Virus record (IMG/VR): IMGVR_UViG_3300037510_000220
Span: 1-55,877 of that record
DNA: 55,877 nucleotides
Source: a virus
Taxonomy: Duplodnaviria > Caudoviricetes
Strand: one strand, 5' to 3'
Below are positions 1 to 55,877 of this stretch, piece after piece. Both the position numbers and the translations under genes were made by a program. Numbering within the stretch: position 1 is the stretch's first letter; every line of letters begins with the position of its first letter. The notes below the pieces were generated by a model. The model ran no database searches. It was given only the letters and a program-made list of their open reading frames with translations, and had not been told where the DNA came from.

Positions 1-358
1 GTCGCAGGTGCGGTCGCAGGTGGAGTCGCAGGTGGGGTCGCAGGTGGGGTCGCAGGTGGGGTCGCAGGTGGGGTCGCAGGTGGAGTCGCAGGTGGGGTCG
101 CAGGTGGGGTCGCAGGTGCGGTCGCAGGTGCGGTCGCAGGTGGAGTCGCAGGTGGGGTCGCAGGTGGGGTCGCAGGTGTGGTCGCAGGTGGAGTCGCAGG
201 TGGGGTCGCAGGTGCGGTCGCAGGTGCGGTCGCAGGTGCGGTCGCAGGTGCGGTCGCAGGTGCGGTCGCAGGTGCGGTCGCAGGTGGAGTCGCAGGTGGG
301 GTCGCAGGTGCGGTCGCAGGTGCGGTCGCAGGTGCGGTCGCAGGTGGAGTCGCAGGTC
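1..358 (+). repeat. 12-bp tandem repeat GTCGCAGGTG(CG/GA/GG/TG), 29 full units plus 1 partial, encoding SQV[R/E/G/W]
   Basis: Directly visible; continues from 55565-55877. Confidence 0.99.
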
Positions 359-1102
359 TCCCGCGAGGTCCGCGAAGACATGATCCGCTCGGCCTGGTAC
401 AACCGCTTCGGCGGCGCGCTCTGGGGCGCGGGCTGGTGCGCCTACGTCAGCTTTTTCCGCGACGTGATGGGGTGGCAAGACCCGATTCTCGAAAAGCACG
501 CCATCTACGAAGACCTCGCCAAGAACTGCGGCTGGGTGTGGTGGCACGAGAACATTGTCGCCATTTCCGATCGGCCGACCATCGTCAACCGCGATGCCCA
601 AGGGCGCCTCCACTGCGCCAACGGGCCGAGCATCGCATACCGCGACGGCTGGGCGCTGTTTCACTATCACGGCGTCGCGGTTCCGCGCGAGATCGTCGAG
701 GATCCATTCGGCATCACGATCAAGCAAATCCGCGCGGAGAAAAACGCCGAGATTCGCCGCGTCATGATCGAACTCTACGGATACGACAAGTACTGCTCCG
801 ATGCTGGCATGAAGCTGGTTGATCAGTGCGGCGAGGACCATCCTCTCAAGGGCCTGCGCACGGCAAAGCTCTGGCTTGAAGAGGGCGACGGCGAGCCGCT
901 GGTCATCCTCGATGTGCTCAACAGCACCCCGGAACCGGACGGCAGCATCCGCCGCTACGGCATCCGCGTCGATCCCAAGGCATACGGCGGGCGCGCCGCG
1001 CGCGAATGCATCGCGGCCTCCGCGTCGACCTGGCGCCGGCGCAGCGATAACTCGCTGTTCTACGCCAAGCCCGAGGACTATGCCCCGATGGCGGAATCGT
1101 GA
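1..1102 (+). CDS. C-terminal part of DUF6745-like protein with SQVx repeats (gene starts at 55296 and wraps around)
   Basis: CGWVWWHENIVAISDRP..RDAQGRLHCANGPSIAYRDGW..HGVAVP and EKNAEIRRVMIE motifs; frame is continuous with ATG 55296 once the terminal overlap is removed. Confidence 0.85.
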   Translation, partial: SQVRSQVESQVGSQVGSQVGSQVGSQVESQVGSQVGSQVRSQVRSQVESQVGSQVGSQVWSQVESQVGSQVRSQVRSQVRSQVRSQVRSQVRSQVESQVGSQVRSQVRSQVRSQVESQVSREVREDMIRSAWYNRFGGALWGAGWCAYVSFFRDVMGWQDPILEKHAIYEDLAKNCGWVWWHENIVAISDRPTIVNRDAQGRLHCANGPSIAYRDGWALFHYHGVAVPREIVEDPFGITIKQIRAEKNAEIRRVMIELYGYDKYCSDAGMKLVDQCGEDHPLKGLRTAKLWLEEGDGEPLVILDVLNSTPEPDGSIRRYGIRVDPKAYGGRAARECIAASASTWRRRSDNSLFYAKPEDYAPMAES

Positions 1103-1323
1103 TCCGCGCGGTCCTCAACAGCCCTTGGACGGTCGGCATCGCCATTGCGGTGGCGGTGCTGGCTGCCACAGCGGAGGCGCCGGCCGGGTCAGAACTCGCC
1201 GCCATCGAGGCCAGCCAGGCCGAGGACGCCGCCTACCGCCGCGGCCTGACGGATGGCGCGCGCTTGGCGCGGCTGAACTGCGGCAGGTCTCTGACCGTCA
1301 CCAGTTGGGAGCATCAGCCGTGA
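1099..1323 (+). CDS. Hypothetical protein with N-terminal hydrophobic segment
   Basis: GTGA overlap with upstream stop; operon context. Confidence 0.6.
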   Translation: MIRAVLNSPWTVGIAIAVAVLAATAEAPAGSELAAIEASQAEDAAYRRGLTDGARLARLNCGRSLTVTSWEHQP

Positions 1324-1889
1324 GCGCGATTTGCCCCTATTGCTCCAAGCCCGCGGTGCTGGTGACGGGGAAAGACATCTATCCGCATCGGCCCGACCTG
1401 TTCGAGAAGCACTTCTACCGCTGCCGGCCGTGCGGCGCGCAGGTCGGCTGCCATCCCGGCACCACTACGCCCTTGGGTCGGCTCGCCAATGCCGAATTAC
1501 GCGAATGGAAGCAGCGGGCGCATGCCGCGTTCGATCCGATTTGGCAGAGCGGCAACAAGAAGCGGCGCGACGCCTACCACTGGCTTTCTCAAGCGCTCGG
1601 CATCTCCTTCGCGGATACCCACATCGGCATGTTCGATGTCCCGACCTGCCAGCGCGTGGTCGGCTTGTGCCAGGCCTTCGCGTTCGAGAAGTCCAAGGAA
1701 CTTCCAGCCTACGCTCCGCCGCCCGAATTGCGCCGGCCCGCGCGCTACGCCGAATTGCTGAAACCCATCAAGCCCATCAAGGGCGCCGACTACAAACCGC
1801 TCTGCAACTGCCAGCCACCCTGGCAGCACTGCGAGCACACCGTCATTGCCGGAATGATGCCGGCCAAACCTCAAAGGAAAGCAGCATGA
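1320..1889 (+). CDS. Zinc-finger protein (DUF3268-like)
   Basis: CPYC...IYPHRPDL..FYRCRPCGAQVGCHPGT..PLGRLANAELR; GTG start overlapping previous stop. Confidence 0.8.
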   Translation: MSAICPYCSKPAVLVTGKDIYPHRPDLFEKHFYRCRPCGAQVGCHPGTTTPLGRLANAELREWKQRAHAAFDPIWQSGNKKRRDAYHWLSQALGISFADTHIGMFDVPTCQRVVGLCQAFAFEKSKELPAYAPPPELRRPARYAELLKPIKPIKGADYKPLCNCQPPWQHCEHTVIAGMMPAKPQRKAA

Positions 1890-3115
1890 CCAAAAGCACC
1901 GAACTCGCCCTCCTGCCGCCGCCCGAGCGCGCGGCCGTTGTTCTCGGCACCGCCGAGCGCGTCAAGGAACTCAAGGCCCTGGCCGAGAAATCCGTTGACC
2001 TGATCGAAATCCGCGACCAAACCAGCCGCGACCAGATTCACGCCGCGCGCATGGTCCTGAAGAATACTCGCGTGGACCTGGAGAAAAAGGCCAAGGCCGC
2101 GCGCGATGATGCGACTGCGTTCTCGAAAGCTGTCATCGCCGAGGAAAAGAAGCTGGTCGGCATCATCCAGCCCGAGGAATCGCGCCTGGATGCCATTCAG
2201 ACCGAGTGGGACGACCGCGTTGAGCGTGAGCGCCAAGCCAAGGCCGAGGCCGACCGGCAGCGCATCGCCGGCCTGCAGGAGGCTATCGCAGCCATCCGCG
2301 CCACGCCGCCGCGTTTTGTTGGCGCGCCATCCAGCAAGATTACCGACGCCATCCAGTCGTTGGAACTCACCGACACGGCGGCTTTTGCGGAGCTGCGCGC
2401 AGATGCCGAAACGGCGAGGACGGAAGCAATCGAAGCACTGGCCAAGATTCGCGCCGACGCCGAAGCGCGCGAAGCCGAAACCAAACGCCAGGCCGAGGAA
2501 GCCGCGCGCCTGAAAGCCGAACGCGAAGCCTTCGAGAAGGAACAGGCCGCCGCCAAGGCCAAGCGCGACGAGGAAGAGCGGCAGGCCCGCGAACGCATCG
2601 CCGCCCAGGAGCGCGAAGCCGCTGCCGCGCGCGCCGCCGAGCAGAAGCGCCTGGACGAGCAGCAGGCCGAGATTCGCCGCGCGCAAGCCGAAATCGACCG
2701 CCAGCGCCGGGAGCAAGAGGAACGCGAACACCGCGCCCGCCTTGCTGCCGAAGCGGAGGAAGCCCGCAAGAAGCAGGAAAAGGAAGCGCTGGAGCGCCGC
2801 CAGCGCGAGGCCGCCGAGGCTCAAGAAGCCGCCCTGCGCCGCGCCGCCGAGGAAGCGGAAGCCCGGCGCCGCCGCGAAGAGCAGGAAGCCGCTGAACGCG
2901 CCATTGCCGAGAAGCGCGCCCGCGAGGCTAAGGAATACGAGGAGCGGGTGCGGCGCGAGGATCGCGTGCGGGCGGCGGCGCCGGCCATGTTGACGGCTCT
3001 CATCAGCATTACCGATCACCTGGAGCGCATCGGCGACAGCCGGAAGGATGCGCCGTTTATCGAGCAGGGCCGCGCGGCTATCGCGTTGGCAACTGGAGAG
3101 GAAATCGAAGTATGA
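1886..3115 (+). CDS. Long coiled-coil protein
   Basis: E/R/A/K-rich heptads; AAGGA RBS; ATGA coupling; upstream of recT. Confidence 0.8.
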   Translation: MTKSTELALLPPPERAAVVLGTAERVKELKALAEKSVDLIEIRDQTSRDQIHAARMVLKNTRVDLEKKAKAARDDATAFSKAVIAEEKKLVGIIQPEESRLDAIQTEWDDRVERERQAKAEADRQRIAGLQEAIAAIRATPPRFVGAPSSKITDAIQSLELTDTAAFAELRADAETARTEAIEALAKIRADAEAREAETKRQAEEAARLKAEREAFEKEQAAAKAKRDEEERQARERIAAQEREAAAARAAEQKRLDEQQAEIRRAQAEIDRQRREQEEREHRARLAAEAEEARKKQEKEALERRQREAAEAQEAALRRAAEEAEARRRREEQEAAERAIAEKRAREAKEYEERVRREDRVRAAAPAMLTALISITDHLERIGDSRKDAPFIEQGRAAIALATGEEIEV

Positions 3116-4041
3116 GCAACGCCCTCGCTCTCATCAGCGACGAAATCTACGCGCAGCGCGACAACTTTCTCGCTGTCCTGTCCGACACCTCTATCACCTT
3201 TGAACGCGAGGCCGGCTTCGCCATCCAGTCCATCAGCGCCAGCGACTACGCCATCGGCATTGCCACGAAGAACAAGCAGTCGGTCATCAACGCCGTCACG
3301 AACATTGCCGCCATCGGCATCAGCTTGAACCCTGCCAAGAAGCAGGCCTATCTGGTGCCGCGCGACGGCAAGATTTGCCTCGACATCAGCTACATGGGCC
3401 TGATGGACCTGGCCATGAACACCGGCTCAATCAAGTGGGCAAAGGCCGCGTTGGTGCACGAAAAAGACAGCTTCGAGCTGAACGGCTACGACCGGCCGCC
3501 GGAGCACAAATTCAACCCATTTGCCAAAGATCGCGGCGAAATCGTTGGCGTCTACGTGGTGGTCAAAACCGCTGACGGCGAGTATCTGACCCACACCATG
3601 GAAATCGGCGAGGTATTCGCCATCCGCGACCGCTCGACCGCTTGGAAGGCCTACGTCAAGGACAAGTCCAAAACCTGCCCTTGGGTCACGGACGAAGGCG
3701 AAATGGTCAAAAAGACTTGCGTCAAGCAGGCCTACAAGTACTGGCCCAAGACCGAGCGCCTGGAACAGGCTATCCATCACCTGAACGTGGACAGCGGCGA
3801 AGGCCTGCCGCCCCTGCGCAATGATGTGCCGGAGCATGACGTGCGCCTCAAAGAAAAGTGGATCGAGAAGGCCAACGGCGCGCCTGATGCCGAATCTCTC
3901 AAGCGCATCTGGGCCGATGGCCTGGCCGAAATCCGCCCGACCAAGGACATGATCACTTACAACGCCTTCAAGGCCGCCGTCGAGGCTAAGGGGCGCGGCT
4001 TCAATGAGAAGCAGGTTGAGGGTGAGGAGGTGACGCAATGA
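3112..4041 (+). CDS. recT: RecT/Red-beta family single-strand annealing protein
   Basis: GISLNPAKKQAYLVPR, ISYMGL, PWVTDEGEMVKKT motifs; next to exonuclease. Confidence 0.9.
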   Translation: MSNALALISDEIYAQRDNFLAVLSDTSITFEREAGFAIQSISASDYAIGIATKNKQSVINAVTNIAAIGISLNPAKKQAYLVPRDGKICLDISYMGLMDLAMNTGSIKWAKAALVHEKDSFELNGYDRPPEHKFNPFAKDRGEIVGVYVVVKTADGEYLTHTMEIGEVFAIRDRSTAWKAYVKDKSKTCPWVTDEGEMVKKTCVKQAYKYWPKTERLEQAIHHLNVDSGEGLPPLRNDVPEHDVRLKEKWIEKANGAPDAESLKRIWADGLAEIRPTKDMITYNAFKAAVEAKGRGFNEKQVEGEEVTQ

Positions 4042-4679
4042 GCCGCTTCATCCTCTCCCCGCACGCCCAAGGAACGGAAGAATGGCTTGCCGATCGACTC
4101 GGCAAGGCTACCGGCAGCAACGCCGATTGCGTGATCGCCAAGGGCCGCGGCAACGCCGAATCGACTACCCGCCGCAATTACCTTCACGGCCTGGCCTGCG
4201 AGCGCCTGACCGGGAAATCCGCCGCCAATACCTATAAGAGCCGGCGCATGGAGCACGGCACCGAACAGGAGCCGTTCGCGCGCATGGAATACGAGGCCCG
4301 GACCGGCGCGATGGTCGAAGAGGCGGGGTTCGCCTATCTCCCGACGATTCCGGCCGGCTGCAGCGTCGATGGGTTCATTGACGACCGCAAGGGGATCATC
4401 GAGTGCAAGGCCCCTCTTCCCGCCATCCACCTCAGCTACATGGCGCGCAAGGACTGCCCGCCTGAATACGTCCCCCAGATCACGCATGAATTCTGGGTGA
4501 CTGGTGCTGAGTACTGCGACTTCATCAGCTACTGCCCGGACATGCCGGAAAAGCTGCAACTCCACGTCCTGCGCATCAGCCGCGACGAGAAGGCAGTGAA
4601 GGCTTACGAGGTCGAACTTCTGGTTTTTCTCGGCGAAGTCGCCGCCCTCGAAGCAGACCTTCGGCGGAGAGCTGCATGA
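4038..4679 (+). CDS. YqaJ/lambda-exonuclease family
   Basis: QGTEEWLADRLG, GTEQEPFAR, CSVDG..IECKAP, YVPQI. Confidence 0.9.
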   Translation: MSRFILSPHAQGTEEWLADRLGKATGSNADCVIAKGRGNAESTTRRNYLHGLACERLTGKSAANTYKSRRMEHGTEQEPFARMEYEARTGAMVEEAGFAYLPTIPAGCSVDGFIDDRKGIIECKAPLPAIHLSYMARKDCPPEYVPQITHEFWVTGAEYCDFISYCPDMPEKLQLHVLRISRDEKAVKAYEVELLVFLGEVAALEADLRRRAA

Positions 4680-4936
4680 AGTTCAAGCGCAACAGCGCCA
4701 CCGACATCGCCGTGCGTCTTCTGGCGATCCATGGCCCCATGCGCATCGAGGAAATCCGCGCGCAGGACGAGCGGCTTTCTGTCGATAAGTGCCGGGGCCT
4801 GTCGGTCTTGCTTGCTGAGCGCGTGCAGTACGGAGAACTGGCGGTGCGCAAGGGTACGCGCGTCAAGAAGTACCGCATCAAGGACCGGCGCCGGGTCGCC
4901 ACCCTGGATTCGTTTTTTCACAGGATCAAGCAATGA
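4676..4936 (+). CDS. Hypothetical basic protein
   Basis: ATGA coupling at both ends. Confidence 0.6.
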   Translation: MKFKRNSATDIAVRLLAIHGPMRIEEIRAQDERLSVDKCRGLSVLLAERVQYGELAVRKGTRVKKYRIKDRRRVATLDSFFHRIKQ

Positions 4937-5331
4937 ACCAAACCTTTGTCCTTCGCCAGGAATCGAACGCTCAAGCCCTGTGGGCTTTCCTCAAGGCGAA
5001 TTGGCGCGCCATGGCCGACGCCGGCAAGCCGCTAGCCCTGCACGTCACCGAGGCCAAGAGCAAGCGCTCCGACGCGCAAAACCGCCTCCTGCACGCCACC
5101 CTGACCGAGATCGCCAACAACGCATGGGTCAAGGGCAAGCAGTACGACATGGAGACTTGGAAGGAGTTCTTTCGCCAGAAGTTCATCGGTACCGAGGAAT
5201 ACGAACTTCCGGACGGCCGGCGCGCGCAACGCGGAATCTCCACGACGAAATTGAGCGTCAGCGAGTGCGCCGACTTCATCACGCACATCCAGATGTACGC
5301 CGCCGATGAACTCGGCCTGGAGTTGGTGTGA
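4933..5331 (+). CDS. ninB: NinB/YbcN-like recombination protein
   Basis: KRSDAQNRLLHA, WKEFF, STTKLSVSEC motifs. Confidence 0.85.
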   Translation: MNQTFVLRQESNAQALWAFLKANWRAMADAGKPLALHVTEAKSKRSDAQNRLLHATLTEIANNAWVKGKQYDMETWKEFFRQKFIGTEEYELPDGRRAQRGISTTKLSVSECADFITHIQMYAADELGLELV

Positions 5332-5714
5332 ACTTCCGCTCTCCCAAGCTCCTGCGCGATGCTCGCGACCGCTCCTGCCTGTTAGCCGTCCCCGACGTCT
5401 GTTGCGGCGACCCCGCGACCGTGGTAGCCGCGCACGCGAACTGGAGCGAGTACGGCAAGGGAAAGAGCATCAAGGCGCACGACTGGGCCTCAGCGCGTGG
5501 ATGCATGACATGCCATCGCTACTTAGACCAAGGCCCGGCACCGCGCGAAACCAAAAAGCGCCTTTGGTATGCCGCCTGGGTCAGGCAACTGGCCGACTGG
5601 AAGCGCCGCGGAATCATCCACACCGACATGGACCTGACCAACCCCGACCCGCGCGAGATAGCGAAGGCTTTCGCTGACGGGCGGATTTCATTGACGCCGC
5701 TGGTGGCGGCTTAG
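5328..5714 (+). CDS. DUF1364/YbcO-like putative nuclease
   Basis: RSPKLL..AR..C..C..TVVAAH..GKG..IKAHD..GC..CH..LD. Confidence 0.8.
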   Translation: MNFRSPKLLRDARDRSCLLAVPDVCCGDPATVVAAHANWSEYGKGKSIKAHDWASARGCMTCHRYLDQGPAPRETKKRLWYAAWVRQLADWKRRGIIHTDMDLTNPDPREIAKAFADGRISLTPLVAA

Positions 5715-5722
5715 GAGAGAGC

Positions 5723-6055
5723 ATGGACGCAGTCAGACAATCAGTTGCCGATCGCTTTGCCAAGCCCACCGAGGTGTCGAAACTAGACATGGTTTTCGGT
5801 GGTCGCATGCAAGAGCTGATGCCTGCATATCAGCAGATCCCCGACGAATTCAAGCGCGGCGGGAATAAGTGGGTGGAGTGGCAAGCGAAATGGTTCTACA
5901 GCGGACTCGATTCCATGCCGACGCCGAAAGACGGGATCGACGGCAAGAAGGCCATGCATCACCTGGCGGCAATTCAAAATTCCTTCGAGCCGAAGCATGA
6001 GCACAAGTCGGCGGCGGTCGCATTCCTCGCCTCGCTCTGGTTCAAGCGGCCGTAA
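5723..6055 (+). CDS. Hypothetical phage protein
   Basis: AGGAG RBS; 110 aa. Confidence 0.75.
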   Translation: MDAVRQSVADRFAKPTEVSKLDMVFGGRMQELMPAYQQIPDEFKRGGNKWVEWQAKWFYSGLDSMPTPKDGIDGKKAMHHLAAIQNSFEPKHEHKSAAVAFLASLWFKRP

Positions 6056-6080
6056 CAACCAACCCCCTGAAAGGCAAATC

Positions 6081-6986
6081 ATGAAACGCTACAAAGACGC
6101 AAACGGTGAAATCAACGTCCTGGCCATCGCGCGCGATGCCATCCTGCTGCTGGTCGCCCTGATCCTTCTCGTCATCTGCTGGCCCTTCTACACCGTGCCG
6201 ACCGGCTCGCGTGGCGTCGTGACCCAGTTCGGCGCGATCAAGGGCGTGGAGAACGAGGGCCTGGTGATCCTGCCGCCCTGGCAACGCCTGGCCCTGTTCA
6301 GCATCCGCGCCGAGGAAGCGCACATCAAGGACGCGGACGGCGGGACTTTCGACCAGCAGCCGGTCAAGGTCAGCATGACGGTACGGTACAGCATCAGTAT
6401 CGACAAGGTAGCCGAAGTCTACGAAAAATACAGCCACGACGGCAATCTCGCCTCCTACGTGCAGACCGCTACCGGCGAGGTCTTCAAAGCCGTTACCGCC
6501 CGTTTCACGGCCCCGGAACTGCTGTCGAAGCGCCCGCAGGTATCCGGCGAAATCTCGGCAATGCTGCGCTCCAAACTGGCGATCTACGGCGCCCAGGTCA
6601 TCAACATCGACATGACGAACTTCTCATTCGACCCCGCCTATACCCGCGCCATCGTCCAGAAAACGGAACAGGTGCAGTTGCGCGACGCCGCCGAGAACAA
6701 GCTCAAGACCGTCGAGAGCGAGCAAAAGCAGAAGGTGGCGATTGCCGAGGCCGAAGCCAATGCACAGAAGGCCAAGGCGGACGGCGAAGCCTATTCCATC
6801 CGGAAACTTGCCGAGGCCCAGGCGACGGCCCTACAAGTCCAAAACGACGCCCTGGCGAAGAACAAGGATGTACTGGAGCTGCGCCGCATCGAGGTCGAAG
6901 CCGCCAAGGCGCACAAGTGGGACGGGAAGCTGCCGCAAAACATCTATGCCGGCGCGCCGATGCCGTTTTTGAATCTGAGCAAGTAA
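6081..6986 (+). CDS. SPFH/prohibitin (Band 7) family membrane protein
   Basis: N-terminal TM, VPTGSRGVVTQFG, C-terminal coiled coil and KWDGKLP. Confidence 0.9.
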   Translation: MKRYKDANGEINVLAIARDAILLLVALILLVICWPFYTVPTGSRGVVTQFGAIKGVENEGLVILPPWQRLALFSIRAEEAHIKDADGGTFDQQPVKVSMTVRYSISIDKVAEVYEKYSHDGNLASYVQTATGEVFKAVTARFTAPELLSKRPQVSGEISAMLRSKLAIYGAQVINIDMTNFSFDPAYTRAIVQKTEQVQLRDAAENKLKTVESEQKQKVAIAEAEANAQKAKADGEAYSIRKLAEAQATALQVQNDALAKNKDVLELRRIEVEAAKAHKWDGKLPQNIYAGAPMPFLNLSK

Positions 6987-6992
6987 CCCGGC

Positions 6993-7610
6993 ATGATCGA
7001 AGCCTACCCACTCTCCTGGCCCGAAGGACGGCCGCGCACCCCGCGCCACGCGCGCGAGGCCGCGCGGTTCGACACCAGCCTCGCCAGGGCCCGCGACGGC
7101 GTGATCAACCAGATCGAGATCATGGGCGGCCGCTATACCTGGATGAAGCGCGAGACTGCCCTGATCATCTCCTCGAACCTGACGCTGCGCCAGGACGGCC
7201 TGCCCTACGCCAACCAGCGCCAGCCCGAAGATCCCGGCGTCGCCGTCTACTTCACCTACAAGAAGCGGCAGATGTGCTTTGCCTGCGACCGCTGGACGAA
7301 GGTGGAAGACAACATGCAGGCGATCGCCAAGACCATCGAGGCGTTGCGCGGCATCGCGCGCTGGGGTACGGGCGACATGATGGAGGCGGCTTTCAAAGGG
7401 TTCGCCGCGCTGCCAGCGCCTGGTGCCTCGAAGCACTGGCGCGACCTGCTGGACGTGCCTGACACCGGTACCAAGGCGGAACAACTGGCGCGCGCCCGGA
7501 TGCACTACCGCGCCTGCGCGAGCGCGAATCACCCCGACAAGGGCGGCGACACCAACAAGATGGCCGAATACAACAATGCCTGGGACCAGGCGTTGAAGGA
7601 AATTGGCTGA
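6993..7610 (+). CDS. Protein with C-terminal J-domain
   Basis: AYPLSWPEGRPRT N-terminus; HPDKGG motif. Confidence 0.85.
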   Translation: MIEAYPLSWPEGRPRTPRHAREAARFDTSLARARDGVINQIEIMGGRYTWMKRETALIISSNLTLRQDGLPYANQRQPEDPGVAVYFTYKKRQMCFACDRWTKVEDNMQAIAKTIEALRGIARWGTGDMMEAAFKGFAALPAPGASKHWRDLLDVPDTGTKAEQLARARMHYRACASANHPDKGGDTNKMAEYNNAWDQALKEIG

Positions 7611-7645
7611 CCCGCGCGAGCGGAGACTTTTACCGATAGGACACC

Positions 7646-9034
7646 ATGATCTACGGCAGTGTGTGCTCTGGAATCGAAGCAGCGACCGTCGCCTGGCATC
7701 CGCTGGGCTGGCGGCCGGCCTTCTTTTCCGAGATCGAACCGTTCCCGCGGGCGGTTCTCGCGCACCACTACCCCGATGTTCCCCTGCATGGCGACTTCAC
7801 CACGATTCAGCCCGGACAATATGACCCAATTGACCTTCTTGTCGGAGGAACCCCCTGCCAGTCCTTCAGCGTCGCAGGACTCAGAGGCGGCCTGGCTGAT
7901 GACCGCGGCAACCTGGCCCTCGAATATCTTAGGCTGGCTGACCGCCTGCGCCCCCGCTGGCTGGTCTGGGAGAACGTCCCCGGAGTCCTGTCATCGGGAG
8001 GAGGACGGGACTTTGGTTCCATTCTTGGGGGCCTGGTCGAACTCGGGTATGGGTTCGCCTATCGAGTGCTTGACGCTCAGTATTTCGGAGTGGCACAGCG
8101 CCGCCGCCGTGTGTTCGTTGTCGGATATCTTGGAGACTGGCGACGTGCCGCGGCGGTACTTTTTGAGCGCCACAGCCTGCAAGGGCATCCTGCGCCGCGC
8201 AGAGAAGCGGGGAAAGGATTTGCCGCCGCAACTGCACCGAGCCTTACAGCAAGTGGCCGAGGCGTCGAACGAACCGGAGAATCACGCGGCCAAGACCCCA
8301 TCGTCGCTTGCGGCCTGATCCCGGCCCCTCATGCGCCGATCTCTCCATCTCTAAAAGCTAGGGATAGCAAGGGTGTATCAAGCGACGGCGACGGCGACGG
8401 CGACGGCGCAATACTTGTGCCAATGTTGGCGCACGCCCTGCGCGCTGAGGGCTTTGATGCATCGGAAGATGGGACAGGGCGCGGGACGCCACTGGTCCCA
8501 GTGGCGTCCCGCGTGCTAACACTGGCGATTCGCGGGCGCGAAGGACAACCAACGCTTGAATGTCGCGATGACGGTACCGCCAATGCCATCCTGACGCCGA
8601 ACGGCGGTAGGGCGGGGATTGGAGTCGGGGCAATCGCCTACCGCACAGCTGGCGATGGCGCGGTATATGAAGAGGGTGATTCCACTGCGCCCCTGACCAC
8701 TGGAACTGATAGCAGCGCCAATATTGTGGCATTTGGCGAGAATCAGCGTGGCGAGGTCTGCGAGGGCGATATAACTCGGGCACTTCAAACGCAAGGCGGC
8801 AAACCCGGCCAAGGCTATCCGGCCGTTCGTACTGGCATGCAAGTCCGCCGCCTAACCCCCGAAGAATGCGAGGCTTTGCAGGGCTTCCCGCGCGGCTATA
8901 CCGCCATCCAGGTGCGCGGCAAGCCGGCTGCCGATGGTCCGAGGTACAAGGCCCTGGGCAACAGCATGGCGGTGCCTTGCATGGCCTGGATAGGCCAGCG
9001 CATCGCAATTGTGGAGGCGATCGATGCCCACTAA
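7646..9034 (+). CDS. DNA cytosine-C5 methyltransferase
   Basis: SVCSGI (I), GGTPCQSFS (IV), WENVPG (VI), QRRRRVF (VIII), RRLTPEECEALQGFP (IX), GNSMAV (X). Confidence 0.95.
   Translation: MIYGSVCSGIEAATVAWHPLGWRPAFFSEIEPFPRAVLAHHYPDVPLHGDFTTIQPGQYDPIDLLVGGTPCQSFSVAGLRGGLADDRGNLALEYLRLADRLRPRWLVWENVPGVLSSGGGRDFGSILGGLVELGYGFAYRVLDAQYFGVAQRRRRVFVVGYLGDWRRAAAVLFERHSLQGHPAPRREAGKGFAAATAPSLTASGRGVERTGESRGQDPIVACGLIPAPHAPISPSLKARDSKGVSSDGDGDGDGAILVPMLAHALRAEGFDASEDGTGRGTPLVPVASRVLTLAIRGREGQPTLECRDDGTANAILTPNGGRAGIGVGAIAYRTAGDGAVYEEGDSTAPLTTGTDSSANIVAFGENQRGEVCEGDITRALQTQGGKPGQGYPAVRTGMQVRRLTPEECEALQGFPRGYTAIQVRGKPAADGPRYKALGNSMAVPCMAWIGQRIAIVEAIDAH
7821..8318 (+). CDS. Overprinted ORF inside the C5 methyltransferase, resembling the M.EcoHK31I beta polypeptide
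   Basis: Alternative frame with WSNSGM..C.LS.ILE..YFLS..C.GILRRA..RGK.LP. Confidence 0.6.
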   Translation: MTQLTFLSEEPPASPSASQDSEAAWLMTAATWPSNILGWLTACAPAGWSGRTSPESCHREEDGTLVPFLGAWSNSGMGSPIECLTLSISEWHSAAAVCSLSDILETGDVPRRYFLSATACKGILRRAEKRGKDLPPQLHRALQQVAEASNEPENHAAKTPSSLAA

Positions 9035-9073
9035 CCCCCGCCGCGAATCCGGCACCTACCTGCGAGACGGCAA

Positions 9074-9697
9074 ATGAAGGAAAGACCAATCCTGATGTCA
9101 GCGCCGATGGTGCGCGCCTGCCTGGACGGCAGCAAGACGCAGACGCGGCGCGTGGTTAAGCCTGGCAATTTGGGCGGCGCGAACCTGCCATCTCGCCAGC
9201 CGACGCCGAATTGGAATAGCGTGAGCTATGGCCCGGGCATCTGGTCGGATGACGCGGGCTTTTCGTCCCGCTGCCCGTACGGCGTGCCCGGCGACCGCCT
9301 CTGGGTGCGCGAATGCTGGGCCTATAACCCTGACTTTGGCCAGAACCTGAACTTCGTCTGCTACCGCGCCGACCCAGGTCATGAATACGACGGGCTGCGC
9401 TGGCGGCCGAGCATCCACATGCCACGCAAGGCCTGCCGGATCGTTCTGGAAGTTACCGGCGTGCGCGTGGAGCGGTTGCAGGACATCAGCGAGGCGGATG
9501 CGCGCGCAGAGGGCGTGCGCCAGATGCGCGACGGAAGCGGTTGCTGGGTGAGTCGGGAGGGTCCGGCCAATTTGGTCACACCTTGGCTGACAGCACGCGA
9601 GGCTTACGCTGACCTGTGGAACGTGATCAACGGCGCCAGCGCTTGGGACGCCAATCCCTGGGTGTGGGTGATCGAGTTCAAGCGGGTGAAGCCATGA
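9074..9697 (+). CDS. ASCH/PUA-like phage protein
   Basis: ERPILMSAPMVRA..KTQTRR, GDRLWVRE, WRPSIHMPR, NPWVWVIEF. Confidence 0.85.
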   Translation: MKERPILMSAPMVRACLDGSKTQTRRVVKPGNLGGANLPSRQPTPNWNSVSYGPGIWSDDAGFSSRCPYGVPGDRLWVRECWAYNPDFGQNLNFVCYRADPGHEYDGLRWRPSIHMPRKACRIVLEVTGVRVERLQDISEADARAEGVRQMRDGSGCWVSREGPANLVTPWLTAREAYADLWNVINGASAWDANPWVWVIEFKRVKP

Positions 9698-9876
9698 CCG
9701 ACCGCGAACTGGCAGACCTCCTCGACCAACTCTGGGCCGCCGAAGTCAAGCTGCGCAATGCCGGCGGATATGTGCCGATGACGCCGGAGGCGAATTTTCG
9801 GAACGGGGCGGAGGCTGCATTGAGGCTTCTGTCGGATGTTAACAGGCCACTTAAGAGAGTGGCGCAAGGAGAGTGA
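9694..9876 (+). CDS. Hypothetical protein
   Basis: ATGA coupling. Confidence 0.55.
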   Translation: MTDRELADLLDQLWAAEVKLRNAGGYVPMTPEANFRNGAEAALRLLSDVNRPLKRVAQGE

Positions 9877-9877
9877 G

Positions 9878-10348
9878 ATGGCTGAGAAAGAGTATTCGGC
9901 AGGTGACTCCGATGAGACTAACGCCTCCGCACGAGCAGCGGAGGCTGTGCCGATGTATTACATCGCCAGCTTGAAGCATACGCACAAGCACCATGAGCAT
10001 ATTACGTGGTGGGGACCGAATGGCTGCGGCTACACGCCAGTAGTTGGACCAAACATTGGCGAATACAGCGAAGAGCAGGCGCGCAAGCTGAATGACGGAC
10101 TTGACTACATCGCCATCCGCGTTGAAACGGTTCGCGGCATCTGTTCGCCAGTTCCGTACTACAAGCCGGGCGCGAGGTTCTATGACCAAATCGGCCCGGT
10201 CGTGGACAACACCAAAACCAATTGGGAAGCGCTGATTGCTGGCGCCATGCCGGGTGATTACAAGCGCAGGCCGAAGCCCGAGGCCTTCAAAGGGAAGCGC
10301 CGGTCTTTCTCCGATGTTGATAGCGCTCCCGCCATAGCCGCACGATAA
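9878..10348 (+). CDS. Hypothetical protein
   Basis: GGAG RBS; YYIASLKHT..ITWWGPNGCGYT. Confidence 0.7.
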   Translation: MAEKEYSAGDSDETNASARAAEAVPMYYIASLKHTHKHHEHITWWGPNGCGYTPVVGPNIGEYSEEQARKLNDGLDYIAIRVETVRGICSPVPYYKPGARFYDQIGPVVDNTKTNWEALIAGAMPGDYKRRPKPEAFKGKRRSFSDVDSAPAIAAR

Positions 10349-10375
10349 CCGCCTACAGAGTGAAAGGGAATTGAG

Positions 10376-10567
10376 ATGGGAAAACTTGACGGATATTCGC
10401 TAGAGGACCGCCGCCGAATTTCTGCTTTGGCCGCTAAGTTTATTCAAGGAATGATCGACAGAGAAGAAATTCCATGCACTACTGAGGCAATAAAAGCGGC
10501 TACTCCCTCGGCGGTGCAAGACGCCAAAGAAGTAATCAACGCAGTCAATGAGTTTCTTCGCGGCTAA
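10376..10567 (+). CDS. Hypothetical protein
   Basis: RBS and operon context. Confidence 0.6.
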   Translation: MGKLDGYSLEDRRRISALAAKFIQGMIDREEIPCTTEAIKAATPSAVQDAKEVINAVNEFLRG

Positions 10568-10595
10568 AAGTGACTCTCAAATAAAGGACCCCATC

Positions 10596-11273
10596 ATGAC
10601 CTTCCGCTTCCCCTCTGACTCTCCCGCCTCCCAAGCCCGTCTTGCGCGAGCAATAGAAAAAGAACGAGCTGCGCGTATGCCAAAGACTACGCGAGGTACG
10701 GCGTTTGAAGATCATCTGCGTGCTATTGGGCATCCTGCTGCGGCTGCGTGCAAAAGGTGCGGGCAAGTTGCCTGCGGGCAGACCGGTGAGTACCCATGCA
10801 AGTTGTGCGGACTGCCAACCCTTCACGATGCGCCCACCACTCCGCCCCAAGACCCGCGCGCCCAGGAGCAGGCCGCGCTTGTGCCGGAACTCAAGGCGGG
10901 GGATTTGGTGATGGTCGAGGATAACGGCAATGAGGCGCCCTGGGTGCCGCGTCATTTGCTCTATCTCGATCTGGATGGCGATGCCTGGTGCAAAAATATG
11001 CATCAGGCTAATTTGGAAAAAGAATTCCCCACGCATGAAGAAATCTGCTGGGGAAAACCGCGCCTTCCCACCCCCGCCGAACGCGCCCAGTCTGGCGGGT
11101 GGATCGAGCATGACGGGAAAGACGCCATCATGCCGGCACGCACAAAAATCGAATGGAAGGCGCGCGATGGGCGCTCGGCAATTTGTACATGGGGCGAACT
11201 TGGCGGAAAGACTTGGAATTCCGCATCGCCACGAGAAAACGACATCGTCGCCTACAAAGTCCTTCAGCCTTGA
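10596..11273 (+). CDS. Hypothetical mosaic protein with Cys cluster
   Basis: AAGGA RBS; CKRC..C..YPCKLCGLPTLHD. Confidence 0.65.
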   Translation: MTFRFPSDSPASQARLARAIEKERAARMPKTTRGTAFEDHLRAIGHPAAAACKRCGQVACGQTGEYPCKLCGLPTLHDAPTTPPQDPRAQEQAALVPELKAGDLVMVEDNGNEAPWVPRHLLYLDLDGDAWCKNMHQANLEKEFPTHEEICWGKPRLPTPAERAQSGGWIEHDGKDAIMPARTKIEWKARDGRSAICTWGELGGKTWNSASPRENDIVAYKVLQP

Positions 11274-11285
11274 AAGGGGAATATC

Positions 11286-11501
11286 GTGAGTGATACCCGC
11301 AGCAGATTTGAGGAGTGGTTGCGCAAGCAACCTTGCAGCTTCGGCTCGCTTGAAGAGGCTGCCGCATGGGACGCCTACCAAGCCGCCGAAGCGCAGGCGG
11401 TGCAGGAATGCGAGGCTATTTGCAAGCAAGGCCATCCAGAGGATAAGCCGGGCGATTACGCATATGCCATCCGCGCCGCCTTCCCCCACATCCAGGAGTA
11501 G
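11286..11501 (+). CDS. Hypothetical protein
   Basis: RSRFEEW..AWDAYQA pattern typical of phage early genes. Confidence 0.65.
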   Translation: MSDTRSRFEEWLRKQPCSFGSLEEAAAWDAYQAAEAQAVQECEAICKQGHPEDKPGDYAYAIRAAFPHIQE

Positions 11502-11503
11502 TC

Positions 11504-12115
11504 ATGGCTGATAAATCGGATACGCCGCGCACCGAAGGCATCATGGCCTGCGTGGATGATGGCCTGTTCAAAAACAACGATTACGAGCACCGCAAGGCGC
11601 TGCAAGAGGCCATCCGCATCGGCGTGGAAGACATGGAGCGAGAGTTGATCGCAGCACACTCCGCAGCGGTTCCTGGCCTTGCAATTGTCGCGCCGATTCG
11701 CTACGGCAATGGCCCTGGTGAGATTCTCCCGCCCGCCCCTCACCCAGAGGAATCGCAGGATTGGCGAACTGCGGTAATTGACGCGCTTGTTGTGGCAGGT
11801 ATCTATACCAAGGAGCACGACAGCAATCCTCGCAAGGCGCTGCACGAGTTGATTTGCTGGGAAAACTCTGTAGCACTTGACCCGCGAGTTTCGAAAGAGG
11901 CGCGAGCATTGCAGGAGGAATCGCAGGATGCGAGGCGGCTGCGCGAACTGTCTGAAATCCTGGTGAACGGCGGCTCAATTGACTGGGTATCGGCCAAGGG
12001 TTGCCGCTGTGGAATGTGCCGCGAGTACTGCATCGAGTCGGACGACAAGGAGTATCGCGCGGATACCTTGCTTGAAGCCATCGACGCCGCTATCGCCGCC
12101 AAGGAGGCACCGTGA
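11504..12115 (+). CDS. Hypothetical mosaic protein
   Basis: AGGAG RBS; ends EAIDAAIA. Confidence 0.7.
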   Translation: MADKSDTPRTEGIMACVDDGLFKNNDYEHRKALQEAIRIGVEDMERELIAAHSAAVPGLAIVAPIRYGNGPGEILPPAPHPEESQDWRTAVIDALVVAGIYTKEHDSNPRKALHELICWENSVALDPRVSKEARALQEESQDARRLRELSEILVNGGSIDWVSAKGCRCGMCREYCIESDDKEYRADTLLEAIDAAIAAKEAP

Positions 12116-12387
12116 GCAGAACCGAGAAATCCTGCATGCCGTGCGCTTGGCGCTCTCATTGGGACAGAGCCAGCTACTTAAGTGCAGAGGCTGCTTGCAC
12201 CCGTTGTGCCGGCGGGCAGCGCGCTAATGCTCAGACTATTCAATGGACCGAGTTCATCGAGGAGCCGCCTTACATCCCTAGCGACCCTGCCAAGCACCTG
12301 GACATGTGCAAGCAGATTCGCGCTAAACGGGACGCCGAAGTCGGGCTAAGAACGGACACGCCGCCCATCATGGAGTACTGCAGATGA
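12112..12387 (+). CDS. Hypothetical protein
   Basis: GGAGG RBS; GTGA coupling. Confidence 0.5.
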   Translation: MSRTEKSCMPCAWRSHWDRASYLSAEAACTRCAGGQRANAQTIQWTEFIEEPPYIPSDPAKHLDMCKQIRAKRDAEVGLRTDTPPIMEYCR

Positions 12388-12716
12388 CCACAACCGAAGA
12401 ACTCCAGCAGCTAAGCCGGGATGCGGCGGGGTGTTTGCTGGAAGGGATTTTAGGGAACGAGATACTGCTCGGCGGTAGGAATCTGTACGCAAACGGGATG
12501 CTTGGTTTTCCCGATGTGTTCGGGATGCTCTGGCTCCACGAATCCACTGAAGCATGCACGGAAATAATGCTTGTATTCATCAAGCCTTTCCCAGACACAT
12601 TTCGAGACTTGTGGATGCGGTATGACGGCCTTGTGCTTACCGGGGAAATGAGCGGTGCGCCAGCTTTTCGAGTGGCAACCCTGCGAACGTATGTCGCGCT
12701 GAAAGGGAAATTGTGA
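12384..12716 (+). CDS. Hypothetical protein
   Basis: ATGA coupling. Confidence 0.5.
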   Translation: MTTTEELQQLSRDAAGCLLEGILGNEILLGGRNLYANGMLGFPDVFGMLWLHESTEACTEIMLVFIKPFPDTFRDLWMRYDGLVLTGEMSGAPAFRVATLRTYVALKGKL

Positions 12717-12871
12717 TCTTCTTCTATCGCAATAACGCCAGTCACGGCAACGTGATTTTCATCTGCTACGCCAAGAACATCACCAGCGCCGATGCGCAAT
12801 TCTGCATGGAACTCGGCAAGTTGCCGTCCAAGCTGACGCACATCGGCTGCACGTTTCAGGAGGAATAGAAC

Positions 12872-13681
12872 ATGACCGACCAGCAAGAGCGCGAGGCGTT
12901 CACCGAATGGTACGAGAGTACCGACTTCTTCAAGTCCAATCGACTGCGCCTAGATGACAAGGAAACGCGCCGCGCTGTGCTTCGCAACGTCTGGGAGCAG
13001 GCTCTTGTCAGTTCTCCGCCAGTGCTGCCCGCCGAGTTGAAAGCCGGGCACATGCGGTTCGCGGCCGGCGTGTCTCTGTCCACGGTAGCCAAGTATATCG
13101 AGCGGTTGCAAAAGTACCTGCACGAACTTAAGCCGATGGACCCGGAAAAATCTCAGCAGTTACGCGCTCTGCTTGATGGAATCCAGCGCAGAAACGAGGA
13201 ATTCGAGAAAGGAGGTGATGCCAATGGACCCGACTCAGCTTCCAGTAATGCACAACCGGGGGCGGCGCATCCGGTAAACACGCCGTTTATCAAGGATGCG
13301 GCTTTCTTCGAGGCGCAACGGGCAATCGCCGCATCATTCGCCCGCGCCACCATCCCACAAGGCATGCGGATGGTGCCTACGCGAGTGAGTATCAGCGGCA
13401 TGTACGACATGCACCTATTCCACTCGATACCAGGAGCAACAGTCGAGGAGGTTATTGCCAACTGGCTCAAGCACAACGAGGAACCAGACGAATACGGCAA
13501 GTCATACCTATGCCCGGCGATTGTTCTGTCTGGTGACAAGGAACTTCGCCGCGTCGGCAAGATGGTGTTCCAGGATCGACTGGAAGAATTGGATGCCTAT
13601 AAAGAGGCGCTCTTGGCCGATCCTGACATTTCGCGCTTGCTCGCCGCCGCTCCCCAGCAACCTGACGAGGGCGGGACATGA
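12872..13681 (+). CDS. Hypothetical mosaic protein
   Basis: GGAGG RBS; EREAFTEW start, LLAAAPQQP end. Confidence 0.7.
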   Translation: MTDQQEREAFTEWYESTDFFKSNRLRLDDKETRRAVLRNVWEQALVSSPPVLPAELKAGHMRFAAGVSLSTVAKYIERLQKYLHELKPMDPEKSQQLRALLDGIQRRNEEFEKGGDANGPDSASSNAQPGAAHPVNTPFIKDAAFFEAQRAIAASFARATIPQGMRMVPTRVSISGMYDMHLFHSIPGATVEEVIANWLKHNEEPDEYGKSYLCPAIVLSGDKELRRVGKMVFQDRLEELDAYKEALLADPDISRLLAAAPQQPDEGGT

Positions 13682-13896
13682 GCGCGGAACTTGAGCGGCG
13701 CCTGTACGAGAAGTACGGCCCGCGGCTTGACATGGACCAACTGGCCGAGTTCATGAACATCACCAGGTCCACCCTGGACACCAAGGTCAGCCGGGACACA
13801 ATGCCGCTGGCCACGTACAAGGAGGGCAAGCGCCGGTACTGCAACACTACGGTTTTGGCGGCTTATCTTTCAAGTCGTGAAGCGACTCCGGCTTGA
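13678..13896 (+). CDS. Excisionase-like HTH protein
   Basis: Short HTH (LDMDQLAEFMNITRSTL); convergent with integrase. Confidence 0.75.
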   Translation: MSAELERRLYEKYGPRLDMDQLAEFMNITRSTLDTKVSRDTMPLATYKEGKRRYCNTTVLAAYLSSREATPA

Positions 13897-14845
13897 GATT
13901 CGTATAACGCCGAAGGTGGCGCCAATCCTTGTGACCAGAAACCAGGGCCACTTGCGGAATATCGTAGCCGCGCTCGAACATGGCCGAGATTCCTTCGTGC
14001 CGTAGGTCGTGAAAATGCAGATCGGGAATGTTCAGATCCCGGCAGGCCCAAGTGAACTTGTTGGACAGGGTATGCGGATTGATCGGGAATATCTTGCCGC
14101 TTGCGTGCTCCGGCTGCCTCCTGATGATTTCCCAGGAGTCCCCGAGAAGGGCGATCTCTTCATTGTTGCCGATCTTGTTCCGCGGGTGCTTCCGGTCCCG
14201 GATGATGACGGTCTTCTTCTTGTCGTTCACGTCGGCTCGCAATATGCGGGTGACTTCCCCCTGCCTCATGGCAGTGATGCAGGCGAACAGCGTTGCGTCC
14301 CTATAGGGCTGCTCCAGCGCCCCCAGAATCCGCGCGAACTCATCGTCCTCAGGTCTACGCTCCCGCTTCCCGCCATCGCCTATCAGGCCCAGGTACTTGA
14401 GCTTGGCGCGCGCCTGGTTCATGACCTCCGGGATGCCGTTGGAGGCGTACCGGTAGATCGTGCCGAGCTTGGAGATATCACAGTTGATTGTGTAGGGGCC
14501 GGCCCTCTCCTTGCTCTTTCTCTCGACGGCGAAGGCGATCAGATCCTCAACGGTCAGCACGGCGCTCTTTTTCCCCAAATGTCGGTCCAGGGTTTTCAGG
14601 GTGTAGTGTTCCGTGGATTTGTCATCGATCGGCCGCGACAGGTCACGCAGCCTCCGGTATTCCTTTATCATGTCGGAGACGGTTTCGTGCCTTTCTGGAA
14701 GTCGGCCGGCGTCGAGCTGGTCTTCAATCTCCCGAGCCCATCGCTCTGCATCGGACTTTTTCTCGAAGCGCTTGGTGATCTGCGGCCGGCCCTTCCTGCG
14801 GATCAGCGCCCGCCACTTGCCGTCGATCTTGCAGATGCTTGCCAT
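13847..14845 (-). CDS. int: Tyrosine integrase
   Basis: TAMRQGE, FHDLRHEG, SGHKDWRHLRRY catalytic motifs. Confidence 0.95.
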   Translation of the reverse strand: MASICKIDGKWRALIRRKGRPQITKRFEKKSDAERWAREIEDQLDAGRLPERHETVSDMIKEYRRLRDLSRPIDDKSTEHYTLKTLDRHLGKKSAVLTVEDLIAFAVERKSKERAGPYTINCDISKLGTIYRYASNGIPEVMNQARAKLKYLGLIGDGGKRERRPEDDEFARILGALEQPYRDATLFACITAMRQGEVTRILRADVNDKKKTVIIRDRKHPRNKIGNNEEIALLGDSWEIIRRQPEHASGKIFPINPHTLSNKFTWACRDLNIPDLHFHDLRHEGISAMFERGYDIPQVALVSGHKDWRHLRRYTNLKPESLHDLKDKPPKP

Positions 14846-14951
14846 GACTCACCCTGTATCAGTACGCGACTCACCACCGCGCAAAGTATCGCAAAAAAAG
14901 GCTATTTAAGCCACTATCAGACAATACATCGCAAGTGTAGAATGGATACGC

Positions 14952-14966
14952 CCCGCCGTAGTTCAA
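14952..14966 (+). other. Candidate attP core resembling a tRNA 5' end (CCCGCCGTAGTTCAA)
   Basis: Upstream of int; acceptor-strand + TA + D-stem pattern, truncated; TAGAAT -10 at 14938-14943. Confidence 0.45.
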
Positions 14967-14982
14967 GGCGAGCCATCAGAGG

Positions 14983-15426
14983 ATGTTCCACGTGAAACAA
15001 CTCACTTTTGACTCAGAACAACTGCTGACCGAGGCAGAGATTGTTGGCCTGGCGCGGGAAATGAAGGTCTATTGCGGGATCTATTTTTTGATCCTGGATG
15101 ACAAGATCGTCTACGTTGGCCAGTCGAACAACATCTATAACCGCTTGGCGCGGCACATCCACGGCAAGAGCAAGAACTTCAATCAGTTCAGCTTCATCGA
15201 GGTTCCGCTCGATCAACTCAATATGGTTGAGACAGCCTACATTCATCACTTCCGACCAAAGTACAACTTCGGCACCAATGGATTTTTGCGCACGCCGGCC
15301 GTGGAGGCTGGGCTGAACCGCGGGAAGAGCGATCGCAAATCATTGACGCGGCAACTCAAGGAATACAACAAGAAGTGGGAGGGGCGCGGCGCAGAGTGGG
15401 CAAAAATGGTTGCGGAAAAGCTTTAG
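14983..15426 (+). CDS. GIY-YIG nuclease family protein (start uncertain, possibly 15061)
   Basis: GIYFL..VYVGQS..RLARH..E..YI..RPKYN. Confidence 0.85.
   Translation: MFHVKQLTFDSEQLLTEAEIVGLAREMKVYCGIYFLILDDKIVYVGQSNNIYNRLARHIHGKSKNFNQFSFIEVPLDQLNMVETAYIHHFRPKYNFGTNGFLRTPAVEAGLNRGKSDRKSLTRQLKEYNKKWEGRGAEWAKMVAEKL
14984..14999. promoter_or_regulatory. parS: parS site TGTTCCACGTGAAACA
   Basis: Exact match to the ParB/Spo0J consensus TGTTNCACGTGAAACA. Confidence 0.8.
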
Positions 15427-15464
15427 ATCGCTTGAAAAATTATTGCATCTTCTGCAAACCGATC

Positions 15465-15493
15465 TTGACTGCCGCGCCCGACAGGCGCAGAAT
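15465..15493 (+). promoter_or_regulatory. Sigma70-like promoter for the ncRNA/tRNA operon
   Basis: TTGACT-17-CAGAAT immediately before the first stem at 15497. Confidence 0.55.
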
Positions 15494-15496
15494 TTA

Positions 15497-16334
15497 GGCG
15501 CTGGATCGTGTGGCCGCCCAGGAAGGAGAACAGCGGGCAGCATCAATCGAAGCCGGCACCGAATCCCGTAAGCCTGTGCAAAGGTGTTACTCCGCAGGCC
15601 AGTTTGTGGCTACCTGGCAAAGCCTCCGGCGCCCACAGCCGCCTTAGTTGGGGGCTGGAACCGTTCTGCAGAGCGCAACCCCAGTCTAACCCTGCATACA
15701 GGTGCGCAGTGCGCCGCCACCGGATGCGAAATGTCCGGGTCAACACGCATGCGGATTGCAGCCATACATACCCCCTTGGGTTGAGGTCATTTGCCTGCTC
15801 AGCAGGATCAGTCCGCAGCCGCCTTGATGAACAGCAGCAGTACCGAAAACGGGAAATAGCGGGTCGAGTCCGCAGAAGCGATTGGTGAACTTAAGATAGC
15901 CATGAGCAGATCGACTAAGAAAAGTCGCCCGTGCAATACAGCAGCAGTACCGATTTGGTGAATGCGCAGGCTGATGCGCGAATATTAATCCGAGAATGTC
16001 AGCAAAGCCGTGTGAGCGACGACAGAAAGCGAAGCCAGTGGACGGTCCACATTAAATGCCGACTCGGAGAAACTCACATGCCGGGGATCAGCGCCGGCCA
16101 CCAAACTACCTGCCGGCCGTGCGACGGGTACGATTTATGCACGGATGGCAGCCGGGAAAGACCGGCACCAAGAAGCCTGGGTGCCTGGTTAAAAATGCTA
16201 AGGGGCCGTTCATGAGCGGCGATAACTCGAGGCGCGAGGCCCCAGCCTTGTTGGTGACAGCACTGCGGGAGTGGGTCTAACGCCTCCCCGGGCCTGCCGA
16301 TCCGGCAGTGTGGCGGTGAGTCGCCTTCCAACAA
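15497..16334 (+). ncRNA. Putative structured ncRNA region (tandem stem-closed modules) ahead of the tRNA cluster
   Basis: No convincing ORF; closing stems 15497-505/15625-33, 15750-58/15809-17, 15954-60/16099-105, 16248-54/16328-34. Confidence 0.6.
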
Positions 16335-16348
16335 CCACAGGAGCCAGC

Positions 16349-16558
16349 ATGCTACCAAACCGAACCCGCCAGGCCGTTGCAAGCGTCACCAGACAGCTCC
16401 AGGCGCGCGGCGTCCGCGGCATGCACTTCACCTACGCCCCAGGCGCCCACAGGCTCTCCCGCAACCGCCAAGTGCTCGCCCGGGTCCGCGTGCTCAAGGC
16501 GTACCTGCACGGCAAGTCGCGGCCGGCGGCGCCGATCGGCGATTCAGTGCCAGCATGA
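16349..16558 (+). CDS. Small basic hypothetical protein
   Basis: AGGAG RBS before ATG. Confidence 0.55.
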   Translation: MLPNRTRQAVASVTRQLQARGVRGMHFTYAPGAHRLSRNRQVLARVRVLKAYLHGKSRPAAPIGDSVPA

Positions 16559-16743
16559 AGTCCCGCGCCACCATCTTCGCCGCCTCCCCGCACCGGAGCA
16601 ACTGGAAGCGCCAGTTTCGCCGCGCCATGAACCACAGAGCGCCCTACCCCACGCGCAAGGAGCGGCCCTGTTGCCTGCTCGGGGAGAAGTTTAGGCTCGT
16701 CAGGTCGGAGCGGCATCCGTGGCGGGTGCGTATCTGTATCTGA
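16555..16743 (+). CDS. Small basic hypothetical protein
   Basis: ATGA coupling. Confidence 0.45.
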   Translation: MKSRATIFAASPHRSNWKRQFRRAMNHRAPYPTRKERPCCLLGEKFRLVRSERHPWRVRICI

Positions 16744-16756
16744 TGGGAACCAATCA

Positions 16757-16832
16757 GCCGCTGTAGCTCAGCAGGCAGAGCAGCCGACTCGTAATCGGCA
16801 GGCCATCCGTTCGATTCGGATCGGCGGCGCCA
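16757..16832 (+). tRNA. tRNA-Thr(CGT)
   Basis: Cloverleaf, loop CTCGTAA, TTCGA T-loop, CCA. Confidence 0.9.
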
Positions 16833-16913
16833 AAAAACTTCTTGCATCAAATGCAAATCCGTGGCAGCATCTCGATATCATGAATCGCACCGATCAACCA
16901 CGACCGACCACCT

Positions 16914-16988
16914 CTGGGCGTAGCTCAGTGGCAGAGTCCGCGCCTTGGAAGCGCGATGTCGTTGGTTCGATCCCAACCGCCCAGACCA
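16914..16988 (+). tRNA. tRNA-Pro(TGG)
   Basis: Cloverleaf, CGCGC-CTTGGAA-GCGCG, CCA. Confidence 0.9.
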
Positions 16989-17021
16989 CCCGATCATTAC
17001 GATACCGACTCAGTTAACACT

Positions 17022-17099
17022 GGGCCGATGGCGTAATAGGTAAACGCGACACGCCTCAAAAGCGTGACTCTCTGGGTTCGAATCCCAGTCGGCCTACCA
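17022..17099 (+). tRNA. tRNA-Leu(CAA), short variable loop
   Basis: CACGC-CTCAAAA-GCGTG, TTCGAAT, ACCA. Confidence 0.88.
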
Positions 17100-17104
17100 T
17101 CTAC

Positions 17105-17190
17105 GGGTAGGTGGGTGAGCGGCGAAGCCAGGAGCCTGTAAAGCTCTTACATCAGAAACAGCGCTGGTTCGAGTCCAGCCCTACCCACCA
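17105..17190 (+). tRNA. tRNA-Tyr(GTA)
   Basis: GGAGC-CTGTAAA-GCTCT, long variable region, ACCA. Confidence 0.88.
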
Positions 17191-17196
17191 CGAATT

Positions 17197-17273
17197 GCCC
17201 CCTTGGCCAAATTGGCAAAGGCGCCGCGCTTAGAACGCGGAGATTCTCGGTTCGAGTCCGAGAGGGGGTACCA
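17197..17273 (+). tRNA. tRNA-Leu(TAG), short variable loop
   Basis: CCGCG-CTTAGAA-CGCGG, ACCA. Confidence 0.88.
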
Positions 17274-17279
17274 CGACAC

Positions 17280-17366
17280 GGATTGCGCTGCTGGGTTGGC
17301 CGGCAACTAGTCTCGAAAACTAGGGTGACCGAAAGGTTAGGAGTTCGACTCTTCCGCTTTCCGCCA
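17280..17366 (+). tRNA. tRNA-Ser(CGA)
   Basis: CTAGT-CTCGAAA-ACTAG, long variable arm, GCCA; two acceptor mismatches. Confidence 0.8.
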
Positions 17367-17403
17367 AGAATGCGTAGACTTGGCGCTTACTTGCGAGGTC
17401 TTA

Positions 17404-17763
17404 ATGGGCAACAAAAAGAGCGACAAACTCGGCATGAATGAAGGTACCGCGAGGAATGTTCTCTTGCGCGATACGTTATTCAGATTTGTTGTCAATTCCG
17501 GGCACCACTGCTTTAGGTGTGGCGGCGTCCTGGAACGGAGCAACTTCAGTCTTGACCATATGGAATCTTGGCTGGACGCCGAGAACCCATCCGCCACTTT
17601 CTTCGATCAAGACAACATTGCCTTCAGTCACTTGAGTTGCAATTCGGCCGCCGGCGCAAAAAAGCAACGGCCGAGAAAATATACGCCGGAAGAGGCGAGG
17701 CAACGAGCAAGAGAAAGCCGGCAAAGGTACGAGGCAAAAAAGAAACTCCTAGTCACGGCATAG
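17404..17763 (+). CDS. HNH endonuclease
   Basis: CFRCG..SLDH..NIAFSHLSCN; GAGG RBS. Confidence 0.8.
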   Translation: MGNKKSDKLGMNEGTARNVLLRDTLFRFVVNSGHHCFRCGGVLERSNFSLDHMESWLDAENPSATFFDQDNIAFSHLSCNSAAGAKKQRPRKYTPEEARQRARESRQRYEAKKKLLVTA

Positions 17764-17774
17764 CTCTCCGCCAA

Positions 17775-17859
17775 GGTAGGTTGGCAGAATGGTATTGCAG
17801 CGGCTTGCTAAGCCGTGGGTGGAAACGCCCTGTAGGTTCGATCCCTACACCTACCGCCA
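17775..17859 (+). tRNA. tRNA-Ser(GCT)
   Basis: GCGGC-TTGCTAA-GCCGT, long variable arm, GCCA. Confidence 0.9.
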
Positions 17860-17860
17860 C

Positions 17861-17890
17861 TTGCATCAAATGCAAAACTGTGCGCATAAT
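17861..17890 (+). promoter_or_regulatory. Internal promoter with TTGCA-N5-TGCAA palindrome over -35
   Basis: TTGCAT-18-CATAAT; same palindrome at 16842-16856 and 15443-15457. Confidence 0.5.
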
Positions 17891-17939
17891 ATCGAATGCG
17901 CTTCACTCAATCCACCCGAACAACTACGGCCTAGCTTAA

Positions 17940-18016
17940 GCCGCCGTAGCTCCAATGGTAGAGCGCTCCTTTCGTAAGGGTGAGGTTGCAGGTTCAAGTC
18001 CGTGCCGGTGGCACCA
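17940..18016 (+). tRNA. tRNA-Thr(CGT), second copy, bulged T-stem
   Basis: Loop TTCGTAA, ACCA. Confidence 0.8.
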
Positions 18017-18022
18017 CACACT

Positions 18023-18098
18023 AGTCTTGTAGCTCAGTTGGTAGAGCGCCGGCCTGTTAAGCCGGATGTCCTAGGTTCGAGCCCTAGCTTGACTGCCA
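18023..18098 (+). tRNA. tRNA-Asn(GTT)
   Basis: CCGGC-CTGTTAA-GCCGG, GCCA; two acceptor mismatches. Confidence 0.85.
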
Positions 18099-18101
18099 AA
18101 C

Positions 18102-18206
18102 ATGAAACTCATCGAACTGTTCGCCGCATTTCTTGGAGCCATCTGCGGGCTGGCCATGCGGCTGATTGACTGGACGCTCGGCAGGCGAAGAACCTTCTTC
18201 GACTAA
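18102..18206 (+). CDS. Possible 34-aa membrane peptide between tRNAs
   Basis: MKLIELFAAFLGAICGLAMRLIDWTLGRRRTFFD; no clear RBS. Confidence 0.3.
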   Translation: MKLIELFAAFLGAICGLAMRLIDWTLGRRRTFFD

Positions 18207-18216
18207 GCGCCTCATG

Positions 18217-18290
18217 GCGCCCTTAGCTCAGCGGATCAGAGCAGCCGGCTTCTACCCGGCGGGTCGGGGGTTCGAGTCCCTCAGGGCGCG
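18217..18290 (+). tRNA. tRNA-Arg(TCT), no encoded CCA
   Basis: GCCGG-CTTCTAC-CCGGC; GCGCCCT/AGGGCGC acceptor. Confidence 0.88.
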
Positions 18291-18297
18291 TCAGGCA

Positions 18298-18729
18298 TCA
18301 GGCGGATTTCCAGTTCATTTGCGATAGCACGGCCTTGATGCAAGCGACACTGACACCGAATCTGGCTGCCAAGTCTTTTTTCATCACCACGCGAGGCTTG
18401 TAGTCGCGACGAATCGCCCGAACGTCATCAACGGTTAACTTCGGGCGCGCGCCATGCGGCATGTCTTTGGTCCGGTTTTTCTCACCGACGATAATTTGCA
18501 CGTTGCCGATGCAATACCCAATTTCGCTAACGCGGCGATCCATCTGATACTCACCATGTCTGCGACCACGCTGCGCATACTTCCCAGAAGCGGCCCAAAC
18601 CGACGCCCACTCTTCGAACGTCAGATCCCATGAAATACCACGACGCTTTGCGTTCGATCTGGCATTGGTAAAATCGCGGCGGCGTGGTTCCGCGGCAGAT
18701 GGCGTAAAATTCTGTGCAACCATGCTCAC
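18298..18729 (-). CDS. HNH-like endonuclease with C-terminal HTH
   Basis: NAKRRGISWDLTFEEW..MDR..GYCIGNV..N; KLTVDDVRAIR..LAARFGVS. Confidence 0.8.
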   Translation of the reverse strand: MSMVAQNFTPSAAEPRRRDFTNARSNAKRRGISWDLTFEEWASVWAASGKYAQRGRRHGEYQMDRRVSEIGYCIGNVQIIVGEKNRTKDMPHGARPKLTVDDVRAIRRDYKPRVVMKKDLAARFGVSVACIKAVLSQMNWKSA

Positions 18730-18810
18730 TCCTTAATAGTGACTTGGCCAGGGGGTCGCGGTGTTGGTAGCACCGCGCGCCTCCGATTTTACTGTATGAA
18801 CAGACAGCTA

Positions 18811-20022
18811 TCAAGCGCCAATCTTCAGGCTTACCCACTCTGATTTTGTTTTTGGTGGCGAGCGATCAACTTGAACAGGCATGCGATATGTAATTCCGTA
18901 TCGAGGATGGGTAAGCCAAAGCGCCTGCTGTGGAGGCTCAAACCCGAAATTGTTCGAATACGCATATTCGTCCATTCCCTTCAAGCTTCCGTTCACGATG
19001 AGCCTGGTCAAGTGGATGTACTGATGCCAGTGTCCAAGTAACATCGTCTCATATGCCATGTCAACCTGGGCGTTCCTAGAGCGCTTCTTGTGGTCGCCGC
19101 GGATGATCGGCCCCAGTGCCCCAATCACGCCATCACCGCCCCGGAACTGGTCGCCATGGGTAAGCAGGTAGCGGTGGCTGTAGATGCGGTAGTAGGCATC
19201 CGGCCCATCGGGGATGAAGAAGGTAACCCGTCGATCGCCTTCGAAATGCTTGGCCAAAAAGCAGTAGAGCAGCCAGTCGAAAGAGGTGTGGTTGCGACCC
19301 TTGCTCCAAATCTTGTGCGTGTCGCGGCCGTGGTTTCCACCTACACATGGAAGGAAGACGCGCCCGAAGGTATCGGCCAGGAGTTTGATGAGCGCCACCA
19401 GGTGCCCGAATAAATCCAGGACGGTAGGCATGGTCTGGAGTTCGTTGGACGCCTGCAATTCCTCGTGGATGTTGCCGCTGATCATGTCACCGCCAAGGGC
19501 GCAGACGATGCCCGGATACTCCATCTTTGGGCTGATGATGCGTAGGAGTTCAATCGCGGTTTCGGCCGCAGACTTGAGCCGGCGCCGAGCAATTTCCAGG
19601 TTGTACTCGTTGACGCCATTGATCTCGCTCGGGTGAACCACTTCGCCCCAATGCAAATCCGACAGGAACAGGGTCGGCACGCCTGGCGCCGATTCCTTGG
19701 TTGGAGATTTCAAGGTCCAATTGGGCGGCGTGAACTGCTCTACCTGCTGCTGTAGCCCGATGATCTGCCGGCGGATCGCCTCTTGGTCAAGGTGCTTTTC
19801 CTTAAGTGACGCCAGCTCAGAGCGCATGCGCTTGGCCTCGACCTTGAGCAGATCATGGTCCACGTTTGGCCCTGCGGATGCCCTGGCGCGATGGAGGCGT
19901 GACTTGTATGTTTCCCGAGACAGGCCGAGGAGCTTGGCGGCCTCAGTCTGGCTGCCATGCGCCTGTTCAAGCGCGGCGATGGCCTCCCTCTTCTGTTCCT
20001 CACTCAAACCGTGGGCGGGCAT
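18811..20022 (-). CDS. N-terminal HTH + calcineurin-like metallophosphoesterase
   Basis: SDLHWG, GGDMISG, GNHGR, THGD, GHWH. Confidence 0.85.
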   Translation of the reverse strand: MPAHGLSEEQKREAIAALEQAHGSQTEAAKLLGLSRETYKSRLHRARASAGPNVDHDLLKVEAKRMRSELASLKEKHLDQEAIRRQIIGLQQQVEQFTPPNWTLKSPTKESAPGVPTLFLSDLHWGEVVHPSEINGVNEYNLEIARRRLKSAAETAIELLRIISPKMEYPGIVCALGGDMISGNIHEELQASNELQTMPTVLDLFGHLVALIKLLADTFGRVFLPCVGGNHGRDTHKIWSKGRNHTSFDWLLYCFLAKHFEGDRRVTFFIPDGPDAYYRIYSHRYLLTHGDQFRGGDGVIGALGPIIRGDHKKRSRNAQVDMAYETMLLGHWHQYIHLTRLIVNGSLKGMDEYAYSNNFGFEPPQQALWLTHPRYGITYRMPVQVDRSPPKTKSEWVSLKIGA

Positions 20023-20282
20023 GCAGCCTCCTTCTTCGTCTGGCGCTTGCGCCGTAGTGGTTTCATTGACTTGACCATGCCTCTGGGGATCTGAAAGCGG
20101 CCGTTTACCCAGGCCCCGTCAGTGGTACTCGCGATGACGATGTGTTGCTCCGTCTGATTGACGAGAAAGCCGACCGTCTTCACAAGCTGCGCAACCGGCT
20201 TTTCGTCGGCCGGGCTCCAGTCGGCTGGCAAATTTGCGGCGTCGTCCCAGATGATCTCCACCAACTCAAAGGGGATGTTCAC
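20004..20282 (-). CDS. Hypothetical phage protein
   Basis: VEIIWDDA..TVGFLV..IPRGMV. Confidence 0.7.
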   Translation of the reverse strand: MNIPFELVEIIWDDAANLPADWSPADEKPVAQLVKTVGFLVNQTEQHIVIASTTDGAWVNGRFQIPRGMVKSMKPLRRKRQTKKEAACPPTV

Positions 20283-20794
20283 TTGACGACGGCCTGCTCT
20301 CGCACCCACTCTTGCAGTGCTGTCAGTTTGTCGGCGTTGCGATGGCAGGCGCCGTAGTTGTCGGTGACGGTTTGTAGGGCTTCAGGGGACGTAGTTTCTC
20401 CGCCGGCTCCATCAGCGCTGCCGGGGGCTTCGGAAATGGCACCAAGGGCGGCGCGGTCGTGCAGGCGCACCCAATCAGCGTCAAGGACAAGGCGAGGGGC
20501 GGTTTCCACATAGCGAGTTACCTCTTTCTGGACTTCCTGGGTGACGGTCCGGGTTTTCCCTTGGACCTCGATGTATTCCTTGATGACGCGCTCCGTGACG
20601 GCGCCCTGCTTGACGATGATCTTCTGTGCTTGCAGGGCCTGCTCTGCTTGGTAGTCGGTAAGCTTCCGGGTGCCGTGCTCGTTGCCCTTGACCCAGCCGA
20701 AAACGACGAGAGCGGCCACCAGGAGAGCGTAGGCCAGGACGCGCCAGGCCCACGCCGGCATGCCGGGGACGGCGGCGGTGAGGAGCGCGAACAT
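20279..20794 (-). CDS. i-spanin (Rz-like)
   Basis: N-terminal TM, coiled coil, NY..C..N..L..LQEW; follows endolysin. Confidence 0.8.
   Translation of the reverse strand: MFALLTAAVPGMPAWAWRVLAYALLVAALVVFGWVKGNEHGTRKLTDYQAEQALQAQKIIVKQGAVTERVIKEYIEVQGKTRTVTQEVQKEVTRYVETAPRLVLDADWVRLHDRAALGAISEAPGSADGAGGETTSPEALQTVTDNYGACHRNADKLTALQEWVREQAVVK
20323..20511 (-). CDS. o-spanin (Rz1-like lipoprotein) embedded in i-spanin
   Basis: Lipobox LIGC, Pro-rich. Confidence 0.65.
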   Translation of the reverse strand: MWKPPLALSLTLIGCACTTAPPLVPFPKPPAALMEPAEKLRPLKPYKPSPTTTAPAIATPTN

Positions 20795-21354
20795 CAGCCC
20801 TCTCCCAGCACGTGCTTGGCCTTGTCCCACAGCAATAGCCGGTCGGGCATGCCGTTGTAGCCGCCGTTGATTTTGCGGGTGATCTCGCGGAAGTCGTCGG
20901 CATCGGCCAGGGCGTTGAGGTTGCGGCTATCCCAGAACCAGCCCGCGGACATTGCTGCATCCCCTGGTTCACACAGGGACTTGGGGTTGCGCAGGAAGAC
21001 TTGCGGGTCATCAGGATAGAGCGCCAGCCCTGCGGCCAGGTGGTTGTCGTAGCCGGTGATCTGGATCAACCCATGCCCTTTGAAATAGGGGCCTGGCAGC
21101 GTCGATCCTGCCCACTGATAGGCGTCCGGCTTCGTGTTTCCGAGGTCAGCCCGGCCGTTGTAGGTGTGTCCGTCCGCCAGCTCCTGGACGTACATCAGCC
21201 GCCCGCTTTCGTGGCCGACCTGGGCCAAGAAAGCCGCCTGCCGGGCCGGCGTGCTGATGTCGTATCGCCGCATCGCCGCATTCAGTGGCTCGCAGAAGGT
21301 GGCGGCGCGCTCGGCCGAGCAGCCGTAGATGTGTTGGAGTTGATCGGGGGTCAT
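20794..21354 (-). CDS. Glycoside hydrolase family 19 endolysin
   Basis: AFLAQVGHESG, GHGLIQITG, INGGYNG. Confidence 0.92.
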   Translation of the reverse strand: MTPDQLQHIYGCSAERAATFCEPLNAAMRRYDISTPARQAAFLAQVGHESGRLMYVQELADGHTYNGRADLGNTKPDAYQWAGSTLPGPYFKGHGLIQITGYDNHLAAGLALYPDDPQVFLRNPKSLCEPGDAAMSAGWFWDSRNLNALADADDFREITRKINGGYNGMPDRLLLWDKAKHVLGEG

Positions 21355-21545
21355 ACTTCCCTCCCCTTCACAGGATTGCACGTCATCGTGTAGCCGACAA
21401 CACGTTTGTCTCGCGTCAGGCGCTGTTCCGCCGCCTCGCGTATTTCCGGTAGGTGGGCCTCGCACTCGGCCTGCGATTTGGCCGGCGAAACGAATTCCTC
21501 GTATTGGCCGCCCGAGAACATGAGAACTACGACTAGTAGGTACAT
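21351..21545 (-). CDS. Small hypothetical protein
   Basis: GAGG RBS; two Cys. Confidence 0.55.
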   Translation of the reverse strand: MYLLVVVLMFSGGQYEEFVSPAKSQAECEAHLPEIREAAEQRLTRDKRVVGYTMTCNPVKGREV

Positions 21546-21547
21546 GG

Positions 21548-21817
21548 CTACCTCAGCATGAAAGAAGGCGCACCCGCGCGCCAGTTGTCTCGGGAGCCCA
21601 GGAGATATAGAGCGGCCCCGAGAAGGAGTCCGACTTGTGGCCATGCAGCGCGCCCTTGGGTGGCCTCGAATCCAGCGGCGAGAGCACCTAGCGCGATGCA
21701 GGCAAAGAACGCGACCCAGAGCGTCTTGTGCGTCTTGATGCTCATGTGGATGAGCCGACATCCAGAGGTCAGGAGAACGACAATGGATAGGCAAATGGTG
21801 ATGGCGTGCAGCATCAT
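21548..21817 (-). CDS. Membrane protein (holin/antiholin candidate)
   Basis: Three hydrophobic segments; lysis cassette. Confidence 0.6.
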   Translation of the reverse strand: MMLHAITICLSIVVLLTSGCRLIHMSIKTHKTLWVAFFACIALGALAAGFEATQGRAAWPQVGLLLGAALYLLGSRDNWRAGAPSFMLR

Positions 21818-22164
21818 TCGCTCGCTTTCTTGATACGGGCCTGCAAGCCCTCGATGGCGGCCGTGAGAAGAGGTTTTGCACCGGCCCCGGCGACCAGGCA
21901 CGCGACAATCAAAGCCGACTCCCCGCCGCCCAGCCATGCCGCGGCAGCGTTCCCCCCTGCACCACCGACGACGCCAGAGGCGAACACGGTCAGAAAGGCC
22001 CGGCCTCGTGTCTCGGGAGAGGTGAAGATCAGCGCGGCGACAGCTCCGAGGAAGCTCCAGAGCAGGGCGAGATAAGGTAATCCAGTCAGGGCCAGCGTCG
22101 CGGCCGTTACGCTTGAAGCGATGACTTGCGCACCAGAGGAGGCGGCGTGTTCCGGAAAACTCAT
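21814..22164 (-). CDS. Putative holin
   Basis: Multiple TM segments upstream of endolysin. Confidence 0.6.
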   Translation of the reverse strand: MSFPEHAASSGAQVIASSVTAATLALTGLPYLALLWSFLGAVAALIFTSPETRGRAFLTVFASGVVGGAGGNAAAAWLGGGESALIVACLVAGAGAKPLLTAAIEGLQARIKKASE

Positions 22165-22291
22165 GACATCTCTTTCTGCTAAGCTGGCGGTCCCCGATCG
22201 GGGGGAGGGGCCTAGTCCTAGCTCAATGGTTGGTCATTGGGAGAAGGGGCCTGCGTCAACAGGTCGCCCCTCTTTTACTGCGGACACAAAA

Positions 22292-23095
22292 ATGAAAAAC
22301 GCGATCTACCAGCTATGTCCTCCGCTGATCTGGAATTTCCTCAAGCGACATTTCTCGCCCCCAATACCCGTTCCTCCCGCTCCAGAGGTCAGGCTCTACG
22401 GAAACATTGGCAACTTCGCCACCTTTGAAGAGGTGGCCATGGAATGCGGCCCCGGCTATCGCAATCCCGCGATCCTGGAGAGGACGGCGAAAAACACGGC
22501 GGCGATACAGCGGCAAACTATGATTTCGCAGTTGAACATTCGCCTGCTCGCGGCTCTTCAATACGTAGGAGCCATGCATATCTGCGACTTTGGTGGTGCT
22601 TTGGGAGCGCACTACTTCCACCTTCGGCATCTCCTGAACATCGAACGATGGACAGTCGTGGAACTTGAAGAGACGGTGCGATTGGGTACCGAGCGCTTTG
22701 CCGATGGCGTGCTCGATTTTTCGACGATCATGGAACCCGCGCCCGTCATCCTCAGTAGCGGCTCCCTTCAATACACGCCCGACCCGCATGCGCAGCTTCA
22801 GGCCTTGATCGACATGAATCCCGACTTCCTTGTCCTTGACAAAGTGCCCATCCTCTCCGAGCAACGCATCACCATGCAGCGTGTCCACCCTTCCCTGTTC
22901 GGGGAGGAGATTCTGCTGCCGTGCATGTTCTTTTCCGAGGAGAAATTGCGGGCGCAGTTGTCCAGCATGAGGCTGGTCATGGAGTGGGGATTGCCCGACT
23001 ACCAGCCTTTTCTCGACGGCGTTCAACATGATGCGTTTCATGGGTTTGTACTCAGACGTGACGCCCGGATGGGTCGAAGGCATCGAGCAAGTTGA
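22292..23095 (+). CDS. SAM-dependent methyltransferase, TIGR04325-like (moron)
   Basis: ICDFGGALGAHY, WTVVE, SGSLQY; opposite strand to late operon. Confidence 0.75.
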   Translation: MKNAIYQLCPPLIWNFLKRHFSPPIPVPPAPEVRLYGNIGNFATFEEVAMECGPGYRNPAILERTAKNTAAIQRQTMISQLNIRLLAALQYVGAMHICDFGGALGAHYFHLRHLLNIERWTVVELEETVRLGTERFADGVLDFSTIMEPAPVILSSGSLQYTPDPHAQLQALIDMNPDFLVLDKVPILSEQRITMQRVHPSLFGEEILLPCMFFSEEKLRAQLSSMRLVMEWGLPDYQPFLDGVQHDAFHGFVLRRDARMGRRHRAS

Positions 23096-23384
23096 CGGCG
23101 AACCAGATGGCCACGACTTTCCGCCACCCATCGCCGGCCGCCAGGCGCTTGAGCCGGGCAGTTACCAAGCCCTCCTTCGGCAACTCAAGGAACAGGAAGG
23201 TGCAGACGGTCATGTTCAGCAGGCAGTCCAGCGCGAGGCCGACGAAGAGGACGGGGTAGCCCATCACCTTGGCCGGGAGTGTCAGCTTGCCGGCGTCCTT
23301 TGCGCGCTTGAGGTTCATCACCGCTAGGTAGAAGATCCAGGTGGCGTAGAGCAGGGCGAAGCCCTTGGCAATGAGTTCAAGCAT
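23052..23384 (-). CDS. Hypothetical membrane protein
   Basis: Hydrophobic; LLDAFDPSGRH C-terminus. Confidence 0.7.
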   Translation of the reverse strand: MLELIAKGFALLYATWIFYLAVMNLKRAKDAGKLTLPAKVMGYPVLFVGLALDCLLNMTVCTFLFLELPKEGLVTARLKRLAAGDGWRKVVAIWFAVNLLDAFDPSGRHV

Positions 23385-23386
23385 GG

Positions 23387-23803
23387 CTACTCCGGAAGTA
23401 GCTGCGCGCGCAGCGGGATGATTTGGTTTTCGACGGGCAGCACCTTGGCGATCTGATCGTCCGCTTTGGCCGTGATCTGATCGAGTTGCGCATTGATCGC
23501 GGCTGCGGTGGGCGCTGGCACAGCCGGACCGAGGCCGGTAATGATCAGTTTCGATGTCGCCGCCAGTGCCTTAAACGCGGTGCAGTACCCCACGATTGAT
23601 TCCCGCAGGGCGCGCTGAGTCACCAGGTTGGCTGACTCGATGGCGAAGATTTGGGCTTTGATCGAAGCGTTGAGGCCGCCATCAACAAGCACCCATTGCT
23701 CCCCATCCCACGTATGAAATGGCGACGGCCGCTCAGGAACCTCCTGGTCGCCAGGCAATGCCTCGCCGCCGTGGTATCCGTTGGAGCCGATCCAGAAGCT
23801 CAT
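23387..23803 (-). CDS. Tail fibre assembly-like protein
   Basis: PERPSPFHTWDGEQW; follows tail fibre. Confidence 0.6.
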   Translation of the reverse strand: MSFWIGSNGYHGGEALPGDQEVPERPSPFHTWDGEQWVLVDGGLNASIKAQIFAIESANLVTQRALRESIVGYCTAFKALAATSKLIITGLGPAVPAPTAAAINAQLDQITAKADDQIAKVLPVENQIIPLRAQLLPE

Positions 23804-25245
23804 TACCAGCCCCGCTCGACGTAGAATTCCAGCGACCAGTTGGCGGCCGTCATGGACGTGCCGATACCAGTGGTTTTGTGCGCGAACTGAAGACCAGAGG
23901 CCGAGAAAACCAATGTGAAATTGTTGCGCGTCACTGCGTAGCTGACGTTTCGGCCGCCGGCATCGTAGGAGTAGAGAACCTGGACACGATCCCCAACCGA
24001 ATACCCGCCTTCAACGTTTTTACAGAGTGCAAACACCAGCATCTTCGTCGGTGTGACGCCGAGGTTCGAATTGAACGAGTACGGCGTTCCCGCAGCGATC
24101 GCTACCTGCGTGTTGCTGTAGCGGCCGAGAATTTGGTACCAGGTGATCGCCGTCACAACAGCGCCGGCAACGGTGACTTCGCCGACATAGACGCGGAAGG
24201 TCTGGGCGGCGGTAGCGCCGTTGCCGACCTGCCCCGTCATCTGCTGGATGTTGAAAGTGAACTGGCCGCTCGTCGTGGAGAATGCCCCGCCCCATTGATA
24301 GACCGGGACAAGAGTTCCTGAGCCGGTCGTGCAAGTACCGTCAGCGGCGATGTCCAGATACAGGTACATCGTGCCGTTGGTTGACAACCCAGTCCACGAT
24401 GGGTTGACGATAGAGCCGACGCGATCGACTGCGGAGAACGTGGAAGAGAATCCATTCGCCGCGGCAACGATCAGCGTGCCGGCTGCTGTAACCGTTGTGG
24501 TGCCGGTTGCCCCACCAAACGCCGAGAATCCAGAGGCATCGACCGGGCCGGACAATACGGTTTGCCTGACCGGGCATGGCACACTGTTGATGGTTGGCAC
24601 ACCGCCTGGATAGGTGATCTTGACGGCATTCCCACCCGTCAAAGGCAGCGACGTATTCGTCGAGGAAATGATGCCGTAGAAGACCGACGACAACCCAGAA
24701 TCCAAAGCTCCTGAATCGAGGGATACGGTGATGGTTGTCAGGGCCGCAAATGCGGATGCGGTAATGGTCCCGTAGACCGTCCCAGCGGTTACAGTGAATC
24801 GAAGACGCCGGCCGACATGGAACGTTGAGGTCTGATCACCAACAAGCGTAAACTGGGTGGCATTGAGGAATGTCGGCGTCGGCCCGGTGATCCACTGGTC
24901 GATCGTGGTCGAGGTGTCGTTGATGCCCTGCAGGAAGTCGCCAAGCGTCTGCCCGGAGGTGGGGGGGTCGATGGGAACCGAAGGATTCGACGGGTCCGGG
25001 GGCTCAAGGAAAGCCTTGTACGTCGAGCCGCTGACGAAGTAGATTTCATTCGGCACCTCACCCAGGCTGTTCAACTGGATGGGGTTCGGGTTGGCAACGG
25101 TGCCAGTCGAGTCGGTGTAGGTGTTTTGCTTGGTGTTGACCGACCCACCAACGTAGAAGAACAGCCAATACCCGGACAGCGGCAGGCCGTCAGTGCCGAC
25201 GAATTGGCGTTTGGGGCCGAAGCTTGATAGTCTGACGGTTGCCAT
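23803..25245 (-). CDS. Tail fibre/spike protein
   Basis: Podoviral N-terminus (DGLPLSG..NPNPIQLNSLGE), Thr/Gly-rich beta body. Confidence 0.8.
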   Translation of the reverse strand: MATVRLSSFGPKRQFVGTDGLPLSGYWLFFYVGGSVNTKQNTYTDSTGTVANPNPIQLNSLGEVPNEIYFVSGSTYKAFLEPPDPSNPSVPIDPPTSGQTLGDFLQGINDTSTTIDQWITGPTPTFLNATQFTLVGDQTSTFHVGRRLRFTVTAGTVYGTITASAFAALTTITVSLDSGALDSGLSSVFYGIISSTNTSLPLTGGNAVKITYPGGVPTINSVPCPVRQTVLSGPVDASGFSAFGGATGTTTVTAAGTLIVAAANGFSSTFSAVDRVGSIVNPSWTGLSTNGTMYLYLDIAADGTCTTGSGTLVPVYQWGGAFSTTSGQFTFNIQQMTGQVGNGATAAQTFRVYVGEVTVAGAVVTAITWYQILGRYSNTQVAIAAGTPYSFNSNLGVTPTKMLVFALCKNVEGGYSVGDRVQVLYSYDAGGRNVSYAVTRNNFTLVFSASGLQFAHKTTGIGTSMTAANWSLEFYVERGW

Positions 25246-25342
25246 CTGCGTTCCGATATAATTGGTTCACTGCTTATTTCTGGTGCTGACCATGTCCACC
25301 GAGCAAATCATTGCCTGCGTCCTAGCCCCTGCCTTCTGGGAA

Positions 25343-27523
25343 CTACTGCGCCGCGTTTCCAGCCGCGATGCCTGCCCCAATGAGCAGCGGCCGGCTGGTG
25401 CCCTGCAAAAGCTTTCGTATGCGCTCGGCCGACTCCTGGGACGCCTGTACCGCAGGCTTAGCGTTTAGGGCGTCGTAGACAGCACTTCGCTGCGCCGCCT
25501 CTTCAATCGGATTGACCGCGTACTTCTGCACGTGCGGTCCAATGACCGGCAGCTTCCCGGCCATCGACAAGAGGTTCATGCCGGCGCTTGCGGTGTTCGA
25601 GTTGTTCACTGCGGCCGCTGCTGGTTGGGCCTGGATATAGGACGCCACGCGCCCCACCCTTCCAAGTTCAGCGATCTCCTGCTTAGAGAAGAACGCGGGC
25701 AGCTTGTCGGCAATCGAATCCAGGGCCTTGTTGTAGGCGGACTGGGAGAAGACGCCGACTTCATCAGTCGCCCCGTTCAAAGCCTTGGCTTTCAGGTGAT
25801 CGAGGATTTGCGACTTGATCTGCTCCACCGTTTCCGGGGATTCTTTTTTCAGGGTGTTCGTCAGCGACATCAGGTCGCGGCGGTCGCCCTTGAGCACGTA
25901 CTTTTGAAAGAACTGATCGGGGGCGACATCGGCAACCGCAGCTTTGAGAGCCGGGATTTTGTCCTGCAGATCCATGCGGGCGGCGTGGGCCGTACGCGCG
26001 GCACGGAAGGCGTTGAGCGCGTCTTGACCGAGCCCATGGTCTTCCGCCAATGGAGCGTCATCCAGGACCTTGCGGACGATCCCGATGGCGTAGCCGGCGT
26101 CGTCTTCCTTTCCCCGCCCCATGCGATACAGGGCCTTGACGACAGCCTCCTTGGTATCGACGTTGAACGGGATTTTCCCGGTCGCGATGTCGTTCAGGAT
26201 TTCGCGCGCGGCCGGGGGGAGAGAACCAGTCGCATGCTCTTCCGCCAGCTTCAGGCCAGCGGCCTCAGTCGCCGCCCTCGCATCCAGCGGAGCGGCGCGG
26301 CCGAGGTTGTCCTTTGCCTTGGCATACAGCGCATCGACGCCAGCCTTTCGAGCGGCATCTACAGCCTGTAGGGCGTCCAAAGCCTGTTCGCCAGTCGTGT
26401 AGGCGCCCTTTGCACCAGCAGCCCCGCGAGTGTTCAGGGAGGTGATCAACTGTTCGTTCTGCTTGTTGAAGCGCTTGGTCAACTCCTCGCCAACCCCCTC
26501 AATGCCGCGCAGGTTCTTTTCCTTGGCGAACTGCATGGGATCGCGGCCGACCTGGCCGAGCGTGCCTTCCATGCCCAAAGCCTCGAATTCGGCCTTGCGG
26601 ACAAGCTGCGCGGGGTCGGCGATCTTCCCTCCAGTCTTGAGAGCCGCTTCGACCTCGCCCAAGGCCTTCTTGCGGATAGCCTCGGGAACAGAGGCGGCCT
26701 CCACTCCTTGAGCCTTGAACGCTTCATCCAGGACGCGCTTGGCCTCAGCCTGCATGCTCGGGTCAGACGGCGAAACCTTGAGGCGGTCGATAAGCGGACC
26801 GAGCTTCGCGGCAGTTGCGTCGATTGCCTTGGTGATCAGCGGGCCTAGAACGGCCCCGGCCACGCCACCGACACCGACCTGGAGTAGCTTGGAGGCGCCG
26901 TAGTTGTCGCCCTCCACCACAGGTTGTAGGGCGGCAGCGCTGGCCCCCTGCATGGCCCCGGAACCGACACGGCCGGCCAGGGTCGTGGCCTTTGCCGCGG
27001 GCGGAATCAGCGCATTGCCCGGGCCGACGACATTGCCGACCAGGCGCGCGACATCCATACCTGGTTCACGCTTCCCGGTTACCAGGGTCTCCATGGTGGC
27101 CGGTGCAGTTGCCTGTCGAGCCTGCTCATACTCGGCATTGGACTGCTTGATGTCCTTGTCGATCTGGCTCGGCATCGCCAGGAGGTTGCTGGCGCGAATG
27201 GCCTCGCCTACTACCGGAATGTCGTGGACTGCCTGGGTGAACTTGTCCAGCCCCTTGTTCGCCCAGTCCGGGCCGAGGATGCGTTCCGTGATGCCGCCAG
27301 TCACGTTGTTGACGAACGCCGGCACGGCATGCGCCGCGAGCTGCGCGGGACCGTCGATCGTGTCCTTCAAGCCCTTGGCGACGCGCATGGGAACGCTCGA
27401 CAGGAGTTTGGCGCGATCGCTGCCTTGCTCCGGGTCGGGGGCAACCGGCTTTCCCTGCATCCAAGCGGGTTGAGCCGCTTGCGGGGGGGCCTGATTGATA
27501 GGGATTCCGTCTTGCCAGCCCAT
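25343..27523 (-). CDS. DNA ejection protein (P22 gp16-like position)
   Basis: Ala-rich helical; AAVNNSNTA; synteny. Confidence 0.7.
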   Translation of the reverse strand: MGWQDGIPINQAPPQAAQPAWMQGKPVAPDPEQGSDRAKLLSSVPMRVAKGLKDTIDGPAQLAAHAVPAFVNNVTGGITERILGPDWANKGLDKFTQAVHDIPVVGEAIRASNLLAMPSQIDKDIKQSNAEYEQARQATAPATMETLVTGKREPGMDVARLVGNVVGPGNALIPPAAKATTLAGRVGSGAMQGASAAALQPVVEGDNYGASKLLQVGVGGVAGAVLGPLITKAIDATAAKLGPLIDRLKVSPSDPSMQAEAKRVLDEAFKAQGVEAASVPEAIRKKALGEVEAALKTGGKIADPAQLVRKAEFEALGMEGTLGQVGRDPMQFAKEKNLRGIEGVGEELTKRFNKQNEQLITSLNTRGAAGAKGAYTTGEQALDALQAVDAARKAGVDALYAKAKDNLGRAAPLDARAATEAAGLKLAEEHATGSLPPAAREILNDIATGKIPFNVDTKEAVVKALYRMGRGKEDDAGYAIGIVRKVLDDAPLAEDHGLGQDALNAFRAARTAHAARMDLQDKIPALKAAVADVAPDQFFQKYVLKGDRRDLMSLTNTLKKESPETVEQIKSQILDHLKAKALNGATDEVGVFSQSAYNKALDSIADKLPAFFSKQEIAELGRVGRVASYIQAQPAAAAVNNSNTASAGMNLLSMAGKLPVIGPHVQKYAVNPIEEAAQRSAVYDALNAKPAVQASQESAERIRKLLQGTSRPLLIGAGIAAGNAAQ

Positions 27524-28908
27524 TACGGTTTGATCCTTTCCACGCCATCCGGCCCTACGTAACGCGCGCCAGACGGAAGCGCGTTGTATCCGTCATCGCC
27601 TTTAATCTTCACTGCGGCGGGTGCCTGGCGCGCGGCGGGGGTCGTCGATGCCCCGGTAGCCGGAAGATCAACAAAAACATCGCCGGGCTGATAACCGCGC
27701 TTCGAGGTAATTCCCTCATAGGTCGAACGGGCAGACTTGTAAGAGTTCTCAAGTTCCCCAACCCGATTGTTAAGAACGTTCATCATGTTTTGGCGCGCTG
27801 CTGGCGATAGACGACCACCGCCCCTCAGGTAGTTGATATATCCGGCGACCCGCTCCTCCGGTGAGCCGGATTTAACGACCATGTTCATCTCACCCTCGCG
27901 CACGACGCTGTTCGGGTCCATGACCTTGCCCATTGCATAAATGAGGTCAATGTCACCCTGCGAGGTGTTGGGGGCCTTAGTGGCGCTGCGGATGATTGGA
28001 ACCACCTCTTTGTAGCTCTTCACCTCCGGGAGCGCGGCGAACTCTTTCCGCAAGTTGTCCGCGTCTTCTTGGTTCTTCCGATTCGGGATGGGCTTGCCGG
28101 ATGCATCAACTGGCGCAATAACTCTGGCGTTTCCTTGCGCGTCTGGGCGCGTGACAAATGCGCTCATACCCTCCGAGAAGACAGGACGATTTGCGGTTTC
28201 TCTTTCGAGAGCCAAGCGACCAGCGGCGGTGCTTGCCTGCGAGGCAGACGCACCGGCGCTGATCATCGATGCCCGGTTCTGCTCCTTGTTGTTGCGCTCG
28301 TTCTCGATCTGCTTGCGCTGCTCATCGAGATGAGCAACCAGCTTCTCAGCGTTCAAGATGTGCGTGGTCTTCCACTCCTGGAACTTGACGGGATCGGTGG
28401 GGATTTCGGCGATCTTCTGTTCCGGCGTGGCGCCTTGGGACTTGAGGATCGGCCCCATGATGGGATCGTTGAACTGCGCTGCGGTCCATGCGGCAGCCGT
28501 GCGGGGGTCATTGATCGTGGCAAGCTGATCGCGGCCGCGCGTGACGACTTCACCGATCACCTTTTGCTGAGTGAGGGATGCGTCGGCGGTGTTCTTGCCG
28601 ATTACCGATTCTTTTTCTTTGTTGCCGAGAATCTTTTGCTGCACATCGAGATACTGTTTTGGCAGCCCGCGATTGGCGAGTTCTGGCAGCAACTTGTCGA
28701 AGTTGCCGCCAGTAGCCTTGAAAGCTTCGCCGTATGCCTCTTCATCACGCGCAGCTTTCTCAGCCTGGCTGAGTTGGAGTTGCCCAAGTTGCCCCTGCTG
28801 CATGGCGTTCTTGACGCCCATGATCTTGGCGTAGTTCTCCAGCGGGTCCGGGGTTTGAACCGGGACCGGGGGACGGCCGGAAAGGATAATAGATGGGTCG
28901 ATGGCCAT
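27523..28908 (-). CDS. DNA ejection protein (gp20-like position)
   Basis: KVMDPNSVVREGE motif; synteny. Confidence 0.7.
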   Translation of the reverse strand: MAIDPSIILSGRPPVPVQTPDPLENYAKIMGVKNAMQQGQLGQLQLSQAEKAARDEEAYGEAFKATGGNFDKLLPELANRGLPKQYLDVQQKILGNKEKESVIGKNTADASLTQQKVIGEVVTRGRDQLATINDPRTAAAWTAAQFNDPIMGPILKSQGATPEQKIAEIPTDPVKFQEWKTTHILNAEKLVAHLDEQRKQIENERNNKEQNRASMISAGASASQASTAAGRLALERETANRPVFSEGMSAFVTRPDAQGNARVIAPVDASGKPIPNRKNQEDADNLRKEFAALPEVKSYKEVVPIIRSATKAPNTSQGDIDLIYAMGKVMDPNSVVREGEMNMVVKSGSPEERVAGYINYLRGGGRLSPAARQNMMNVLNNRVGELENSYKSARSTYEGITSKRGYQPGDVFVDLPATGASTTPAARQAPAAVKIKGDDGYNALPSGARYVGPDGVERIKP

Positions 28909-28911
28909 GAT

Positions 28912-29805
28912 TTATCCCGCGTAGTAATCAGTGCTGAAAGAACTGGCCGGCGCCGACGTGCCCACCGAAGCCGGCTTCAGAAGTTTCTGCAAGATCGAGT
29001 TGTTGTTGTAGTTGTTGTATGCGCTTGAAAGGCTGTTGCCGACGCCACCCCATGCGTTTGCACCACCCACAACCCCGGCTGCGCGCGCGTTGGCTGCCTG
29101 GGTGGAGTAGTCGTTTGCGGCAGCCGTTCCCCCGGTCGCCGCACTGGTGGTCGAATTCGTCGCGCCGAGCCCGGTAGCCTGTTGACCGCTCAGCATCCCG
29201 TAGATGCTTTGCTTGGTCGCCATGTTGCGGTTGAAACTGTCGTTCGCCTTGGTGGACCCGTAGTCGTTGCCGAACTGGGTCAGCGCCTTCAGGGTGGCCC
29301 CGGAGTCGTAATTCCCCGTCGCCGTGGCGCGCGCATTGATCGCGGCCGTCCCCTGGTCCAGGCCAAATTTCAGGCCAGACTGATAGACCGGGTCCGCGTT
29401 TAGGTCGTCGGCAGAGAACGCTTTCGTCAGCGAACCCGATTGGCTTGTATCGAGACCGTGATCCTTGACGTAGGCATTGAGATCGCCCTGATTCGGCGTC
29501 CAGTTTTCGCTGACCTGATCCCCATTGGCCATGATCTGATCGCGCCATGCCTGGGCGGCGGCGTTGGCGTCGTATGGGGTCAGGCCCAGCAGATAGTCGA
29601 GGCGGCTATTGGCATTGGCACCAGAGCGCATGTACGGCGCGTAGTCGCTGCGCGCCTGCTGCGTGATCTGGTTGGCGCGAGTGGCCGCAGCGCCTGCGGC
29701 TTCAGCCTGGAGCTTGCCGGCGTCACCGGCAGCACTGGCGGACTGGCTGGCGCCGTAGATATTTGCTGCCGCGCCGATACCGGCTGCGACTAGGCCGTAA
29801 GACAT
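28912..29805 (-). CDS. DNA transfer/ejection protein (gp7-like)
   Basis: Ala/Gly/Ser-rich; DPVYQ..SGATLKAL. Confidence 0.75.
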   Translation of the reverse strand: MSYGLVAAGIGAAANIYGASQSASAAGDAGKLQAEAAGAAATRANQITQQARSDYAPYMRSGANANSRLDYLLGLTPYDANAAAQAWRDQIMANGDQVSENWTPNQGDLNAYVKDHGLDTSQSGSLTKAFSADDLNADPVYQSGLKFGLDQGTAAINARATATGNYDSGATLKALTQFGNDYGSTKANDSFNRNMATKQSIYGMLSGQQATGLGATNSTTSAATGGTAAANDYSTQAANARAAGVVGGANAWGGVGNSLSSAYNNYNNNSILQKLLKPASVGTSAPASSFSTDYYAG

Positions 29806-30230
29806 AGCGCCTCCCATTGCTCGATGCTGTCAACCACGAATCTCTGTTCCAAAACTTTCACGTCCTTTTCGTTGTCGGGATTCGGGTGGAAGACGACAAA
29901 GCGGCTGTCCTCGAAGGCGTAAACCGCCCTCTGGACTCCAGGCTTTGCCTTGATCACTTCTCCGGCGTAGATGTCCTTTGCTCCTTCTTCCGCAGTAAAA
30001 ATCCGCAGATGCCCCAAGGAGAGGACGGCCATCGTCTCGGTCTTGTGTACCTTCCCGATCACGCACCAGCCGGCGGGGATGAACATTTCCCGCGCATAGA
30101 CGCCTGGCGTCCAGTGGTGTTCGACCGGGCACATCTGATTGCCTTGCGTCTCTGCGACTTCGCGCAGCAATCCTTCAAAGGCGCGCAGGCGGTCACGGAG
30201 GGCTTGGGGCTTTTCGATGACTTCGTTCAT
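29790..30230 (-). CDS. Cupin-like phage protein
   Basis: HHWTPGVYAREMFIPAG..GKVHK. Confidence 0.7.
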   Translation of the reverse strand: MNEVIEKPQALRDRLRAFEGLLREVAETQGNQMCPVEHHWTPGVYAREMFIPAGWCVIGKVHKTETMAVLSLGHLRIFTAEEGAKDIYAGEVIKAKPGVQRAVYAFEDSRFVVFHPNPDNEKDVKVLEQRFVVDSIEQWEALCLTA

Positions 30231-30472
30231 GCCGGCGCCCCCGTTGCATCTACCCAACCCGGGTTCTTGAACCACACCGGCTTTCCAAGCGTGGTGTCAA
30301 AGTAAATCCGGCCGACAAAAAGGAAGGTCGTTGGGCGATTCAACGTAGTCCCGCTGAGGGTGAGAGCCACCAGCAGCCGGAAGACTTGGCTGAAAAAGTC
30401 CTTGTAGCCGGGCTTGGCATTGCCATCCGCGTCTACGACTGGACCTTCTGTGGGTTGTCCGATGAGAGCCAT
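30227..30472 (-). CDS. Small virion-associated protein
   Basis: GTTLNRPT..YFDTTLGKPVW..WVDATG. Confidence 0.7.
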   Translation of the reverse strand: MALIGQPTEGPVVDADGNAKPGYKDFFSQVFRLLVALTLSGTTLNRPTTFLFVGRIYFDTTLGKPVWFKNPGWVDATGAPA

Positions 30473-30474
30473 GG

Positions 30475-31902
30475 TTACGTGTCCGGGTTGATGCAGGCGC
30501 TGACGATGCAGACGGGAACGGGGTCGGTGATCCTTAGTCGTGGGGTCAGGTAACGACACGTCCCAAGCTGCCGCCACTCGACGCGCTTGTTGTATTCGCC
30601 GATCTTCCCCATGCTCTTCCACATCTCCGAGCCCCAGGTCTTGCCGTTGTCGCGGGAGAGGGTCAACGAGATTTGCGGGTTCACACCCTGGCCCGAGGTC
30701 AGACCATCACCAACCTCCATGTCCACGCGTAGACAGTCGATCTGGATAAACTCCTCGCCCTGAGAGGCGATCGTTTCCCCGGTGATCTGCTTCTCGATCG
30801 AGACGCCGTTGTCATCCAAAGCAGAGGCCATGAGCTTGTAGGCCCGGCCAACGAGGTTGTCGAATACCAGCGTGTTGTTGAGGTAGTTGATCGAGAACTC
30901 GGCGTTGTGCCTGGATTGGCCGTAGCTCTTGAGCTTGGTGAAGATCCCGGTCGAGCCGTCATACAGCCACGAAGCCCCGGCCGAAGGAAACGAGATCACG
31001 AACATGGGATGGCCACCGAGCATGTAGCTGTAGGAGGTCGCATCGGCAGTGTTCGTGTAGCCGTTGACGATGCCATCCCAGTCGATGGTCGAAAGCTTCT
31101 GCGGCAGATAGCCGTTCATCTTGGCGAGCATGACCTGCCCCGACTGCTTGCCCTTCATCAGACACATGAAGGAGTTGTCGTAGGCGGCGATGCTCCAGCG
31201 CGCGGCAAGGCCCCACTTCGTCGCTGTTCCCAGGATCAGCGAGAACGGGAAGTTGAGGTCGCCGGACGCGCCCCAGAATTCAGTCGTCTTCGTGCCGAGC
31301 AAGATCAACTGGCCATTGCTTTCATACACCGAGACAATCGGGTCAGGCGATGTCTCGGCGTTGGCGAACATCAGCGCGTTCCAGCTCAAGCCGTTGTATT
31401 GGTCGGAGACGTAGAAGCGGCTGGTGTTGAGAAAACTGACGATGAAGTAGCCAAGCAGGAACGTGACGGTCTGCGGGTTTGCGGGAAAGTCGGCGTCGGT
31501 GATCTGGGCGAAAGCGTTTGTTGAGGTGTTGTAGATATAGCCAAAAGCCCCGTCCACGATCATGATCTGGACGCCGTTGTCGGACATGGAAACCCGGCCC
31601 GAGGTCGTCAGCAGGGTGCCGCGATTGGTGGCGACGCCGGCATTGTTTACCTCCCAAAGCACGCCGCGGTGCACCTCGAAGAAGGTATTCAGCGACTCGA
31701 ACTCAAGGGCGCCACGCGGAGGAGTAGCCCCGAAGTCGTTGAACAACACCTGACCAGGCGTCTGGTACGCCACCATTGACGACTTCTCGCCTTGCGGGCG
31801 AGCTTCGACGTAGATGTTCTGCAGTTCCTTGGCAGTGACAAACGGACTCTTGGACGCCTCGCCGATGCCGAAAAGGGGGATGCGAGAGACGGTCATCACC
31901 AT
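30475..31902 (-). CDS. Packaged DNA stabilization/tail hub protein (P22 gp10-like)
   Basis: AETSPDPIV, TTEFW, SRDNGKTW..GKIGEY..WRQLG. Confidence 0.85.
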   Translation of the reverse strand: MVMTVSRIPLFGIGEASKSPFVTAKELQNIYVEARPQGEKSSMVAYQTPGQVLFNDFGATPPRGALEFESLNTFFEVHRGVLWEVNNAGVATNRGTLLTTSGRVSMSDNGVQIMIVDGAFGYIYNTSTNAFAQITDADFPANPQTVTFLLGYFIVSFLNTSRFYVSDQYNGLSWNALMFANAETSPDPIVSVYESNGQLILLGTKTTEFWGASGDLNFPFSLILGTATKWGLAARWSIAAYDNSFMCLMKGKQSGQVMLAKMNGYLPQKLSTIDWDGIVNGYTNTADATSYSYMLGGHPMFVISFPSAGASWLYDGSTGIFTKLKSYGQSRHNAEFSINYLNNTLVFDNLVGRAYKLMASALDDNGVSIEKQITGETIASQGEEFIQIDCLRVDMEVGDGLTSGQGVNPQISLTLSRDNGKTWGSEMWKSMGKIGEYNKRVEWRQLGTCRYLTPRLRITDPVPVCIVSACINPDT

Positions 31903-32627
31903 CCCCCAATGTATCCGCCTCGCGGCCAGCCGCGACGGTTCTGCGTGGCGCGATCGAACTGCAGCACCTTCTGCGTCTTGTTCGCGCGCTTGATGTCCGC
32001 ATAGGCTTGCTGGGCGATCTGCTTCACGTCCGGACTCGCTTGCTTGCCGAAATACGGCGCGAGTTCGACGGCCAAAGTCATCTTCAAGGCTTTTGCATAG
32101 CCCTGCGGGTAGCTGATCGAGGCTCCCGCATTGGTGATCTGGGTGAGAATGCGGTCAAACGAAAGAGTGAAGGGGGCCGCGACATTTGGCACAGGCCAGA
32201 GCGTCAGCAGCCCATTCGGGAACTCGTTGACGTACAGGTACCGCAGGGCAAATTGGTTCTGCTGATCCTTCACCGCGATGTCGTTGTATTCCTGCTGGCT
32301 GATCATCGTGCAGGGGAAGCTTTGCGGCGTCGCGCTTCCGATTGGGAGCGACGTGTAAGCATCAAGGACGATACGTTCAGGACGGGACGCCACCCAATCC
32401 CCTGTCGGGCCGATGCCGTAGACCTTTTGCCCGGCTACCGTCATGAAGGTGTTATTGGTCGTGCTCCAAAGCGTGAGCGAGTCCGTTGACCACTGCTCAA
32501 GGATGTCGTTGAGGACTTCCAGGGCGCCAGTAATCTCGTCGGCCGTCAACTCTTGATCGACGCCGACAGCATTCGTCACGCCGAGGGCGCTGCGAATGAG
32601 CTTGATGGCAGTGGTCGGGCTCGGCAT
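31896..32627 (-). CDS. Head-to-tail adaptor (P22 gp4-like)
   Basis: LEVLNDILEQW, PQGYAKAL..LAVELAPYFG. Confidence 0.8.
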   Translation of the reverse strand: MPSPTTAIKLIRSALGVTNAVGVDQELTADEITGALEVLNDILEQWSTDSLTLWSTTNNTFMTVAGQKVYGIGPTGDWVASRPERIVLDAYTSLPIGSATPQSFPCTMISQQEYNDIAVKDQQNQFALRYLYVNEFPNGLLTLWPVPNVAAPFTLSFDRILTQITNAGASISYPQGYAKALKMTLAVELAPYFGKQASPDVKQIAQQAYADIKRANKTQKVLQFDRATQNRRGWPRGGYIGGW

Positions 32628-32633
32628 GGCCTG

Positions 32634-32891
32634 TTATTCGGCCTCTTCGAGAAGCTCCGTCAGCCTCTTGACGCCGGCACGCGGGCTGTACTCGATGCCC
32701 TTGGCGTCGAGCTTGGCGCGCAGCGATTCGACGGTCTCACCGTCGTCCGATGGCTCGGTCTTTTCCAAATCCAGGCCGGGTTTTCCCCAGCCCTTGAGCT
32801 GGGCGTCGTGTTCGGTTTCGTTTTGCACAAACGCGGAGGGATGCTCGTCGCTCTCCTCGCGCTTGATGAAGATGGGATAACGCATGGGCAT
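32634..32891 (-). CDS. Small hypothetical protein
   Basis: GGAG RBS; LRAKLDAKGIEY. Confidence 0.65.
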   Translation of the reverse strand: MPMRYPIFIKREESDEHPSAFVQNETEHDAQLKGWGKPGLDLEKTEPSDDGETVESLRAKLDAKGIEYSPRAGVKRLTELLEEAE

Positions 32892-32896
32892 TCTCC

Positions 32897-32920
32897 AAAA
32901 ACCGGGGCGCTAGGCCCCGG
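32897..32920 (-). terminator. Intrinsic terminator after capsid genes
   Basis: CCGGGGC/GCCCCGG stem followed by T5 on - strand. Confidence 0.7.
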
Positions 32921-32924
32921 AGGT

Positions 32925-33635
32925 TTAGACGGTGTAGAGCTGGCAGACGCAGCCGACCGCGGTCGTGAAGGTCGTGGGCACGGTGATGGTGGCCGGCAGG
33001 GTGCCGAACACGCCCGCGATGGAGGTCGTCATCACGTTGACGCCGTTCGCGGCGACGAACTTGTTGGAGGTCGCCGTAGTGCCGTTGGACTGGACCACGC
33101 AGAAGTAGCGGCCCGGAACCAGTGTGACCGGTACCAGGAAGTCGCGGTTCTGGAACGAAGAGGCACCGGCAGACAGGGTGCCGGCAACCGCCGAGTTGGC
33201 CACCAGCGCGCCGCTGGAGTTGTAGAGGGCGACCAGCATGTTGTCGGTGCCGACCACGGTACCGTTCAGGACCGCCAGGCCCTTCCAGGTGTTCCAGTGC
33301 GGGACGTAGATTTCGCTGACGTTCAGCGTGCCGGCCACGTGGACCGAAGAGGCTCCAGCAGCGGTCAGGGCGGCAGTGCCCAGCGGCATGTTCGGCAGGA
33401 TCGTCGGACCCTGGGGAACGGAGGGAGTGCCCTGGCCCTGGGCGTTGGCCCAGGCGACGTTTCCGCCTTCAGTGACCAGTTGAAGGCCGGTCAGCGATTG
33501 CGGAACGATGGTATCGGAGGCGCCGATGGCGGTAGCAAGACCTTGAGCGATCAGGGCCTGCTCGGTGTCGTCGGTGAAGCGAACGACCGCGTTGGCGGCG
33601 AAGCCGCCATAGGGACGGAGAAGGGTAACGGACAT
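32925..33635 (-). CDS. Capsid-associated/decoration protein
   Basis: Follows coat; AAGGA RBS; beta-rich. Confidence 0.7.
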   Translation of the reverse strand: MSVTLLRPYGGFAANAVVRFTDDTEQALIAQGLATAIGASDTIVPQSLTGLQLVTEGGNVAWANAQGQGTPSVPQGPTILPNMPLGTAALTAAGASSVHVAGTLNVSEIYVPHWNTWKGLAVLNGTVVGTDNMLVALYNSSGALVANSAVAGTLSAGASSFQNRDFLVPVTLVPGRYFCVVQSNGTTATSNKFVAANGVNVMTTSIAGVFGTLPATITVPTTFTTAVGCVCQLYTV

Positions 33636-33673
33636 GGTTTCGGTTCCTTTGAAAGTTGCGCGGGCGCCAGGGC

Positions 33674-34891
33674 TTAGACGGTGTAGTAGCGGGCGGAAAG
33701 CTCGGGATAAGTCGCGGCCCACCCGAACAGCACGTCGATACGCGTGATGGCGTTGTCGTTGATGCCGTCGTAGAACCGAGTCACCTTCACGGTGAAGCCG
33801 TCCATGGTTTCCTGCGCCACGTCGATCACGCCCTTCCCGCCAGGCGGCGCCCACAGCGGAACCATCGCCAGGGTGAAGGCGTCCTTGTGGTAGCCGACGT
33901 TGCAGGAGTAGGCGGTGGAGGCAGCTCCCACGATCAGAAACGGCTGGCCGTTGGTCGGGGAGGCGGTCACGTTCTGGAACGCGCCCGAGGTCACCAGCGC
34001 CGGGGATACCGGGATGGTGGTCGCGCCAGCCGCGCAGTCGGCAGTCACCACGAACTGCGCGAGGGTGCCGGTGGTGTTGCGCGATTGCGGGTTGACCGCG
34101 AAGACGCCGGGCAGGGTGATGACGGTGCCGCGGGTGATGGTGCCGCCCAGGCCGACAACGACGATGTTGGAACCGGTCTGGTTCGCCGCGTTGATGTTGG
34201 TGCCGGCGACGTTTTGCGTGCCGTTGGTGTGCACGTCCACGTTCTGGTCCATGCCGGGGTGGATGCCGAAAGCATCCTGCATGTAGCCGGTCTTGTACTG
34301 GCCGTTCACGCTCACCGCCTGGTTGAACAGGCCGGCGAAACCGGGAATCATGGCGGCGTTGAGGGCCGGGTTCATGATCATGGAGCGGTTGCCGTCGCGG
34401 ACGGGGGCGGCCATTTCATCGAGGCGCTGGTTCACCGAGGTCAGCACCTGGATGGCGGTGAGCTGGGTGGTCGGCAGGGCACCGGTCGGGTTCAGGGCGT
34501 TGAACGTCGAGTAGTGCGCCAGCGTCAGACCCTGGCGGTCGATTTCGTTGGCCACCGGGGCGATGGCGGCAGCGATCTTGTCTTCCAGGCGGGTCAGCGA
34601 CAGCGTTTGTTCCGCGCTGGTGAACTGGAGGTCACAGCCACCCTGGTTCAGGGTCAGCGGGACGGTGTTTTCCACGGTCGATTGCGGAACCGCCACGCGG
34701 CCGGCGCGGTAGGTGTAGCGCGGCGGCTTCTTGATGCTGATGGTGGTGCCGGGCTCGTAGCCACGGCTCATGTTCTCGGTGAACTCGTTCTCCCAATCGC
34801 GGTTGACGTTCTTGGAGAACGTCAGCATGTTTTTCAGGATCGGGAGGGCGGTTTTGGCGACGATGCTACAGGTTGCGAGTACGTTGGACAC
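33674..34891 (-). CDS. Major capsid protein (P22 coat gp5 family)
   Basis: GTTISIKKPPRY, YHKDAFTLAMVPL, TRIDVLFGW. Confidence 0.92.
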   Translation of the reverse strand: MSNVLATCSIVAKTALPILKNMLTFSKNVNRDWENEFTENMSRGYEPGTTISIKKPPRYTYRAGRVAVPQSTVENTVPLTLNQGGCDLQFTSAEQTLSLTRLEDKIAAAIAPVANEIDRQGLTLAHYSTFNALNPTGALPTTQLTAIQVLTSVNQRLDEMAAPVRDGNRSMIMNPALNAAMIPGFAGLFNQAVSVNGQYKTGYMQDAFGIHPGMDQNVDVHTNGTQNVAGTNINAANQTGSNIVVVGLGGTITRGTVITLPGVFAVNPQSRNTTGTLAQFVVTADCAAGATTIPVSPALVTSGAFQNVTASPTNGQPFLIVGAASTAYSCNVGYHKDAFTLAMVPLWAPPGGKGVIDVAQETMDGFTVKVTRFYDGINDNAITRIDVLFGWAATYPELSARYYTV

Positions 34892-34903
34892 GACAGGGTT
34901 CCT

Positions 34904-35734
34904 TTATCGGACCCACTTGCTCCCTCGTGCCTTCATGTCGGCTTCGATCTCCTTGGCGGTCATCTTGGTGATGTCCTTCCCGGAAGATCTGGCGCTCGCA
35001 ATCGGCTTCGCTGGAGGTGGGGCGTCAGACGGCTTGGGAGGAGCCTTTTCCAGCTTGATTTCAAGCTTTCCGAGCTCCGCGATTTGCCGCAAAGGACTGA
35101 GCTGCGCAATGCGCTCCGCGTCTTCGGTGTGGGTGGCGAGGTAGTCCACCAGGGCGGGGCCTGACTCGACGAGGTATTCGCGTGAACCCTTGGTGAAGGA
35201 TTCGATCGCGCCGCTCTCGAGGAAGTCGGTGACTCGCTCGGTGTAGTCGGGGTTGGCCTTGATGTAGTCGGCTTCGCGCTTCGCCCATTCCTGAGCACGC
35301 TTGGCCGCTGCCTGGCTGTCCGCCGATTCACGTTCCTTGCCCTGCCGCGTTGTGTCGTGTTCCTTCAACTTGGCTTCGACTATCTGCTCGGCTTTGTAGG
35401 CGGCCTTCGCTTCAAGGAATGCTTCAAAATCGTCGAAATCTTCACGCTTTGGTGCGGCGTCCACCGGTTGCGTAGCCTTGCCCTGCTGCTCTCTGAGCAT
35501 GCGGATTTCGGCCTGGTATTCGCCTTCCTTGCGCGCGAATTCTTCGCGGTCGCGTTGACGTTGGCGTTCCCGGCGCGAAAGCTTCTGCTGTTCAAGCTTC
35601 GCCTTGGCGGCTTCATCCGGGGTGTTCTCCGGTGCCTCGTTCTGTGCCTCCGCAGCGGGCGCGGGCGTTTCGGTGGTCTGTTCGACCGGGGGCGCTTCCT
35701 GAACTTCCAGCGCCGGAACTTCTTGCTCAGACAT
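34904..35734 (-). CDS. Scaffolding protein
   Basis: Acidic/coiled; between portal and coat; PKREDFDDFE. Confidence 0.85.
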   Translation of the reverse strand: MSEQEVPALEVQEAPPVEQTTETPAPAAEAQNEAPENTPDEAAKAKLEQQKLSRRERQRQRDREEFARKEGEYQAEIRMLREQQGKATQPVDAAPKREDFDDFEAFLEAKAAYKAEQIVEAKLKEHDTTRQGKERESADSQAAAKRAQEWAKREADYIKANPDYTERVTDFLESGAIESFTKGSREYLVESGPALVDYLATHTEDAERIAQLSPLRQIAELGKLEIKLEKAPPKPSDAPPPAKPIASARSSGKDITKMTAKEIEADMKARGSKWVR

Positions 35735-35756
35735 GGTAGGTGATCCTTCTGTGGTT

Positions 35757-35776
35757 GTGTGCCGAAACTTCGTCGT
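35757..35776 (-). promoter_or_regulatory. 20-bp late-region motif, copy 1
   Basis: GTGTGCCGAAACTTCGTCGT on + strand; also at 41918 and 42572. Confidence 0.6.
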
Positions 35777-38121
35777 TATTGAGGCGGTGGTTCTGGGGGG
35801 GCGGGCGCGGCGACAGGCGGCGGTTGATTCGGTGGTGCGCCCATACCCCCATCCATCGGCTGTTCAATCCCCTGCTGCTGCTCCATCTGCTGCTCTTGGG
35901 GAGACTCGGCCGCCTCCTGTGCTGGCGTCTCCTGTTCTTCGGGGATGCCGAGCGCGGACTTGACTTGATCGAGGGGCGAATGCAGGATCAACTGCACGGC
36001 TTCATTCGCCGCGGCAAGAGCTGCTTGCTCTATGGCCCCGCCGGTCTCGAAGTTCGCGCGTTCGATGTCGGCATCGACCTTCATGCGCTCTGTCTCGGCT
36101 TCATATTTTTTGATCTCGACCTCTTCACTCCTGATGTCGAGTTCCTTGGCCTTGTTCTGCTTGTCGAGAACCCCGGCCTTCTTGATGGCGTCCTGCATGC
36201 CCTGGAGCTGCTGGAACATCTGGTCGATCGCCTGCCCTGCTTGAGCAACGGGAAGTGGGCCTTGCGCGGTCTGGATGACTTCGCCGTCCGTTTCCTCGCC
36301 CAGAACCTGGGCCGGCATCGAACGCTTGACGCGCTCGGAGATTTCCTGAGCACCAGGCCAGTCCATTGCGGCAATGACCTTGTCACCAGCCACGTCCATG
36401 AGCTTGGGCCACTTGCCAGCGACATCGACCATGGAGGCAAGAGCCTCCTGTCGCATGGTGTCGTAGGTCGGGCCTGCGCTGATGGTCACGTCATAGGTGC
36501 CGGCCGTGAGGTCGTTCAAAGCCTTGCGGATGATTCCGGTTTCCGGGTCGGGAGTCTCCGGAATCGGCTGGTTGATCTTGACGTGCTCGGCGGTGTTGTC
36601 TTCGCCGAGGATGCGGACGGTGCGCGGCGCGTCGTAGTAGGCCGGGATCATGTCCACCAGACAACGGCCGACGTGTCGGATGGTGATGTGGAGGTTGTCG
36701 GTGTAGTGGTAGTTGCCGAGATCGCCTTGGCGTTGTTGGGCGATCTCTTGACGACCAGAAGTGGCGTTCCCCTGTGCCCCAAGGCTCGAATCGAAAAGAC
36801 CTGTGGTCTTCTTGACGTTGTCGGAGGCGTGCATCATCAACTGCATGTAGCCGGTCGGCACATCGGCCATCGGCTGGCGGGCAGGAGGAGGCGCCAGGGT
36901 CCCGTTTACATCGACGGGATCGTATTCGAGATAGGCGTGAGAACGGCGGTTTGCGGTGATCCAGGCCGGGTCCGTCTCGAACTGTCCAACCGCCCCAATG
37001 AATGGGGCTTTGGGGCGCATCGCAACTTCCTCGGTAGCGCTGGTGAGGGTGTAGTCGTACATGCGCGCCGGGTCCTTGGCATTGCGCACGATGCCAGAGC
37101 GGTAAACCTTGCCCTCAATGTCGAGCTCATCGCCATAGACGGGGAAGACCGGAATCCATTTGCACTTGATTTCGGTCTCTTCCAGGACTTCCAGGCCCGT
37201 CATCTTTCGCCACATCGTGCGGCGGCGCATGGTCGGGCGCGTCTTCTTCTGACCCTTGGCGTCGAGCATGGGCGTCTTGTCGGCCGGAATCGGGCCGTCG
37301 CTTTCAAACCACGTCGAGCCGTCGCTGAGCATGATCAGCGTGTCCGGTGTCTCCTCGATCTTGTAGTACTCGGCGATGCGGATTTCCGTCTCGGTGATCC
37401 ACTCGCGGATGTTGTCGCCGATGCCTTGGGGGAGGTTGTTGTAGGCGGTGGCGGCTTGGGAATCCGGGTATTCCGCCTCGAAGTCCTTACGCAGGAGCTT
37501 GACGGTGATGCAAACCTGCTTGACATCGGAACCATCCAGCTCCTCGGAGTGACCGAAGTAGACGGTGAACGGGTTTCGAATGCGCTTGAACCGGATTTCC
37601 TGGTCGAAGCTGTCAGGAGAGCAGTAGTCTGTGACCAGGCGCAGGAAGCCGAAGCCGATGGCGGCCGCACTTGTCCCGGCGGTGTCGTAGGCGACCTTGG
37701 CGTTGCTGTTGTACTCGATGTGCCGGATCAGGCCCTGGAAGACCTTGGCGGTTTCGATATCCGCGTAGTCGTCTACCGGGTGGACCTTGATGCTGGGCGA
37801 GTTCTGCCGCTGATCGTTCGTGACCTGGTGCAGATAGGTCGGCAGCGTGTTGATGGTCAGGCACGGCCGGCCGTCGATCTCGCGCTGGGCCACGTCTTGC
37901 GGGTCCCAGTGTTCACCGGAGAGGAAGAGCAGGTCATCGAGAGCCGCAGAGCGATTGTCTGCCTCGGCGCCGATGCGGTGTTCCAGGAAGCGGCGCACCT
38001 CATCGACAATGGCGGTGTCGTCGGTGTCTTCTACCTTGTTGCCATCGACATCGTCTTCTTCCGCCTCTTCGGGTGGGATCATGGCGAGGTCTTCGCGGGC
38101 GCGGGGGTCGTTGAGGTTCAT
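35776..38121 (-). CDS. Portal protein (P22 gp1-like)
   Basis: GEHW..GRPCLTIN, IPVFPVYG, AKDPARMY, YDVTISAGPTY. Confidence 0.92.
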   Translation of the reverse strand: MNLNDPRAREDLAMIPPEEAEEDDVDGNKVEDTDDTAIVDEVRRFLEHRIGAEADNRSAALDDLLFLSGEHWDPQDVAQREIDGRPCLTINTLPTYLHQVTNDQRQNSPSIKVHPVDDYADIETAKVFQGLIRHIEYNSNAKVAYDTAGTSAAAIGFGFLRLVTDYCSPDSFDQEIRFKRIRNPFTVYFGHSEELDGSDVKQVCITVKLLRKDFEAEYPDSQAATAYNNLPQGIGDNIREWITETEIRIAEYYKIEETPDTLIMLSDGSTWFESDGPIPADKTPMLDAKGQKKTRPTMRRRTMWRKMTGLEVLEETEIKCKWIPVFPVYGDELDIEGKVYRSGIVRNAKDPARMYDYTLTSATEEVAMRPKAPFIGAVGQFETDPAWITANRRSHAYLEYDPVDVNGTLAPPPARQPMADVPTGYMQLMMHASDNVKKTTGLFDSSLGAQGNATSGRQEIAQQRQGDLGNYHYTDNLHITIRHVGRCLVDMIPAYYDAPRTVRILGEDNTAEHVKINQPIPETPDPETGIIRKALNDLTAGTYDVTISAGPTYDTMRQEALASMVDVAGKWPKLMDVAGDKVIAAMDWPGAQEISERVKRSMPAQVLGEETDGEVIQTAQGPLPVAQAGQAIDQMFQQLQGMQDAIKKAGVLDKQNKAKELDIRSEEVEIKKYEAETERMKVDADIERANFETGGAIEQAALAAANEAVQLILHSPLDQVKSALGIPEEQETPAQEAAESPQEQQMEQQQGIEQPMDGGMGAPPNQPPPVAAPAPPEPPPQ

Positions 38122-38373
38122 GCGGCGAGTTCCTGCACAAAGCGGCGGCGCAACAGTCGGCGGCGCTGGGCGTGGTTGGAGCGCTCCTGCCGGACGTGGC
38201 GGGATTCGTGGAATAGCGGGCGGTGGATGCCGCTACAGGGCGGCGGCATGACGGCGGCGGCAGGGATGAAGCGGCGGTACCAGAGCGGGACGTGCGGCAT
38301 CCCGAGGTCGTAGACCAGGTGCTCGTGGTGGTCCGGCCAAGCCCTGATCCGGAACCATCCGACCGAGGCGCAG

Positions 38374-38649
38374 CTATGCACGGCGCTTGGCCTCCAGCCG
38401 CTCAGCTTGGCGCAGGCGTCTCTCGGTTTCACGTTTTCCGGTGCGCGCGATCGGCGGGTTGTAGGCGCCGCGCAGGAAGTTGGTCTTGCACATCTTGCGG
38501 GCGCGCTTGCCGTGGCCTCGGGATTCGTAGGTCGGCAGGGCGTCGAGCAGCATCTTGCGCATGGCGAGGTCGCCGGCCGCCTTCTGCATGATCGCGGCGA
38601 TATCCGCAGCCATGGCCTTGGCGCGCTTGAACGGTTCAGACTTGAACAT
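38374..38649 (-). CDS. Small basic hypothetical protein
   Basis: AAGGA RBS; YESRGHG. Confidence 0.65.
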   Translation of the reverse strand: MFKSEPFKRAKAMAADIAAIMQKAAGDLAMRKMLLDALPTYESRGHGKRARKMCKTNFLRGAYNPPIARTGKRETERRLRQAERLEAKRRA

Positions 38650-38827
38650 GGTTGTCCTTGACGAGAATGACGGTGCTGATAGGCATCCCGGTAACGCTCA
38701 GGCAGGTCTGGCCGTTGGCGTCGATGTGGTAAGCACATGCCTTCTGCGGGATTTCGTAGCCGTAGGCCCTGGCGATGCCGAGGGCGATGGGCAGGCCGTT
38801 GAGGTTGGGGCGCTTGGTTTCGCTCAT
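38636..38827 (-). CDS. Hypothetical protein
   Basis: Coupled small ORF. Confidence 0.45.
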   Translation of the reverse strand: MSETKRPNLNGLPIALGIARAYGYEIPQKACAYHIDANGQTCLSVTGMPISTVILVKDNHVQV

Positions 38828-38997
38828 GATTTCGTGCTGAACACGGCTTCCTTGCTCTGGGGGTGGATACCGGCCAGGCGGTAGCCGTTGACGAATGCCG
38901 CGGCGTCGATCTTGTCTTTGTGCGCGGCGTAGTCCGAGCCGGGGATGTTCACTGGCTTGGGGTAGGTGGCGGCGAATTGGGCGGCGTAGTCGGTCAT
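38824..38997 (-). CDS. Hypothetical protein
   Basis: GGAG RBS; coupling. Confidence 0.5.
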   Translation of the reverse strand: MTDYAAQFAATYPKPVNIPGSDYAAHKDKIDAAAFVNGYRLAGIHPQSKEAVFSTKS

Positions 38998-39239
38998 GCC
39001 GGCTCCTTGAAGCGCCCGATGCATTGGCTGTGCAGGAGCGCCGACAAAACCAGGCATTCCTTGAGGCTGGCGCCGTACCGGAACTGGAATTGATCGTCCT
39101 GCGTATAGGCACACACGAACTCGACCACATCGCCGCGATCGACGGCATCAGCGGTTTCGCGAAGAAACTTGGAGAGGTCGCTAGGCGGCTGCTTGCCGAA
39201 CTTGACCGCGCGAACGTTGCTGATGCCATCCACGATCAA
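38994..39239 (-). CDS. Hypothetical protein
   Basis: Coupled ORF. Confidence 0.55.
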   Translation of the reverse strand: MIVDGISNVRAVKFGKQPPSDLSKFLRETADAVDRGDVVEFVCAYTQDDQFQFRYGASLKECLVLSALLHSQCIGRFKEPA

Positions 39240-39559
39240 ACCCCGCGATCCAGCCGCGAGAGGATGGTGCGCAGCCAGCCCTCGGCGTTGGCCAGTTGCA
39301 TCAGGTTCTCGGCGAAGTGCAGGTCAACCGGCTGGACCGGCTGCGGCACAGGCGGGGTGTTGCCGATGAGCGTGCCGCCGACTTGCGCCTTCACATCGAC
39401 GCCGAGCAGGCGGTGCGAGACGCCTTCCAGCTCGATCAGCGCCTGGCGGATGCTGGCGATGCGGTCCTCGAACTGGCGGCACTTCTCGGAGAGGTTAGGC
39501 TCGCGCGGGGTTTGCTCTGACGTGGTATGGATGCCCGGATGAGCGGCGGTCTGGTGCAT
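39236..39559 (-). CDS. Hypothetical protein
   Basis: AAAGGA RBS. Confidence 0.6.
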   Translation of the reverse strand: MHQTAAHPGIHTTSEQTPREPNLSEKCRQFEDRIASIRQALIELEGVSHRLLGVDVKAQVGGTLIGNTPPVPQPVQPVDLHFAENLMQLANAEGWLRTILSRLDRGV

Positions 39560-39570
39560 GGTCGTTCCTT

Positions 39571-39948
39571 TCAGTGGGAAATATCGGTAGGCGTTCCGCC
39601 CGGCATCCTGGCCATCAGCCTTGGTCCTTCTTGCTCGATGGCCCAGAAGCCGAACTTCTGGTAAAACTTCTCAAGCTGCTCCTGCGTGATTCCATCCGCA
39701 AACGGTCTTGCCTCCAGAATCAGGAGGAAGCCGTTCTTGTCGGCCTCGTCGCAGATTTGGTGCATCAGTGCCGTGGCGTGGCCCTTGCGCGGGTTCGAGG
39801 AGTTGAGGTCGTTGATCTGGCGGGTTCGGGCGATGAGTTCGATGTCCTCCAGCTCGGGGACGATCAGGCGCGCGGTGGCGCTGCGGAACTCGCGGCGGCC
39901 GGTCATGGGCTGCGAGGTGACGGCGTTGAGCACGGCAGCCCCCATCAC
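39571..39948 (-). CDS. GNAT-like acetyltransferase
   Basis: RKGHATALM..ADKNG..LEKFYQKFGF. Confidence 0.75.
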   Translation of the reverse strand: MMGAAVLNAVTSQPMTGRREFRSATARLIVPELEDIELIARTRQINDLNSSNPRKGHATALMHQICDEADKNGFLLILEARPFADGITQEQLEKFYQKFGFWAIEQEGPRLMARMPGGTPTDISH

Positions 39949-40205
39949 TCCACCACCACGCCCATGATGTCCAGCGAGTCCGGCGACTCGTTCAGGATGA
40001 GGCTGTCTTCGTAGGGATGGCCGGCGAAGGTGCCGAAGACGATGCGATCTCCGACTTCAAGCGCCGAATCTTTCCCCACTGCCAGGACGGTTCCGATGCG
40101 GTGCGATTCGCGTATCGGGCCATCGGGAAGGACGATGCCGCCCTGGCTCACTTCTTCCTTGGGGTCTGGTTTGACGAGTACGAGGTTCTTGCGGGGGGTG
40201 AACAT
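39945..40205 (-). CDS. groES: Co-chaperonin GroES family
   Basis: VLVKP..GGIVLPD..GTVLAVG..VGDRIVF..DIMGVV. Confidence 0.85.
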   Translation of the reverse strand: MFTPRKNLVLVKPDPKEEVSQGGIVLPDGPIRESHRIGTVLAVGKDSALEVGDRIVFGTFAGHPYEDSLILNESPDSLDIMGVVVE

Positions 40206-40216
40206 GGGTTCCTTTC

Positions 40217-41560
40217 TCAAGACATCCAGGAGCCCTGGACAGCGCCACGGCCCTCTTTCTTTTCGGTCTTGGCCTTGGTCAGTCCGGGGAAGAGTTCGGT
40301 GAACGCCCAGACGAAGGCATCGCCCCGGTTCGGGCTGTTGCCGCCGATGTAGCCGTTGGTGGTGAAGCCAGAGAGTTCGTCTTCGAGGAGCGGGAAGTAG
40401 CCGACGAGGCGAATCTTTCCCTGCTCGGTAAGGCTGGAGATGGGCTCGGCTCTGACGACCTTGCCGCGGGAAGCGCTCAGTGCACGGTATGGGGTGCGAG
40501 GGCGTGCAGCCTGAATGACCGATCTAACCATTGCACCGCCGAAATTAACTTCAGCGACGATGCCATCGGCCTTATGTCGTTCGTAGGCATTCGTTGCAAC
40601 CTTCCCCCAGGTAGCAGGACCGGCCTTGACCGTGAGATCTTCAAGAAGATAGCCATTTCCATCGGTCCCGAGTCCAGCGACAACGATCCCAATCGCATCG
40701 TTATCCGCATTGTCTGTGTCGCCCGAGCCCGAAGGGTCAACGGCCACGATAATCCGCTGCATATCGGGAAGCGGGGTGTCGATGACGCGCCACTTGTCGA
40801 GGTCGGCTTCGGCGAACAATGCATTGGGGTTTTCCTCCTTGAACTCACCCTCAAGGAAGCGCCTGCGAAGCCGCGCGCTCAAGCCCTCAAGCGTTTTTAG
40901 GTACTGAGGCGAGAGGTTGTCCTGGTTGTCCGTGGGGTTTAGGCGAATGTGGGCGTAGTCGTTGGGGTTGCGGATCGGCTCTCGCGTCTCCGGGTCTACC
41001 TTCTGCACGAACAGGCGGTACGACCAATGGCCTTTGTCGGGTGGGTTCTCGTCGTAGTAAGCCTTCAGGGGAAGGGGCCGGACTGGCATACCCTCAACCT
41101 TCTGCATGACGTGCTGCGCCAGGCGGGTGATCGCAACACCACGGCTCGCCCAGGGAATCTGGCTGATCTCGTTGAGCAGGAGCGTGACGTACTCCTGCCC
41201 GAGAATCTTTTCGGTGCGCTCCTTGTCATCGAGGCCGCCGAACCAGATTTGGGAGTCGTTCTGTAGGCGCGCAAACCAGAGGCTGCGGTTCACGTCATAG
41301 TCGATGTTGGGAAAACACAACTCCATCATCTTCGGCCATGTGTCCTCCACAATCGAGGCGACCACTGCGTTGAAGCGGAAGCGGAGGATGGCGTGCCGGC
41401 TCTTTGGCGCCTTGATGGCTCGGGTAGCAATCGCCCGCGTCTCCAGGAAGGTCTTGCCGGACCGGCTACCTCCATAGAGGAGGATGTGCGTTGCCGGAGA
41501 CGCAAGCAGCGCATTGGCTTCGCGCTGGCGCGGCGTCAGCTCAAAGGTCGGCATCGCCAA
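40217..41560 (-). CDS. terL: Terminase large subunit
   Basis: GGSRSGKT Walker A, LLNE, VAVDPS nuclease, AEVNFGG. Confidence 0.93.
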   Translation of the reverse strand: MAMPTFELTPRQREANALLASPATHILLYGGSRSGKTFLETRAIATRAIKAPKSRHAILRFRFNAVVASIVEDTWPKMMELCFPNIDYDVNRSLWFARLQNDSQIWFGGLDDKERTEKILGQEYVTLLLNEISQIPWASRGVAITRLAQHVMQKVEGMPVRPLPLKAYYDENPPDKGHWSYRLFVQKVDPETREPIRNPNDYAHIRLNPTDNQDNLSPQYLKTLEGLSARLRRRFLEGEFKEENPNALFAEADLDKWRVIDTPLPDMQRIIVAVDPSGSGDTDNADNDAIGIVVAGLGTDGNGYLLEDLTVKAGPATWGKVATNAYERHKADGIVAEVNFGGAMVRSVIQAARPRTPYRALSASRGKVVRAEPISSLTEQGKIRLVGYFPLLEDELSGFTTNGYIGGNSPNRGDAFVWAFTELFPGLTKAKTEKKEGRGAVQGSWMS

Positions 41561-41801
41561 CCTGTAGAATGACGCGGAGGTCTTTGCCGTCTGCGCCGGT
41601 CAGTTCCGTTGCGCTCAGATCAGGCACGGTCTTGCGCAGCAGCGCGACGGCGGCAGATACTTGAGATTTCGACATTTCCGCGCCATCAAGTACATGATCT
41701 TCAAGCGCTTTTATTAAGCGCTCTGACTTGATCTTGTCGCGCAGGCGTTCGACGGCGGCCGGATTAAGGGTCCGGTGGTGCATGCCTGATTTGCCAGCCA
41801 T
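41541..41801 (-). CDS. terS: Terminase small subunit (putative)
   Basis: Upstream of terL; LLRKTVPDLSATELTGADG. Confidence 0.75.
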   Translation of the reverse strand: MAGKSGMHHRTLNPAAVERLRDKIKSERLIKALEDHVLDGAEMSKSQVSAAVALLRKTVPDLSATELTGADGKDLRVILQVGDADL

Positions 41802-41917
41802 GGCTACGCCCCGCCGACAAAGAGAGGGCGAGGAAGGCTATTGTGTTGGGCGCCACCGGGCATTCAGGCTGCTCAAGAATTTGTGCAGCCCTCTATATAT
41901 ATGCATATTCGGCGTTT

Positions 41918-41937
41918 GTGTGCCGAAGTTTCGTCGT
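41918..41937 (-). promoter_or_regulatory. 20-bp late-region motif, copy 2
   Basis: GTGTGCCGAAGTTTCGTCGT upstream of terS. Confidence 0.6.
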
Positions 41938-41945
41938 TGTGATGG

Positions 41946-42104
41946 CTATGTTGCGTTCATGCGACTGACCAATTGCGCCCGCTTCTCAGTCAGGGCTTTT
42001 GCCAGGTCTTTGTTGAGCATTCCGCCGGCCCGCATTAGCGCGCTTGCCGCCTCCTCCATCAGCTCAGCGGCCTCGCGTAAAAGTCTCTTGTCGTCTTCGC
42101 ACAT
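41946..42104 (-). CDS. Small hypothetical protein
   Basis: GGAG RBS; MCEDDKRLLREAAELMEEA. Confidence 0.5.
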   Translation of the reverse strand: MCEDDKRLLREAAELMEEAASALMRAGGMLNKDLAKALTEKRAQLVSRMNAT

Positions 42105-42159
42105 GGCTATCACTCCGTTGCTGCTTGGGGTTTGTTTCTTGCCGAGCCCGAGAGAGGGA

Positions 42160-42380
42160 GTGAAAGACGGCGAACCTATCCCCTAGCCAACCGCAGTTAG
42201 ATTCGCGTCTCCTTGCGTCACCGTCGATCGGTCGCTCGGACGTTGCCAGACTCTCAGACAGCACCAGGATTGCTTAACAGGTGACGACCCCTACGCGCTC
42301 TAGCTCTCTGCCCACGCTGCCCCTGTGTAAGTCCGCAGTAGGGGCCTGACCAGATAGCGCGCTGCCGTTTCGCCGTTCAC
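42160..42380 (-). ncRNA. Putative structured non-coding element A
   Basis: Closing stem ACGGCGAA/TTCGCCGT; motif order shared with 45625-45865. Confidence 0.4.
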
Positions 42381-42395
42381 ACAATCCGGCCGACG

Positions 42396-42526
42396 AAAGA
42401 AAAAACCCCTTGCTAGGGATCGGCCAGTTGTGGAGTGCGTACGAGAAGACTATAGACGCTCTGAACCGGCCCCTAGCGAGGGGCTTTCAGCAGTCTACTC
42501 TCGTATCAGGCTCCACACCTGGCCGA
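42396..42526 (-). promoter_or_regulatory. Structured leader/attenuator with two interleaved helices and U-tract
   Basis: 42420-51 pairs with 42492-526; 42402-18 pairs with 42471-87. Confidence 0.55.
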
Positions 42527-42571
42527 CTCTTTCTCATCGGCACCTGAATACTATGCACTGGCAATGCATTC

Positions 42572-42591
42572 GTGTGCCGAAACTTCGTCGT
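42572..42591 (-). promoter_or_regulatory. 20-bp late-region motif, copy 3
   Basis: Identical to copy 1; TAGTAT 18 nt downstream on - strand. Confidence 0.6.
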
Positions 42592-42824
42592 CATGCGTGA
42601 CTTTTTATCCTCGGCTCCGGCCGCTCAAATATCTCCCGGTAATACGCCAGCAGCGCGTCCCCGCCCGAGTGCTTGGGTTCGCCCCCGTTGCGCCAGTGCT
42701 CGAGCGTGGTCCTAGGAATGTTCATGCGCCGCGCGACTTCGGCCAGGCACAGGCCCGCTTTTTCCAGGTCCACGAATACCCGGAACCAATCGACCTTTGG
42801 TGGGGCAGTAAATAGAGCGCTCAT
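42591..42824 (-). CDS. Small HTH DNA-binding protein (candidate late regulator)
   Basis: [33 protein letters not shown]. Confidence 0.75.
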
Positions 42825-43405
42825 GCGGTGTACCCCAGCGGTTGATAGGTGGCATAGGTCATGGCCGCCTCCTTCTCGTAGACGTAGTCCTTGAGGTCTT
42901 CCAGGAGTTCGTCGCACTGGAGCAGCATCTTTTCGCAGCCCTGAATCATGGCCTGTTTCTGGGCGATGTCACGGCGCATGTGGACGACGATGAAGTTCTC
43001 TCCCGACTTCCGGATGACCTTGCCGATGATCTTCTCGCGCTTGCGGATGAGCTGGCGGGTGATGGTGATGTCGGCCGCAATCGTCTGCTTTTGCTTACGG
43101 AAGTGCGCGCGCATCTCCTCGATGATGTCGATGGAGTCTCCGAACTTGTCGAGCACGCTCAGGAACAGGGCGGAAAGGGCTTCCTCACGCTGGGCCTCAG
43201 TCGCACCCTCCGGGTCTTTGCCGGTGTCGTAGCGGGCGCGCTTTTGCGGGTCGGAGAGGATTTCGTAGGCTTTCGTGATGGCCTTGAACTTCTCCTCGTC
43301 TCCGCCCTTGTCTGGGTGGTGCTTCTGGGCTGCGGATTTGTAGGCGGCCTTGATCGCCGCGGCATCTGCGGTCTTGTCGATTCCCAAGGTTTCGTAGTGG
43401 GTCAC
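42821..43405 (-). CDS. DnaJ-domain protein
   Basis: [23 protein letters not shown]. Confidence 0.9.
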
Positions 43406-43716
43406 GTCTTCTCCAGGGTGTTGTCTCGGGTAATCGGTGGGCTTTTGTTGGGTTTACGCGTCAGGTGCCAGCCCGCGCAGTCCTTGCAGCGGTAGCACCA
43501 GAGCTTGACGATTTCACAATCCGGCTCTGCAAGCCTGGTCGCAGCTCTTGCTCTTGCGGTGAGTTCGTCGGGATCGCGGTGTTTCGATATGCAGCTTCTG
43601 GGGTGGGCCTGGATTCTGGGCTTGATGGATCTTGGTTTCTTCGGGATGTAGATGCGCCCCTCCTCCCGCTGTAGCCAGTAGCGGTTGGGTTTGGTGGGGC
43701 GCTTCTGTTGGGCCAT
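43402..43716 (-). CDS. Hypothetical protein with Zn-ribbon-like motif
   Basis: [15 protein letters not shown]. Confidence 0.6.
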
Positions 43717-43914
43717 TTACGCCGGATTCACATCCGCAGAATCAACAGGCGTGTCGCCGCCGTCAAGCAGGTAATGCACCTTGCCCTCGGTGAACTGGAC
43801 GCCGGTCACTTCGTAGACATGCTCGGTTCCGAGCCGGCTGACGTGATCGCCGATCTGGAACCGGCTGGGGAGTTTCTGCTTGACTTCGCTCAATTGCTTC
43901 TCCTTGCCGCTCAA
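43717..43914 (-). CDS. Hypothetical protein
   Basis: SH3-like pattern FQIGDHV. Confidence 0.5.
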   Translation of the reverse strand: MSGKEKQLSEVKQKLPSRFQIGDHVSRLGTEHVYEVTGVQFTEGKVHYLLDGGDTPVDSADVNPA

Positions 43915-43930
43915 GGGCGCGGCGTGCCCG

Positions 43931-44380
43931 TTAAACTTCCTTGATCTCGAACCCGAGCTCGGCCATCAGCTTCTTCTTGAGCGCGTATTCCTTGGTGATA
44001 TGGCCCTTGGCGTCCTCGATCGTCATTTCCATGTCGCCAGCGGCCAAGTAAATGAAGTCGCAGCGGTAGACGATGCCGCCGGGCAGGATGAATTCCGCCT
44101 GCCGTGCCAACCACTTGAGGGCGCCGCCCCTGAGCATGGCCCGCAGTTCCTTCCAGCGCTTTGCCTCTCGCTTTGAATCCAGGCGCACGCCTTCGACCGT
44201 GACCGGCTCGTTGCCGTATTTGCGCCGGCCCTTTACGTCCACCTCAACCTCCGCTCGCCCCGGAGACTGCCGGCGATCAGGAGCAACCGGCAGCGGCCCC
44301 ATCGGCTTGCGCCCGGAGACGGTGGCCGTGCCGATCTTGCCGTTGGAGATGGCGTCTTCGGAGAAGCGGATGGAGGGCAT
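43931..44380 (-). CDS. DUF1064 family (PD-D/ExK-like) protein
   Basis: KYGN..DSKREA..YRCDFIY..EDAKG..Y.LKKKLM. Confidence 0.85.
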   Translation of the reverse strand: MPSIRFSEDAISNGKIGTATVSGRKPMGPLPVAPDRRQSPGRAEVEVDVKGRRKYGNEPVTVEGVRLDSKREAKRWKELRAMLRGGALKWLARQAEFILPGGIVYRCDFIYLAAGDMEMTIEDAKGHITKEYALKKKLMAELGFEIKEV

Positions 44381-44664
44381 TATTCGATCTCCATTTCGAC
44401 GCGGCCATGCAGGCTGCCGTCCTTGCCTCGAACCTCAATGGCGCGCAATCCCGCTATGCCGTCGTCGCACCAGATGAACTTGGCGGAATTCAGCGTCACC
44501 ATGCCAGACTCAACTTCCAGGTACTCGCACAGGTCGGTCTCGATGTCTTGCTTGCGCCGATTGATGCGTATCCACTCTTGAAAGTCGGCCAGGCATGCAC
44601 CAATGCGGTCTTCTGGGACCGCCAAGAAGTCATCCAGGGTGGCGATGGTGTATTCGTTGCTCAT
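44380..44664 (-). CDS. Hypothetical protein
   Basis: YTIATLDDFLAVPEDRI..CL. Confidence 0.6.
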   Translation of the reverse strand: MSNEYTIATLDDFLAVPEDRIGACLADFQEWIRINRRKQDIETDLCEYLEVESGMVTLNSAKFIWCDDGIAGLRAIEVRGKDGSLHGRVEMEIE

Positions 44665-44761
44665 GGTCTGATGGCCCACGCAATGGCAAACGCGACGCCA
44701 ACAATCGCAGCGCAGCCGACGATTTCCCGGACGATGTCCAGCCAGTCGATGGGGCACATGG

Positions 44762-44923
44762 TCAGCCCTCCCCTCGCCCAGCCAGCAGCGCGAAAACAGC
44801 CAGGACGATGAAGACGATCGTCAGCACCTTGGCGATGCCGATCGCGCCAGCGGCAATGCCGCCGAAGCCAAAGACCGCCGAGATGACGGCGATGATGAGA
44901 AATACCAAAGCGTAGTGGAGCAC
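44762..44923 (-). CDS. DUF1328 (UPF0391/YtjA-like) small membrane protein
   Basis: [38 protein letters not shown]; not in ORF track. Confidence 0.8.
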
Positions 44924-44925
44924 GG

Positions 44926-45171
44926 TCACTCTCCTTCAGCGGCAGCGCTTGCCGGTTTGATCCAGTTGTTGAAAATCCCCCGCGCCCACGCTATGGTGTA
45001 GAGGCAGGAGATGAAGAAAGCACCCCACTGGCCAGCCTTGATTGCGGCGAATAGCCAGAAGGGTTGCGAACACATCCCAGCGATACACGCCCAGCGCCTC
45101 CAGCTCGCCCGCTTGTCCTGGGTAAGCCAGATGCCGAGTACGCCGAAGAGGGCGATGCCTATTTGTTCCAT
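44926..45171 (-). CDS. Small membrane protein
   Basis: Three TM; QPFW..GQWG. Confidence 0.65.
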
Positions 45172-45452
45172 CAGGCCGGCACCTTTGCCGTACAAGAAGG
45201 CTCTTCGCTTTTCGGCGGTTCTCGGTACGCCTCGTTCGGCATGCGGCACAGGAAAAACAGCCGATTCGCCGCGCAGTAACGGCGGAACGCCCATTCCGGC
45301 GAGTCGGTAGGCAGCATTTCGATAGAGTGGCCCGTCGTGCCCCCCTTCCAGCTTCCCTTGCGATCGCCGACCTCGCGGTCAAATTCCATGGCGAGGAAGG
45401 CGGCCAGGGATTCGCGGGAGCGGCGTTTTTGGTCGGGGGTCATTTTTTCCAT
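45171..45452 (-). CDS. Hypothetical protein
   Basis: Coupled ORF. Confidence 0.45.
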   Translation of the reverse strand: MEKMTPDQKRRSRESLAAFLAMEFDREVGDRKGSWKGGTTGHSIEMLPTDSPEWAFRRYCAANRLFFLCRMPNEAYREPPKSEEPSCTAKVPA

Positions 45453-45625
45453 TCCTTTCGCATTGCTGCTGCTAGTTCGTCAGATGCTGCCTGTCCGCGT
45501 TTCTTGGCGATCACCTTCAGCTTGGCCCTGATCTTGTCCGGGTCTCGCTGCAATCGTTCTAACCATTCACGCGCCTCGCACTCCAGCCGCCACGCCTTAC
45601 TCACTCTGTAGGTACTCTCTTCCAT
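45440..45625 (-). CDS. Hypothetical protein
   Basis: WRLECEAREWL..KRGQAA. Confidence 0.6.
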   Translation of the reverse strand: MEESTYRVSKAWRLECEAREWLERLQRDPDKIRAKLKVIAKKRGQAASDELAAAMRKEWKK

Positions 45626-45865
45626 CCGGATGCCTTGCTTTTGACGTGAAGCGGGCCTACCCTGCCCGCAGCAAGCCTCGCTTCAAATGCGTGGGAGGTG
45701 TACTCGCTGCCCGTTCTCGCACTCGTTGACCAGTCTTCACAGCTTTCGCCGTCCCTGCTCGGGCTAGTCTTTAAGCCCCCCTATCGTCTCTGCTGATCCT
45801 GGTGAACGATTGCCCATCACGTTGCGCGCGCCAGTCGTAAGCCCCACGCGCCCCGAGTCAGTTGC
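45625..45865 (-). ncRNA. Putative structured non-coding element B downstream of primase
   Basis: No ORF; hairpins; co-linear motifs with element A. Confidence 0.4.
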
Positions 45866-45867
45866 GT

Positions 45868-46755
45868 CTACGTCGCCCGCCTCCTGACCAAAGAGCACAA
45901 AGCGGCCAATCCTTCGTACACATGCACGTCGTTCGCATCAAAATTCAGCCTAGCCGGCATGACGTAAGGAAGCCCCGTCTTTATCGCGGCCTCTTCTCCA
46001 GCCCCGCTTTCGTCGTGATCGGCCATGATGTGCGTCCCATGCCCAAGACTGGCAACGTATGAAAGATTTCCAGAACTAAAGCAGGCGATCACATCTGCTT
46101 GTCGGAATTGAGTACGCAATGCCTCTCGAACCGACAAGGCGGTCGCATACCCCTCGCAAAGCCAAACCTCACGGGAACGGCCGGAGCCAAGCCGGTGCAC
46201 TGCACCTTTAGCCCGAGTTCCGGCAAGGAATTTCTTTTCGCCGTTAGGCTGGATGCGCTGCAGACCAACTGGACGCTGGTATTGACCAACGAGATACATG
46301 GGGACCAACAACTCCCCATCGAGCACTAGGCCCGGTTCCAATGGAAAGCCCTTGCGGACCAAGTAGGCATGGGTCAAGACTTCCTCAACAGCGGGCCTGC
46401 CGGGCCGCCATGGGCGCCCCTGGACTGGCACCACTAGCTCAGCCTCACTCAACATCTTGGCGGCCCGCTGCGCGGCCTTTTCCGCACGTCTTGCACGATC
46501 GGCATAGGTCTGCTGTTGCCGCTTTCTCCATGCCGCTTTTTCCGCCTCGGTGAATGGATTCGCGTTATCGTCGTTCCACCAATGAATGCGTTCCGATTGC
46601 CGCCAATCCATGCACCAACCACGGCGACCGTTAAGCATGTAGGCACCGTTATCAGATTTCGGTTTGTCTGCTGTGGGGCATCGGTGGATCTTCCCGTCAT
46701 CTCGAAGATCGGGAATCAAGAGCCCCATGCTCTCGGCAAAAGACAGAAAATTCAT
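45868..46755 (-). CDS. Toprim-domain primase
   Basis: DGKIHRCPT, LQRI..GEKKFL, CEGYATA, ADHD. Confidence 0.88.
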   Translation of the reverse strand: MNFLSFAESMGLLIPDLRDDGKIHRCPTADKPKSDNGAYMLNGRRGWCMDWRQSERIHWWNDDNANPFTEAEKAAWRKRQQQTYADRARRAEKAAQRAAKMLSEAELVVPVQGRPWRPGRPAVEEVLTHAYLVRKGFPLEPGLVLDGELLVPMYLVGQYQRPVGLQRIQPNGEKKFLAGTRAKGAVHRLGSGRSREVWLCEGYATALSVREALRTQFRQADVIACFSSGNLSYVASLGHGTHIMADHDESGAGEEAAIKTGLPYVMPARLNFDANDVHVYEGLAALCSLVRRRAT

Positions 46756-48272
46756 GCGGCTACAGCCTCTTGACGTTGTTGCGCTTCGCGGGCCTTCGCC
46801 CACCTGATGTTGAGAGAGCGAATCCGACTCTGAACTGCGGAAGTAACCGGAATCGGCTCGGTATTGAAAAAGTCGGACTTCGGCCAATCGCCGGTCATCT
46901 GCTTGTAGAGAGCTAAAGCCATTTTTCTGGCGGCATCCCCCTCCTTACGCTCCAGGGCATAGGAGACGATCTGCGGCCAGATTTGCTTGGTCATCAACTC
47001 CCGATTGCCGGAGGCCAGCATTTCTTTAAGCGTGCCGGGCACATGCTGAATCGAGGCTTTTTTCGGATACTCAAACCCGCAGACTGGGCAGCGCGGCAAT
47101 GGTTTGTGTAGGTGTTTACACTGACCGCACTTGACCATCGAATCGGATTCTTCGCCCTTAGGCTTTTTCTTCAGCTCGCGCTTTTTCCCATCGTCCAACT
47201 CAAGCGCGCCAGTCTCAAAAAACTCGTTCCACTCATCCCAAAACCGGGCGCAATTCCCGGAGTGGTCGAGGACAATGCAATCCTTCTTGCTCGGGTGAAT
47301 GCGAAGCCCGCGCCCGAAGAACTGGATGTGTTCAGCCAAGGATTTGCGAAGAGGCCGGGCCATGATCACGCAGCCGATGTCCGGAACATCAAATCCTTTG
47401 GATGCCGCGGTGACGGTAATCAAGCCCCGAATATTGCTATCGGGGCGCTTGAATTCGCGCACAATGTCTGCTCGATCCTCATCCGAAACGCGGTAGGTGT
47501 AGGTGGCAACATTGATGCCGGCGGCGAGAAACTGGCGCGCCAATTCCTCCACGTGGGCAACATCGCAGGCCGAGCAGATGAACTTCCGGTTTTCGCCGTG
47601 CTTGAGATATTCGGCCACCACATCGCCCACTACTTCCAAGGCTCGCTTACTGGCCTCGCCGTCCACCCACTCCCCGGCAACAACCTTCACGCCCTCCATA
47701 TTCGGCTCGACGGCTGCGAAAATGCGGTAAGGTGCGAGGAACCCTTCTTGAATCAGCTTGGCTGTGGTCGTGACGTTGACCAGGCCGTCATACAGTTTGC
47801 CGAGCCCGCGGGTAAAAGGGGTCGCAGTCAGGCCGATAGTGATGGTGTCACGCGGCGTGATACGGTCGACAACCACCTTCATCACCGTATGTGCCTCATC
47901 GATCACCAGCAAATTAGCATCGGGCCACTTCCGCCGGCCAACCGTCTGCGCGGAGCAAATCTGCACATGCTTCCACGGCTTCTTGCGAGGATGATCGGCT
48001 TGGACGACACCGTGATCGATGCCGTAATCATCAAAGGTTTCCGAGGTCTGATTGATCAGGGTCACGCGGTCAACGACAAAAGCCGCGCGCCGCCCCTTGC
48101 GGTCAGCCTCGTTGATCAGATGCGAACCAATCACGGTCTTGCCTGATCCAGTTGGGGCGCAAAGCAGGATGTTCTTTTTCCCTTCCCGAATCAGGCTGCG
48201 CACGCGCTCAATTGCCTCAAGCTGATAGGGGCGAAGTTCGATTGCCTTCGATTCCTTGAACAAGTCGCTCAT
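46752..48272 (-). CDS. SF2 DEAD/DEAH helicase
   Basis: APTGSGKT, DEAH, TATP, GFDVP, GRGLR; C-terminal Zn finger. Confidence 0.93.
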   Translation of the reverse strand: MSDLFKESKAIELRPYQLEAIERVRSLIREGKKNILLCAPTGSGKTVIGSHLINEADRKGRRAAFVVDRVTLINQTSETFDDYGIDHGVVQADHPRKKPWKHVQICSAQTVGRRKWPDANLLVIDEAHTVMKVVVDRITPRDTITIGLTATPFTRGLGKLYDGLVNVTTTAKLIQEGFLAPYRIFAAVEPNMEGVKVVAGEWVDGEASKRALEVVGDVVAEYLKHGENRKFICSACDVAHVEELARQFLAAGINVATYTYRVSDEDRADIVREFKRPDSNIRGLITVTAASKGFDVPDIGCVIMARPLRKSLAEHIQFFGRGLRIHPSKKDCIVLDHSGNCARFWDEWNEFFETGALELDDGKKRELKKKPKGEESDSMVKCGQCKHLHKPLPRCPVCGFEYPKKASIQHVPGTLKEMLASGNRELMTKQIWPQIVSYALERKEGDAARKMALALYKQMTGDWPKSDFFNTEPIPVTSAVQSRIRSLNIRWAKAREAQQRQEAVAA

Positions 48273-49045
48273 ACGGTTGCCCCCTTGAAAGATTGACGAA
48301 TCAGGCGAAGCGCGTCCTTGGGGTCTTTGGCACCGACGATCTGCACTACTTGACCCTGCCACTTGCGCAAAGCGTCAAGTTCCCGTGAGTAGCGCGCGTT
48401 CTTGTCCATTTCGGCTAACACTTGGTCTTCGGCGTTCTGGCGCATGGCCACCTGTTTGGCAAGTTCGACTCCTTGATCTGAAGCGCTAAGGGAGGCAACT
48501 TGCTCCTCAAGCTGGCGAAGCTGATTCGCCTGGATTTCCATTTCCTCAGCCGGGCTCAGAAAGGCATCCGACCCCGGCTGTTCTTTTTGGGCCTTTTGAC
48601 CGGCGGCGACAAGGCGTGTCGTGACGCGCGCACCCTCTGCTTCAACGCGGTCCCGCCATTTCCCAACTTCCTTTTCAAACTGCGCCTCGGGAACTGCAGC
48701 AATGGCTTGGGCTCGGCTGGATAAGTCTTTGCTGATACCGACTTGGGCAAGCGTTTGTCGGCGGTCGTCGGCCACGACCACCGAGGAACCAGTGGTATCA
48801 CGACCCTGAACGCGAGTGCCGCGGTTAAGTCCAACCGTGGCTTTTTGTGCTGCGATCAACTCTCCAAGCCGGCGTTCGGCGCGGATGCGAATCTCGGCCG
48901 CATCAACTTCCAGTTGCTTGTCCTTCGCCATCTGCCCGTAAAGACGCATGGCCTCTGCCTTGTCCCGAATGTCCTTGACCTCGTCAACCTGCCGAGCAAC
49001 GGCCAGCGCGTGACGGGCGGCGTTGTACTTGATCAGTTGCGTCAA
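48269..49045 (-). CDS. Hypothetical phage protein (coiled coil + HTH-like)
   Basis: VDEVKDIRDKAEA..RAERRLGEL; TLAQVGISKDLSSR. Confidence 0.75.
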   Translation of the reverse strand: MTQLIKYNAARHALAVARQVDEVKDIRDKAEAMRLYGQMAKDKQLEVDAAEIRIRAERRLGELIAAQKATVGLNRGTRVQGRDTTGSSVVVADDRRQTLAQVGISKDLSSRAQAIAAVPEAQFEKEVGKWRDRVEAEGARVTTRLVAAGQKAQKEQPGSDAFLSPAEEMEIQANQLRQLEEQVASLSASDQGVELAKQVAMRQNAEDQVLAEMDKNARYSRELDALRKWQGQVVQIVGAKDPKDALRLIRQSFKGATV

Positions 49046-49230
49046 TTGAATTCCCTGCTCAAATCCACCCCCGGAAACTCCCGGAGAAATTCTTCGGTGA
49101 GGCGGCGCGACTCGGCCAGCAGCCGCGCTTCCTCGCTTTTGTCGCCGCGGCGATGGGCGTCGATACAGCCCTGACTCGCCTGGCGGATAGCTTCCCGGCG
49201 CAGTTCCACGTTGTTCGGAACGGCGCTCAT
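49042..49230 (-). CDS. Hypothetical protein
   Basis: Coupled ORF. Confidence 0.55.
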   Translation of the reverse strand: MSAVPNNVELRREAIRQASQGCIDAHRRGDKSEEARLLAESRRLTEEFLREFPGVDLSREFN

Positions 49231-49415
49231 TCCTTGTATTCCCTGAAATTCGGCCCCTCGGGGTAGATGTGCGGAGCGATGACCTCATCTGAATTGACAA
49301 GCTCCTCCGCGCAGCGCATGTGGACGCGGCGCTTCTCTCCGTCTATCTCGATCTCCTTGAAGATCGGACCTCGGTAGCCCATGGAGAGGGGGCGGGAGCA
49401 GTGCCAGCAGGTCAT
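49227..49415 (-). CDS. Hypothetical protein (CxxC...HxxC)
   Basis: Coupled ORF. Confidence 0.55.
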   Translation of the reverse strand: MTCWHCSRPLSMGYRGPIFKEIEIDGEKRRVHMRCAEELVNSDEVIAPHIYPEGPNFREYKE

Positions 49416-50476
49416 GCGGCAATCTCCGCCAGCAGTGGCGCATCGCCTTCAATGCGACGGCGCGCCATGGCGGCATAGGCCGGGTTCAGTTCGATGCCGA
49501 TCCAGTCACGGCCCAGCCGATCGGCTACCAGGCCGGTTGTGCCGGCGCCGAAGAAAGGGTCCAGCACCGTGCCGCCGGCCGGGCAACCTGCCTTGATGCA
49601 GATCTCCGGCAATTCGGGCGGGAAGGTGGCGAAGTGGGCTTCGCTGAAGCCTTTGGTGGTAATGGTCCAGACGCTGCGCTTGTTGCGCGTGCTGCCTTCC
49701 CATGGCACACCAAAAGCCTGATTGGATGGGTGCGCCGGGTTGCCTCCGTGTTCGTGGCGGTTCTTTCTTTGCTTATTCCCGCTTTTGCTCACGGACTTCA
49801 TAGGGCCGTTGGTTTTCCCTGGCACACGATCGCTTCCAGCCTGATTCTCAACATCCTGAGCAAGGCGACCGATTGTCGATATGGCCACTGGCTCGCTGAT
49901 CGCCTCGGCGTCGAAGAAATACCGCTCCGACTTCGCCAGCAGGAAGATGTACTCGTGCGCTTTGGTGCAGCGATCGCGCACGCTCTCCGGCATGGGGTTG
50001 GGCTTGCTCCAGATGATGTCCTGGCGAAGCCACCAGCCGGCGTCCTGCAAGGCAAGGGCGAGGCGCCAAGGCATGCCGACCAGATCCTTGGGCTTGAGCC
50101 CTTCTTCTTTCCCGCGAGTACCGGTGCAGGACTCAAATCGTGGGTGCGCCCCAATCTGGCGTGCGCTGGCGACCGATCGACCGGACATTTGCCCTTCACC
50201 TTGCGGCCGTCCTTGAGCACCCCACGAACCAGCGTAGCTATCCCCCATATTCACCCAGCAGGTACCATCCGGCCGCAGCACGCAGCGCACCTCCTCGAAC
50301 ACCTCGACCATGCGCGCGATGAACTCGGCCGGCGTGGCTTCTAGCCCGATCTGGCCTTCGACACCGTAGTCACGCAGGCCCCAGTACGGCGGCGAGGTGA
50401 CGCAGCAGTGCACCGAGTCATCGGGGAGCGTCTTCAGCATGGCGAGCGCATCGCCGGTGAGGATTCGGCCGCTCAC
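49412..50476 (-). CDS. N4-C/N6-A DNA methyltransferase (beta class)
   Basis: TSPPY N-terminal; DPFFGAGTT C-terminal. Confidence 0.93.
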   Translation of the reverse strand: MSGRILTGDALAMLKTLPDDSVHCCVTSPPYWGLRDYGVEGQIGLEATPAEFIARMVEVFEEVRCVLRPDGTCWVNMGDSYAGSWGAQGRPQGEGQMSGRSVASARQIGAHPRFESCTGTRGKEEGLKPKDLVGMPWRLALALQDAGWWLRQDIIWSKPNPMPESVRDRCTKAHEYIFLLAKSERYFFDAEAISEPVAISTIGRLAQDVENQAGSDRVPGKTNGPMKSVSKSGNKQRKNRHEHGGNPAHPSNQAFGVPWEGSTRNKRSVWTITTKGFSEAHFATFPPELPEICIKAGCPAGGTVLDPFFGAGTTGLVADRLGRDWIGIELNPAYAAMARRRIEGDAPLLAEIAA

Positions 50477-50682
50477 GCCACCCCCCAAGCCCGCGCCCGC
50501 TCGCCCAGGTACGAATCAACAGCCGCCAGTTGTTCGGGGGTCTTGCCCTCCTCGAATGTCGGGCGTATCTTCCGCGTGAGCCCCGCGTACTGGGCGTTTT
50601 TCGCGCAGCGGTTGCAGCAGTATTTCCGCATGCGCGGGCAGAGAAATAGGTTTTTGCAGAAGGCGCAGGTGAGTTCATTCAT
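50473..50682 (-). CDS. Small Cys-rich protein
   Basis: CAFC..YCCNRC. Confidence 0.55.
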   Translation of the reverse strand: MNELTCAFCKNLFLCPRMRKYCCNRCAKNAQYAGLTRKIRPTFEEGKTPEQLAAVDSYLGERARAWGVA

Positions 50683-50876
50683 TTGCCGCAGACCTCCTTG
50701 TGCAGGGCCAGGATTGCGGCACCGTTGTGGTATAGCGGCTGTTTCCCAGCTTTCAGGGGCGTACAAAAGCTTTGGCCAAAGCCAAGATGCCGCTCGACCT
50801 TGCGGTTGCTCCAGCCGGCCTTGGTGAGGTCGGCGAGGATGCGCATCCAGTTGGGCTTGAAGTCGTCGGGGGTCAT
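50679..50876 (-). CDS. Small HTH-like protein
   Basis: NWMRILADL..GWSNRKV; resembles 42591 product. Confidence 0.65.
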   Translation of the reverse strand: MTPDDFKPNWMRILADLTKAGWSNRKVERHLGFGQSFCTPLKAGKQPLYHNGAAILALHKEVCGK

Positions 50877-51202
50877 GCCGGCGCGCCCTCGCGCTCTTCG
50901 GTTTCGATGGTCTTGGGATCGGCCCCTGGGCGGAACGGTTTCAGCACTGCATCACGGATGACGTATGTCTTCGCCTTGTGCAGCTTTCCGTCCTCCGTGA
51001 AGAAAGCGAAGTCGCGCCCGCGTGACTCGCAAAGCCAGCGCAGCGTTCCGGGCGGGCTGGCGTAGATCAGGCGCCCCTCGAAGATGAATTCCCGATCGGT
51101 GACCTGCTCGCGCACGTAGACCATGACCGGGCATTCGCATCCTTCTTTCGGCTGCTTGATGACGAAAGCCAGTTCGCCTGGCCTGCACGGCTCGCCGATC
51201 AT
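50873..51202 (-). CDS. Hypothetical protein
   Basis: CRPGELAFVI..D..LKPFRP. Confidence 0.65.
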   Translation of the reverse strand: MIGEPCRPGELAFVIKQPKEGCECPVMVYVREQVTDREFIFEGRLIYASPPGTLRWLCESRGRDFAFFTEDGKLHKAKTYVIRDAVLKPFRPGADPKTIETEEREGAPA

Positions 51203-51436
51203 CCCCGCCTCCGCTGGTTCAACGTGATCCCGGGCCAGCGCGCGGTCCAGACGATGAAGGCCGTAACGGCGACACCGACGAGCAGGACGACGCCGCCGAA
51301 GAGGACGAGGGCGGAGAGGTTCACGATTGCCACTCCTGCGGGTCGATAACCGCTGATATGCCGGCCAGCAGGCAGGCGCCGCCGGCAACGATCAGCGCGG
51401 CCAGGGCGAGGGTTGAGAGAAGGGTGAGGAGGAGGG

Positions 51437-51829
51437 TCATACCTGCCTTCCCACCAGAAGCCCACGCAGCACCGAGTTCTCCGCGCGGATGCGTTCGTTC
51501 TCCTGCTCCTTCACGCGAAGCTGACGCTCAAGTTCGGTTTCCATCGGCATGAGTTCGTAGCCACGGCGCTGCGCAAGCCAGTGCAGTGGAACTTCATTGC
51601 CGCAGGCGTCCATAAACATGCAGAGCCGGTCATGGGGAAAGTGCGCGCCGCCGCTCTTGATGCGGGACCATTGCGCCTTGTCCATCTTGAGGGCGTCTGA
51701 GATTTCGCCGTCACTCAGACCGGCGATGGTCTGGGTCAACACGATGGCCGCGCTCATGTCCGGCTGACTGGCGACGATCGCGCGGTCTACGCGCTGCATT
51801 TCAGCTTTTAGAGGAAGGTCGCGTTGCAT
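51437..51829 (-). CDS. cII: CII-like transcriptional regulator
   Basis: Downstream of cro; HTH (MDKAQWSRIKSG), CGNEVPLHWLA. Confidence 0.65.
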   Translation of the reverse strand: MQRDLPLKAEMQRVDRAIVASQPDMSAAIVLTQTIAGLSDGEISDALKMDKAQWSRIKSGGAHFPHDRLCMFMDACGNEVPLHWLAQRRGYELMPMETELERQLRVKEQENERIRAENSVLRGLLVGRQV

Positions 51830-51850
51830 GGATCAAATGGGCACAATTGT

Positions 51851-51866
51851 GTTGACTGGCGTTGAC
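51851..51866 (+). promoter_or_regulatory. Candidate CII-type direct repeat (PRE-like)
   Basis: GTTGAC-N4-GTTGAC at the cII 5' end, facing cI. Confidence 0.45.
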
Positions 51867-51919
51867 GGTCGCTGCAATGCAAAAATTTTTGCTATGGAAA
51901 CGACCAACACGAATAAAGG

Positions 51920-51946
51920 GCCAGCCGATCCGAAGACCGGCTGGCA
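51920..51946 (-). terminator. tR1-like hairpin between cro and cII
   Basis: GCCAGCCG stem with UUCG loop followed by CCTTTATT on - strand. Confidence 0.5.
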
Positions 51947-52127
51947 AGTCCCGGCCGCCAGGGGGATAGCGGCGCTCGCGCGGAGCGGGGACGGGGAGAC
52001 AAACTGGGGCGTGTCAGGCAAGCAAAAACGGCAAAGCAACGGCATTCCGGCAAATTTGCCTAGTCCTTTTGGTCTATGGTTGCGACATGCCATTGGGATT
52101 AGCCTGTTTGTAACAACAACGGGGGAA

Positions 52128-52325
52128 TTAGGAGGCAACCCGCGCGCGCTTCGCCGTCTTGCTACGCTTGGCGTGCAGCGCATAAACGCGCTCGAACACT
52201 TTCCCAGAGCAGGATTTGCCGTGCAGCCACCGATTCACGGTGGACTGGTCAATGCCCAAAGCCTCCGCTAAGGACTTCTCCGTGCCGAAATCCGTGATAA
52301 GTTCTCTGATCATTTTTTCAAACAT
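52128..52325 (-). CDS. cro: Cro-like repressor
   Basis: HTH LAEALGIDQSTVNRW; divergent from cI. Confidence 0.85.
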   Translation of the reverse strand: MFEKMIRELITDFGTEKSLAEALGIDQSTVNRWLHGKSCSGKVFERVYALHAKRSKTAKRARVAS

Positions 52326-52331
52326 GCATAA

Positions 52332-52361
52332 ATTCTATGCGAGTCCGCATGCATCCGTCAA
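52332..52361 (-). promoter_or_regulatory. PR promoter with ATGC-N6-GCAT operator
   Basis: TTGACG-18-TAGAAT on - strand; ATGCGAGTCCGCAT. Confidence 0.6.
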
Positions 52362-52417
52362 ACACTTTCGCATTGAGAATTGCCGCCGGCCATACGGCAA
52401 TGCAATATCTCCTTGAT

Positions 52418-52867
52418 ATGGAAAGCATAAAAGCCCGATTGAACGCCCTCTTTGGTGAGGCGCACGAGCCCAAGGACGCCAAAGTCGCGGAGGAGTCGGG
52501 CGTTTCCCAGCCGACAATCCACCGGATTCGACACGGCATCATCAAAGAGCCGTCGATGCGCACCATCAAGAAGCTGGCCGACTACTTCCGCGTCAATGCG
52601 GAATGGCTGGCTTCCGGGATCGGGGCCAAGCGTGGCGTCAACGCAACCGAACTCCCTCAGGGGGCGGTTGACCTGATCCGTGATTTCGAGAGCCTGCCGG
52701 ATGCCTTTCGCATCTATCTAGTAGGCAAGGCCAGGAAGCTCCGAAAGATTTCCGACGATCTCGAGCCGATCGTGAGACGTAGCCTGGCCTCCCCAAAGGA
52801 CCCAGACCGCTACAAAGAGTGGGAACAGGGCATTGACGAGCTGCTTGATAAGGAGGAGCAGGAATGA
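52418..52867 (+). CDS. cI: CI-like repressor (XRE HTH; no obvious S24 peptidase domain)
   Basis: VAEESGVSQPTIHRI..LADYFRVNAEWLASG. Confidence 0.85.
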   Translation: MESIKARLNALFGEAHEPKDAKVAEESGVSQPTIHRIRHGIIKEPSMRTIKKLADYFRVNAEWLASGIGAKRGVNATELPQGAVDLIRDFESLPDAFRIYLVGKARKLRKISDDLEPIVRRSLASPKDPDRYKEWEQGIDELLDKEEQE

Positions 52868-53076
52868 GAGTTTTGATACTGGCGCTGCTTCTGGCCGGCT
52901 GCGCGACCAAACAAACCTACTGGGAGAAGGCTGGTGCTAGCCAACAGGACTTCTACCAGGACCAGGGCCAGTGCCAGGCACAGGCGTTCGGCGTCACTGG
53001 CATGAACACCCTTCAAGTCGCCATCGTCTACAGCGGGTGCATGCGCGGTAAAGGCTGGTACCAAGTAGAACGCTAA
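52864..53076 (+). CDS. Small lipoprotein co-transcribed with cI
   Basis: Lipobox LLAGC; CMRGKGW. Confidence 0.8.
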   Translation: MRVLILALLLAGCATKQTYWEKAGASQQDFYQDQGQCQAQAFGVTGMNTLQVAIVYSGCMRGKGWYQVER

Positions 53077-53098
53077 GCCGCTTCGCGTTGATCCACTA

Positions 53099-53120
53099 GC
53101 CGCCTTCGGGCGGCTTTTTT
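53099..53120 (+). terminator. Intrinsic terminator of the immunity operon
   Basis: GCCGCC-TTCG-GGCGGC-TTTTTT. Confidence 0.85.
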
Positions 53121-53184
53121 GTTGTCAAAAATCAGCCACTTGCTCGATTCGTGAAAATATTTATGCACGAATGAAAGAAAGTGC

Positions 53185-53213
53185 TTGCGTGATCTTATGC
53201 ATGCGCGCATAAT
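53185..53213 (+). promoter_or_regulatory. PL promoter with ATGC-N6-GCAT operator
   Basis: TTGCGT-17-CATAAT; ATGCATGCGCGCAT in spacer. Confidence 0.65.
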
Positions 53214-53345
53214 CTTTCTATGCGCTTCAAACGCGGCCCGGATGAAGGTTCTAGCCAGATAGCAGCGGCCAAGACACTCCGGCGGGCATGGATCTTCGGA
53301 AGGATGCCGCCGCCAGCGCTGAACCCAATCACTTAGGAGAAAACG

Positions 53346-53681
53346 GTGAGCGAAATCAGCATTAAAGGCATCGACAAGGCGGCGCTTCTGGCAGGCCTTT
53401 ACAACGGCTCGCGCCCCATGGGCATGGGCTTTCTGCAAGCCAAACCGGGCGACATGACCATCGAACAGGCCCGCGAACAGATCGGCATCGGCGATGACGG
53501 CAAACGCATGTTCGGCGCGCACAGCAGCCGCGATCTCTACTTCGACTACGTCTGGGGCCGGCCGCTCAAGATCGACATCAGCGGCGACACCATGCGCACC
53601 GATCTCTACGACCGCGACAACGGCCAAGGCGCCTGTGAGCGCATCGTCAAATCCCTGCTGCCCGAGTCGGCAGCGGCATAA
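53346..53681 (+). CDS. Hypothetical protein
   Basis: AGGAG RBS; ISIKGIDKAALLAGLYN..YFDYVWGRPLKIDI..YDRDNGQGA. Confidence 0.8.
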   Translation: MSEISIKGIDKAALLAGLYNGSRPMGMGFLQAKPGDMTIEQAREQIGIGDDGKRMFGAHSSRDLYFDYVWGRPLKIDISGDTMRTDLYDRDNGQGACERIVKSLLPESAAA

Positions 53682-53714
53682 GTACCAGCAGGCCGGTGGA
53701 AGCCCGGCCAAGTA

Positions 53715-54055
53715 GTGCGATTGGAAGTTGGGCAGCACGGAAGGACGTGCAAAGCAGAGTAGGCAGATGAGGTAACGCACCACATGGCAAATCGTAGTCG
53801 GACCCTTGGGAAGCGCGAACGTAAGGCTGGAAAACGCCATAGGCGTGCTGCTGTCACAACTTGGACCTCGGTCCTTGATGCTGATGGCAGAGCGGTAGCA
53901 GTTACGTTGAAGTACGGACGCAAGCATTCCTCAAGAATCTGGAGGCGCCAAGTCAGGGCTGTGGCCGATGCCGAAAAACGGATAACTGGTACTCCGGAGA
54001 ACTGCTGACTGTACTAGTAGCCGGTATCAAGCCCGGCCCCAACTTCCAACCGCAC
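53715..54055 (+). ncRNA. tRNA-like scaffold enclosing an ORF
   Basis: 17/18-bp closing stem, D-like and T-like hairpins. Confidence 0.55.
53784..54008 (+). CDS. Arg/Lys-rich 74-aa protein
   Basis: GAGGT RBS; RSRTLGKRERKAGKRHRR. Confidence 0.55.
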   Translation: MANRSRTLGKRERKAGKRHRRAAVTTWTSVLDADGRAVAVTLKYGRKHSSRIWRRQVRAVADAEKRITGTPENC

Positions 54056-54084
54056 CGCGACTGAACGCCACACAGGAGCCCACC

Positions 54085-54582
54085 ATGCACCGCCTCACCC
54101 CCTCGAATTCGCTGCCGCATGCGCACTGCCCTGGCGCTACGGTCCTGCCGATCGGCGCCGCCCTCGCCTCCGCCAACCTCAAGGCCGCTCCGGTACTGTC
54201 CGAGGGCGACGAACTGGCCGAGTTTGCCGAGTGCCCCGCTTTCGCCGCGCCGGCCAAGACTACCGTCATCGCCCACGACTTCGGCCGCGTCCTGGCTGAT
54301 GTGAAGGCTGCCGACCTGTCCGAAGCCGAGCAGCGCGCGCAGAAGCTCGTCACCGTCCGCGTGATCCTGGAGCGCATGGGCATGCTCGACATTCGCGAGG
54401 TCCTGGCCGTGGTGGACGTGCTCCGCGCCCAGTGCGATGGCGACAGCAGCGTTGCCTTGCAGGAATGCGGCGAGGCCATCGAGGGCGATCTGCCGGCGAA
54501 AGTGCTGCGCAAGATCGATGCGGCGGAAGCAGCCGAGGCGGCGATGCCGAGTCTGGTGCATTTGCAAGCGGTGAAGGGGTAG
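54085..54582 (+). CDS. Hypothetical protein
   Basis: AGGAG RBS. Confidence 0.65.
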   Translation: MHRLTPSNSLPHAHCPGATVLPIGAALASANLKAAPVLSEGDELAEFAECPAFAAPAKTTVIAHDFGRVLADVKAADLSEAEQRAQKLVTVRVILERMGMLDIREVLAVVDVLRAQCDGDSSVALQECGEAIEGDLPAKVLRKIDAAEAAEAAMPSLVHLQAVKG

Positions 54583-54585
54583 GCC

Positions 54586-54810
54586 ATGGCTACTTTCACC
54601 GTAACCGGGCGCGGCGCCTTCCCCATCGACATGCTGCGCTTCGACGAATGCTGGCCGGTTCGCCAAGGCGAAGATGTCGGCGCCATCGTGCAATCCATCG
54701 AGAACGCCAGCGGCAAGTGGCAGGTGCGCTTGCGCAGCGACAAGCACACCGCTCCTACCGTCAAGCGGTGGGAGTCGTTCTGCTGCACCGTGGAAATTGC
54801 CGAAACCTGA
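54586..54810 (+). CDS. Hypothetical phage protein
   Basis: FTVTGRGAFPIDMLRFDECWP..PT..RWESF. Confidence 0.75.
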   Translation: MATFTVTGRGAFPIDMLRFDECWPVRQGEDVGAIVQSIENASGKWQVRLRSDKHTAPTVKRWESFCCTVEIAET

Positions 54811-54855
54811 ATTTCACCCCGCTCCAAAAAGGAGCAAACCACAAGGAGCATCACC

Positions 54856-55248
54856 ATGAAACAAAAGCTGTTGACGTTCTCGAAAGACATCCGCCAGGGC
54901 GACGTCCTGCTGCGCCCGGTTGGCAAGCTGCCGATGGGCTGCAAGCCCGAAGTGCTCGGTAGCCGCATCGTGCTGGCGCACGGCGAGGTCACCGGTCACG
55001 CCCACGCGATCTATGACCACCTGCCGGCCACCATGGCCCCCGGTGCCGCTGACGAGATCGCTGAAGCCGCCATCGCGCGCGCCCGCCTCTGGATTTCCCC
55101 CAGCGGCGACCGCTTCCTCGAAGTCACCGAGCCGGTGACGCTGCGTCACGAGGAGCACACCGAGCACACGATCCCGGCGGGCATCTTCGAACTGCCCGTG
55201 CAGGTCGAGTACACCGAAGCGCAAGCCGTTCGCGCCGTCGCCGACTGA
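54856..55248 (+). CDS. His-motif protein preceding the DUF6745-like gene
   Basis: RQGDVLL..LAHGEVTGHAH..LRHEEH..Q.EY..R.VAD. Confidence 0.85.
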   Translation: MKQKLLTFSKDIRQGDVLLRPVGKLPMGCKPEVLGSRIVLAHGEVTGHAHAIYDHLPATMAPGAADEIAEAAIARARLWISPSGDRFLEVTEPVTLRHEEHTEHTIPAGIFELPVQVEYTEAQAVRAVAD

Positions 55249-55295
55249 TCAACGCGCCTGGCCCGCAAGGGCTGGGCAACCCTGCTGAGGAACCC

Positions 55296-55877
55296 ATGAA
55301 AATCACGAAGATCACGCCGGAGCAGACTGCCCGGTTCGAAGAATGGACCCGCAAGTGGGTCGAAATCGGCCTGTCCACCGAGCCGGCGAATTTCGAGGCA
55401 GCCACCGCAGCGGCCCTGAAGGCATACGAAGTCGCCAATCTCGGCAAGCCCATGATCGTCCTGCGCATGGGCAGTCCCTACGGAGCGTCACTGGGCGGAA
55501 TTCTGGCGTGGGCCCTATTGCGCGAAGCGCTGAAAACAGACCCCAAAAAACTTGCGGCCGTGCGGTCGCAGGTGGAGTCGCAGGTGCGGTCGCAGGTGTG
55601 GTCGCAGGTGTGGTCGCAGGTGTGGTCGCAGGTGGAGTCGCAGGTGGGGTCGCAGGTGGGGTCGCAGGTGTGGTCGCAGGTGGAGTCGCAGGTGTGGTCG
55701 CAGGTGCGGTCGCAGGTGCGGTCGCAGGTGTGGTCGCAGGTGGGGTCGCAGGTGCGGTCGCAGGTGCGGTCGCAGGTGGAGTCGCAGGTGCGGTCGCAGG
55801 TGGAGTCGCAGGTGGGGTCGCAGGTGGGGTCGCAGGTGGGGTCGCGGGGGGGGTCGCGGGGGGGGTCGCTGGTGGGG
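55296..55877 (+). CDS. N-terminal part of DUF6745-like repeat protein (continues at position 1)
   Basis: GAGGA RBS; MKITKITPEQTARFEEWTRKWVEIGLSTEPA then SQVx repeats. Confidence 0.85.
   Translation, partial: MKITKITPEQTARFEEWTRKWVEIGLSTEPANFEAATAAALKAYEVANLGKPMIVLRMGSPYGASLGGILAWALLREALKTDPKKLAAVRSQVESQVRSQVWSQVWSQVWSQVESQVGSQVGSQVWSQVESQVWSQVRSQVRSQVWSQVGSQVRSQVRSQVESQVRSQVESQVGSQVGSQVGSRGGSRGGSLVG
55565..55877 (+). repeat. 12-bp tandem repeat, 23 clean units then degraded end
   Basis: Directly visible. Confidence 0.97.

Follow-up and report, generated by a model that had tools for sequence, protein, structure and literature searches.

A conserved tRNA-shaped RNA element of temperate phages, apparently unannotated, upstream of the tRNA cluster of a soil phage

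Genes and features of the locus

The window, that is, the whole stretch of DNA analysed here, is a viral record of IMG/VR (55,877 nt) that is rated as complete, and the sequencing runs that contain it are soil metagenomes, with no RNA run among those listed. It represents a complete temperate soil phage, in which a gene-free interval (15427-16350) is flanked by a GIY-YIG endonuclease gene on one side and by a cluster of 10 tRNAs on the other (Table 1). On the 3' side of the tRNA cluster, a further endonuclease-like gene is found, followed by an exonuclease gene, after which the lysis and structural genes are encoded on the - strand. The subject of this study is the 840-nt stretch at 15497-16334, in which the + strand, which is also the strand of the tRNAs, presents a gene-like, purine-rich skew.

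Two small ORFs (16350-16743) separate the stretch from the tRNAs and lie outside it, and these ORFs have no family match and present atypical codon scores. In a near-identical strain, position 16545 is joined directly to 16757, while four other soil DNA runs provided small near-identical contigs that cover parts of 15559-16736, which have too few changes to be used as a test of pairing. The integrase gene is located approximately 600 nt away, and an attP site was for this reason considered as a reading of the stretch. No relatives of this integrase were present in the genome contigs searched, and no host was thus found.

Table 1. Coordinates of the features at the locus, including the parts of the 152-nt element.
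Feature	Position	Strand	Remarks
Early genes	up to 13681	+	
Integrase	13847-14845	-	
GIY-YIG endonuclease gene	14983-15426	+	
Promoter-like TTGACT-17-CAGAAT, possible start of a leader transcript	15465-15493	+	9/12 consensus matches
Non-coding, no conservation or structure signal detected	15497-15953	+	contains the first four of the seven stems claimed earlier
Closing (acceptor-like) stem, 5' strand, UUUGGUG	15954-15960	+	7/7 standard pairs
Junction AAU	15961-15963	+	A, A, U in 80/80 aligned members
Hairpin A (D-arm-like), GCGCA-GGCUGA-UGCGC	15964-15979	+	
Lineage-specific insert in the place of the anticodon arm	15980-16079	+	100 nt; a single long, irregular hairpin in the predicted fold
Hairpin B (T-arm-like), GCCGG-GGAUCAGCG-CCGGC	16080-16098	+	
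Closing stem, 3' strand, CACCAAA	16099-16105	+	abuts hairpin B, 0 nt between
Second locally stable hairpin region	16108-16175	+	z -2.1 to -2.5 (sliding windows)
Two doubtful small ORFs	16350-16558, 16555-16743	+	ATGA overlap; AGGAG precedes the first
Ten tRNA genes, with an HNH endonuclease gene (17380-17763) among them	16757-18290	+	

Coding potential and chance structure of the stretch

An earlier note on this DNA had described the stretch as a region with no convincing ORF, and this description was borne out. The codon-usage scores of the candidate ORFs range from -0.04 to -0.28, versus +0.17 ± 0.10 for the long ORFs of the phage, and a Pfam and PHROG scan of 22 of the 28 stop-to-stop frames (the six left unscanned lie mostly outside 15469-16764) returned no family below E 0.08. 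A search of 5.8 billion proteins returned no homologue of the longest ORF (126 aa), and protein coding was rejected on these three negative results.

The same note had proposed that the stretch is an array of consecutive self-closing units, which would constitute either one ornate RNA of the GOLLD/ROOL kind or a chain of some seven tRNA-sized RNAs. All seven complementary pairs on which this proposal was built were found as strings close to where they had been placed, and those of at least 7 bp were re-found in a stem scan, but their number and tiling are those of shuffled sequence, and only one stem (TTTGGTG/CACCAAA) turned out to be real. Stems of 7 bp or longer number 15 in the stretch, compared with 18.1 ± 4.2 across 200 dinucleotide shuffles, and the best non-overlapping tiling of stems covers 604 nt, against 583 ± 78 nt. 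The minimum free energy of the 838 nt (-317.7 kcal/mol) is likewise indistinguishable from that of the shuffled sequences (-318.6 ± 7.0 kcal/mol; z +0.12), of which 12 of 20 fold equally well, and the minus strand folds at z -1.0. Given that the folding is no better than that of the shuffled controls, an outcome that the note itself had named as a refutation, the idea of the array fails.

No match to GOLLD, ROOL or the ribozymes was found in Rfam, whether the whole window was scanned at the gathering score or 15300-16800 at E <= 10. At the gathering score, Rfam 15 finds the tRNAs of the window alone, and nothing credible is added at E <= 10. The models of HDV-like and other self-cleaving ribozymes in this release also returned no match, although the theta ribozyme may have no model there. 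The array of modules is therefore unsupported, with the stem count and the tiling at chance, the z score at +0.12 and no Rfam match.

A few observations are nevertheless in keeping with a large structured RNA or a chain of modules, given that the stretch is non-coding, lies on the tRNA strand and contains one real tRNA-sized unit (15954-16105), which is located upstream of the cluster. In sliding windows of 120 nt, furthermore, solely the region 16090-16270 folds somewhat better than the shuffles, with z -2.1 to -2.5, in comparison with -2 to -3 for the control tRNAs. The remainder of the evidence points the other way. Searches of phages, IMG/VR, genomes and metagenomes returned no homologue of 15430-15950, and the covariance model of the element described below, run with its filters off, finds no second copy of the family in the window. 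Only one unit of the presumed chain thus survives, and both the single ornate RNA and the polycistron of many modules are highly improbable, with the reading as a whole close to refuted. A role of the stretch in anti-defence is pure speculation.

The promoter that had been placed directly before the stretch was re-examined in the same manner. Its two hexamers are present (Table 1), although one such site was found against 1.8 ± 1.4 expected by chance, and the match is no evidence of function.

These results indicate that successions of complementary words are a product of chance where the DNA is GC-rich; the real element came to light only through its conservation.

Detection of the element and its distribution

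Synteny provided few comparisons. IMG/VR yielded no relative of the GIY-YIG protein, the relatives of the exonuclease gene (three IMG/VR and 20 genome loci, with the tRNAs scanned in 16 of these 20) lack both the tRNA island and the region, and the relatives of the first tRNA have nothing in common with the window except the tRNA itself. Two exact 22-mers (15609-15630 and 16160-16181) also had no match in IMG/VR or the JGI metagenomes.

The lead was provided by a BLAST search in which 401 genomes, sampled from one bacterial phylum, were queried with 15430-16760; among chance-level GC-rich matches, several genomes matched window positions 15953-15980 with 96-100% identity over 24-27 nt. These matches are situated in prophage-like DNA, one of them with a tRNA gene some 530 nt downstream, except for one, which is a spacer within a CRISPR array.

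A pattern search with a core of 23 nt from the window retrieved more than 120 matching IMG/VR contigs, and in 118 of the 123 core matches listed, the 3' half of the element is also present, 10-200 nt downstream, which resulted in 104 distinct sequences. One subtype is found in 99 phage records, including P1-like, Stx2 and Klebsiella phages, and of 5426 genomes of E. coli, 1644 contain this same subtype. Eighty distinct members were aligned (alignment A2), and a covariance model (R1) was built from this alignment, which gave strong matches (E < 1e-5) in five of 151 sampled bacterial genomes. The G+C content of the carrier loci varies from 45 to 67%, and the inserts, of 10-200 nt, fall into 81 clusters in the 118 members listed. 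The family is thus a widespread tRNA-shaped RNA element of many temperate phages, which has apparently gone unannotated.

Structure and covariation

The consensus order of the element is a closing stem with the 5' strand NNNGGUG, the junction AAU, hairpin A, the insert, hairpin B (GCCGG-AGAUCAGCA-CCGGC) and the 3' strand CACCNNN of the closing stem. In the window, one element of 152 nt with this tRNA-like shape is present at 15954-16105 on the + strand, in which all seven pairs of the closing stem are formed by the two strands of the NNNGGUG/CACCNNN type, the second of which abuts hairpin B. The segment from the junction through hairpin A (15961-15979) is identical to the consensus, and the loop of hairpin B includes AUCAGC, which is complementary to GCUGAU of hairpin A. 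The R1 model scores this element at 83.6 bits (E 3.6e-21, at 15951-16108), a value to be read in the knowledge that the window is among its 80 training sequences, and with the filters off it finds nothing else in the window above 10 bits. The insert of the window clusters with none of the other 117 inserts.

The window's own 158-nt element folds at z only -0.85, while single short members fold in this shape at z -2.2 to -2.7, with two more reaching just -1.1 and -0.8. Among the 80 members of A2, 95.1% of the cells are paired, versus 89.6% in the shuffles, and 86 cells have changed on both sides, versus 24, with none of 500 shuffles reaching the observed value in either respect; in slid controls, only 27-52% of the cells are paired. 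RNAalifold predicts the same helices independently. The outer pairs of the closing stem (4:176, 5:175 and 6:174) present four to five pair types each, with at most one of 80 members unpaired, and the stem has exactly 7 bp, since the next two pairs outward are broken in 30 and 47 of the 80 members. Changes on both sides are also seen in four of the five pairs of hairpin B.

The invariance of hairpin A and of the AAU junction in A2 is due in part to the fact that the members were found by that very pattern. The matches of the covariance model likewise show the AAU junction, and members found by the model have compensatory variants of hairpin A (GCGGA/UCCGC, GCACA/UGUGC and GCGUA/UACGC). The loops of the two hairpins are complementary (GCUGA/UCAGC), CAG[CU] being kept in loop B in 87 of 95 model matches, and one copy has GGCGA together with UCGC, a matched deletion in both loops; in L119 the complementarity is absent, and in L214 it has two mismatches. 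Complementarity and two compensatory examples are thus the grounds on which a loop-loop pairing, like that of the D-loop and T-loop at the elbow of a tRNA, is suggested.

The 1360 cells of the alignment include 30 G.U pairs versus six A.C mismatches, which identifies the folded strand as the RNA of the + strand. Position -1 is U in 51 of the 80 members, and the 3' tail is rich in A and C, with no fixed CCA. The element is very probably a real conserved structured RNA of tRNA-like shape.

The variable middle of the element could in principle be taken for inserted cargo, with the conserved halves on either side acting at the level of the DNA, as a hot spot of recombination or insertion, or as a protein-binding site. 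Two highly conserved arms surrounding a hypervariable middle, an "empty" form with an insert of only 12 nt (L199) and the location of the element at the module boundaries of mosaic phages would all fit this reading. It is nonetheless barely credible, given that the covariation preserves base pairs, that the wobble is specific to the + strand RNA and that the inserts, of 10-200 nt, are non-coding.

On balance, we lean towards a description of the 840-nt stretch as a non-coding leader or spacer in a tRNA island rich in homing endonucleases, with one genuine RNA gene within it.

The remainder of the stretch

Most of the stretch, of which approximately 690 nt lie beyond the element, looks like ordinary non-coding spacer. 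In the search against the 401 genomes, 15497-15953 gave chance-level short matches only, and TRF detected no tandem repeats in the stretch. Short internal repeats are present in 15497-15953, and one of these, ACAGCAGCAGTACCGA, begins at 15831 and again at 15938, where the second copy (15938-15953) stops directly at the element. This 16-mer was rejected as a tandem repeat or iteron, given that it occurs just twice in the window and that its 53 matches in IMG/VR are single and unrelated. A decayed tRNA was also rejected; a T-loop-like GGGTCGAGTCC is present at 15861, but it has no acceptor partner and no match to the tRNA model.

On the 3' side of the element, the second locally stable region includes CCGUGC/GCACGG (16117-16144) and a small hairpin, GCCGG-GAAAGA-CCGGC (16151-16166), which recurs in five other loci (L058, L112, L151, L193 and L194) near tRNAs or tRNA-like elements. 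A frame of the form ACCUGCCGG...CCGGCACCAA in L082 resembles this hairpin.

Comparison with known RNAs

The closest geometrical likeness is with the tRNA itself (RF00005). A terminal stem of 7 bp is stacked without a gap on a hairpin of 5 bp, as in the acceptor stem and T-arm, a second hairpin follows a junction of 3 nt, the loop-loop contact would lie at the place of the elbow, tRNA genes are found nearby on the same strand, and there is a U at position -1. On the other hand, the element has a variable insert instead of an anticodon arm, its loops of 6 and 9 nt have no GG/TPsiC signature, and it has no fixed CCA. ARAGORN does not call the element, the 10 true tRNAs being its only calls, and the tRNA model (cut-off of at least 29 bits) has no match in 15300-16756 even at E <= 10.

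A second group is formed by the C4 RNA of P1 and P7, isrK and the P4 CI RNA (clan CL00128), which are small RNAs of phages with a closing stem around two hairpins, and the Rfam consensus of this clan shares with the element a second hairpin of the type GCCGG...CCGG and a 3' strand that ends in ..CCACC. The C4 and CI RNAs are substrates of RNase P. They differ from the element in that the closing stem of C4 has 17 bp, with 8 nt between it and the second hairpin, and in that the loops of C4 pair with mRNA targets and not with one another; C4 also lacks a variable insert. Neither the window nor the members are matched by the models of C4 and isrK (RF01695 and RF01394); these models do match elsewhere in the same loci (L209, 1-186; L177, 5934-6122), though never at the element.

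Several RNAs that are not tRNAs have tRNA-like termini and are made or processed together with tRNAs, as in the case of "species 1 and 2" of the T4 tRNA cluster, the tRNA-like domain of tmRNA, and YrlA, while in the engineered tRNA scaffold a foreign insert occupies the anticodon position of a tRNA frame. The YrlA model gave only a chance-level match of 25.6 bits, on the real tRNAs of L208. GOLLD, ROOL and the HDV-like (theta) ribozymes are also non-coding RNAs of phages that tend to adjoin tRNA genes, but the element is far smaller, bears no sign of self-cleavage and has no match in Rfam 15. Two further candidates were rejected. The M3 RNA of phi80 is a classical substrate of RNase P; the phi80 record annotates it as an oop homologue, and R1 finds no copy of the element in phi80. 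The hammerhead ribozyme was considered given the CUGAUG in the loop, but the covariation of hairpin A is at odds with the hammerhead core, and there is no Rfam match.

The RNA that comes nearest to the family in its habitat is STnc100 (RF02076), together with PasD, since these share the lambdoid, Stx and P1-type phages with the element. In L208, a P1-like phage, a divergent copy that occurs in tandem scores 35.1 bits with R1 and 34.4 bits with the STnc100 model, which is the best STnc100 score found anywhere, below the gathering score of 47 bits; this score is also not reached in L161, L164, L175 or L177. The STnc100 hairpin, CCGGG-AGGCA-CCCGG, is distinct from the GCCGG-AGAUCAGCA-CCGGC of the element, and typical members, the window included, have no match to the STnc100 model at E <= 10 or E <= 1. 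The STnc100 primer published in PMC12370729 starts with CATGGTGAAT, and the 5' GGUGAAU start is common to this primer and the element.

This kinship brings up the reading in which the element would be the structured 5' domain of a base-pairing sRNA of the Hfq type, with the tail and terminator as the working part, as has been proposed for the prophage sRNAs STnc100 and PasD, in which case the tRNA-like fold would serve only to shield the 5' end or to set its position. In many enterobacterial members, the element is in fact followed by 10-70 nt rich in A and C and an intrinsic terminator, with a terminator within 70 nt in 21 of 99 members, and the sub-threshold STnc100 match of the P1-like phage points in the same direction, as does the primer. 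We nevertheless consider this reading unlikely, given that in the window there is no terminator-like site within 700 nt downstream, that other members are directly followed by tRNAs or ORFs, that it is the tRNA-like frame and not the tail that is conserved, and that the STnc100 model stays below its gathering score on four loci of the divergent type and is silent on the window.

Typical members are not matched by any model of Rfam 15, the GenBank and RefSeq records have either nothing or hypothetical proteins annotated at the sites of the members, and a literature search with six core strings, as DNA and RNA, and with descriptive terms returned no printed core sequence and no description of the element. 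A catalogue published in 2023 includes 8495 candidate RNAs from IMG/VR, and its list may include this family (PMC10690425). With moderate confidence, we regard the family as unnamed so far; if it is indeed undescribed, then a common structured RNA of well-studied phages has been missed by current annotation.

Genomic settings of the members

A tRNA on the same strand is found within 300 nt in 11 of the 118 members listed, and the nearest tRNA is at 300-3000 nt in five; the nearest tRNAs lie on the strand of the element in 18 of 18 cases. In the P1-like phage JL22, for example, tRNA-Asn and tRNA-Thr are followed by three copies, which lie in antisense orientation to plp, a predicted gene. Given that most members (107 of the 118 listed) have no adjoining tRNA, the link to tRNA operons is an enrichment and not a rule. 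Tandem copies of the element occur.

Of the distinct ORFs upstream of the members (n=94), eight encode a Q antiterminator, eight a CI repressor, five packaging or head proteins and four recombination proteins. The copy in mEp460 lies by cI, beneath "hypothetical proteins", and the RefSeq genomes of E. coli have no annotation at the sites of the element. A terminator-like hairpin is present within 250 nt downstream in 32 of 99 members, versus 20 of 99 upstream, which fits a stand-alone small RNA only weakly, and the downstream start codons have no fixed distance, being spread over 0-350 nt.

These settings bear on the reading of the element as a cis-acting signal of its operon, for processing or punctuation, antitermination or stability, and not as a free RNA. 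The element does lie within operons, where it follows Q or cI and either precedes or follows tRNAs, and punctuation by tRNA-like structures exists in other systems, such as the t-elements of plant mitochondria and MALAT1/mascRNA. The variable distance to the start codon, the existence of tandem copies and the diversity of the inserts, which a mere cut site would not require, make this reading quite improbable, more so than that of the 5' domain of an sRNA.

A candidate mechanism

In the reading that we favour, the element would be a tRNA-shaped scaffold RNA that shares a transcript with the tRNAs and may be released from it by RNase P, an enzyme that measures the 12-bp stack and the elbow of its substrates and prefers a U at position -1. 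The frame is proposed as a substrate of tRNA processing on account of its own 12-bp stack, its elbow and the U at -1 in 51 of the 80 members. In this model, which we advance tentatively, the element would be transcribed together with the downstream tRNAs, RNase P would recognise the acceptor/T-like stack and the elbow and cleave at the 5' boundary of the closing stem, and the 3' end would be trimmed in the manner of a tRNA. The conserved frame would thus act as a scaffold for processing and stability, comparable in nature to the tRNA scaffold of RNA engineering, and the lineage-specific insert would be the working part, as either a regulator or a decoy.

More broadly, and with less assurance, the family might be an unnamed class of "natural tRNA-scaffold" RNAs of the temperate phages of Proteobacteria, in which a near-invariant frame of the acceptor/T/D type, recognised by the tRNA-processing machinery of the host, would carry a hypervariable payload, the lineage-specific regulator or decoy. 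This reading spans phages from those of the soil to P1, Stx2 and Klebsiella phages, with 81 types of payload in the 118 copies listed. It is conceivable, at a similarly low level of confidence, that the elbow is formed by kissing loops and that the payload acts in conflicts between phage and host or between phages. Expression from lysogenic operons (after cI), from late operons (after Q) and from tRNA operons can be envisaged as a speculative extension of the same reading.

A tRNA-like frame with an exchangeable insert offers a testable model for stable, precisely processed small RNAs of phages, and the family may account for some of the "empty" intergenic DNA by the tRNA clusters of phages. 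In one member, a tRNA is found within the insert itself.

The tRNA island and its variation among strains

Since three endonuclease-type genes border or split the tRNA cluster of the window, the cluster is suggested to represent a mobile tRNA island, rich in homing endonucleases. This island is absent from the phages that have the neighbouring exonuclease gene in common with the window, and two of its tRNA genes, both tRNA-Thr(CGT), have unlike sequences.

Coordinates of features in the window and in the compared phage loci
Feature	Locus	Coordinates	Remark
GIY-YIG endonuclease gene	window	14983-15426
HNH endonuclease gene	window	17380-17763
Endonuclease VII/HNH-like PHROG gene	window	18298-18729
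tRNA-Thr(CGT)	window	16757-16832	64.9 bits
tRNA-Thr(CGT)	window	17940-18016	45.9 bits
16-mer ACAGCAGCAGTACCGA	window	15831-15846; 15938-15953	exact
Tandem element copies	L208	2513-2649; 2942-3045; 3203-3328	antisense to plp and gp76
GCCGG-GAAAGA-CCGGC	window	16151-16166
GCCGG-GAAAGA-CCGGC	L058	from 8286
GCCGG-GAAAGA-CCGGC	L112	from 1135
GCCGG-GAAAGA-CCGGC	L151
GCCGG-GAAAGA-CCGGC	L193	from 359
GCCGG-GAAAGA-CCGGC	L194	from 11980

When near-identical strains from other soil runs are compared with the window, a GGC is inserted after position 16311, and 16545 is joined to 16757, with the consequent loss of the second small ORF, while a 96-nt skip in 15980-16077 is possible, though weak, given that one of its sides has just 29 nt. 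The two copies of the 16-mer are spaced 107 nt apart, and the last base of the second directly precedes the closing stem of the tRNA-shaped element. This repeat could be either a signal for processing or what is left of a 5' flank that was once duplicated.

Relatives of the element

Three copies of the element are organized in tandem in the P1-like phage JL22 (L208), where they are located after tRNA-Asn and tRNA-Thr genes, and the predicted genes plp and gp76 of this phage may be spurious, called because an RNA locus there was overlooked.

At the loci L193 (522-745) and L160 (3943-4057), a complete tRNA-Pro lies within the variable insert of one family member, and the insert of a second contains D-arm-like and T-arm-like tRNA sequence without the acceptor stem.

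Hairpin B of another relative (L199, 6702-6719) shares 17 of 18 bases with the Rfam model for rydB (model positions 30-47), at the chance level of 13.7 bits (E 1.4), a likeness in sequence that is possibly a trace of kinship with this E. coli K-12 small RNA.

A 32-nt spacer in a bacterial CRISPR array (L080, G151:C346, approximately 1400-1700), whose 28-nt repeat is presumably of type I-F, judging by its appearance, corresponds to the element's conserved core (window 15950-15981) over 26 contiguous bases, and 27 of its 32 bases agree with the window; some relative of the RNA gene was therefore once a CRISPR target. No matching PAM adjoins this site in the window.

A small hairpin recurring in phage loci

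The hairpin GCCGG-GAAAGA-CCGGC was found in six phage loci in all, the window included, often with (T)GACA just 5' of it, against a chance expectation that we estimate at approximately 0.05 matches for the 2 Mb searched in total. Four of the copies are close to tRNA-like family members, and one lies 6 nt upstream of a tRNA-Thr gene.

What the first reader, a model, noticed from the sequence alone, without database searches (positions are those of the whole stretch)
53715..54055. A whole Arg-rich gene enclosed in a tRNA-like RNA scaffold in the early-left operon
Seen: GTGCGATTGGAAGTTGGG (53715-32) pairs 17/18 with CCCAACTTCCAACCGCAC (54038-55). After a 2-nt linker comes the hairpin GCACG-GAAGGA-CGTGC (D-arm position). 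GCCGG-TATCAAGC-CCGGC (T-arm position) stacks directly on the 3' strand. The anticodon-arm position is replaced by ~270 nt holding an RBS and a complete 74-codon ORF with an Arg/Lys-rich N-terminus. Known: tmRNA, bacterial Y RNAs and P1 C4/P4 CI RNAs use tRNA-like folds, and lambdoid N proteins are Arg-rich and lie just after PL. Inference: a processed, stabilised mini-mRNA cassette, possibly encoding an RNA-binding protein that recognises its own GAARGA hairpin. A similar hairpin, GGCA-GCCGG-GAAAGA-CCGGC, occurs near 16147-16166.
Basis: partly seen in the sequence, partly recalled or inferred. Interest (0 to 1): 0.8.

Follow-up and report, generated by a model that had tools for sequence, protein, structure and literature searches.

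The report
tRNA-like folded phage mini-mRNA family
A small phage gene for an arginine-rich peptide sits inside a conserved, heavily folded RNA whose two ends close up like a tRNA, and the same unannotated module recurs in dozens of otherwise unrelated environmental phages.

Summary
The 18-nt arms pair 17/18. A hairpin follows the 5' arm after 2 nt, a second hairpin abuts the 3' arm, and a 74-codon ORF lies between them.

The inverted repeat alone is only weakly beyond chance: 7 of 60 simulated genomes have one. Relatives settle the matter. The ORF family turned up in 24 further loci of viral and MAG contigs and in 10 more viral contigs. It is open in 25 of 25 loci analysed, with dN/dS about 0.28.

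About half of the loci have the same scaffold. Their arm sequences differ but stay complementary. Three relatives carry a canonical GGTTCRAATCC T-arm and a 7-8 bp acceptor-like stem.

The coding region is itself a conserved fold. 93% of cells pair, against 27-39% in slid controls, and 72 cells show double changes against 21.5 in shuffles.

Rfam, Pfam, PHROGs, NCBIfam and PDB do not know the RNA or the protein.

Best reading: a self-contained, tRNA-like-scaffolded, structured mini-mRNA for an RNA-binding peptide. Processing, stabilisation and autoregulation are inferred, not shown. The idea that the peptide recognises the GAARGA loop is not supported, because that loop is not conserved in the family.

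The parts
53692..53708 (+). Solitary T-like hairpin GCCGG-TGGAAGC-CCGGC just after the stop of the upstream gene. With its 5' flank (53682-53709) it is a 28-nt direct repeat of the element's own 3' hairpin region.
   Evidence: (D2, 71% identity). It resembles the 3' ends of the L007/L015-type elements. Its origin (relic of another copy, or recombination scar) is not resolved.
53715..53732 (+). 5' strand of the closing (acceptor-like) helix
   Evidence: Pairs 17 of 18 with 54038-54055. Kept in the MFE. In relatives the arms differ in sequence but stay complementary.
53735..53750 (+). Hairpin GCACG-GAAGGA-CGTGC in the D-arm position, 2 nt (CA) after the closing helix
   Evidence: L029 has GCCTG-GATGGA-CGGGC, with compensated stem changes. 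RNAalifold finds 3 double changes at one pair among 12 sequences.
53757..53776 (+). Nucleotide-conserved leader GAGTAGGC-N4-GAGGTAAC. GGT.ACG (53771-53773 and 53775-53777) forms the outer helix of the core with 53960-53962 and 53964-53966.
   Evidence: Present in 25 of 25 aligned loci. The helix at columns 15-21 with 277-283 has 96.6% of cells paired.
53784..54008 (+). ORF of 74 codons for an Arg/Lys/His-rich peptide, with the family motif G-K/R-R-E-R-x-A-G/R-K-R-H-R-R-A ... L-K-x-G-R-K-H-x-x-R
   Evidence: phmmer found 19 hits, 14 of them small proteins. Frame 0 is open in 25 of 25 loci while frames +1 and +2 carry 1-6 stops. dN/dS is 0.28. GC3 is 0.49, against 0.69-0.92 for the window ORFs listed after filtering for GC3 above 0.68.
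53807..53931 (+). Inner helices of the core: 53807-53811 with 53927-53931, 53816-53817 with 53919-53920, and 53820-53823 with 53913-53916. The last includes the pair A53823-T53913, the first bases of codons K14 and Y44.
   Evidence: Column pair 83-203 is GC in 14, CG in 10 and AU in 1, so it is paired in 25 of 25.
53834..53846 (+). Near-invariant hairpin ACGCC-ATA-GGCGT, made of the K-R-H-R-R codons
   Evidence: Third codon positions are invariant here. Compensated variants occur in L020 (CGGA-GAT-TCCG) and BK063674.1 (CCGC-ATC-GCGG).
53848..53908 (+). Two further hairpins: a variable hairpin with its base at 53848-53851 and 53887-53890, and a hairpin at 53891-53895 with 53904-53908
   Evidence: helices 5 and 6. 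In helix 5, 4 of 4 pairs show double changes.
54020..54037 (+). Hairpin GCCGG-TATCAAGC-CCGGC in the T-arm position, abutting the 3' strand of the closing helix
   Evidence: In relatives the loops are TTCGAAT (L017, L026), TTCAAAT (L021) and TGCAATT (L008). Stem covariation is shown.
54038..54055 (+). 3' strand of the closing helix. It ends 29 nt before the start codon of the next gene (54085).
16151..16166 (+). Second GAARGA hairpin GCCGG-GAAAGA-CCGGC, about 590 nt upstream of the tRNA cluster. Its link to the element is uncertain.
   Evidence: Its stem is identical to the T-like hairpins. Like hairpins lie upstream of tRNA or tRNA-like genes in L023 and L026, and downstream of the two called tRNAs in L017.

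Best explanation
The region 53715-54055 is one member of an undescribed family of phage-borne modules of about 300 nt. Each is a small protein-coding RNA that is also a conserved structured RNA.

Shown:
- An outer tRNA-like three-way arrangement: a closing helix, a hairpin 2 nt after its 5' strand, and a hairpin abutting its 3' strand. This encloses a compact core.
- In the core, the conserved leader (GAGUAGGC...GAGGUAAC) pairs with a conserved segment about 190 nt downstream (UGUGGCC).
- The coding sequence in between forms nested helices and three hairpins.
- The ORF is under purifying selection and encodes an Arg-rich peptide of about 60-85 aa.

Inferred:
- The scaffold defines and protects both ends of a discrete RNA cut out of a longer transcript. 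Copies with 7-8 bp stems beside tRNA genes would be processed by tRNA-processing enzymes. Copies with 10-23 bp stems, like this one, would be cut by a double-strand-specific RNase.
- The leader helix, which half-buries the Shine-Dalgarno sequence, limits translation.
- The peptide binds a conserved feature of its own RNA, giving feedback control or a small RNP. Candidates are the invariant ACGCC-AUA-GGCGU hairpin and the GAGUAGGC leader.

What the peptide or RNP does for the phage is unknown.
For: Family and coding:
- phmmer against 1.84 billion representatives gives 19 hits. Fourteen are 60-91 aa proteins sharing G[KR]RERxA[GR]KRHRRA...LKxGRKH.
- 20 IMG/VR loci, 8 MAG contigs and 25 viral contigs with an exact 21-mer, 10 of them new.
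- Frame 0 is open in 25 of 25 loci, while frames +1 and +2 carry 1-6 stops each. dN/dS is 0.28 over 24 codons in 294 pairs.

Core fold (25 sequences, 31 pairs):
- 93.1% of cells are paired, against 27.1-38.6% when the partners are slid.
- 72 cells have double changes, against 21.5 +/- 3.6 in shuffles (0 of 500 reach the observed value) and 13-25 when slid.
- Column pair 83-203 is GC in 14, CG in 10 and AU in 1. This changes both amino acids together: Q/V, E/L, K/Y.
- U.G at column pair 17-281 in 24 of 25 sequences, and five G.U pairs in the L007 closing stem, place the structure on the sense RNA.

Scaffold:
- Own-partner arm complementarity averages 10.35 against 8.03 for cross-partners, with 0 of 5000 permutations as high.
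- 12 loci have a D-position hairpin, a linker of at most 2 nt, an arm of at least 7 bp and an abutting T-position hairpin.
- In these 12, 84 of 84 arm positions pair, against 458 of 924 across loci. The 'own' value holds by construction, because the junctions were chosen from the helices.
- New loci L043 and L056 show the same scaffold with other arm sequences, and L052 has 13-bp arms.
- Element length with 7-nt arms is 301-337 nt.
- L017, L021 and L026 have canonical T-arms. L017, L023, L026 and L033 have same-strand tRNA genes within 500 nt.

Autonomy:
- No neighbouring gene is shared by more than 3 of 27 loci.
- The locus stretches fetched around the element have GC 0.44-0.61.
- One copy in each of 4 of 5 whole records searched.
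- In L024 a TTGACA-17-TATAAT promoter sits directly upstream of GAGTAG. In L009 a TATAAT sits 8 nt before the 5' arm (read by eye).
Against: - No RNA data exist. Nothing shows a discrete processed species, translation of the ORF, or peptide-RNA binding.
- The window's 18-bp stem is not the 12-bp acceptor-plus-T stack that RNase P measures (recalled knowledge). tRNA-type processing of this copy is therefore doubtful.
- About half of the loci lack a clear full scaffold (L012/L028, L024/L025, L031, L034, L041 and others). The scaffold is therefore dispensable for the core.
- In L017, L021, L023 and L026 a second GGAGG lies nearer the AUG. There the leader helix cannot be a simple Shine-Dalgarno mask.
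- Several helices are nearly invariant and so carry no covariation signal (helices 1 and 4).
- The sequences are related, so shuffle controls overstate significance.
- The inverted repeat in the window alone occurs by chance in 7 of 60 simulations.
- The AlphaFold model of the peptide is of low confidence (pLDDT 59).
Confidence: 0.45

Rival explanations
1. The RNA is the main actor. It would be a tRNA-mimicking non-coding or dual-function RNA that works in trans with its own peptide as partner, loosely as tmRNA works with SmpB or Y RNA with Ro. It would act on the host's translation or tRNA-processing machinery or on a tRNA-directed defence. Scaffold and core are then functional surfaces, not just mRNA packaging.
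For: - RNA-level constraint overrides protein-level constraint at several sites. Third codon positions are invariant in GCT GGA AAA CGC CAT AGG CGT.
- The H1 stem is kept while His becomes Pro or Arg (L022, L016) or KRHRR becomes KRRFR (L020).
- The conserved GCCGAAA block is read in two frames, as DSRK or as DAEK.
- Three members have a canonical T-arm and D-loops with GG, and some lie next to tRNA genes.
Against: - ARAGORN's tmRNA mode finds nothing in 20 of 20 elements.
- Acceptor-like stems range from 7 to 23 bp.
- No 3' CCA is encoded, and L026 and L017 have no G3.U70 (read by eye).
- About half of the loci lack the scaffold.
- The ORF has its own start codon and Shine-Dalgarno sequence and is under purifying selection.
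Confidence: 0.2
2. Addiction or toxin module of the type I kind. A small harmful basic peptide is made from an mRNA kept silent by 5'-3' fold-back pairing and a buried ribosome-binding site, as in hok mRNA. Slow end-processing then activates it.
For: - A long-range 5'-3' closing helix encloses the whole mRNA, and the Shine-Dalgarno region pairs with a distant segment.
- The module is autonomous and single-copy, and appears in unrelated phages in accessory-gene positions.
Against: - The peptide is highly basic and not hydrophobic, unlike most type I toxins (recalled).
- No antisense RNA gene or promoter was identified.
- The AUG lies in an unpaired region of the consensus.
- PADLOC was not searched.
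Confidence: 0.1
3. Lambda-N-like antiterminator. The Arg-rich N-terminus would bind the GAARGA hairpins at 53735 and 16151 as boxB-like nut sites, letting early transcription read through terminators.
For: - The gene is the second one after a pL-like promoter that follows a CI-like gene and an intrinsic terminator.
- Two GAARGA hairpins with the shared flank GGCA lie on the + strand, against a shuffle mean of 0.02.
- The Arg-rich N-terminus resembles N-type arginine-rich motifs (recalled, not tested).
Against: - The hairpin loop is not conserved in the family while the Arg-rich motif is.
- The family sits after terminase, methyltransferase, helicase or ParB genes, or before integrase genes, in other phages.
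- There is no comparable hairpin on the minus-strand early operon, which has a terminator at 51945-51920.
- No boxA-like element was recognised.
- There is no Pfam hit at E up to 1.
Confidence: 0.07
4. An interrupted tRNA gene. An intron-like or inserted ORF-bearing segment sits in a phage tRNA and is removed to give a working tRNA.
For: - ARAGORN with introns allowed models L017 as tRNA-Trp(cca) with a 212-nt insert.
- Its first 18 nt equal those of the neighbouring 91-nt tRNA-like gene.
Against: - Only 1 of 20 elements is called this way.
- Most stems are 9-23 bp.
- No group I or group II intron hit appears in Rfam.
- The 'insert' carries most of the conserved structure and pairs with itself.
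- The D- and T-position hairpins are co-inherited with the core, while the acceptor-like arms vary.
Confidence: 0.05
5. A DNA-level mobile element (MITE-like) whose 18-bp arms are terminal inverted repeats.
For: - Inverted repeats flank a compositional island of about 340 bp.
- The element is present in unrelated phages.
- A 28-nt direct repeat lies at 53682-53709 and 54011-54038.
Against: - Arm sequences are not conserved between copies, and G.U pairs are used.
- There is one copy per genome.
- No target-site duplication flanks the arms.
- No transposase is present.
Confidence: 0.03

Closest known systems
tmRNA (SsrA)
   Same: One RNA in which the paired 5' and 3' ends, a T-arm and a reduced D region form a tRNA-like domain that encloses a reading frame.
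   Different: - This element has a start codon and a Shine-Dalgarno sequence, not a resume codon.
- It encodes a conserved 60-85 aa basic peptide, not a degradation tag.
- It has nested helices in place of tmRNA's ring of pseudoknots.
- The closing stem is 7-23 bp long.
- No CCA or alanine identity pair is seen.
- ARAGORN's tmRNA mode finds none in 20 elements, and Rfam gives no hit.
Engineered tRNA scaffolds for expressing recombinant RNA (Ponchon and Dardel approach; a related paper, PMC3753655, was seen in a search listing only; the rest is recalled)
   Same: Cargo RNA placed between the D and T arms of a tRNA frame, so that the fold is processed and protected by the cell.
   Different: That is a laboratory design with non-coding cargo in the anticodon stem. 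Here the arrangement is natural, the cargo is a translated and itself structured gene, and many copies have over-long closing stems.
hok-type type I toxin mRNAs (fold-back inhibition)
   Same: A small ORF in a compact mRNA whose 5' and 3' ends pair and whose translation signals are engaged in long-range helices.
   Different: The peptide is basic rather than a membrane peptide, no antisense RNA was found, there are tRNA-like hairpins at the junction, and there is no sequence relation.
Lambda N with nut/boxB, and other arginine-rich-motif peptide-hairpin pairs
   Same: A short Arg-rich N-terminal segment encoded just downstream of a small hairpin in an early phage operon.
   Different: The hairpin loop is not conserved in the family, no boxA was found, there is no second site in the opposite early operon, and genomic positions vary. 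Pfam gives no hit.
tRNA-like non-coding RNAs of bacteria and phages (YrlA-type Y RNAs; P1 C4 / P4 CI RNAs)
   Same: tRNA-like modules used outside decoding, some of them phage-borne and processed by tRNA enzymes (recalled; Y RNA paper PMC4201824 seen in a listing and abstract only).
   Different: Those RNAs are about 80-150 nt long and non-coding. No Rfam family of these kinds matches here.

Membership tests
tRNA / tRNA-like structure | Acceptor stem of 7 bp closed by the 5' and 3' ends | tested here: not met
   The window stem is 18 bp with one mismatch. The feature is met only in relatives L017, L021 and L026, at 7-8 bp.
tRNA / tRNA-like structure | 2-nt linker then a D-arm, and a T-arm stacked directly on the 3' acceptor strand | tested here: met
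   The linker is CA, followed by a hairpin at 53735-53750. The hairpin at 54020-54037 abuts the 3' arm. The same layout is found in 12 loci.
tRNA / tRNA-like structure | T-loop of 7 nt with the TTCRANN consensus, and GG in the D-loop | tested here: inconclusive
   The window T-position loop is 8 nt (TATCAAGC) and the D-position loop GAAGGA contains GG. The T-loop is canonical in L017, L021 and L026 (TTCGAAT, TTCAAAT). The consensus itself is recalled.
tRNA / tRNA-like structure | Recognised by tRNA finders or the Rfam tRNA model | tested here: not met
   ARAGORN finds nothing at the site. With introns allowed it calls only L017, 1 of 20 elements. The Rfam tRNA model hits only true neighbouring tRNAs.
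tmRNA | Detected by ARAGORN tmRNA mode or Rfam tmRNA models; tag ORF without a start codon; pseudoknots | tested here: not met
   0 of 20 elements are detected and Rfam gives no hit. The ORF has an ATG and a Shine-Dalgarno sequence. Pseudoknots were not searched for.
Lambda N / nut antitermination | N-family protein signature | tested here: not met
   No Pfam or PHROG family is found for 16 members at E up to 1. NCBIfam gives none for 35 members.
Lambda N / nut antitermination | Conserved boxB hairpin (and boxA) in both early operons | tested here: not met
   The loop varies across the family. No GAARGA hairpin lies on the minus-strand operon. boxA was not recognised by eye.
MITE / IS with terminal inverted repeats | Ends conserved among copies, target-site duplication, several copies per genome | tested here: not met
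   Arms differ between loci. No duplication flanks the arms. There is one copy in the window and in each of 4 of 5 other whole records.
Type I toxin mRNA (hok-like) | 5'-3' fold-back pairing and occluded translation signals | tested here: met
   There is a closing helix, and a leader helix that includes GGU of GAGGU.
Type I toxin mRNA (hok-like) | Hydrophobic toxin peptide and a cis-encoded antisense RNA | tested here: not met
   The peptide is Arg/Lys/His-rich. An antisense RNA was not specifically searched for, so that half is not tested.
Any described RNA family (Rfam 15) | Covariance-model match | tested here: not met
   Nothing matches the element at E up to 10 in the window or at E up to 1 in 10 related loci.

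The most novel reading that the evidence does not exclude
A new class of phage-encoded dual-function RNA: a natural 'mRNA in a tRNA frame' that folds into a tRNA-mimicking particle together with the Arg-rich peptide it encodes. The particle would act in trans on the host's tRNA or translation machinery, or on tRNA-directed defences. It would have spread horizontally as a self-contained 300-nt module among unrelated phages of bacteria, and possibly among viruses of archaea.
Probability: 0.2. Interest if true: 0.9.

Novelty: new variant of a known kind. Interest (0 to 1): 0.8.

Why it matters
tmRNA is the one established natural hybrid of a tRNA-like fold and a reading frame. Here a second and quite different solution appears. 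A translated gene has nearly every part of its RNA under structural selection, strongly enough that paired codons change their amino acids together. In many copies this gene is clamped by a tRNA-like junction.

If the fold directs processing and protects the ends, phages would have arrived at the 'tRNA scaffold' trick that is used in the laboratory to stabilise RNAs. If the RNA and its peptide form a particle, this is a new small RNP.

The module is unannotated. Gene callers name it hypothetical or miss it, as in GenBank BK063674.1. Surveys of RNA motifs that discard coding regions would also miss it.

It is short enough to be tested directly by cloning.

Tried and rejected
- Close relatives of this phage for an empty-site comparison. 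DNA search of 53300-54600 against GenBank phages gave no match. The upstream gene's relatives (L003-L005) and a downstream gene's relative (L006) are not syntenic. The 165-aa neighbour has no relative.
- Single-protein scans with the window ORF. One spurious low-complexity locus came from viral contigs (L002). Nothing came from metagenome contigs or genome contigs. An exact 36-mer gave nothing in viral contigs. The word-index protein search found only one relative, at 93% identity.
- The alignment-based scan of genome contigs failed for lack of a conserved stretch.
- Sequencing runs. Only one DNA run holds the stretch, and it may be the source. No RNA holder is listed. Laying its contigs showed one identical contig, no joint and no variant.
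- Protein structure. The AlphaFold model has pLDDT 59, so no fold search was run. The PDB profile search gave only E = 0.78. ESM Atlas scores were 0.88 or lower and count as leads only.
- RNAduplex over wide flanks over-extended and was not used.
- A partner arm for the 16151 hairpin: only an 8-mer at +655, judged to be chance.
- The integron attC reading was considered by eye and rejected, because no GTTRRRY follows the 3' arm.
- Hammerhead or other ribozyme cores were considered by eye only and not seen. Rfam is silent on them.
- Complex prediction and a covariance model were not run. A model of the full element would exceed the size allowed for calibration.
- Literature: five full-text searches found no description. 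PMC10690425, a survey of candidate structured RNAs in IMG/VR, was read in passages only. For DNA viruses it removed predicted coding regions. Its supplementary tables could not be seen and might list parts of this motif.
- The earlier-findings tool was not open.
Full report
**1. The observation**

The window is a complete 55,877-bp virus record with 60.6% GC. The described features are all present.

- The arms 53715-53732 (GTGCGATTGGAAGTTGGG) and 54038-54055 (CCCAACTTCCAACCGCAC) pair 17 of 18.
- After the linker CA comes GCACG-GAAGGA-CGTGC at 53735-53750.
- GCCGG-TATCAAGC-CCGGC at 54020-54037 abuts the 3' arm.
- The ORF 53784-54008 has 74 codons.
- The single-sequence fold keeps the closing stem and both hairpins, with z = -3.1.
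- The inverted repeat is unique in the window. However, 7 of 60 Markov simulations of the genome contain an equally good one. The repeat alone is therefore weak evidence.
- The segment is a compositional island. The ORF's GC3 is 0.49. The window ORFs that passed my GC3 filter (above 0.68) have 0.69-0.92.
- ARAGORN finds ten tRNAs at 16757-18290 but nothing at this site. Rfam finds nothing at E up to 10.

**2. Setting**

The + strand reads as follows.

- An HTH repressor-like gene at 52337-52867, divergent from a small HTH gene on the minus strand.
- A lipoprotein-like ORF.
- An intrinsic terminator at 53098-53125.
- An AT-rich stretch containing TTGCGT-17-CATAAT and repeats of a TTATGCA motif, also seen at the divergent promoter region (read by eye).
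- A 111-aa gene at 53346-53681.
- The element.
- Small genes. After the record's end and start come RecT and an exonuclease.

**3. The ORF belongs to a real, unnamed family**

- The word-index search found one relative, at 93% identity.
- The exhaustive phmmer search found 19 hits. Fourteen are proteins of 60-91 aa with the motif G[KR]RERxA[GR]KRHRRA...LKxGRKHxxR...AVAD/ExEK.
- Sources call them hypothetical or give no name.
- Pfam, PHROGs and NCBIfam give nothing. A PDB profile search gives only E = 0.78.
- An alignment-driven scan found 20 IMG/VR loci. A conserved 21-mer found 8 MAG contigs, two of which are the same phages as IMG/VR loci. The same 21-mer found 25 viral contigs, 10 of them new.
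- Of 50,697 GenBank phage records, one has a copy. This is BK063674.1, and the copy is unannotated.

**4. Is the ORF coding?**

Yes. Across 25 loci, frame 0 carries only its terminal stop, while frames +1 and +2 carry 1-6 stops each. dN/dS over 24 well-aligned codons is 0.28 in 294 pairs. Third-position entropy is about twice that of positions 1 and 2.

**5. The RNA is constrained beyond coding**

- The block GCT GGA AAA CGC CAT AGG CGT is nearly invariant even at third positions. It forms the hairpin ACGCC-ATA-GGCGT.
- L020 keeps this hairpin through two compensated pairs while the peptide changes from KRHRR to KRRFR.
- L022 and L016 change His to Pro or Arg by changing only a loop base.
- BK063674.1 has CCGC-ATC-GCGG at this place.
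- The conserved GCCGAAA block near the ORF's end is read as D-S-R-K in some members and as D-A-E-K in others.

RNAalifold on 25 core sequences, from GAGTAGG to GTGGCCGA..GAAA, gives a nested fold.

- The leader GGU.ACA pairs with UGU.GCC about 190 nt downstream.
- Two or three inner helices follow.
- Three hairpins sit at the centre.
- The first base of the codon after R-E-R (C, G or A, giving Q, E or K) pairs with the first base of the codon in L-K-x-G (G, C or U, giving V, L or Y). The pair is GC in 14, CG in 10 and AU in 1. In the window this pair is A53823-T53913.

I added one helix seen in the 12-sequence alignment and counted 31 pairs on the 25 sequences.

- 93.1% of cells are paired, against 27.1-38.6% with the 3' partners slid by 1-3 columns.
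- 72 double-change cells are seen, against 13-25 when slid and 21.5 +/- 3.6 in shuffles (0 of 500 reach the observed value).
- The covariation score is 0.335 against 0.146.
- Helices 1 and 4 hardly vary and so say little either way.
- Frequent G.U pairs place the fold on the sense RNA. Examples are U.G in 24 of 25 at columns 17-281 and G.U in 15 of 25 at columns 182-197.

**6. The outer scaffold**

Upstream of the conserved leader, most loci have a hairpin, commonly GCGTG-loop-CACGC. It is preceded after 0-2 nt by a stretch complementary to sequence just 3' of a second hairpin near or over the stop codon.

- By a fixed procedure, 12 of 25 loci show all four parts: WIN, L007, L008, L011, L013, L015, L017, L021, L022, L026, L029 and L030.
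- Several others have a closing helix but lack one hairpin: L009, L014, L020 (22 bp) and L052 (13 bp).
- L012/L028, L024/L025, L031, L034 and L041 show no clear scaffold.
- L024 has a consensus-like promoter directly before GAGTAG.
- The arms differ between loci. In an unconstrained test, each locus's upstream 75 nt pairs better with its own downstream region than with those of other loci. The means are 10.35 and 8.03, and 0 of 5000 permutations reach the observed value.
- In the 12 full scaffolds, the 7 junction-proximal positions pair in 84 of 84 cases, against 458 of 924 across loci. There are 4-5 pair types at positions 3-7. The 'own' figure holds by construction, because the junctions were chosen from the helices.
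- L007's 23-bp stem uses five G.U pairs (read by eye).
- Among the 10 newly found contigs, L043 and L056 show the full scaffold with new arm sequences. L051 has arms and a 3' hairpin. L054/L058 have a truncated ORF. L044/L048 lack the leader. L060 is cut by the contig end.
- With 7-nt arms the elements measure 301-337 nt.

**7. How tRNA-like is it?**

- L017, L021 and L026 have TCAGG-TTCGAAT-CCTGA-type T-arms and 7-8 bp closing stems. L017 and L026 also have GG in the D-position loop.
- Same-strand tRNA genes lie within 500 nt in L017, L023, L026 and L033.
- ARAGORN with introns allowed models L017 as a tRNA with a 212-nt insert beginning exactly at GAGTAGG.
- The first 18 nt of that element equal those of a 91-nt tRNA-like gene 130 nt downstream.
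- No other element is called, so the count is 1 of 20. The tmRNA mode calls none.
- The window's copy, with L029, is intermediate. It has the same layout, a 'TCAAGC'-type loop of 8-9 nt, and a long stem.

I therefore treat 'tRNA-like' as a description of the junction architecture, and probably of its origin. It is not membership of the tRNA family.

**8. Autonomy**

- Among 27 loci no neighbouring gene family is shared by more than three. The larger clusters are the ORF itself and antisense frames over the conserved DNA.
- Neighbours include integrases (L017, L015), a terminase (L009), a methyltransferase (L008), a helicase (L007) and ParB-like genes (L011, L021).
- The locus stretches fetched around the element have GC 0.44-0.61.
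- Four of five whole records searched have exactly one copy. The fifth, L020, has a diverged motif.

The module behaves as a single-copy accessory gene that moves between phages. It does not behave as a multi-copy repeat.

**9. Mechanism**

Shown: the fold, the coding constraint, and the modular distribution.

Inferred:
- The closed ends and the tRNA-like junction give a discrete, protected RNA.
- The leader helix, which includes GGU of the GAGGU that lies 11 nt before the AUG in the window, restrains initiation.
- The invariant Arg-rich helix binds an invariant RNA feature of the module.

The GAARGA loop is not such a feature. The second GAARGA hairpin, at 16151, has the stem of the T-position hairpins (GCCGG/CCGGC). 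Like hairpins lie upstream of tRNA or tRNA-like genes in L023 and L026, and downstream of the two called tRNAs in L017. Its relation to the module is open.

The extra T-like hairpin at 53692-53708, which forms a 28-nt direct repeat with 54011-54038, resembles the 3' ends of L007-type elements. It may be a scar of an earlier copy or of the recombination that brought the module in. I could not test this for lack of close relatives.

**10. Novelty**

- No Rfam, Pfam, PHROG or NCBIfam family matches.
- Five full-text searches found no description.
- One survey of structured RNAs in IMG/VR removed coding regions before searching.

I rate this a new variant of known kinds, namely tRNA-like/mRNA hybrids and structured or dual-function mRNAs, represented by a new RNA-plus-protein family. 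The bolder reading, a new tRNA-mimicking RNP, is not excluded.

Noticed in passing
window 55500-55877 (gene from 55296, running off the record end): Long run of 12-nt tandem units giving SQVW/SQVR/SQVE/SQVG repeats in the + frame. All other frames are also open there.
   Followed up: no
window 51900-53220: Immunity-like region with divergent HTH genes (52128-52325 on the minus strand, 52337-52867 on the plus strand). A TTATGCA-type motif repeats at both promoter regions. Intrinsic terminators lie at 53098-53125 (+) and 51945-51920 (-).
   Followed up: partly
window 15430-16350: About 900 nt with little coding signal between an HNH-like gene (14983-15426) and the tRNA cluster. It holds the GCCGG-GAAAGA-CCGGC hairpin. 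The context of the ribosome-binding site before 16350 (CCACAGGAGCC) resembles the one before 54085.
   Followed up: partly
L017 3362-3452: A 91-nt tRNA-like gene, called tRNA-Ser(aga) by ARAGORN and a weak tRNA-Sec hit by Rfam. It shares its first 18 nt with the element 130 nt upstream. A repeat of about 45 nt (CCCCGAATTGCTGCGCAATTC...) brackets the element plus two tRNA-like genes.
   Followed up: partly
L039 (GenBank BK063674.1, record 12750-13000): A virus record assigned to a Methanosarcinales host carries an unannotated copy of the core, with the leader GAGTAGTC..GGAGGTAAC and an open ORF. If the host assignment is right, the family reaches archaeal viruses.
   Followed up: partly
L014, L033, L034, L030, downstream of the ORF: A further shared motif, CGTGCGCTGGAG-N-GTAGGTC, lies inside a hairpin 3' of the ORF. 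A related GGAGCTTCCACGGCAGCC occurs in L017, L021, L023 and L026. It is not placed in the structure model.
   Followed up: no
all element loci, minus strand: Antisense ORFs over the element cluster together in 15-18 loci. This is probably a by-product of the conserved DNA, but an antisense product or RNA was not excluded.
   Followed up: no
L044 and L048; L054 and L058: Variant copies. Two contigs have the 5' part replaced, with no GAGTAG leader and the N-terminus KRFKRMRVARKRHRRA. Two have an ORF cut to 42 codons.
   Followed up: no
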